From: an uncultured Desulfurococcales archaeon
GTDB taxonomy: Archaea; Thermoproteota; Thermoprotei_A; Sulfolobales; WANQ01
Assembly (NCBI GenBank): GCA_964415135.1
Contig: CAYPZO010000007.1
Coordinates: forward strand, 1-27,007
Direction of reading: 5' to 3'
Length of the DNA: 27,007 nt
Within the stretch, counting starts at the first letter, position 1. Each line of letters starts with the position of its first letter. Shown in pieces: positions 1 to 27,007 of the stretch. The translations under genes and the position numbers were made by a program. Below the pieces are notes generated by a model. The model saw only the letters and a list, made by a program, of their open reading frames with translations, ran no database searches and was not told where the DNA came from.

Positions 1-171
1 CATTATTTAAAACTAAAGGAGATTCAAGAAATAAGCAGGGATCTTTATAAGATACTACAATACAAGGTTGAAGAACTATATAGGAATGTAGTTGAAATAT
101 CAAGAGAAATAAATAGAGATAAAGAGTATTGGGACTTCATCATCTCATCGACTAACGGGTTCTCTTATTAG
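1..171 (+). CDS. 3' end of an unidentified CDS running in from the left edge (..HYLKLKEIQEISRDLYKILQYKVEELYRNVVEISREINRDKEYWDFIISSTNGFSY*)
   Basis: Frame +1 is open from base 1 to TAG at 169-171 with purine-rich coding-like codons; overlaps the cas4 3' end tail-to-tail by 20 nt. Confidence 0.7.
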   Translation, partial: HYLKLKEIQEISRDLYKILQYKVEELYRNVVEISREINRDKEYWDFIISSTNGFSY

Positions 172-760
172 GGCAAAGCACTGAAAACACGCAATATGAA
201 CACTCCCAACCCCATCTTGGTGCTTGCCTTGATGTTATTAATCCTAGTATCTCATATTCATCTACTCTCTCATTAACTCTATATTCTGTTATCCTATCAG
301 GAGTCAAGTATATTAGTATGGTTTCATTTAAGTCAAATAACCAATTATATATCTTAACCTGCATTACATGATGTTGAAGAGGTAAACCTAGATCACTTCT
401 AGCGTACTTTATCTCTACACCAATGCGTTGTTCATTATCTCTATATATTATGGCATCTATTCTACCTTTTACTACATAATCATCTACTTTCTTAGAACCT
501 TCAACTTCAATTTCAACACTACCATCCAGTAACTTAAGGTCTTTAGCCTCAACGAGTATTTGCTCAATGCCTTTATGAACTGCGTCTCCAAGTATAGTTG
601 AAGGATTATATATTTGTTGTAAAACGAGCTCTGGATATTTTAATTCATACTCCATTTTTAATGGGCATCTAACGAGATCTGTTACATAGAATTCCTTCTC
701 TTTCCTTAAGTGTTTCTTTGCATCTTCCAGCCTTAGCTTATATAGTATTTCCTGTATCAT
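152..760 (-). CDS. cas4: Stand-alone Cas4-family RecB-like exonuclease with predicted Fe-S cluster
   Basis: RCP (Cys1), GDAVH, GRID, EIK, QxxxY (QVKIY) and C-terminal ECSYC-x5-CP give the four-Cys Cas4 signature; no cas1/cas2 or array in the window. Confidence 0.85.
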   Translation of the reverse strand: MIQEILYKLRLEDAKKHLRKEKEFYVTDLVRCPLKMEYELKYPELVLQQIYNPSTILGDAVHKGIEQILVEAKDLKLLDGSVEIEVEGSKKVDDYVVKGRIDAIIYRDNEQRIGVEIKYARSDLGLPLQHHVMQVKIYNWLFDLNETILIYLTPDRITEYRVNERVDEYEILGLITSRQAPRWGWECSYCVFSVLCPNKRTR

Positions 761-2076
761 TTACCTCTCGCCCTCCTCCTTATGAATACCATATAAACTG
801 ATAACGCTACAGCTATAGATGATACTATAAGTGCAATCAATAATACTTGCTCTGTTGTTTTAAGCTCTTCTAATTCCTTACGAGGAATTATAACCAGTTT
901 ATCTAGCTCACTTACTCCTTCAGGTAATAGTAGTGCCGTAGTTTCATTACATCCTATTAGGCCTTTAATTTTAGTGCCTCCACGTATATTAAATACCTTA
1001 TCTTCAATTTGCAGCTTTAACATTACTGGTAAAGACCATTGTATTGAAGTTTTCTCAATGATCTTTCTTATTATTGATGGTAAACCCTCTACATCTACAC
1101 CTTTTGGTAGTAGTATAGTTATTGGTGTTGTCATTAAGCCTTCTACGCTTAAGTTCCCTCTATTTATGTAGTGTATTACTCCTATAGTTTGAGTATGTAG
1201 AATGGGGAAATCTACGGGTATATCTAATAGTAGCTCTCTACCTAGAACTAGGTGGAGGATTGCTTGTACTTCTTGAAGTGATGTATTATGTAAAATTATT
1301 GTTGAAATGCTTGTTAAGTTCATAGCTTCGCCACTAGTAGTTATCGTGTATATTGCTGTATGTACTTTATCCCTATGCTTTCCTAGTGCTAGAAATGTTA
1401 GTGTAGTATTAGTATCAAATAGATTATATAACATTAACTTTACTATATTGTTCTTGGACTTCAACGCCTTATTTAAGTCTAAGAATCCTCTTAACTTTAT
1501 TGTTGCACTCTTTCCTATTATGGTTATATTTACGTTAGTTAGTGTTATGAACTCTAATCCCAACTCTTTTAACTTATTATTTAGTTTATTTACATCGCTA
1601 ATATCGACTAGAATTTTTCTTTTATCGGGTTTTCCTGTAACATTTAACGTCATAGTACAAGTCGCATTTATCTTCGCTTTAGAACCTGTTATAAGTCCCA
1701 TGAAGTAAATGCTCATATTAGTATTCATGGTGTTGATAAGGATGAATCCTAATATCCTATACTTGTCATCTACGGGTTTAACTTCATACTTTAGAGTTAT
1801 TGATGAATATGATGCTTTAGGAACCTTAATGCTTAAACTCCTAATACATGAAATATTCAATGTATTGCCCGTCGAGGCTACGGTGACCACTCTCTTAATG
1901 TATTCCTGTTGTCCACTTGGCTTCTTAAATAATAGCATAGATAATGAATTATTACCTATATTTACCATAATGTACCCTTGCTCTAATTGCTTGAATTCGC
2001 CTAGTGAATTAACGCTTGGTAGAATAATTGAAGACAATACTAGTATCGCTATTAATAGCATCATAGGTCTATTCAA
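757..2076 (-). CDS. Secreted, C-terminally membrane-anchored protein of unknown function (439 aa)
   Basis: TTG start with GAGGTG SD; N-terminal hydrophobic signal (MMLLIAILVLSSIIL); many N-x-S/T sequons; C-terminal TM followed by RRRARGK; TGA overlaps the cas4 ATG (ATGA). Confidence 0.75.
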   Translation of the reverse strand: MNRPMMLLIAILVLSSIILPSVNSLGEFKQLEQGYIMVNIGNNSLSMLLFKKPSGQQEYIKRVVTVASTGNTLNISCIRSLSIKVPKASYSSITLKYEVKPVDDKYRILGFILINTMNTNMSIYFMGLITGSKAKINATCTMTLNVTGKPDKRKILVDISDVNKLNNKLKELGLEFITLTNVNITIIGKSATIKLRGFLDLNKALKSKNNIVKLMLYNLFDTNTTLTFLALGKHRDKVHTAIYTITTSGEAMNLTSISTIILHNTSLQEVQAILHLVLGRELLLDIPVDFPILHTQTIGVIHYINRGNLSVEGLMTTPITILLPKGVDVEGLPSIIRKIIEKTSIQWSLPVMLKLQIEDKVFNIRGGTKIKGLIGCNETTALLLPEGVSELDKLVIIPRKELEELKTTEQVLLIALIVSSIAVALSVYMVFIRRRARGK

Positions 2077-2162
2077 TGCTAGCTACACCTCTCAATCCCT
2101 AGTATTTTTCATAGAATTTAAAGAATTCCTACTACAACTAGAAACTACTTGGTGAATTATAG

Positions 2163-3131
2163 GTGATAATAGCATCAGCTCCCGCTAAGACAATACTTTT
2201 TGGCGAACACTTTGTCGTTAAAGGTTGTCCAGCCATAGCAATAGCATTAAACGTAAGGTCAAACGTGAAGGTGAGTGAACACGGTGATTTGAGCATTAAG
2301 GTTAAATCCTTAAACCTAGGAGAGGAAATGATCGTAGACCTAAACGGTAAACCAGTTAAGCTTAGTCCTAACTTAACTCCCTATACCAAGATCTTTGAAA
2401 TGCTAGCTAACTATTGTAATCTTAAGCAAGCCTACATCGAAATTAAGTCAGATATACCAATAGCAGCAGGACTTGGTTCTTCAGCCTCCATAGCTGTTGC
2501 TCTTACAGCAGCATACTCTAGATACCTAGGTTTAAGTCTGAACTTAGATGAAATATCTAGGATAGCTTATGAATCTGAGAAAATAGTGCATGGGAAACCC
2601 AGCGGTATCGATAATAGTATAGCAACTTATGGAGGAGGCATAGTATTTGAGAAGGGTAATATAAGGAGAATTAATATTGATAAGCTTAGTGAAGCATTCA
2701 TTATAATAGCTAATACTGGTGTTGAGCGGTCAACAAGAGATGCTGTTCTTAAAGTGCTTAGACTATATGATAAGTATGAGTCGATATTAATGCATGTTTA
2801 CGAAGCTTCACGAAACCTCGTTAATGAGGCTATAAAGCACATCGAGGAAGGTAATCTAAGGGAACTAGGAGAACTTATGAATATTAACCATGGACTATTA
2901 TCAGCTATCGGGGTTTCAATGCTTGAACTAGAGGAGTTGGTATATATTGCTAGGAAGGCAGGAGCACTGGGATCTAAGATTACTGGTGCAGGTTTAGGTG
3001 GATGCATAATAGCCTTATCTACAAAAGATAGTGTTGAGAAAGTAGAGAAAGCTCTAAAAGCGAAGGCAAAATGGGTATTAAAGGCGTCATTATCAATGGA
3101 TGGTGTTAGAGTTATGGAGAAGGAACATTAA
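2163..3131 (+). CDS. mvk: Mevalonate kinase (GHMP family)
   Basis: PAKTILFGEH, PIAAGLGSSAS, GKPSGID and KITGAGLGGC motifs; GTG start 7 nt after GGTGA. Confidence 0.93.
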   Translation: MIIASAPAKTILFGEHFVVKGCPAIAIALNVRSNVKVSEHGDLSIKVKSLNLGEEMIVDLNGKPVKLSPNLTPYTKIFEMLANYCNLKQAYIEIKSDIPIAAGLGSSASIAVALTAAYSRYLGLSLNLDEISRIAYESEKIVHGKPSGIDNSIATYGGGIVFEKGNIRRINIDKLSEAFIIIANTGVERSTRDAVLKVLRLYDKYESILMHVYEASRNLVNEAIKHIEEGNLRELGELMNINHGLLSAIGVSMLELEELVYIARKAGALGSKITGAGLGGCIIALSTKDSVEKVEKALKAKAKWVLKASLSMDGVRVMEKEH

Positions 3132-3185
3132 TTAATCTTAAATTACCACTATATCCTATAGTCTAGTTAAGTAGAGGGGAGATAT

Positions 3186-3413
3186 ATGGGTAGAGTATCT
3201 AAAGGTGCAAGATGCTGTGTTGAGGGATGTAATGAGAGGGCAACACATTCTGTAAGTTTCGTTGAAGCACAAGTACTTTCAACACAGGGATTAAGAGTAG
3301 TATCAACGGATGGAAGAAGAGCATACCTATGTGAGAAACACTACAAGCTCTACAAGAAGCTTAAGAAAAAGCAGGAAAGACTTGAACGTTGGAGGATGAG
3401 GGCAGGAATATAA
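3186..3413 (+). CDS. Small basic C2CH zinc-finger protein (75 aa)
   Basis: C10-x4-C15 ... C49-x2-H52 and a Lys/Arg-rich C-terminal helix; ATG with GAGGGGAG SD. Confidence 0.8.
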   Translation: MGRVSKGARCCVEGCNERATHSVSFVEAQVLSTQGLRVVSTDGRRAYLCEKHYKLYKKLKKKQERLERWRMRAGI

Positions 3414-3428
3414 GGTGTTTTTCCATGA

Positions 3429-3442
3429 GTAAACTTTAAATA
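3429..3442 (+). promoter_or_regulatory. Probable BRE/TATA box of leuS
   Basis: GTAAAC followed by TTTAAATA (3435-3442), about 25 nt upstream of a GTGAGGG SD-like motif. Confidence 0.5.
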
Positions 3443-3478
3443 CTACTAGCTAAGCGATGTGTAAGTGAGGGAACGTAT

Positions 3479-6400
3479 ATTGTTGAAGTCAAAGTCAATA
3501 TAAATGTAAAACCCATAAATGAGTTCGCTAAGCTACTTATAGATATAGCTCATAAATGGCAAAAAGCCTGGATGGAACACAGGCTCTTTGAAGCAAATCC
3601 CGACCCCAAGAAACCTAAGTTCTTCCTTACAGCAGCATTTCCATACCCAAATGGACCAGTACACATGGGGCATGCAAGAACATATACCATACCAGACGTA
3701 CTGGCGCGATTTAAGAGAATGCAGGGATACAATGTCCTATTCCCGATGGGATTCCACTACACAGGTACACCAATTATAGCAATAGCAGATGCCATTGCTA
3801 GGGGAGAGAAAAGCTGGATAAACCTCTTTGTGAACGTATTTGGAGTACCTAAGGAAGAACTAGAAAAATTCAAAGAACCGCTTTACATGGCTAGATACTT
3901 CCATGAAGTCAGCAAAATCTCAATGATTGACGCAGGCTATAGTATTGATTGGAGAAGAGAATTCGCTACCATAGACCCACAATTTAGTAAGTTCATACAC
4001 TGGCAATTCCAGAAGCTAAAGGAGAAGGGATTCATAGTTCAAGGAACACATCCGGTTGGTTGGTGTCCTAGAGATAAAATGCCCGTAAGCATGCATGATA
4101 CAAAAGACGATGTCGAACCAGAGATAGGGGAATTCGTACTACTATACTTTAAGGATAAGGATGGAGTAATATACCCTGCAGCAACCCTAAGACCAGAAAC
4201 TGTCTTTGGAGCAATTAATGTATGGGTTAACCCCAACGCAACATACGTTAAAGCAAAAGTAGACAACGAGATATGGGTTATAAGTGAGGATACAGCATAT
4301 AGACTAACATTCCAGTTGAGAAAAGTTGAAGTTATTGAGAAGTTCAAGGGGGAGAAACTACTTGGACTAAGGTTAAGAAACCCTGTAACAGGAGAATACG
4401 TACCCGTACTTCCAGCAACATTTGTTGACCCCAAGATGGGTACAGGAATAGTAATGAGTGTACCAGCACATGCCCCATACGATTACGCAGCACTAATGGG
4501 CTTAAAGCCTTCAGACTTATCAAAGTATAATGTTAAACCTGAAGAACTTAAACCTAGACCATTAATAAAAGTTAAAGGCTATAGCGATATACCAGCAAAA
4601 GACGTCATCGAGAAACTCGAAGTTAAAAGCCAAGAAGATAGAGAGAAACTCGATGAGGCAACCAAGGAGGTCTATGGAGCTGAATTCAAGTACGGCGTTA
4701 TGAGAGACGACATAATACAGTACGTAGCTAAGGACATACCAGAACCAGCTAGAAGCTACATAATAGGATTCGTAAAGTCATGGATTGTAGGAAAACCAGT
4801 AAGTGAAGCTAGAGAAAACATAGCTAAATGGCTTGAAGCATCAGGACTTGCAAGCAGGATGTACGAAATAGTGAACAAGCCAGTATATTGTAGATGTGGA
4901 GCTGAAGTAGTTGTAAAGATACTCGAAGACCAATGGTTCATAGACTACGGCATTGAGGAATGGAAGCAACTTGCACGAGAAGCATTAAAGCAAATGAGAA
5001 TAGTCCCAGAAGAATACAGGTCAAACTTTGAATACACTATAGAATGGATTAAGAGAAGAGCATGTGCAAGAACTCGCGGACTTGGAACAAAACTACCATG
5101 GGTTGATGGGTGGATTATTGAGAGTCTCAGTGATTCAACAATATACATGGCGTACTACACTATAGCACATAAGATTAAGGAATACAAGCTAAAACCAGAG
5201 CAATTAACCTACGAATTCTGGAACTACGTAATGTTAGGAGAAGGAGACGTAAACAAAGTGTCCAAGAAAACTGGAATACCAGTAAAAATCCTCGAAGAAC
5301 TAAGAAATGAATTCGACTACTGGTATCCACTAGACTCAAGACATAGCGGTAAAGACCTAATACCAAATCACTTAACATTCTTCATCTACAATCACGTAGC
5401 CATATTTCCAAGAGAAAAGTGGCCTAGACAAATAGTTGTTAATGGATGGATAACGGTAGGAGGACAAAAGATGAGTAAAAGCCTTGGAAACATCCTGCCA
5501 ATACTATTCGTTAATAGAAAGTATAGCCCAGACGTAGTTAGACTATCACTAATGATAACAGCGGAAGTAGGTCAAGACGGAGACTTTAACGAAGAACTAG
5601 CTAGAAGCGTACTCGACCACTTAAAGAGAATATATGATTTCACACAAAAAGTAAAGGACATGATATGTTACGAGAAACCAGGCAAGCTAGAAGACATAGA
5701 CATTTGGATACTAAACAGGATGCAGAAGCACATAGTGAAGGTAACAGAATCACTAGAAAATGTAAGATTAAGAGAAGCAGCCAACACAATATTCTATATA
5801 ATATATGATGACATCAAGAAGTACATGGATAGAGTTAAGTATCACCTAAACATACCTGAAAGGAGAAAGACCATAGGATGGGTTATAGGGAAAATAGTAA
5901 ACACGTGGATAAGGATGATGGCACCCTATACACCACATCTAGCTGAAGAACTATGGCAAATCATTGGAGGAAAAGGATTCGTCTCCATAGCTCCTTGGCC
6001 TAAAGTTGAAGAAGAATATCTCAGCCCTGAAGTGGAGGTTAAAGAAGAATACATTGAAAGAGTCATACATGACATAGATGAAATAATCAAGGTTATAAAG
6101 AAGAAACCTAGCAAAGTCTACATATATGTCGCTCCAATAGAAATGTATGAACCACTCCAACAAGCCATAAAGTTCGTTGAAGAGTCAAAACCATTAAAAG
6201 ACTTCATAAGATTCATGGTAAGCACAGCTAAAGATAAGAGAAGAGCTGCTGAACAAGCAAAGAAAATATACTCATTAGCACTAGACATACCACCACACAT
6301 TAGAGATATATTAAAACAAGTAAAGATAGATGAGCTCAAAGCATTAACAAGTGCGCTAGATTACATTAAGGGAAAGATAGGAGTACAGGAAATACACGTC

Positions 6401-6487
6401 TATAGCTCAATAGACAAAAAAGCACCCGATCCAGGAAAGAGGAAACACCTAGCATTACCATTTAGACCTGCAATATACGTTGAATAG
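3479..6487 (+). CDS. leuS: Leucine--tRNA ligase, archaeal type. True start is upstream of the ORF-track Met at 3572; 3479 (ATT) is a putative start, 3515 (ATA) an alternative
   Basis: AAFPYPNGPVHMGH (HIGH), CP1 editing motifs ATLRPET and GTGIVMSVPAHAPYD, KMSKS; the conserved KWQxxW segment lies upstream of 3572 in frame. Confidence 0.96.
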   Translation: MVEVKVNINVKPINEFAKLLIDIAHKWQKAWMEHRLFEANPDPKKPKFFLTAAFPYPNGPVHMGHARTYTIPDVLARFKRMQGYNVLFPMGFHYTGTPIIAIADAIARGEKSWINLFVNVFGVPKEELEKFKEPLYMARYFHEVSKISMIDAGYSIDWRREFATIDPQFSKFIHWQFQKLKEKGFIVQGTHPVGWCPRDKMPVSMHDTKDDVEPEIGEFVLLYFKDKDGVIYPAATLRPETVFGAINVWVNPNATYVKAKVDNEIWVISEDTAYRLTFQLRKVEVIEKFKGEKLLGLRLRNPVTGEYVPVLPATFVDPKMGTGIVMSVPAHAPYDYAALMGLKPSDLSKYNVKPEELKPRPLIKVKGYSDIPAKDVIEKLEVKSQEDREKLDEATKEVYGAEFKYGVMRDDIIQYVAKDIPEPARSYIIGFVKSWIVGKPVSEARENIAKWLEASGLASRMYEIVNKPVYCRCGAEVVVKILEDQWFIDYGIEEWKQLAREALKQMRIVPEEYRSNFEYTIEWIKRRACARTRGLGTKLPWVDGWIIESLSDSTIYMAYYTIAHKIKEYKLKPEQLTYEFWNYVMLGEGDVNKVSKKTGIPVKILEELRNEFDYWYPLDSRHSGKDLIPNHLTFFIYNHVAIFPREKWPRQIVVNGWITVGGQKMSKSLGNILPILFVNRKYSPDVVRLSLMITAEVGQDGDFNEELARSVLDHLKRIYDFTQKVKDMICYEKPGKLEDIDIWILNRMQKHIVKVTESLENVRLREAANTIFYIIYDDIKKYMDRVKYHLNIPERRKTIGWVIGKIVNTWIRMMAPYTPHLAEELWQIIGGKGFVSIAPWPKVEEEYLSPEVEVKEEYIERVIHDIDEIIKVIKKKPSKVYIYVAPIEMYEPLQQAIKFVEESKPLKDFIRFMVSTAKDKRRAAEQAKKIYSLALDIPPHIRDILKQVKIDELKALTSALDYIKGKIGVQEIHVYSSIDKKAPDPGKRKHLALPFRPAIYVE

Positions 6488-6488
6488 A

Positions 6489-7199
6489 CTAAATGTTAAG
6501 TAGTATGTAACCTCCCTCTATTTTTACATATTTTTTATCAACGAGCTCTTGTAGTATTTTCCTCGCATACCTCTTATCTATTTTTAAACTTCCCATTAAC
6601 ACATATATGGCATCCTTAGTAGTTATTGTACCATACTCCATTATACTATCCCTTAAAGCATTTAATGCCTTACCCAGAATTCCTCTTGGTGTTTGTAGCA
6701 ATAAACGTATACCAGTAGGCTCAATACATATCCTTATAGCCTCGTTTAGATACGTTAATAGATATTCTCTACCATAGGCATGTTTAAGGTATGCTATTCT
6801 AAATCTTAGCATTTTCCTTAAGTTACCTATCCTACTACATGTTGCAAATAATATTCTTGAAGAACTTCTCTTTAAACTACTTATACATTGCTCGTCTACA
6901 TTAAAGACTAGAATACTTGGTACTTTCTTAACATTATCAAGAGGTAGTATGCATTTATTAAAAATCTTAACAATATCCAATGCGTTTACAACACCATATC
7001 TTTTAGCAATATTATCTAATACTTCTACTCTGTATAATCCAGTATTATCAATTAATATTATTGGCTTGCCCCTATACTTAACTAGCTTAATAGCTACTTC
7101 ACTTATGAAAATCATATTAGCTGACGAGTAAGGGGATAATAAGAATACTCTTACCCCATTAACAACGTCTTGAATGAGCTTTGGTTCATGTCTTTGCAT
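6489..7199 (-). CDS. RadB/RecA-superfamily-like protein with degenerate Walker A and a C-terminal winged helix
   Basis: SPYSSANM in place of GPxxSGKT; IILIDNTGLYRVEVL resembles the RadB/RadA YIDTEGxFxPERL motif; C-terminal ~65 aa has a wHTH-like pattern. Confidence 0.6.
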   Translation of the reverse strand: MQRHEPKLIQDVVNGVRVFLLSPYSSANMIFISEVAIKLVKYRGKPIILIDNTGLYRVEVLDNIAKRYGVVNALDIVKIFNKCILPLDNVKKVPSILVFNVDEQCISSLKRSSSRILFATCSRIGNLRKMLRFRIAYLKHAYGREYLLTYLNEAIRICIEPTGIRLLLQTPRGILGKALNALRDSIMEYGTITTKDAIYVLMGSLKIDKRYARKILQELVDKKYVKIEGGYILLNI

Positions 7200-7257
7200 C
7201 AGCGTAGCTCAGCCTCTTCATCCCTCTACGGTTCGAGCCCAGCTTTCTCATCAGCTA
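7196..7257 (-). ncRNA. C/D box methylation-guide sRNA
   Basis: Minus strand: C box CTGATGA (7254-7248), guide GAAAGCTGGGC, D' TCGA (variant), C' GGATGA, guide AGAGGCTGAGCTACG, D box CTGA (7202-7199). The D guide is complementary to the tRNA D-arm sequence CGUAGCUCAGCCU. Confidence 0.75.
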
Positions 7258-7284
7258 ATGAAAATATTATTTTTCACCAATATT

Positions 7285-8280
7285 TTAAACTTGCTCGCTT
7301 TCCTCAACGGGTTTCTCTTCTACTCCATAGCTTTTAGCTCCAAAGACCTCAGTCAATATAAGTGAAGCGGTATGTGGAGGTATTATTCCTATCTCGGTTA
7401 TTATTGCTGTAATGTATTCTGGTGGCGTTACATCGAAAACTGGGTTAAAGACCCTAATATTAGGATGTTTATCTAACCATTCCCTGCTAACTATTTCGGC
7501 TGGACTTCTCTCCTCAATAACTATCAATTCGCCTATCAAGGTCATGGGACTAAACTTATAGGTTTCAGCTGCTACATAAAATGGAACTGAATACTTGTAG
7601 GCAACTAATGCTACCTGGCTTGTTCCAATCTTATTAACGACAGCACCATTACTTGCAATAGCATCTGCACCAACAAATACCTTATCAACCTTACGCATAA
7701 CCGAGGCAACAGCTGAATCGGGTATTAATGTAACGTCAATACCATAACTACTTAAATCCCTATAGGTTATCCTACCCTGAAATCTAGGTCTAGTTTCATC
7801 AGCATAAACCTTAAACTCCCTGCCCTTATCCTTAGCCTTCTTAAGTACCGAAACTACTGCTGTGCTATGGCAATGAGTTAATACTACATCTCCATCCTCT
7901 ATAAGCCTAGACCCTATTTCACCAATAGTTCCAACAGCAATATTACTCATTTGAATAAACTCATCGGCAACTTCAATAACCACCTTCCTTAAATAATCAA
8001 CACTAATAGCCTTAGCTGACTTCAACCTACGCATAACATAGGATACTGCATTAGGTAAACTAACAGCTGTAGGACGAGTACTTAACAGCAACTTAGATAC
8101 GTTCTCCATAAAGCTAAGGAAATCATCTGCATCCACTCCACTGTATTTCTCAGCTGCTATTTTCATAGCCTTAGCAGCAGCTCTAGCAATTCTACCTGCA
8201 CCACGAATCCTCATCTCCCTAATATCATCTGCAATAACCAATACCTCATCGGGAATATTACTCAGCCCAGCTTCTCCCAA
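7285..8280 (-). CDS. e2b2: Ribose-1,5-bisphosphate isomerase (IF-2B-like family)
   Basis: IRGAGRIA, RPTAVSLPNA, THCHS (catalytic Cys), ETRPRFQG, VGADAI (catalytic Asp), NKIGT, FDVTP; TTG start with GAGGT SD. Confidence 0.88.
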   Translation of the reverse strand: MGEAGLSNIPDEVLVIADDIREMRIRGAGRIARAAAKAMKIAAEKYSGVDADDFLSFMENVSKLLLSTRPTAVSLPNAVSYVMRRLKSAKAISVDYLRKVVIEVADEFIQMSNIAVGTIGEIGSRLIEDGDVVLTHCHSTAVVSVLKKAKDKGREFKVYADETRPRFQGRITYRDLSSYGIDVTLIPDSAVASVMRKVDKVFVGADAIASNGAVVNKIGTSQVALVAYKYSVPFYVAAETYKFSPMTLIGELIVIEERSPAEIVSREWLDKHPNIRVFNPVFDVTPPEYITAIITEIGIIPPHTASLILTEVFGAKSYGVEEKPVEESEQV

Positions 8281-8348
8281 TGCTTATTAACCTCTAATAT
8301 TATTTTTAGACTTCAGTAGAGCTTAATAAAGATGAAAGGTGCCACATA

Positions 8349-8771
8349 TTGATAAGTAAACTACTAGAACTAATTAGAAAGGAGCTAGATAACATAGTAT
8401 TAAGTAACTGCTACTACATTTGTAAAGAAACTAGCATTGAAGAAGTAAAGTCAGAAATAAACTCAGCATTTAAGGCTACCCAAGGTGAAGGAAAAGAAAT
8501 AGTAGAATTAAGTCCATGCTCTTCATGCATTATAAAAGAGCTTGTATCTTACCTAAATACAAAAACATACATAGCATTATCACCAAGCGGCTCAACAATA
8601 GAATACTATGACCTCAAATCAGTAATAATTGAAATACAGGGAGAGGAAAACCCCATAGCACTAATTATACCAAAGGAATTAATGAACGAGAGACTAAACG
8701 AATTAAGAATGCAAGCAATGATAACTATAGATGATGAAGAAAATATAAAGAAAATACTTGATATAGATTAA
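8349..8771 (+). CDS. Hypothetical protein (140 aa) with CxxxC and CxxC
   Basis: TTG start 7 nt after AAGGTG; coding-like composition; family not recognised. Confidence 0.7.
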   Translation: MISKLLELIRKELDNIVLSNCYYICKETSIEEVKSEINSAFKATQGEGKEIVELSPCSSCIIKELVSYLNTKTYIALSPSGSTIEYYDLKSVIIEIQGEENPIALIIPKELMNERLNELRMQAMITIDDEENIKKILDID

Positions 8772-8812
8772 CTACTAGTACTAGACTTAAAATTAGGTAA
8801 AGGTCAGCAAAA

Positions 8813-9766
8813 TTGGAGGTCTCGGATGAAATATCTTTACCTCTGTCAATAGAACTCTTAGGTCCATTACGTGTACTTCCTCATGTTCCATCATTAAATG
8901 CAGTAGTAAACTCTCCAGTTAAGGTAAAGTACTCTGCATATCTAAAGAATGCTAGATTAGTAAAAGCAAGGAGTATTAAAGACATCTCAGAGTATGATAA
9001 AATACTAGCATCTATAGAATTTAACAAACTCAGCATAAGTAATAAAAACATCATCATAGCGGATGACGAGTTACTAGAAAACATAACCAAAACACTAGCT
9101 CTCTTAAAAATGTTTCCTGAACTGAGAAACCTAAGGTCAATAATTTACCTCTATCTAGTACTTAACAGGTATAAGAGAATTGATGAAGTAAATGCTAAGT
9201 CCCTAATATCATCCATAATAGGTGGACTACAAGTCCTAAACTTAAACCCCATAGCAAAGGTTAAGCTATTACCCCACTATAATCCATACATTATAATAAG
9301 TATATTAAGTCAAGAGTTGTCTCATGAAAGAAGATGTGTAAGATCAGAAAACCTAGCGGTTATTGATAAGCTGGTAAATGTTGCCTATTTAATGTTTGAG
9401 GAAGGAATAATTAATTACACTTATCTCAAAAAGAACCTAGGATTGATAATAAAAGACTTAAACTCCTTCAATGACTGTAGAGAATTAATCTTCTACGTAC
9501 TTAGTAAACTTATTAAACATAATGCTGAAAGCCTAGAGCTCAACATAGTTAATGAACTAAGCGATGTGATAGATCATATTAATAGCTTAACTTATGGTAC
9601 TAGAATTTCATTTACTATTAACAGTACTCCATGCTTAATAGCCTTAACCCTAAATGAAGATTATGCCAAGAAGATTTTGAGGATTCTAAATAAATATGGG
9701 TTAAGAAGTTCATGGATTTCAGGTATTTTGGTGCATTACTGGACTAATGACTTCTTTTCAATTTAG
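8813..9766 (+). CDS. Degenerate GHMP-kinase-fold protein (pseudo-mevalonate-kinase-like, 317 aa)
   Basis: Colinear similarity to the window's Mvk at the N-terminus, the glycine-loop position and the C-terminus, with catalytic residues replaced (see findings). Confidence 0.6.
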   Translation: MEVSDEISLPLSIELLGPLRVLPHVPSLNAVVNSPVKVKYSAYLKNARLVKARSIKDISEYDKILASIEFNKLSISNKNIIIADDELLENITKTLALLKMFPELRNLRSIIYLYLVLNRYKRIDEVNAKSLISSIIGGLQVLNLNPIAKVKLLPHYNPYIIISILSQELSHERRCVRSENLAVIDKLVNVAYLMFEEGIINYTYLKKNLGLIIKDLNSFNDCRELIFYVLSKLIKHNAESLELNIVNELSDVIDHINSLTYGTRISFTINSTPCLIALTLNEDYAKKILRILNKYGLRSSWISGILVHYWTNDFFSI

Positions 9767-10160
9767 GTCTAAACTTTAACGCGTAAGCTATGGGTCCGTA
9801 ACTTCCTTGATCATGTACTCTCCTTAAAACTGCTTCTACCTCCATTCCAACCTTAACTTCCTCAGGATATACGTCCGTTAGCGAAGCTAGTACTTTTACC
9901 CCATTAGTTAATTCAACTATACCTACTATTAATGGAGCGTACTCTCTAAATCCGTGTGGAGGATCATGTAATACGGCATATGTGATTAATATTCCTTCAC
10001 GAGGTAAAGGTACTTGTTCAAGATCTCTTGAGCCGCACTTGCTACAGGCAGGTCTTGGTGGATAAAGTACTGCTCCACACTTCTTGCATTTCACTCCCAT
10101 AAGCATGTAGTGTGCTTTCTTTTCACGCCATATACGTGCAGGACTTATGACCTTAACCAT
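9744..10160 (-). CDS. DUF35-family Zn-ribbon/OB-fold thiolase partner protein
   Basis: CxxC-x10-CxxC, then OB-fold with PxIVGIVELxxG and VxVGMEVEAVLR, ending FRP; 4 nt downstream of the thiolase. Confidence 0.92.
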   Translation of the reverse strand: MVKVISPARIWREKKAHYMLMGVKCKKCGAVLYPPRPACSKCGSRDLEQVPLPREGILITYAVLHDPPHGFREYAPLIVGIVELTNGVKVLASLTDVYPEEVKVGMEVEAVLRRVHDQGSYGPIAYALKFRPKLKRSH

Positions 10161-10164
10161 GTTT

Positions 10165-11325
10165 TCACCTCTTGAGTATTACGACTGATATAAATGTACC
10201 AGCTCCTCCAATGCTTTGAGCTAAACCAACCTCGGCTCCATCAACTTTTATTCCAGGGAAATCTCCTCTAAGTTGCATGGCTATCTCAGCAATCTGGTAA
10301 ACTCCAGTAGCTCCTACGGGATGGCCACGAGCCTTTAAACCACCACTAGGATTGACGGTTGGTTTATCTCCGGGTCTAAACGCGTCCTCAGCTAGTAGTT
10401 TAGCTGCCTTACCCTTTTCAGCAAACCCTAGGTCCTCTAAGTCAAGTACTCCAAGTATACTAAATGCATCGTGAACTTCAACTACATCAATATTTGAGGG
10501 CTCTAATTTAGCCATTTTATAGGCGTCCTTAGATGCTAGGACTGTAGCTATTAGCATATCAAGTCTATCTCTAGATGCAATGTATATGTCGTCTGTAGCA
10601 GCTCCTACACCAGCAACAAGTATCGGGGTATCAGTTAGTTTCTTCGCTACATCCTCCGACGCTAGAACTAGAGCCGATGCTCCATCACTTATAGGACTTG
10701 CATCTAATAGTCTTAGAGGATATGCTATTACTCTTGACTTATTAACGTATTCTCTCGTTACCTTAAACCTTAACTGAGCGTAAGGATTCATTGAGGCGTT
10801 CTCATGCATTAATACAGCCCATTCACTCATTTCATCTCGAGTTACACCATACTTATCCATGTAGTACTTCATGAATAATGCGTTTAAGCTGGTAAAGCTT
10901 AAGCCATAGAATGCTTCATATTCTGCTTCAGCTGCTTTAGCTAAAGCCCAAGTAGTATCTTGGGTGCGGGCATCAGTTAACTTCTCAACACCGCCAACCA
11001 TAACCACATCATAGAGGCCTGAAGCTACAAGAGCATAACCAGTAAGAAATGCAGCACCACCACTACCACAAGCAGCTTCAGCTTTCCAAGCAGGTATCTT
11101 ACCCAAACCACAATAGTATGCTAGATAAGCTCCAAGATTATCCTGGTCTTGAAGTGAACTACTGGTCTCATTACCTACAACAAGTGCTTGAACCTTAACG
11201 TTACCTGCATCCTCAATAGCCTTCCACGCAGCTTCAGCAAATAAGTCCTTTAACCCCTTATCAAAGTGCCTACCAACTTTAGTAAAACCTATACCAACTA
11301 TATAGACCTTCCTCAACTCAAACAC
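10165..11325 (-). CDS. Acetyl-CoA C-acetyltransferase (archaeal thiolase)
   Basis: EAACGSG (nucleophile Cys), DGASA, EVHDAF, NPSGGL, GHPVGATG; GTG start. Confidence 0.93.
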   Translation of the reverse strand: MFELRKVYIVGIGFTKVGRHFDKGLKDLFAEAAWKAIEDAGNVKVQALVVGNETSSSLQDQDNLGAYLAYYCGLGKIPAWKAEAACGSGGAAFLTGYALVASGLYDVVMVGGVEKLTDARTQDTTWALAKAAEAEYEAFYGLSFTSLNALFMKYYMDKYGVTRDEMSEWAVLMHENASMNPYAQLRFKVTREYVNKSRVIAYPLRLLDASPISDGASALVLASEDVAKKLTDTPILVAGVGAATDDIYIASRDRLDMLIATVLASKDAYKMAKLEPSNIDVVEVHDAFSILGVLDLEDLGFAEKGKAAKLLAEDAFRPGDKPTVNPSGGLKARGHPVGATGVYQIAEIAMQLRGDFPGIKVDGAEVGLAQSIGGAGTFISVVILKR

Positions 11326-11355
11326 CAGTACCCATCAATGATTCGAAACTACTAG

Positions 11356-11395
11356 TATATAAAGTCTATTGTCTATTGCTGCTTCGACAATAGAC
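11356..11395 (-). promoter_or_regulatory. TATA box of the thiolase-DUF35 operon with an adjacent 10-bp inverted repeat (putative operator)
   Basis: TTTATATA on minus (11363-11356), about 30 nt before the GTG; GTCTATTGTC (11364-11373) / GACAATAGAC (11386-11395). Confidence 0.55.
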
Positions 11396-11432
11396 GTAAT
11401 AAGGGAAATTAGGAAGTGGATTATTTCTTTCT

Positions 11433-12437
11433 TTAATATATTGCTCTTGAGGATAACTCCTTATCCAATTCTATTAGTGCTCTTATCCTCTTTACAAGTG
11501 ATGGATGTGTTGAGAATAATTCCTCTTCTCCTCCTTCCTCACGATAAGCTAGGGATAGTGCTAACTGATAATCTCTTCTCCAATCATCTCCATACCTTAA
11601 GGTTAATCCTTCAAGAACATCATTTTCAGGATCACTAATTAGTAAAGCTTTAAACGTTGAGCTCTTCATTACAATAGATTTAGTGTGTTTACTAAGTCTA
11701 CCAGTTACTGATGCTATTCTTACGAGAGCTGCTGCAAGCTTCTTAGCGCCATCAGGTACATTAATTGCAGCTTCATAGTCAGCAAAATATTCTCTAAGCC
11801 TACTATACCTTAACATGATCAGAAGTAATACTATGTATATTGCATAACATGCTATAGCAAGTACAATTGCTAATGCTATACCTCCGCCTCTGTCCCTCCT
11901 ATCACCAATACCACCCCAGAGGAGACTCCACATGAGATACCTGCCTATAATGAAGAATAGCGCTGGCAGGAGCGAGATAAATAACATTAACTGTACATCC
12001 TTATGCTTTAAATGACCAACCTCGTGTCCTAGTACAGCTCTTATCTCTTCTCTATGTAGGTTCTCAATAAGCCCTCGAGTTACAGCAACTCTAGGTCCTG
12101 TTAATGGAGAGCCGTAGGCAAAAGCATTTGGTATACTAATTTCAGCTAACATTAGCTTAGGCTTAAACTTAATCTTAGCTCTACTAACTATGTCCTCAAG
12201 CATTCTATGAAGCCAAGGATACTCGTCTTCGCCAAGTTCTCTTACATGGTATATAGATTCTATGACGTATGGTGCTATAAGCCACTGAATAACGTGAAAC
12301 ACCGTAATGAGAATGGCAATAAATATTATATTTAATCCCAGTAGTGATAAAATTAGTGCTAGTGCTAAGCTCGTAATGCCAATATATAATGCTAGTGTAA
12401 GTAGCATGGTCATACGGAGGCTTAATACTGACGACAT
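11433..12437 (-). CDS. htpX: HtpX membrane zinc protease (M48)
   Basis: N-terminal TMs, PNAFAYG, HEVGH (HExxH), SRLREYFAD, STHP. Confidence 0.93.
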   Translation of the reverse strand: MSSVLSLRMTMLLTLALYIGITSLALALILSLLGLNIIFIAILITVFHVIQWLIAPYVIESIYHVRELGEDEYPWLHRMLEDIVSRAKIKFKPKLMLAEISIPNAFAYGSPLTGPRVAVTRGLIENLHREEIRAVLGHEVGHLKHKDVQLMLFISLLPALFFIIGRYLMWSLLWGGIGDRRDRGGGIALAIVLAIACYAIYIVLLLIMLRYSRLREYFADYEAAINVPDGAKKLAAALVRIASVTGRLSKHTKSIVMKSSTFKALLISDPENDVLEGLTLRYGDDWRRDYQLALSLAYREEGGEEELFSTHPSLVKRIRALIELDKELSSRAIY

Positions 12438-12533
12438 TCCTTAACCCCTAACTCCTCATAGCATATAATTATAGCCTAATAAACTTTTGTACAAATAAAG
12501 CGAATAATACATGAAGAAACAGGTGGGTAAAAC

Positions 12534-12986
12534 ATGTACCTAAGACTACCACCAAGAATCAAAGTATTAGAAGCACTAGGAGCTATAGCAGATGGTAGAA
12601 TCAAGATAATTGATGAGCATAGAGCTCAAGTAGTGTCATCTGAAGGTGATAGAGTATATGATGTATACGTAGATGTATCGAAAGGTCAAGTCTATAGTAA
12701 CGATAATGGGACGAAGTATAGAGGATATGTAGGCTATCCCATAATAGCCCTCCTCATGATTAAAGGGGTAATTCCATTCTATAGAGATGTTGCAGAAGCA
12801 TTAAAGGGAATACCTTGGAGAGAACTCAACGAAAAGTACAAGAAGTACGCAATAGTGGAGTCCATAGTAAAGGACATAGCAAGGAAGAGGGGAATAAGTC
12901 CATCATACATAGACTTAGTAATATCAAGGGTAATGAGTAAATTAAAAACGCTTAGACTTAAACTGCTCCCATCAATGCCCTCATAA
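12534..12986 (+). CDS. Conserved hypothetical protein with SWIM-like spacing but no metal ligands
   Basis: ATG with AGGTGG SD; YDVYVD-x6-YSNDNG-x3-RGYVGYPIIA segment. Confidence 0.75.
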   Translation: MYLRLPPRIKVLEALGAIADGRIKIIDEHRAQVVSSEGDRVYDVYVDVSKGQVYSNDNGTKYRGYVGYPIIALLMIKGVIPFYRDVAEALKGIPWRELNEKYKKYAIVESIVKDIARKRGISPSYIDLVISRVMSKLKTLRLKLLPSMPS

Positions 12987-14345
12987 CCTAGCTTCACTTG
13001 GCACATAGGGCTTAACGAGGTCAAGGAATTCACTAAACTTCTCGGCAAGGTACTTAATATCCTCACTGGTATGAGCCGTAGATAGTAGGAAGTGAACTGT
13101 ATGTTCAGTCATATAAGCTATTCCATTAACTAGCATGAACTTATGTAGTAGACTATACATCTCCTCACTCCAACGCTTAGTTTGAGCTACTACAGCAGAA
13201 CGTGGATACTCCACAGTAAAGTGAACACCAATTATCGAACCCTCACCCGTCACGTATGCTCTTAGTCTATGTTCTTCTATAACTTTCATTAACGACACCA
13301 TTAATTGCTTACCAAGGCTATTCAAGTATTCAAAGGCATTTGTCTTCTCAAGAACCTTAATCGTCGTTATACCAGCTATCATTGATACAGGATTACCAGT
13401 AAACGTTCCACCATGAAAGCTTCTTTCAAGCTTATCCCTATACTTCAAGTGATCGAGCTTCTCCATAACCTCCCTACGCGAGGCAAATGCCCCTATGGGG
13501 AACCCGCCACCAATGATCTTGCCCATAACAACAACATCGGCCTTGACATTAAAGTATTCCTGACCACCTCCAAGCCCAAGCCTAAACCCCGTAATAACCT
13601 CATCAAATACAAGTAATGAACCATACTTATCACATAGCTCTCTCAAAGCCTTAAGGAAATCTCTATTAGCAGGTATAGCGCCACCAGCCCCCATAACGGG
13701 CTCAATAAATACTCCTGCTATCTCATTACCATGTTCTCTAAATATCTTTTCAACGCCTTCAATATCATTAAAGGGAGCAACTATGGTATTAGCAATCATT
13801 TCATCGGGTACTCCTGCAGATTCAGGGCCCCTATATGGTGGTGTAACACCGGTATGAAGAGAATCGTATCCTCCATGCCATCCTCCCTCAAATTTAACTA
13901 GCTTCTTCCTCTTTGTATATGCTCTAACAAGTCGTGCAGAATACATATTGGCTTCAGTACCACTATTAGTAAATCTAACCATTTCGACATTAGGTACATG
14001 CTTTACTATTAACTCTGCAAGCTCAACTTCAAGTTCGTGAGCATAGCCGTAATGAGAACTGAGTTCTAATTGCTTAGTAACAGCTTTAACTATCTCGTCA
14101 TGAGCATGACCTAAGATTAAAGCTCCATGACCAATCCAGTAATCAGTATAAACATTACCATCAACATCATATACCTTACAGCCCTTCGCCCTAGCAACAT
14201 AGAATGGGTAAGGCTCATAGAACCTTATTGAATAAGTAACGCCAGCAGGTAAAACCCTACAAGCCCTATTATAAAGCTCTCTAGACCTTCTACACTTCTC
14301 CTCAAACAACTTAATGTACTTCCCGTAGACCTCACTTAAACTCAT
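12981..14345 (-). CDS. hemL: Glutamate-1-semialdehyde 2,1-aminomutase-like class III PLP aminotransferase
   Basis: RFTNSGTEA, KFEGGWHG, FDEVITGFR, GKIIGGG (PLP Lys), GTFTGNP. No other tetrapyrrole genes nearby, so the true substrate is uncertain. Confidence 0.8.
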   Translation of the reverse strand: MSLSEVYGKYIKLFEEKCRRSRELYNRACRVLPAGVTYSIRFYEPYPFYVARAKGCKVYDVDGNVYTDYWIGHGALILGHAHDEIVKAVTKQLELSSHYGYAHELEVELAELIVKHVPNVEMVRFTNSGTEANMYSARLVRAYTKRKKLVKFEGGWHGGYDSLHTGVTPPYRGPESAGVPDEMIANTIVAPFNDIEGVEKIFREHGNEIAGVFIEPVMGAGGAIPANRDFLKALRELCDKYGSLLVFDEVITGFRLGLGGGQEYFNVKADVVVMGKIIGGGFPIGAFASRREVMEKLDHLKYRDKLERSFHGGTFTGNPVSMIAGITTIKVLEKTNAFEYLNSLGKQLMVSLMKVIEEHRLRAYVTGEGSIIGVHFTVEYPRSAVVAQTKRWSEEMYSLLHKFMLVNGIAYMTEHTVHFLLSTAHTSEDIKYLAEKFSEFLDLVKPYVPSEARL

Positions 14346-14436
14346 AATATTACCTGAATATACAAGATAAAGCAGAATAATATATAAGTTTCAGAAATAG
14401 CACCACCTTAAAGACAAAAGATAAGAGAGGATAAGG

Positions 14437-15159
14437 ATGGAGCGCAAGTTTAAAGTAGTAGCAACAGATGTAGATGGAACATTAACTATTGATAGAACAT
14501 CATTTAAAATATACTCCAAAGTAATAGACGCCATAGACCAACTAGTTAAAAGGGGATTCTATGTAGTCCTCGTATCTGGAAATTCTTATCCACTCCTAAA
14601 TGGGTTAGCTAGATACCTTGGAGTTAATGGTCCAATAGTAGCTGAAAATGGATGTATAGTAGCATGGAAGGATAAAATAGTATACAAGTGCCCAAAAACA
14701 GCAAAACACGCAGCACTCCTAGTGGAGAAGGAGTTCAAGGAATACCTAACACCTAGCTGGCAAAACGAATATAGGTTATGCGACTACGCATATAGGCTAA
14801 AGAACCCCAATCAAGCAAATGAAGTAATTAAAATGATAAACAAGTTCCTAGAAGAAAAGGGTTTTACAGACCTTAAAGTAACGTATAGCGGATATGCAAT
14901 ACATATACTACCCATAGGATGCGGAAAAGATGTCGGTATCAGGAAAGTATGCGAAATACTGAATGTCAAAGAGGAGGAAGTAGTAGTTATAGGTGATGGA
15001 ATAAACGATTTAGAATTATTCAATATAAAGGGACTTAAAGTAACGGTTTCAAATGCGGATACGGAAGTCATAGAAAAAGCAGACATAGTACTAGAAAACC
15101 CAAGTGGAAGAGGATTTGTAGAACTCGTAGAAAAACTATTAAAAATCAAAATCCAGTAA
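14437..15159 (+). CDS. HAD-IIB (Cof-like) phosphatase, archaeal phosphoglycolate phosphatase type
   Basis: DVDGTLT (motif I), VSGN (II), K in GCGKDVG (III), GDGIND (IV). Confidence 0.88.
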   Translation: MERKFKVVATDVDGTLTIDRTSFKIYSKVIDAIDQLVKRGFYVVLVSGNSYPLLNGLARYLGVNGPIVAENGCIVAWKDKIVYKCPKTAKHAALLVEKEFKEYLTPSWQNEYRLCDYAYRLKNPNQANEVIKMINKFLEEKGFTDLKVTYSGYAIHILPIGCGKDVGIRKVCEILNVKEEEVVVIGDGINDLELFNIKGLKVTVSNADTEVIEKADIVLENPSGRGFVELVEKLLKIKIQ

Positions 15160-15166
15160 ATGGTAC

Positions 15167-15841
15167 CTACATGTACTGCGATATCATCCTACTTAAACCC
15201 ACTATTAATAGTATATGAGCAAAAACATATAGTACTATCGATGCCATTTCCCAGAATGCATGCAATCTAATGAAAGCAAATGCGAACACAGACGCTATAC
15301 CAGTATAACCACCATTAACTAATAGAGAAGAACTATTAACTACACCTAAGCTTATAAATGCACGATAAATAACTATCTCTCCAACAACAATTACAAGTAA
15401 ATAAATTAATCCCAAGATAGGAGAAACTTCAAAAACAATTCTACTAATAATCGCTAAACCATATATAGGCGCTGGAGAAGTGATTACAGCATAAGCTGTA
15501 ACTGCTACTGAAACTACAGAAAGTATTAACAATACTAGAGAAGAAAAGAATGCCAATTTATAAACAAGAAAACCATGAACGCTATAAGCATTTCTAAACC
15601 CATTGAAGAGAAGAAGTAATGCAACAAGATCAAGTACGCCCGATACAACAATAGCTACGACAAATGTAAACCCCATAAAAAACCTGATATCTGCATTAAG
15701 GGACTTAGTAAGAAAACCAGCAATCAAGGAAAATAGAAACATTACAACTATGGGAGATAATATCATTAGCAACCTAAGTATTAACGCTAACCTGAGTATA
15801 CGACAATAACCCACAATCCTATCATATGACAATAAAAACAC
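15167..15841 (-). CDS. Polytopic membrane protein of unknown function (about 6-7 TM)
   Basis: Mostly hydrophobic 224-aa ORF with a GTG start. Confidence 0.7.
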   Translation of the reverse strand: MFLLSYDRIVGYCRILRLALILRLLMILSPIVVMFLFSLIAGFLTKSLNADIRFFMGFTFVVAIVVSGVLDLVALLLLFNGFRNAYSVHGFLVYKLAFFSSLVLLILSVVSVAVTAYAVITSPAPIYGLAIISRIVFEVSPILGLIYLLVIVVGEIVIYRAFISLGVVNSSSLLVNGGYTGIASVFAFAFIRLHAFWEMASIVLYVFAHILLIVGLSRMISQYM

Positions 15842-16014
15842 CCTACGATAAATTGCTACAATACCACCTATATAATTTATAACTAAATGGCTAATACCCC
15901 ATTCAGTAATTAACCTTCATACTTTAACCTAATCCTAGCAATGATGTAAAGAGCTATAATCCACGTAGGGAAAAATAATTCAGATGGGTTAATCCCTAAA
16001 TCTCTCGCTTAGAT

Positions 16015-17571
16015 TTAGCTAGGCGGATAAACGTCGACATCAATGTATATGAACTTTAAATATGTCTCCTGATCATCAGCATAAACTTTATCCTTGGTTC
16101 TGTATACATTAAAGAACACATAATAATCATCGTAATCAGACCATAAATTGAGGTATGTGTACATAACCTGAGATATCTGTTCACTATAACCCCACCCTAT
16201 ACCACCATAAATAGGTACGTATTCAGCCCATGTAGGATTACCTGTCATTAGAGATAATATTATATCAGTGATATCTAGTGCCAGATCAACTCCCTTATAT
16301 TTATCTCCATTATACAAGTATCGATTTTCTCCCATTCCAGTCTTGACTTCAGAGAGCTCTGCATGACTTATCGCTAATTTCCAATATTTTTCTAAGAACC
16401 CTGAATTGTCAATAGGATTATCATCTATCATATAACTATATTCAGCTTCATATTGTTCTCCATTCCACTGAGTATTTATATCGAAGACCGTTATATTAGC
16501 AGTTATGTCTGTTGGTTCATAGCTACAGTCATAACAATCACATATAGAATCGTATCTACGGTATAAACCTACAGAACCTGAACCCTTAAAGCCAATAGCT
16601 ACAATCATATCATCCCTAAATGATGGTTGTTGACTAGTATATCTATTATTATAGAAGGACTTGGAATAGAAGAACTTAAACTTCGTATATGCATGCCATT
16701 CACGTAATTCCACAATACTTTGCCCAGTTATCTTAAACGCAATAAATATCTTAAACCAACTAACTTCCTTATCGCTATAGCTAAACATTAAGTGAGCTTC
16801 GAATATCGTTTGTGGTACCGTCCAGTATTTATATATTGATCTAACCATCATTACTGGTATAAAGTTATCTTCAAAGGAACCATAGATTTTCTCTGAAACC
16901 CACTTGGTACATAGACAAACACATGCTCCTTCAGAACACGTAAGCACAATACACCCTTCATCAATAACGTTAAAAGCCTTAGTTTTATTCTTTAAGAGAC
17001 ATGAACTACACATAATCTTTAACTTATTTAATCTTATTACCCTCGTTGGTTTATGCTTGGATAAATCTACTTCTACATCTATGACAGGCTTATATCCCTT
17101 CCTAATCAACTCTAGATTTAAGGGAACAGTCCTGATTACCGAATATACAAGATACGTAGTTTCATTTACCTTTACTGGTATATCTATGAAGAGCAGTGTA
17201 CCAACCCTAAACTCCTTAATACTCTTTAAGTGTTTAATCCACTCCTTGGCTGTTTCATTTAATCCCTTCATGATCCTATTGGTTATTTTTGCTGATCCCT
17301 CTCCAGCTATCCTTCCTAAGTAGCTTAATTTCGCCTTTGGCAATCCAGCATACATGTTAATAATAAACTTCACTGGACCAATCTTAGAATCCTTAACTCT
17401 TATGGAGGGTTGTATGTTAGGAGCTTTCTCATATTTAATGTTGACATCCTTAGTAGGAACCTCGTAGATTACAGAATTGTTGTGTATAAAACTACTTACA
17501 AGAATAATACCTATAGATGCTACTACAAAGAGTGCAATTAATAAGATCCAAGGAAGGGATACCTTAAGCAC
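16015..17571 (-). CDS. Secreted or N-anchored Cys-containing protein of unknown function (about 518 aa; start revised from 17688 to the GTG at 17571)
   Basis: GGGTGA SD + 7 nt + in-frame GTG gives MLKVSLPWILLIALFVVASIGIILVS, a signal or anchor; Cys clusters CSSC, CIVLTCSEGACVCLC and CDCYDC. Confidence 0.7.
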   Translation of the reverse strand: MLKVSLPWILLIALFVVASIGIILVSSFIHNNSVIYEVPTKDVNIKYEKAPNIQPSIRVKDSKIGPVKFIINMYAGLPKAKLSYLGRIAGEGSAKITNRIMKGLNETAKEWIKHLKSIKEFRVGTLLFIDIPVKVNETTYLVYSVIRTVPLNLELIRKGYKPVIDVEVDLSKHKPTRVIRLNKLKIMCSSCLLKNKTKAFNVIDEGCIVLTCSEGACVCLCTKWVSEKIYGSFEDNFIPVMMVRSIYKYWTVPQTIFEAHLMFSYSDKEVSWFKIFIAFKITGQSIVELREWHAYTKFKFFYSKSFYNNRYTSQQPSFRDDMIVAIGFKGSGSVGLYRRYDSICDCYDCSYEPTDITANITVFDINTQWNGEQYEAEYSYMIDDNPIDNSGFLEKYWKLAISHAELSEVKTGMGENRYLYNGDKYKGVDLALDITDIILSLMTGNPTWAEYVPIYGGIGWGYSEQISQVMYTYLNLWSDYDDYYVFFNVYRTKDKVYADDQETYLKFIYIDVDVYPPS

Positions 17572-17760
17572 TAATTCGTCACCCGAGATGGGACGTGAGG
17601 TCCAAATTATATAAGACTTGTTATCGAGAGTGCCAAACTTAATGAGAGAAAAAATAAATATAGGGGTTAGTAAACCCACCGATAGCATTATTTGATGTTA
17701 ATTATATGCTAATAAAGAATTTATTAATGCCATGACAAAATAGTCAGATAAGGGTAAAAC

Positions 17761-18258
17761 ATGTCCTTGAGTGCTACCTACAATGAATATCTTGATGAGG
17801 TTAGAACTCATACGGCTCTTCATGTATTGAAGGGTGCTGTTGTTAAAGTTCTTGGAGAGAATGCTATGTGGACTGCTAGTACATATGTTAGCGGTAAACA
17901 TGGTAGATTAACGGTCAAGTTTAATAGAAAGCCATCAGAGGACGAAGTTAGAGCTATAGAGGAACTAGCTAATAGGAAAATCAAGGAGAACTTAAGGATA
18001 GAAGTTAAGGTCATGCCTAGAAATGTAGCTGAACAAATCTATGGACAAGTAATATACGATTTATTCCCAGTACCTGAAGATGTTAAAGAACTAAGCATAG
18101 TCATAGTATATGATACTGATGGAAGCATTTGGAATATAAATGCATGCAATAAACAACACTGCACTACATCAGGCTGCATAGGCAGAATAAAGATTAGGAA
18201 AATAAGATTTAGACGAAGTAAGCAATTACTTGAAATATCATTTGACATTGAACCCTAA
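17761..18258 (+). CDS. alaXS: AlaX-S trans-editing Ser-tRNA(Ala) deacylase
   Basis: HTALH (HxxxH) and NACNKQH (CxxxH) zinc motifs; 165 aa; closely resembles the Pyrococcus AlaX-S sequence as recalled ([19 protein letters not shown], YDLFPVP, KIRKxRFRxSKxLLEI). Confidence 0.92.
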
Positions 18259-18509
18259 AAGTCGGAAATATTAGAGCGGTAAAACGATATACAGAGTACT
18301 TCACCTTAATAATGTTATGCGAGACTCTATTTAGTAAAGTTTATATTATATAGTAAACTTTATAGGACCAATCCTGGGATTTCCAATCCTCTAAAGTATC
18401 AAGTGTCAAAGAAAGTTGCTTTTCTACGCATCTCCATCTTCCACTTCATTCTACGAAAACCTCTTAATGCACGTTCTCCTATAACTTACTTTATAAATGA
18501 TTATTATTT

Positions 18510-19187
18510 CTACTTCTTGGTTAAGTTGCTTAATATAAAGGCTATCGCCTCGGGCAAGTCTTTGAGTATTTCTTCCACTGATTGACACATAGATGAACTG
18601 GTTATTGGATAAACATAGGTCTTGTTATTGTATACTTCATAACCTAATTTTATCCCAACAGCATAGACATATGGTTGTGTTTTAATCATAGACATACTAT
18701 AGTTAGGGTATGTCTTAGTAAATGTAAGAGTAATGTCTATGCGTTCAAGCCTATCGATGAAATCTTTAAACTTCAAGTATACTGTTTTATTAAGACTAGT
18801 TATTTCTTTAAGTATTCTAGCCATCTTCTCTGTATGGGCTTTAGAGCTAAATACTATTATCCCTTTACCCTCCAAGAACATACTGCCTAGGACTTTAAAG
18901 ACGTTATCGGTGAGATTGGCTTCAGCATCTATTATACATATATCTGCATTTTCTGCTTTCTTAACTAGTATTGCACCTAAACCTTCTAGGTATTTCACTA
19001 AGTTATTTCTAATGGTACTGTTCTTGCAGATGATATATACCTTAATACCAGTTAAGTCCACATGAGATCCTTCTCTTCGTACTTCTTCATGTTTTGGTAT
19101 GTTAATGCTCCATGCAATGACTACTAATATCACGAGCAATATTAAGGCTAATAATAGTACCCTTATGTCGGAAGACATGTACATCAC
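18510..19187 (-). CDS. N-terminally membrane-anchored hypothetical protein (225 aa)
   Basis: One N-terminal TM (VLLLALILLVILVVIAW), then an alpha/beta soluble domain with N-x-S/T sequons. Confidence 0.7.
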   Translation of the reverse strand: MMYMSSDIRVLLLALILLVILVVIAWSINIPKHEEVRREGSHVDLTGIKVYIICKNSTIRNNLVKYLEGLGAILVKKAENADICIIDAEANLTDNVFKVLGSMFLEGKGIIVFSSKAHTEKMARILKEITSLNKTVYLKFKDFIDRLERIDITLTFTKTYPNYSMSMIKTQPYVYAVGIKLGYEVYNNKTYVYPITSSSMCQSVEEILKDLPEAIAFILSNLTKK

Positions 19188-19331
19188 TACACGTATCTCG
19201 CCTTACAATAATTCACATAATACTACGGAGTATATTAAGGGAGCTTAAATGAGACAGTAGAGGTCATTATTAGTCCCGTACATAATATTTACTTAATGAG
19301 ACTCATAGCCTAGGAAATGTTTAATTATTTA

Positions 19332-19390
19332 GTGTCAGATACACCAGGGTTCATCAGTTCTTCAGCTTTGCTACCCTACATCATCCGAGA
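19332..19390 (-). ncRNA. C/D box methylation-guide sRNA
   Basis: Minus strand: C box CGGATGA (19387-19381), guide TGTAGGGTAGCAAAG, D' CTGA (19365-19362), C' TGATGA (19356-19351), guide ACCCTGGTGTAT, D CTGA (19338-19335); intergenic, with an AT-rich TATA-like element about 25 nt upstream. Confidence 0.85.
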
Positions 19391-19455
19391 TTAACCTATA
19401 CGTGTTTAAAGCTATTAAATCTTACAGAACAAGCATAACAAAATGGTGCATATAA

Positions 19456-19989
19456 ATGAGTGAAGGTAAAGATATAGTGCCTATCCACGCTCAAGGATTC
19501 TTCTGTGTACACAGAAGAGGACTTGTAAACCAAATAATAATATATGACTATTACGACCCCAAGGGGTACTATGCGAAACTAATACATAGACCCCTAGACT
19601 ATGAAAATGAAATGAAGAAGCTAGCAGCAAATATGCAGTACTTTCTAGACCAAGAACAAGTACTAATTAATGGAGAAAAAGTAAGACCCATAGTTAAATC
19701 AGTTAGCCTAGACCATAGAGGATTCATGGAAATTGCATACATCACTTACGTAATAGAGTTCAAGGGAAGGTTTAAGAGAGGTGTAAATACTTATGAAAAT
19801 ATCTATGAGGTTGAAGTAGCTGAATACGACTATGAAGTATACTGGATATTCCCACCAAGAACTAAGATAATTGAAGTAGAAGTAGCAGCAGAATACGAAA
19901 TACTCGGTGATGGAAACATACTATTATTCTGGGTTAGAAAAGGAGATAAACTCAAAGGATACGAGAAAATAGCATTTAAATTACCATAA
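19456..19989 (+). CDS. Conserved hypothetical beta-rich protein (177 aa)
   Basis: ATG with GGTG SD; coding-like codon pattern; no motif recognised. Confidence 0.75.
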   Translation: MSEGKDIVPIHAQGFFCVHRRGLVNQIIIYDYYDPKGYYAKLIHRPLDYENEMKKLAANMQYFLDQEQVLINGEKVRPIVKSVSLDHRGFMEIAYITYVIEFKGRFKRGVNTYENIYEVEVAEYDYEVYWIFPPRTKIIEVEVAAEYEILGDGNILLFWVRKGDKLKGYEKIAFKLP

Positions 19990-19991
19990 GT

Positions 19992-20204
19992 CTATTCACT
20001 TAACTCTCTTTCAATAATCTTTTGAGCAATCCTAATTAAGACCTCCCTCCAGTTTGGATCGTTACGTATTTTAGCTATCATAACCCTAAATGGTAGGTCA
20101 AGATACTCTAAAAACATTCCCTTATATTCATGTAATTTAGCCCACTCTATTAAGTCATTAACTGATACATCCTCTCCTTCAACTTCAGCTAAAGTAAATA
20201 GTTT
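19992..20204 (-). CDS. Unannotated 70-codon frame continuing in frame after the radical SAM TAG (readthrough extension, split gene or separate small protein)
   Basis: KLFTLAEVEGEDVSVNDLIEWAKLHEYKGMFLEYLDLPFRVMIAKIRNDPNWREVLIRIAQKIIERELSE*; fills the gap and ends 2 nt from the convergent gene's stop. Confidence 0.55.
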   Translation of the reverse strand, partial: KLFTLAEVEGEDVSVNDLIEWAKLHEYKGMFLEYLDLPFRVMIAKIRNDPNWREVLIRIAQKIIERELSE

Positions 20205-20996
20205 CTAGTACGTGATCTTTCTCGTAAAGAATTTTATTGGATCTACTCCGTAAACGTACATCCTCACTACGGTTGTATCGTAGGGATCGCATATCTCCTC
20301 CTCAAGATTAGCAGCTACCACTACATCAATATCAGCAAGTCTCTTAATAAGCTCCCTCCTCTCCTCCCTAGACATTAATCTAGGATCAGTCATAGCAGCT
20401 ACATGGAAACTTACATTGTATTTCAGGAGATTCTTAATAGCATTGAATGGTAATTCAAATGCTTCAGGTATAGCGCCTGTTCTCATTGTAAAGCATTGAG
20501 GATTACCTGCCTTTAAGCTAACCCTAACATGTACCTTACTATACTTGGATATCTCCTTAACATAATTCTTATCAGCACCAAATAGTATACCATTGGTTTC
20601 AAGTATGAATAGTTTAATCTTGGACTCACGTTCAATAAATTCAAGTAAATGTATTAAGTGATTTCTGCAAAGCGTGGGTTCACATGCACTAATCCTAGCC
20701 TTATTCACGCCCCACCTTCTCGCTGCTCTCAAAATATTCCTATACGCTTCCTCAGCAGAATAGAACTTACCATATATTTCGGGAAAATCCCTACTCCAAT
20801 CACTCCAACAGAAAAAGCATCTAAAGCAACATCCAACAGCATAGCCGGTAGCTATGCCTCTATAAACTCTAGTAGCATAAAATGCTGTATACTTCCTACA
20901 ATCATCTTTACAGACAATCTTCTCGGTAACTCTAGCTAGTTCTAATGGGTCAAATGGTTTGAAATCTCTTGTAAGCATTCTAGTATATTCTCTCAT
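20205..20996 (-). CDS. Radical SAM Fe-S protein (COG5014-like); start probably ATG 20996 or GTG 20999 rather than TTG 21020
   Basis: GIATGYAVGCCFRCFFCW carries CxxxCxxC; RISACEPT, FILETNG, VRVSLKAG; GGAG SD before 20996. Confidence 0.88.
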   Translation of the reverse strand: MREYTRMLTRDFKPFDPLELARVTEKIVCKDDCRKYTAFYATRVYRGIATGYAVGCCFRCFFCWSDWSRDFPEIYGKFYSAEEAYRNILRAARRWGVNKARISACEPTLCRNHLIHLLEFIERESKIKLFILETNGILFGADKNYVKEISKYSKVHVRVSLKAGNPQCFTMRTGAIPEAFELPFNAIKNLLKYNVSFHVAAMTDPRLMSREERRELIKRLADIDVVVAANLEEEICDPYDTTVVRMYVYGVDPIKFFTRKITY

Positions 20997-21041
20997 CACA
21001 CGATTTCTCCAAGAAAACAATATACGGTAACTAAGGATTTA

Positions 21042-22196
21042 TTACTTGCTCTTTTCCCTAGACTTCCTAATCATTTTCCTAACTTCTCTCCAATAATATA
21101 CAAGAGGATTCCTGACATTACACTCACTTACACATAAACCTAAGGTTTTCATGGTAGCACAACTATAGGGCATATATTGTTTCTTTGAACCCCTCAATCC
21201 TGCAAGATGTTCTATCTGATACCTTGCTATTCTCTCATTAAAGTCAGGTACGTTTCTAAAGACATTAAGTACCGACTCTACATCCATACCTATGTGTAGT
21301 AGAAACGTAGCTATAGCAAATCTCTCGTGATGGCTAAGGTTCTCACCATTAACGATAGCATTGTATAACCTACTCATACATGGTGGAAACGCTTCGAGAA
21401 ATACTTGACCCTGAATTCTCTCCTTAAGCTTCTCAAAATACTCCCTAGCTGTTTGAGCACCCTCAATAGCAGCCTTCGATAACATTTCACCTCTAATTTC
21501 CTTAATCATCCCCATTAGTTTATCTATTAATGGTTTAAACTGATCAGGTATTTCCTCTATATACTCTACGCTACTACAAATTCTATCTCTTATGACCTCC
21601 TCGAGTAGTCTAGCAAACTTACGCTTATCTAGATAAACGTAACCCTTCTTAAGGAATTGATTAGTAAGCTTCCATGAAGGATCCTTAGATAGCCTTAATG
21701 TAGCCTTAATATAGTCTACATAGTGTATAGCGTATGGTAGCTCAATATACATAACTTTATCTCTGATTTTCATGTAGGGGATCCTAACTTTCTTTTCACC
21801 TAGATATTGTACATCAATGCCAAGCAATTTACCTATAGCTTCAAGGACAACATCTTCATCCTTAACTAAGTGTTCATAAACTCTCTTAGCTTCAGCATCA
21901 GCATACCTAGTTATAAGCCACTTATCATTGATGAAGCCCAACAATATTAGACTCAAATAGTATGCAAGTACTTCTTCGTCAGTTGATATATCAGCCGGAG
22001 GATTAGGTATAGAACCTTTTTTTAAAGCATTAATTATTCTCTCCTCAGCTCTTTCAACGATTTTCCCTCTAGTGAAGGAAACTATATCTAGAATACTAAC
22101 TCCTTCAGCATACCTTTCCTTGATGAACTTACCTATGTTTACTATAAATGGATACTTCCTATAGTCTATGAAAGCTCTCCTAGCTCTTGAATACAC
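21042..22196 (-). CDS. priL: DNA primase large (regulatory, Fe-S) subunit
   Basis: KYPF at the N-terminus, WKLTNQFLKKGYVYL, FPPCM, NLSHHERF, FNERIARYQIEH, YSCATMKTLGLC. Confidence 0.93.
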   Translation of the reverse strand: MYSRARRAFIDYRKYPFIVNIGKFIKERYAEGVSILDIVSFTRGKIVERAEERIINALKKGSIPNPPADISTDEEVLAYYLSLILLGFINDKWLITRYADAEAKRVYEHLVKDEDVVLEAIGKLLGIDVQYLGEKKVRIPYMKIRDKVMYIELPYAIHYVDYIKATLRLSKDPSWKLTNQFLKKGYVYLDKRKFARLLEEVIRDRICSSVEYIEEIPDQFKPLIDKLMGMIKEIRGEMLSKAAIEGAQTAREYFEKLKERIQGQVFLEAFPPCMSRLYNAIVNGENLSHHERFAIATFLLHIGMDVESVLNVFRNVPDFNERIARYQIEHLAGLRGSKKQYMPYSCATMKTLGLCVSECNVRNPLVYYWREVRKMIRKSREKSK

Positions 22197-22334
22197 GCTT
22201 CTACTCCTATTATCCTATATCATATATTTAATGAGTTAATTAAATAATAGCCTACATTAAGTTTAAAAAGACTACAATATAGTAATACTATGAATACCCA
22301 GATATAAATCAAGAGCTCGTGGGGGTGAGTTAAA

Positions 22335-24050
22335 CTCCCCAAATGGGTTGTATGTTCGGCATGGCCCTACGTAAATACAGTTCCACATTTAGGTAACATG
22401 ATAGGCTCAATACTAAGTGCAGACGTATTTGCTAGATACCTAAGACTAAAAGGAGAAGACATAGTATTCGTCAGCGGAAGCGATGAACATGGAACACCAA
22501 TAGAAGTTGAAGCTAAGAGAAAAGGAATAGAACCAAAACAACTCACAGGCCAAGTACACGAATACGTTTCAGAACTATTCAGGAAATGGAGAATAAGCTT
22601 TAGCAACTATACGAGAACAGAAAGCGAAGTCCATAAAAAGTTCGTACAAGAGTTCTGGCTAAAAATATACAAGAAAGGATACATATACGTACAAGAAGAA
22701 ATACTACCATATTGTCCTAAAGACGACATATTCCTACCAGACAGGTTCATAAAAGGTAAATGCCCATTCTGTGGTTACGAAGAAGCTCACGGAGACCAAT
22801 GCGATAAATGTGGAAGACTACTACACCCAACAGAACTAATAAATCCAAGATGCGTATTCTGTGGATCAAAACCAGTATATAAGAGAACAAAACACTGGTT
22901 CTTTGACCTACCCAAGCTCACGGAAAAACTGAGAAAATGGCTTGAAGAACACTCACAATTCCCTGATAACGTTAAGAGATTCTCATTAAGCTGGGTTAAA
23001 GAGGGATTAAAGCCTAGAAGCATTACTAGGGACAATAAGTGGGGTATACCAGCACCATTCCCAGGATCAGAAGGAAAGACAATATACGTGTGGTTCGATG
23101 CTGTCATAGGGTATATCTCGGCAACAAAAGAGTACGGAGAACGAATAGGTAAACCAGAACTATGGAAAGAATACTGGTTCAACAAAGACACTCGTACCGT
23201 ATACTTCATAGGTAAAGACAACATACCATTCCATGCAGTACTACTTCCCGCCATGATGCTAGCAACAGGAGATCCATATACCCTACCATACCAAATAGCA
23301 GCAACAGAATACCTAATGTTCGAGGGAGAGAAATTCAGTAAAAGTAAAGGCATAGGAGTATGGATTGACGAAGCACTAGAAATAGCCGATGTAGACTACT
23401 GGAGATTCGCATTAATAAGAATGAGACCTGAAGTTAGAGACACAAACTTCACATGGAGAGAATTCTATAGAATAGTAAACAGCGAATTAAACGATGATAT
23501 AGGAAACTACGTTCACAGAGTACTAACATTCACATGGAATAGATATAAAGGTAAAGTACCAGAACCAGGCAAGCTAAAAGAAGTAGATAAAGAATTCATT
23601 GAAAACATAGGGAAGAAGGTAGATGAAGCAGATAAATACTTTAACGAAGTAAGACTCAAACAAGCATCAGAACCCGTTCTTGAAGTAGCAAGACTAGGAA
23701 ATCAATACCTAAATACTAAAGAACCGTGGAGGAAATTCAAAGAAGAACCAGAAGACGCAGCAACAACAATTTACCTATCAATAAACTCACTAAAAACACT
23801 AGCAATACTAATGGAGCCATTCATGCCGGAGATAGCTGAAAAACTATGGAATATGCTGAACCTATCAGGAAGTGTTCATGTAGCTAAATGGAGTGAAGCA
23901 AAGGAATTAACTATAAAGCCAGGACATGAAATTAAGAAACCTCAACCATTATTCAAGAAGCTACCACCAGACTTCTTAGAGAAAGTAAATGATATCTTAT
24001 TAGAAGCTAGAAGAAAAGCGCATGCAAAGAGGCCTAGGGTCCTTGAATAA
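22335..24050 (+). CDS. metG: Methionine--tRNA ligase (short form without the C-terminal tRNA-binding appendix). ORF-track start 22398 is internal; 22335 (CTC) is the putative start
   Basis: In-frame upstream [19 protein letters not shown] contains the HIGH motif (HLGN); also GSDEHGT, Zn knuckles, [14 protein letters not shown] and KFSKS. Confidence 0.96.
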
Positions 24051-24492
24051 TCCTCACATGAACCTTAAAGCCCTTAAATAATTTAATTATTTTTTTAATC
24101 ATTTTATTTGAAGACACATAAAGGCGTATTGAATTATTATCTATCTTAACCATAAGCAGGTCTAACGGATTAGATGGAGGATCAGGTATTTCGGGTAAGG
24201 GCTTATTTCTACCAACATATATCCATTTCACTCTACTCGTTTTACCCCTCTTGCCCTCATAAGATAATTTATACCAGTATTTACCGAAGTAGTAATACCT
24301 TCTTATACCGCTGGGAGTTCTCCTAGTTACAATATGCATAGGCTTTAAATAATATCCATAGCTCTTTATCAATTCATTATACCTGTATAATTCAGTCATA
24401 TACCTATCCATAATGTCTCTAAGAACCCTTTCCAGTTTAGCTAGAGGACCAGTAACCTTAATCTCAATATACTTGGTCGCATCATTATCCAT
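24034..24492 (-). CDS. Conserved hypothetical protein with aromatic/basic beta-hairpins (possible nucleic-acid binding)
   Basis: ATG with GAGGTG SD; [12 protein letters not shown] ... [12 protein letters not shown] ... PDPPSNPL. Confidence 0.75.
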
Positions 24493-24569
24493 TAACTACA
24501 CCTCAAAGAGTACTCTAGGGTAGGTTTTTATGTTGGCATTTAAATTAACTTATACTTAGGCTGATATCC

Positions 24570-25406
24570 TTGTCGTTAAAATTAAAATCAGCTGAATTAC
24601 CAGAAACAGAAGAAGGATTACAATACCACTTAATGGTTAAGCCCGGCGACGTAGCACCATATGTTCTATTACCGGGTGATCCTGAAAGAGTTAAGATGAT
24701 AGCTAAGTACTGGGATGGAGCGAAGCACATTGCAACCCATAGGGAGTTTGTAACCTATACAGGTAAGTATAAAGGAGCACCAATATCAGCTACCTCAACA
24801 GGTATAGGATCTCCTTCAACAGCTATAGCAGTTGAGGAATTATTGAGAGTTGGCGCTCATACATTCATAAGAGTTGGTACAACAGGTGCTATTCAACCCT
24901 ACATAGATATAGGAGATGTAATTATATCTATTGGCGCTGTAAGACTTGAAGGAACAAGTAAACAATATGTGATGGTAGAGTATCCCGCACTGGCCCATTA
25001 TGAAGTAGTCCTAGCACTAATTGAGGCAGCAGAGGAACTAGGAGTAAGATATCATGTAGGTATAACGGCTAGTACTGATAGCTTTTATACAGGTCAAGGA
25101 AGACCAGGATTCAAGGGATATACTCAAAGCTGGATGAAGAACATAATCCCAGATCTACAAGCTGCAAAAGTATTAAACTTCGAAATGGAGGCAGCAACAA
25201 TATTCACATTAGCCAATATTTATGGAGCACGCGCTGGTGCAGTTTGTGCTGCTATAGCGAATAGAGTTACAGGAGAATTCATACCAGGAAAAGGGGTGGA
25301 AGACATGATAAAAGTTGCTAACGAAGCCGTTAGGATACTCTATGAATGGGATGAGATGAAGAAGAGTAAGGGAAAGAAATACTTCTATCCTAAACTACTA
25401 AGATAA
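24570..25406 (+). CDS. udp: Uridine phosphorylase (NP-I family)
   Basis: QYHL, LLPGDPERV, HREFVTY, STGIGSPS, FIRVGTTG, VRLEGTS, DSFYTGQ, NFEMEAA. Confidence 0.9.
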   Translation: MSLKLKSAELPETEEGLQYHLMVKPGDVAPYVLLPGDPERVKMIAKYWDGAKHIATHREFVTYTGKYKGAPISATSTGIGSPSTAIAVEELLRVGAHTFIRVGTTGAIQPYIDIGDVIISIGAVRLEGTSKQYVMVEYPALAHYEVVLALIEAAEELGVRYHVGITASTDSFYTGQGRPGFKGYTQSWMKNIIPDLQAAKVLNFEMEAATIFTLANIYGARAGAVCAAIANRVTGEFIPGKGVEDMIKVANEAVRILYEWDEMKKSKGKKYFYPKLLR

Positions 25407-25421
25407 CTAGGTGAAATTAAC

Positions 25422-25973
25422 ATGATTGCGCGTGAAGAAGCATATAATCTACTTACAAAGTATTTAAAGAACGATAAATTAGTAAAACATTGTTTAGCCG
25501 TTGAAGCAATAATGAGAGCACTAGCGAGGGAGCTCGGGGAAGATGAAAACCTCTGGGGTCTTGTAGGACTACTACATGACCTAGATTACCAGCTAGTCAA
25601 TAAGGATATGAGTAGGCATGGGCTTGTAACCGCAGATATACTAAAAGACAAACTTCCCCCTGAAGCCCTAGACGCTATTAGAGCTCACAATGAGCTAACA
25701 GGATATAAATGTGAAACTAAGCTCGCCTACGCGCTTAAGGCGGCTGATCAAATATCAGGACTAATAATTGCAACAGCGCTGGTAATGCCGCATAAGAAAC
25801 TCGAAGAAGTTAAAGTTTCATCGCTAAGAAAGAAGTTTAAACAAAAAGACTTCGCACGAAACGTTAAGAGAGAAAAGATACTGTTGTGCGAAAAACTTGG
25901 ATTAAGCCTAGAAAAGTTTATGGAAATATCGCTAAACGCGCTAAAGCAAATACCTGACCAGCTAGGACTATAA
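25422..25973 (+). CDS. HD-domain metal-dependent phosphohydrolase (HDIG type)
   Basis: KHCLAVE, GLLHDLDY, HG, AIRAHN, AADQISG; AGGTGA SD. Confidence 0.88.
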   Translation: MIAREEAYNLLTKYLKNDKLVKHCLAVEAIMRALARELGEDENLWGLVGLLHDLDYQLVNKDMSRHGLVTADILKDKLPPEALDAIRAHNELTGYKCETKLAYALKAADQISGLIIATALVMPHKKLEEVKVSSLRKKFKQKDFARNVKREKILLCEKLGLSLEKFMEISLNALKQIPDQLGL

Positions 25974-26039
25974 AGTAAAACCCCATAAAAATAAATATTC
26001 AGCCATGTATAGCTCTAAGGGGGTTGAGGTGCAAAAAAC

Positions 26040-26408
26040 TTGACGAGAGACCAGCTAATAGGAGCAATCCTGCTCATAGCTTCAATAGTAGTAATCATAG
26101 TCTATGGATGGCTAATGTTCATGCCACCACCATTACAAGTACTAGGGCTACCCATAGACGTCTTCCTTACAAAACTAACATTATTCCTAGGAATACTCGC
26201 AGTATTCGGTATCCTAGGATGGATAGGATATACACTCGCAACAACACCACCACCAAAACCTATTGAGGAGATAGAAAAGGAGCTTGAAGAAGAATTAAAG
26301 AAGCTTGAAAAAGAAATAGAGAAAGAAAAGGTGGAAGGAAAGAAAGAGAAGGAAAAGAAGGAAGAGAAAAGGGAAGAAGGGAGAGAGGAGGAAAGGGGAG
26401 GTCAGTAA
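26040..26408 (+). CDS. Two-TM archaeal membrane protein with a TTPPPKPIEE motif and highly charged tail
   Basis: TTG with GAGGTG SD; two hydrophobic helices, then an E/K/R-rich C-terminus. Confidence 0.8.
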   Translation: MTRDQLIGAILLIASIVVIIVYGWLMFMPPPLQVLGLPIDVFLTKLTLFLGILAVFGILGWIGYTLATTPPPKPIEEIEKELEEELKKLEKEIEKEKVEGKKEKEKKEEKREEGREEERGGQ

Positions 26409-26455
26409 GAGCGTCTAACATCACGTATTCAGCAGATTGGTCGGCTCATCACCAA
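26399..26455 (-). ncRNA. C/D box methylation-guide sRNA
   Basis: Minus strand: C box GTGATGA (26452-26446), guide GCCGACCAATCTG, D' CTGA (26432-26429), C' GTGATGT (26424-26418), guide TAGACGCTCTTA, D CTGA (26405-26402). Confidence 0.85.
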
Positions 26456-26548
26456 ACATTTTTATAATAAATTAGAAGTTATTAAGTGATAGCCTAATAA
26501 TTTAATAGTTATGTACTTAAAGACGAAGAAAGGTTATGTAATTCTCAT

Positions 26549-27007
26549 TTAAACCGAAGTCTTCTTTTCCAACGTTTCAAGTATTCTCTTAAGATATGGT
26601 GCTTCCTCAGTACCTTTGATAGCTTCGGTTATAACCTCATACACTCTCTCGGGATTAGGTACACCGTAGAGCATATAATAGCTTCTAGCCCTAGCAACCT
26701 TAACACCTCTTCCACCAGCAACTATAACACCAGCACCAACCCCCTTAGCAGCTCCAGCACCTACACCAACGTGCGCAGTATCTTCACCCAAACCTAGACC
26801 AGAACTCGATATGGGCACTATATTACCATAGTTAAATACCTTACCGAGTAATCCTTTCTCTAACACTAAGTCACTAATACGAGAATACAGTATTTCTCTA
26901 CGAACAGTCTTTAATCCATGATACTCTATTATTAACCCACGATCAGTGATAATGTACCTATGAGCTCTACGATGAAACTCCGCTCCAATAATACCCAATA
27001 CAGCTAT
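26549..27007 (-). CDS. Bacterial-PH-domain (bPH_2/YdbS-like) membrane-associated protein, 5' end outside the window
   Basis: Frame open to the right edge; RYIITDRGL, REILYSRISDL, GLLGKVFNYGNI and LYGVPNPERV match the bPH_2 pattern. Confidence 0.75.
   Translation of the reverse strand: MAVLGIIGAEFHRRAHRYIITDRGLIIEYHGLKTVRREILYSRISDLVLEKGLLGKVFNYGNIVPISSSGLGLGEDTAHVGVGAGAAKGVGAGVIVAGGRGVKVARARSYYMLYGVPNPERVYEVITEAIKGTEEAPYLKRILETLEKKTSV

Follow-up and report, generated by a model that had tools for sequence, protein, structure and literature searches.

A genus-restricted archaeal gene beside a DUF35/thiolase pair encodes a protein with a predicted GHMP fold and without kinase motifs

Results

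Gene organization around P0001

The stretch of DNA analysed here, referred to as the window, is 27,007 nt in length, has 37% GC and is a contig of an archaeal MAG of 1.95 Mb. The gene under study occupies positions 8813-9766 of the plus strand and encodes P0001, a protein of 317 aa with a predicted GHMP fold and without kinase motifs. Its annotated start codon is TTG, as is that of its orthologue in the related genome G001. The 3' end of the P0001 ORF overlaps a convergent DUF35 gene (9744-10160, minus strand) by 23 nt (9744-9766), and an equivalent overlap with DUF35, of 26 nt, is found for the orthologue in G001. No other ORF of at least 80 aa overlaps positions 8813-9766 on either strand. 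The DUF35 gene is followed by a thiolase gene (10165-11325, minus strand), the pair spanning 9744-11325, and since no second DUF35 gene was detected in this genome, the two are probably the mevalonate-pathway pair. A gene for mevalonate kinase (Mvk) is located at 2163-3131 on the plus strand, 5.7 kb from the P0001 gene. Its product (322 aa) has all invariant residues of an active kinase and matches TIGR00549 with 270 bits as well as PF00288 and PF08544, showing that it is a bona fide mevalonate kinase. The ORF position, the DUF35 overlap and the mvk distance given in a preliminary description of this DNA all agree with these data.

On the upstream side, orf140 (8349-8771, plus strand) precedes the P0001 gene with a gap of 41 nt, and the two genes are possible co-transcription partners. 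The orf140 product, an unrelated, family-wide four-Cys protein of unknown fold, is 140 aa long and family-restricted, having about 20 relatives in which four Cys residues (C21, C25, C57 and C60) are invariant. Its AlphaFold2 (AF2) model is confident, with a pLDDT of 92 and a pTM of 0.86. No fold match to the model was obtained in the PDB (best Foldseek E 0.19), and one unnamed cluster was found in AFDB (TM 0.64); judged from the model, the protein may represent a new small Cys-containing fold. It shares 35% identity with the orf140 products of the sister genera and is thus far more diverged than DUF35 next door (58-70%). Note also that a perfect GGAGGT lies within the first codons of the P0001 ORF (window 8815-8852), and that an out-of-frame ATG at 8826, 5 nt after the GGAGGT, opens an 8-codon frame (MKYLYLCQ*).

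Conservation and selection

The 317-aa ORF at 8813-9766 is a real and selectively maintained gene. A six-frame search of 40 relatives recovered a single orthologue, encoded by G001, the only other species of the genus; it is 44-45% identical to P0001 and its frame is open. Synteny with G001 is complete, comprising mvk, LeuRS, a gene of 207-236 aa, IF-2B, orf140, the P0001 orthologue, DUF35, thiolase and an M48 peptidase gene. Between the two species, pN of the P0001 gene was 0.37 and pS was 0.80, with synonymous sites saturated. The dN value of 0.52 was 2-6 times those of ten neighbouring genes, and P0001 is the fastest-evolving gene of the neighbourhood, with 44% identity against 62-86% for its neighbours. 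Two independent ENA contigs from the same species showed 3 non-synonymous and 6-7 synonymous substitutions relative to the window, corresponding to a pN/pS of ~0.13, which is similar to that of the neighbouring genes. Furthermore, contigs carrying the gene without indels were present in four additional hydrothermal-vent/sediment metagenomes, and the variants listed there (12 synonymous and 11 non-synonymous) gave a pN/pS of ~0.26 when corrected for site numbers. With a within-species pN/pS of about 0.13-0.26, the gene is under purifying selection. Thus the earlier claim that P0001 has been kept intact is supported by the open frame in both species, by a pN far below pS and by the lack of indels in the four metagenomes, and the same comparisons indicate that its evolution is not neutral. 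GC3 and codon usage of the gene are typical of the genome; only its total GC is low, which is due to the amino-acid composition.

The vent runs X2-X5, examined over window positions 8300-9800, contained short contigs of ~88-92% identity beside contigs of at least 99% identity. Several vent metagenomes thus harbour, in addition, a more divergent strain or a close species that carries the gene too. Among the sequencing runs listed for the locus, none was an RNA run.

Phylogenetic distribution

A word-indexed search of 5.8 billion clusters matched P0001 to its own 99% cluster alone, and an exhaustive phmmer search of 1.84 billion protein representatives returned only its own cluster and the 45% orthologue. 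When a two-sequence profile was run against 351 genomes of the class, the family was found in 2 of the 351 genomes and in 1 of 106 genera, with nothing more. No match was obtained by tblastn against phage and plasmid collections, and no flanking repeats suggestive of a mobile element were seen around the gene. P0001 is an orphan confined to one genus of hydrothermal-vent archaea, in which it occurs in two species.

In four genomes of two sister genera, LeuRS, IF-2B, orf140, DUF35 and thiolase are kept and the P0001 slot is empty, orf140 abutting or overlapping DUF35 directly in all four. This arrangement, which has no outgroup, means that the gene was either gained in its own genus or lost from the sister genera. 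The last codons of P0001 (W-T-N-D..., window 9740-9766) resemble the end of a sister-genus orf140 (L013:7690-7705; TGGNCTAAYGA, W-A-N-E*), a hint that the additional ~1 kb may have entered orf140 inside its former 3' end; the DNA match covers only 10 of 12 nt and may be due to chance.

Sequence comparison with Mvk and GHMP families

P0001 has no match in Pfam (at E<=0.1) or NCBIfam. Specifically, it stays below the cut-off of PF00288 (GHMP_kinases_N, 22.3 bits) and is also missed by the six-frame family search of the genome, it does not match PF08544 (GHMP_kinases_C, cut-off 21 bits), and it has no NCBIfam match to the mevalonate kinase equivalog TIGR00549/NF003036, the catalytic residues being replaced under a colinear alignment. 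A PDB sequence search with the P0001 profile yielded nothing relevant. BLASTP against the Mvk of the window gave E=0.3 with non-colinear fragments. An Mvk HMM of 33 sequences scored P0001 at -0.8 bits, a value equalled or exceeded by 41 of 355 shuffles, and P0001 ranked 402nd of the 2687 ORFs of its own genome. The hhalign probability for P0001 against Mvk was 3%, and the global mode returned nothing. When its hydropathy was cross-correlated with that of the Mvk family, no colinear peak appeared; one unexplained peak lay at offset +85 (r 0.235) and was discounted because the ESM Atlas alignments described below span residues 1-311 against targets of 292-367 aa. In a search of all genome ORFs with the A1 HMM, GHMP paralogues did not come out at the top. 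An ad hoc regular expression for motif I was discarded for lack of specificity, its 13 matches among 2687 N-termini being mostly Rossmann loops.

Two segments of P0001 exceeded chance. The N-terminal block (P0001 6-39 against Mvk 3-36) scored better on the Mvk position matrix than 525 of 527 decoys, which were real proteins of similar length from the same genome, the test being post hoc. This result holds for both orthologues at the same position, and Pro, Gly and Pro in the P0001 N-terminus are spaced exactly as in Mvk (7 and 9 residues). In addition, a single local match was found by hhalign between P0001 270-296 and Mvk 277-302, which is colinear and covers the end of motif III together with the next strand and helix; its score of 24.3 was above those of all 100 column shuffles (mean 15.5, maximum 23.05). 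The block designated as the ATP loop did not by itself exceed chance (rank 396 of 527). The preliminary description had aligned P0001 with Mvk colinearly; this alignment is above chance in the N-terminal and C-terminal blocks, is not so in the ATP loop block, and goes undetected in ordinary whole-length statistics. Its proposal that P0001 is an Mvk paralogue is made plausible, short of demonstrated, by the Mvk-like N-terminal block.

Predicted fold

The ESM Atlas contains a model of the exact P0001 sequence (pTM 0.73, pLDDT 0.67). Structural neighbours of the whole model are GHMP kinase clusters, with TM scores of 0.61-0.67 over 254-273 residues; individual matches had a TM of 0.67 over 268 residues, 0.64 over 266 residues and 0.61 over 254 residues of a 292-aa target. 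The top neighbour is a cluster named "mevalonate kinase family", and a cluster having GHMP_C only matches P0001 residues 112-307. When residues 1-175 were used alone, GHMP_N families accounted for 98 of 100 feature matches and for all 10 structural rows (TM 0.56-0.62). ESMFold2 gave a pLDDT of 68-70 for the P0001 chain. AlphaFold2 on the two-sequence alignment reached a pLDDT of 36 and was unusable, so the fold rests on ESM-type models; for the G001 orthologue there was no Atlas model and no usable feature match. We regard the two-domain GHMP fold (N plus C domain) predicted for P0001 as very probable, because three independent, weaker lines, namely the Atlas model, the N-terminal block and the hhalign match at motif III, agree with each other. 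The preliminary description had anticipated GHMP N and C domains, and the full-length Atlas match (TM 0.67) accords with this at the level of prediction.

Lost kinase motifs and conserved blocks

P0001 contains 8 Gly residues in total, with one GG (137-138) and neither GxG nor GxxG, so that the phosphate loop of motif II and the loop of motif III are impossible anywhere in the protein. Under colinear placement, K9 of Mvk corresponds to Ser12 of P0001 (Ala in the orthologue), E15-H16 to Pro-Leu, G103-L-G105-S to N-L-R-S, the SGxD base region to NLNPIA, and GAGLGG to FTINSTP. The "G-S-K-I-T" of Mvk survives as YGTRIS, in which Gly, Lys/Arg and Ser/Thr are kept. The motif II pattern PxxxGLGSSA is absent, with PELRNLRS at the colinear position, and so is the K-x-[ST]-G-[AS]-G-x-G-G loop of motif III, YGTRISFTINSTP retaining Gly, Arg and Ser alone. 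Thus the reported loss of the catalytic Lys, GEH, both Gly-rich loops and SGxD is correct under the colinear alignment, and for the Gly loops it holds independently of any alignment. Nor do Gly loops occur at shifted positions, which speaks against the alternative of an active divergent kinase with displaced catalytic residues. Judged from its sequence, P0001 very probably does not act as an ATP-dependent kinase.

The two orthologues share 53-68% identity in six blocks and 12-22% in the linkers, a weak statistic as it comes from two sequences. The block at the position of motif I (residues 7-40; 8831-8932, plus strand; 68% identity) keeps the P..IxLxG..P skeleton. The block at the position of motif II (residues 99-112; 9107-9148, plus strand; 57%) includes LRNLRS, with two Arg and no Gly. 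The base-helix block, with ISSxIGGL, NPIA and KLLPHxNPYI (residues 131-161; 9203-9295, plus strand; 68%), has no Asp. In the degenerate motif III (residues 259-275; 9587-9637, plus strand; 53%), YGTRIS is present and the following GAGxGG is replaced by FTINSTP, and two further blocks are found at residues 186-211 (65%) and 296-317 (64%). These six blocks would fall at motif I, motif II, the base helix, the substrate-side loop, motif III and the last strand of GHMP kinases, where the motif II site was taken from full-length colinear fold matches and the base position from colinearity, not from an inspected structural alignment. In GHMP proteins, these six elements line the inter-domain cleft.

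Other GHMP-related loci in the genome

The genome also encodes a P-loop-less Mvk homologue of 263 aa (G000:C3:35158-35946, minus strand, equal to L031:2147-2938, minus strand) directly upstream of the IPK gene. IPK (L031:1405-2172) and IDI2 (L031:252-1388) adjoin it in an isoprenoid operon. This homologue matches the Mvk profile with an hhalign probability of 94.5% (E 7.7e-8), and 43 of the 81 genomes from the order carry it. P0001 was compared with this family and rejected as a member, given its HMM rank of 650 of 2687 (-0.9 bits), an hhalign probability of 0.7% and its location on another contig away from IPK.

Another ORF, of 274 aa (G000:C168, L022:844-1668, plus strand), has a weak GHMP_C match (E 0.025) and YGSRYSW at the place of motif III, and by its sequence may be another degenerate GHMP-like protein. 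Homology of P0001 to this ORF was also considered and rejected. A 490-aa ORF (G000:C90, L021:1438-2910, minus strand) combines a threonine synthase (27-342) with the C-terminal part of a homoserine kinase, residues 376-487 matching the thrB model at positions 189-300. The PF00288 search of the genome revealed no thrB N domain elsewhere, and the ORF could be a fusion, or else a frameshift or an assembly join.

Discussion

We consider that P0001 is probably a genus-specific GHMP-fold protein that is no longer a kinase, derived from a duplicated Mvk-type gene and serving an accessory, cleft-binding or regulatory function. It would most likely have originated by duplication of an Mvk-type GHMP gene followed by very fast divergence. 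With the glycine-rich phosphate loops, the catalytic Lys and the Asp base lost, the protein would not act as an ATP-dependent kinase. The cleft would still be constrained and used, and we infer that it still binds something because the conserved blocks sit at cleft-lining positions and the linkers are nearly free to change. The cleft would most likely accommodate a small anionic ligand or a partner, and an anionic group might be held by Arg105 and Arg108 of LRNLRS. By analogy with XOL-1 or Gal3p, P0001 may have a binding or regulatory role instead of being an enzyme of the known pathway, and it would be an accessory protein, not a core component of mevalonate or lipid synthesis. In a bolder form of this proposal, which we hold to be rather improbable, a recent Mvk duplicate has exchanged its ATP loop for an Arg-lined anion site and now senses a metabolite or has a regulatory role specific to the genus. 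Its targets might be the neighbouring mevalonate-pathway genes, or it might act jointly with the four-Cys orf140 protein, making it an archaeal counterpart of XOL-1/Gal3p and a second independent pseudo-GHMP lineage.

The fold itself could be mistaken. P0001 would then be an orphan of another fold, and the ESM prediction and the short sequence matches would be artefacts, which would agree with the failure of AF2, the uniformly negative standard homology tests, the missing Atlas match of the orthologue and the lack of a colinear peak in hydropathy cross-correlation. We nevertheless find this unlikely, since the model has full-length TM scores of 0.6-0.67 to many independent GHMP clusters, the result is repeated for the N-terminal half, and two independent colinear sequence traces occur at the expected motif positions. 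P0001 could also be an active enzyme of a non-canonical type, with a GHMP cleft in which Arg105 and Arg108 replace the glycine loop and a phosphorylated or carboxylated substrate is handled without ATP or with another phosphate donor. The conserved polar residues at cleft positions (LRNLRS, KLLPHxNPY, YTYLK, YGTRIS and WTND) and the purifying selection on the blocks that hold them would fit such an enzyme. However, a dN of 0.52 (2-6 times that of the neighbours) and a range of one genus are atypical for a metabolic enzyme, and we know of no GHMP-fold enzyme without a phosphate loop; we judge this possibility highly improbable. Hardly credible is the idea that P0001 is a decaying, functionless remnant of a duplicated kinase gene. 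Being the fastest-evolving gene of its neighbourhood (44% identity against 62-86%) would suit decay, and yet two species with saturated synonymous sites both keep an open frame, pS greatly exceeds pN, no indels occur in four populations, and the conservation is blocky.

The preliminary description had placed P0001 within isoprenoid lipid synthesis, as a dead Mvk paralogue that serves the mevalonate/isoprenoid-lipid machinery in a scaffolding role, in allosteric sensing or as a non-catalytic subunit (Mvk, thiolase/DUF35/HMG-CoA synthase). It is true that mvk is 5.7 kb away, that P0001 abuts the only DUF35/thiolase pair of the genome, and that both the N-terminal block and the top Atlas neighbour, a "mevalonate kinase family" cluster, are Mvk-like. 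However, the gene is convergent to DUF35/thiolase and not co-oriented in an operon with them, the HMG-CoA synthase gene is on another contig, and the same neighbourhood exists without P0001 in the four genomes of the two sister genera, the family being limited to 2 of 351 genomes and 1 of 106 genera of the class. If P0001 originated by local duplication, the proximity of mvk would be explained without a functional link. A complex prediction of Mvk with P0001 scored 0.00 and counts neither way. Membership in the isoprenoid machinery is thus not supported, and we rate this role as quite unlikely.

Provided that the predicted fold of our preferred explanation, a repurposed GHMP-fold non-kinase, is true, the genome would encode three Mvk-type proteins, namely one active kinase and two copies that degenerated independently and were maintained. 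GHMP kinases would then be a recurrent source of non-catalytic proteins in Thermoproteota, and P0001 would be a young, fast-evolving case for the repurposing of an enzyme fold. The practical reach of this finding is limited because P0001 is known from two vent species only.

Comparison with known systems

P0001 resembles Mvk in its length, its predicted colinear two-domain fold and the N-terminal P..IxLxG..P skeleton with identical spacing, and its motif III still opens with G-x-(K/R)-I-(S/T) and is followed by the same beta-alpha unit. However, it differs in having no family HMM match, no catalytic Lys, no Glu-His, no phosphate loop (GLGSS replaced by NLRS), no SGxD base and no GAGxGG, and on these sequence features it cannot be classified as a mevalonate kinase. 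The IPK-adjacent homologue is closer in that both proteins lack kinase motifs, reside in the same genome, have low GC and evolve fast (the homologue shares 51% identity within the genus). On the other hand, that family is demonstrably Mvk-homologous, widespread and located in an isoprenoid operon, whereas P0001 occurs in one genus only and outside such an operon. P0001 would therefore stand beside it as another case, independent of the first and either much younger or faster in its evolution.

Among GHMP-fold proteins of the regulator type, yeast Gal3p retains binding of ATP and galactose; ATP binding by P0001 is unlikely, to judge from the missing Gly loops. XOL-1 of Caenorhabditis, a close precedent, is characterized in PMC11349215, citing Luz et al. 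2003, as a sequence orphan of one genus that evolves fast, has a GHMP fold and shows no detectable binding of ATP. P0001 is likewise a genus-restricted sequence orphan that evolves fast between congeners and is presumably non-catalytic. Unlike XOL-1, it is archaeal and its fold is only predicted; the two are unrelated in sequence, and the sex-determination role of XOL-1 has no counterpart. With its fold taken as predicted, P0001 would represent a lineage-specific case of a known class, the non-catalytic GHMP-fold proteins.

Follow-up and report, generated by a model that had tools for sequence, protein, structure and literature searches.

The metG locus and its product

The window, by which we mean the whole 27,007-nt stretch of archaeal DNA that was analysed, comes from a metagenome-assembled genome (MAG; G000 in our set) of 292 contigs that is 90% complete, the source being hydrothermal-vent and sediment metagenomes, and was compared with the 99%-complete genome of a sister species of the same genus (G001). 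It carries metG, the gene for methionyl-tRNA synthetase (MetRS), and the features around its start are collected in Table 1. The product has the catalytic domain, the HIGH-type and KMSKS-type motifs and the anticodon-binding domain of a class I MetRS, with the Pfam domain tRNA-synt_1g (PF09334) found at residues 7–399 of 573 from profile position 2 (E = 3e-161) and Anticodon_3 (PF19303) at residues 410–548, and its best solved relative is the P. abyssi MetRS (1rqg). The frame opens with the codons GTT AAA CTC CCC AAA TGG GTT GTA TGT TCG GCA TGG CCC TAC, and the HLGN codons CAT TTA GGT AAC that follow are directly succeeded by ATG 22398. It should be noted that public gene calls place the start at the equivalent of this ATG, which gives a protein of 550 aa (the length common to the public MetRS records P0003, P0004 and P0123–125) from which the HIGH-type motif is missing. 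The sequence TTTAAAAAG is found unchanged 59–67 nt upstream of the metG ORF in the window, in its strains and in the sister species, and is presumed to be the metG promoter, in which case the leader would be roughly 40 nt long.

Table 1. Features of the metG start region and open frame (positions are those of the window).
Feature	Position	Strand	Remarks
TATA-box-like TTTAAAAAG	22262..22270	+	Presumed promoter of metG
SD-type motif GGGGGTGA	22321..22328	+	Its TGA (22326-28) is the in-frame stop closing metG upstream
Bulged 7-bp hairpin GGG-U-GAGU / UAA / ACUC-CCC (predicted)	22323..22340	+	SD paired with AAA (3rd base)-CUC-CCC
Out-of-frame mini-ORF GTG AGT TAA	22325..22333	+	Frame -1 relative to metG
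metG open frame	22329..24050	+	573 codons plus TAA; class I methionyl-tRNA synthetase
CTC	22335..22337	+	Codon 3 of the metG open frame; most likely candidate for the initiation position
Out-of-frame ORF, 17 codons	22343..22396	+	From ATG 22343, made by the Lys-Trp codons AAA TGG
SAWPY	22356-70	+	metG frame motif, upstream of the first in-frame NUG
HLGN (HIGH-type motif)	22386-97	+	Upstream of the first in-frame NUG
ATG	22398..22400	+	First in-frame ATG/GTG/TTG of metG, codon 24
KFSKS (KMSKS-type motif)	23331-45	+	metG frame

Absence of a canonical start codon

A first-pass annotation of this DNA had claimed that metG can only be expressed from a codon other than ATG, GTG or TTG (NUG), and the sequence bears this out: the letters are as it gave them and there is no in-frame NUG between TGA 22326 and HLGN. 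The start region of the sister species, whose MetRS shares 87% amino acid identity, reads GGAGGTGA GCA AAG CTC CCT AAA TGG ATA GTA TGT TCC GCG TGG; here too the TGA is in frame, and no NUG is found ahead of HLGN. The lack of a NUG before the essential motifs is confirmed for both species, and the need for a non-standard start is supported by a gene that is intact, single-copy and in the same state in the sister species.

Such a state might also be produced by an assembly or sequencing error in the start region, or be found in a pseudogene that had been replaced by another MetRS; the fragmented and incomplete MAG from which the window comes would allow for the former, and for the latter some members of the family have a different type of MetRS of roughly 500 aa. 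According to the annotation, an assembly error would be revealed by CTG or ATG at 22335 or by one G fewer after ATG 22343. Neither was found when contigs of other sequencing runs were compared over 22150–22650 and 10 public assemblies were added, a comparison of contigs and not of raw reads which rare variants could escape. The contig from one sample is identical to the window across 22279–22462, and that of another sample, from a strain at a depth of 34, differs at 22308, 22310, 22317–20 and two synonymous sites, with zero differences within 22321–22378. The 10 further assemblies with the same start region include six from this species and four from the sister (ENA, JGI and Logan; at least eight samples), and one strain varies at 22340 (C>A), a change which alters neither the CTG/ATG nor the G-count result. 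The recurrence of identical letters in the other-run contigs and in assemblies from so many samples argues against an artefact, as does the same NUG-less state in a species that has diverged by 13% in the protein, while the length of the open frame and strain variation that is purely synonymous argue against a dead gene. No second MetRS turned up when G000 and the 99%-complete G001 were searched; the other matches in them are class I paralogues (LeuRS etc.) of no more than 30% identity, and the absence of a second MetRS from the more complete of these genomes speaks against replacement. We regard an artefact as essentially excluded as the explanation of the NUG-less metG, and an erroneous or dead gene, taken together, as highly improbable.

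The variation between strains also bears on where the reading of metG begins. Five strain differences were found in 22321–22400, all of which are synonymous in the metG frame, and six in the 13 bases immediately upstream of 22321; this dense divergence up to 22320, stopping at 22321, indicates that constraint begins exactly at the G-run. Codon 4 (22338–40) is CCC, CCA or CCT in three lineages, and because this variation is synonymous only, the metG frame would be read from 22338 or earlier. We note that only two species-level clusters of the genus were present among metagenome contigs, GTDB species representatives and 5.8 billion proteins, so that this codon evidence and the covariation described below rest on three distinct sequences.

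CTC 22335 as the best-placed candidate start

The annotation had proposed that metG is initiated at CUC or GUU, and had chosen CTC 22335 by its spacing of 6 nt from the SD. The spacing argument holds for this genome, in which GGTGA motifs adjoining ORF starts (about 136 ORFs at 4–8 nt) lie 4 nt from the NUG in 21 cases, 5 nt in 36, 6 nt in 44, 7 nt in 24 and 8 nt in 11. CTC is found at this modal distance in both species (behind GGGGGTGA here and GGAGGTGA in the sister) and is identical in both and in all strains, and the SD of metG, a strong one, thereby keeps the spacing usual in this genome from the candidate start. The first codon of the frame, GTT here and GCA in the sister, abuts the SD, and the second, AAA or AAG, is 3 nt from it; a start at GTT 22329 is unlikely given this position and the replacement by GCA.

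The comparison with orthologues leads to the same codon. Across the order these proteins begin M-[A/G/P/S]-K-W-[V/I]-V, and this genus has L-P-K-W at the same position. The start two codons before K-W is ATG in L011 (MPKW), L113, L117 and L126 (a Pyrodictiaceae MAG), GTG in L006 (which is G005) and L114, and TTG in L040 and L115; it is usually found 5–8 nt behind an SD, as in G005, where GAGGTGA is followed after 8 nt by GTG GCT AAA TGG. Residues 3–117 of 1rqg align to residues 5–119 of the metG product, which puts Met1 of the P. abyssi enzyme on the CTC codon. CTC is the best-placed candidate by virtue of this homology and of the SD spacing.

CUC is at the same time a poor match to the initiator, being able to pair with a CAU anticodon through the middle base only, which counts against it as a start. 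When near-cognate codons were sought 4–8 nt behind the metG SD, only CTC was found there, with two mismatches to AUG; the one-mismatch codons nearby are AAG at 3 nt (sister only) and GTT at 0 nt (this species only). ARAGORN found no unusual tRNA of the kind that a special CUC-reading initiator would represent, tRNA detection being incomplete in the MAG, and reported an ordinary long-arm tRNA-Leu(GAG) and a CAU-bearing, initiator-like gene which contains an intron.

A hairpin over the SD and the candidate start

The SD and CTC are both part of a predicted hairpin in which 22323–30 pairs with 22334–40 around a UAA loop. Folded with its flanks it has a minimum free energy of -13.9 kcal/mol (z -2.75), against -10.6 kcal/mol (z -2.41) for the sister hairpin. 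The two species differ at five positions within it: four of these belong to two base pairs which changed on both sides in a compensatory way (U-A to C-G, G-C to A-U), and the fifth is in the loop; 95% of cells are paired over the 7 bp, and controls in which the pairing was slid gave no pairs changed on both sides. The covariation is weak in power, with three distinct sequences and a score that 54 of 500 shuffles reach. These data point to a stem that pairs the SD and is backed by compensatory changes, and we infer that it may have a regulatory role. No Rfam family matched the metG start region at E ≤ 1.

The hairpin changes how the conservation of the start region should be read. As CUC pairs with the GAG of the SD, the invariance of CTC is no proof that it is decoded as a start, and the pairing gives an alternative account of the 'synonymous' AAA/AAG and CCC/CCT changes. 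What stands of the CUC-or-GUU proposal is that CTC is the codon best placed by SD spacing and homology; that CUC itself serves as the initiation codon does not follow, as its conservation is explained equally well by the hairpin. The pairing would also sequester the SD and the proposed start codon together. That a stable hairpin would hide both alike counts against a start at CUC. The hairpin is absent from G005, whose metG has a normal GTG start, and in this comparison it co-occurs with the loss of NUG.

Probable non-NUG starts elsewhere in the genus

A comparison of ORFs, taken from stop to stop, between this genome and 787 kb of G001 gave 481 orthologue pairs. In about eight of these neither species has a NUG up to the conserved N-terminus, in about seven more it is lacking from one species only, and in most of them a one-mismatch codon stands at SD+5 to +7 instead. 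About 2–3% of the genes of the genus appear to start at ATT, ATC, ATA or ACG, and near-cognate initiation looks to be routine, which suggests relaxed start-codon stringency. Examples include birA, with ATT at codon 2, no NUG before codon 35 and an HTH domain that starts at residue 8; a metallo-beta-lactamase-fold gene in which GGTGA is followed after 5 nt by ACG; and the HycI, DUF711 and methyltransferase genes, which have ATA or ATT at +6. Direct replacements of ATG by ATC or ACG were also seen between the two species.

The annotation had added that leuS, the other synthetase gene of the window, is affected too, and we agree, with ATT 3479 found 7 nt behind GAGGG and the ATT GTT GAR motif kept throughout the three genera of the family; the case is milder than that of metG. 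Among these genes metG is an outlier: a one-mismatch codon within usable reach of the SD is missing from both species. The other non-NUG starts inferred in the genome are all of the one-mismatch kind (ATT, ATC, ATA, ACG and CTG), and this too counts against a start at CUC. The nearest parallel is pheS, the gene for PheRS-alpha (C21), which reads GGGGTGA GCT/GCC ATT/GTT GAG CCA ATT TCG ATA and has its first NUG at codon 46–47; in g1 there are ATT and ATA start candidates, and in g2 and g3, other genera of the family, pheS starts normally.

Alternative routes into the metG frame

A precedent for another way of expressing metG is found in aRF1, which in this genome (C118) is without an in-frame start: the letters are GGG ATG GGT ATT TGA G, and the coding frame lies in +1. 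Either ATG AGT NTT TAG C or ATG RGT ATT TGA G is present in each of the eight genomes of the family and in several further families of the order, so that NUU-U plus a stop is kept at one position across families, and orthologues without the shift arrangement start with ATG AGT AGC. The arrangement has the geometry of bacterial prfB. In a 2012 paper such autoregulation is given as absent from archaeal release factors (PMC3521657), and a 2021 review of archaeal recoding makes no mention of an aRF1 +1 shift (PMC8211752). The existence of this +1 frameshift device in the same lineage makes a recoding of metG plausible, and to that extent counts against a start at CUC.

If metG were recoded, ribosomes would start at the out-of-frame GUG 22325 inside GGGGGUGA and shift by +1 at the early stop of the mini-ORF. 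The mini-ORF of the sister is (ATG GAG) GTG AGC AAA GCT CCC TAA, and there the start would be the same GUG or the AUG two codons upstream. The shift sites, AGU UAA A here and CCC UAA A in the sister, would lead to products beginning MSKLPKW and MSKAPKW, which are colinear and nearly identical. Both species have such a mini-ORF in frame -1 and both end in UAA-A, CCC-UAA is a classical shift-prone site, the motif GGG-RUG-AGY is common to aRF1, pheS and metG, and aRF1 in this genome, in the whole family and in other families of the order is readable only by a +1 shift. However, the shift site differs between the species, with that of the sister nine bases further on, and the re-pairing from AGU to GUU would be poor; a shift-prone codon with a 0-frame stop at a conserved position, as in prfB, was not found when metG was compared in the two species. 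GUG 22325 is conserved but belongs to the SD, and no separate SD precedes it by 4–8 nt, the GTG further upstream at 22319 is AGG in other strains, and the AUG of the sister has its nearest SD-like element, AGGGAG, 13 nt away. In prfB, aRF1 and pheS an SD-like element precedes the shift codon by 2–3 nt, which is not so in metG, and homology with G005 makes GGTGA the SD for a start that lies two codons ahead of K-W. On balance we consider the recoding of metG unlikely. A start downstream of the hairpin, at codon 7 or 8, would give a short N-terminus of (M)VCSAWPY or (M)CSAWPY and is more improbable still. At codon 7 this species has GTT (22347) and the sister ATA, both have GTA (22350) at codon 8, and ATA is a start type used in the genus; the region 3' of the hairpin is unpaired in the predicted fold, and some MetRS have only 3–4 residues before [TS]SA (L058). 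Against this, the distance from the SD would be 18–21 nt, codon 7 in this species is GTT, K-W is kept across orthologues as part of the protein and residues 3–4 of the P. abyssi enzyme align there, codon 4 varies only synonymously, and the Pfam domain begins at residue 7.

Several other candidates were tried and rejected. The out-of-frame ATG 22343 is present and opens a 17-codon ORF as the annotation had reported, and we judge this ORF to be incidental because its ATG arises from AAA TGG. This ATG as a four-base start, or with an immediate +1 shift, would be 14 nt from the SD, the 17-codon peptide is not conserved in the sister, and codon 22338–40 behaves as coding in the metG frame. An upstream in-frame start with read-through of the TGA has only ATC AAG AGC TCG TGG GGG to draw on after TAA 22305, and a 1-nt deletion at 22317 in other strains breaks the upstream frame. 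A -1 frameshift from the third frame was dismissed as there is no NUG and no slippery heptamer there. Finally, the splicing of a bulge-helix-bulge intron to join an upstream ATG finds no match in the predicted fold, a simple hairpin with a bulge, and a corresponding ATG exon further upstream is missing from the sister.

Interpretation

The reading which we favour is that metG, a functional and essential gene, is translated in its own frame from a codon other than NUG. The strong SD, GGGGGTGA, would position the 30S subunit on the mRNA, and initiation would most probably take place on CUC 22335, six bases downstream, with the initiator tRNA presumably starting on this codon; as the SD and CUC form the two arms of the conserved hairpin, the hairpin would probably throttle or condition initiation. 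We put forward this combination of an SD-positioned non-NUG start, most probably CUC 22335, and modulation by an SD-sequestering hairpin tentatively, as having a little less than an even chance of being correct. A more ambitious version would have the sole MetRS of the genus initiated at a CUC placed purely by the SD and gated by the hairpin, so that its output is tied to start-codon stringency and to the supply of Met-tRNAi and acts as feedback on the charging of the initiator tRNA. The annotation had offered feedback as a possibility, and we think it doubtful that this whole scheme is right.

If CUC, or any codon with two mismatches, were the natural and sole start of this essential gene, then placement by the SD would override codon-anticodon checking in an archaeon to a far greater extent than known cases suggest, and metG would be a natural template on which start-codon fidelity (aIF1 and aIF2) is directly testable. 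A passage of PMC6237735 cites aIF1 in Sulfolobus as discriminating against non-canonical starts. If a +1 shift after a two-codon mini-ORF were true, metG would be a second recoded translation gene in these archaea besides aRF1. Either way, all public calls of this MetRS are without a catalytic motif. With about 2–3% of the genes of the genus mis-started, annotation pipelines and the completeness and metabolic inferences made for such MAGs would be biased.

Comparison with known systems

Four kinds of known systems can be set beside metG. The E. coli genes infC (encoding IF3) and pcnB start at AUU, a weak near-cognate codon, and infC resembles metG in being a gene of the translation apparatus with a strong SD and no AUG, GUG or UUG. 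The leuS gene (ATT 3479) and several others of the genus fit well with this type, but metG does not, as CUC mismatches AUG at two of three positions, and we know of no system in which a two-mismatch start of the CUC type has been established. In bacterial prfB (RF2) a +1 programmed frameshift takes place at CUU UGA C with the help of an upstream SD-like element. As in the recoding of metG considered above, a stop soon interrupts the frame in which prfB is initiated, the main coding sequence continues in +1, and an SD-like element rich in G is close by; aRF1, with ATG GGT ATT TGA G, is a real example of the type in the same genome. In contrast, the putative shift site of metG varies between species and would require the poor AGU to GUU shift, and its SD-like element overlaps the start of a mini-ORF that is without an SD of its own.

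The autoregulation of E. coli thrS involves a translational operator which sequesters the SD or start site of a synthetase gene. Like thrS, metG is a synthetase mRNA with its ribosome-binding site in what is predicted to be a conserved and covarying stem-loop, although the metG loop (UAA or AAA) has no resemblance to the anticodon loop of tRNA-Met. Non-AUG initiation of synthetase isoforms is also seen in yeast, with ACG in ALA1 and UUG in GRS1; these are synthetase genes with non-AUG codons, as is metG, but their codons are near-cognate and provide an extra isoform by leaky scanning, whereas in metG the unusual start is needed for the one form of the enzyme that there is. The metG gene adds to these an essential gene that has neither a canonical nor a near-cognate start, is kept in that state, and has a structure that ties the SD to the start position, and we regard it as a new variant with respect to near-cognate starts, prfB-type recoding and SD-sequestering operators.

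Candidate start codons other than NUG in the genus and in related synthetases

Conserved genes lacking NUG (ATG, GTG or TTG) at the conserved N-terminus make up about 2–3% of the conserved genes in two species of the genus, and in these ATT, ATC, ATA or ACG is placed 5–7 nt after GGTGA-type motifs. Truncation of such genes by gene callers is to be expected.

Locations of the genes and other features discussed here
Feature	Source	Position	Strand	Remarks
leuS ORF	Window	3440-6487		Start region 3467-3481
Gene	Window	6489-7208	Minus	Sister locus L079
PheRS alpha	Own genome	C21:13123-14706	Minus	Locus L100
birA	Own genome	C24:15067-16029		ATT is codon 2
NUG-less gene	Own genome	C21:2652-3542		ACG
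NUG-less gene	Own genome	C24:197-1672		ATC; ATG at the same place in sister species
NUG-less gene	Own genome	C27:7077-7598
NUG-less gene	Own genome	C44:6915-8003
NUG-less gene	Own genome	C66:2921-3781
aRF1 gene	Own genome (G000)	C118:3773-4900		Locus L102/L129; relatives L130-L151
tRNA call	Own genome	C158:2153-2895	Minus	ARAGORN

No NUG precedes the conserved KWQKAW of leuS, where an ATT at 3479 lies 7 nt downstream of GAGGG and the motif ATT GTT GAR is kept throughout the family (3/3 genera); the other genera retain an ATG five codons downstream which has been lost in the genus of the window organism. The start region of PheRS alpha reads GGGGTGA GCT ATT GAG CCA ATT TCG ATA GCT AAT and the first NUG is codon 47, with no difference from the sister species in the 21 bases past codon 2 despite an N-terminal domain of only 57% identity, and in other genera of the family this gene has a normal TTG or ATG start.

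Further MetRS lineages were also found to have no NUG at the homologous start (L053–L057 and L123, from soil and other MAGs, and L058). One soil group has CGA CTG GGA AAA TGG, in which CTG occupies the start position; the ATG that lies upstream is not in frame in every case. L058 reads taa CAA AAT ATT CTG ATT ACT TCA, leaving ATT or CTG as start candidates.

The window gene adjoining leuS begins GCT ACG CTG ATG, and in the sister species this is GCT ACG CTG AAT with the ATG replaced and only ACG or CTG remaining as start candidates. A sequence-only reading has the CTGATG of the window gene putatively fused to the D box of a C/D sRNA.

A tRNA-Gln-like locus

The 5' half of the ARAGORN tRNA matches tRNA-Gln and a 667-nt insert follows 3' of the anticodon loop, possibly a very long intron within a tRNA-Gln(UUG) gene.

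Mini-ORF and +1 frame of the archaeal release factor gene

The aRF1 gene of G000 has no in-frame start, and is in the +1 frame relative to a three-codon mini-ORF, ATG GGT ATT TGA G. The mini-ORF is conserved, with the variant ATG AGT NTT TAG C in other genomes among the relatives, and it occurs together with the +1 frame in every genome of the family (8/8), as well as in several further families of the order. The out-of-frame mini-ORF of PheRS alpha, GTG AGC TAT TGA G, has matching geometry. The aRF1 arrangement looks like an autoregulatory +1 frameshift of the type seen in prfB, the bacterial RF2 gene, with which it shares the geometry.
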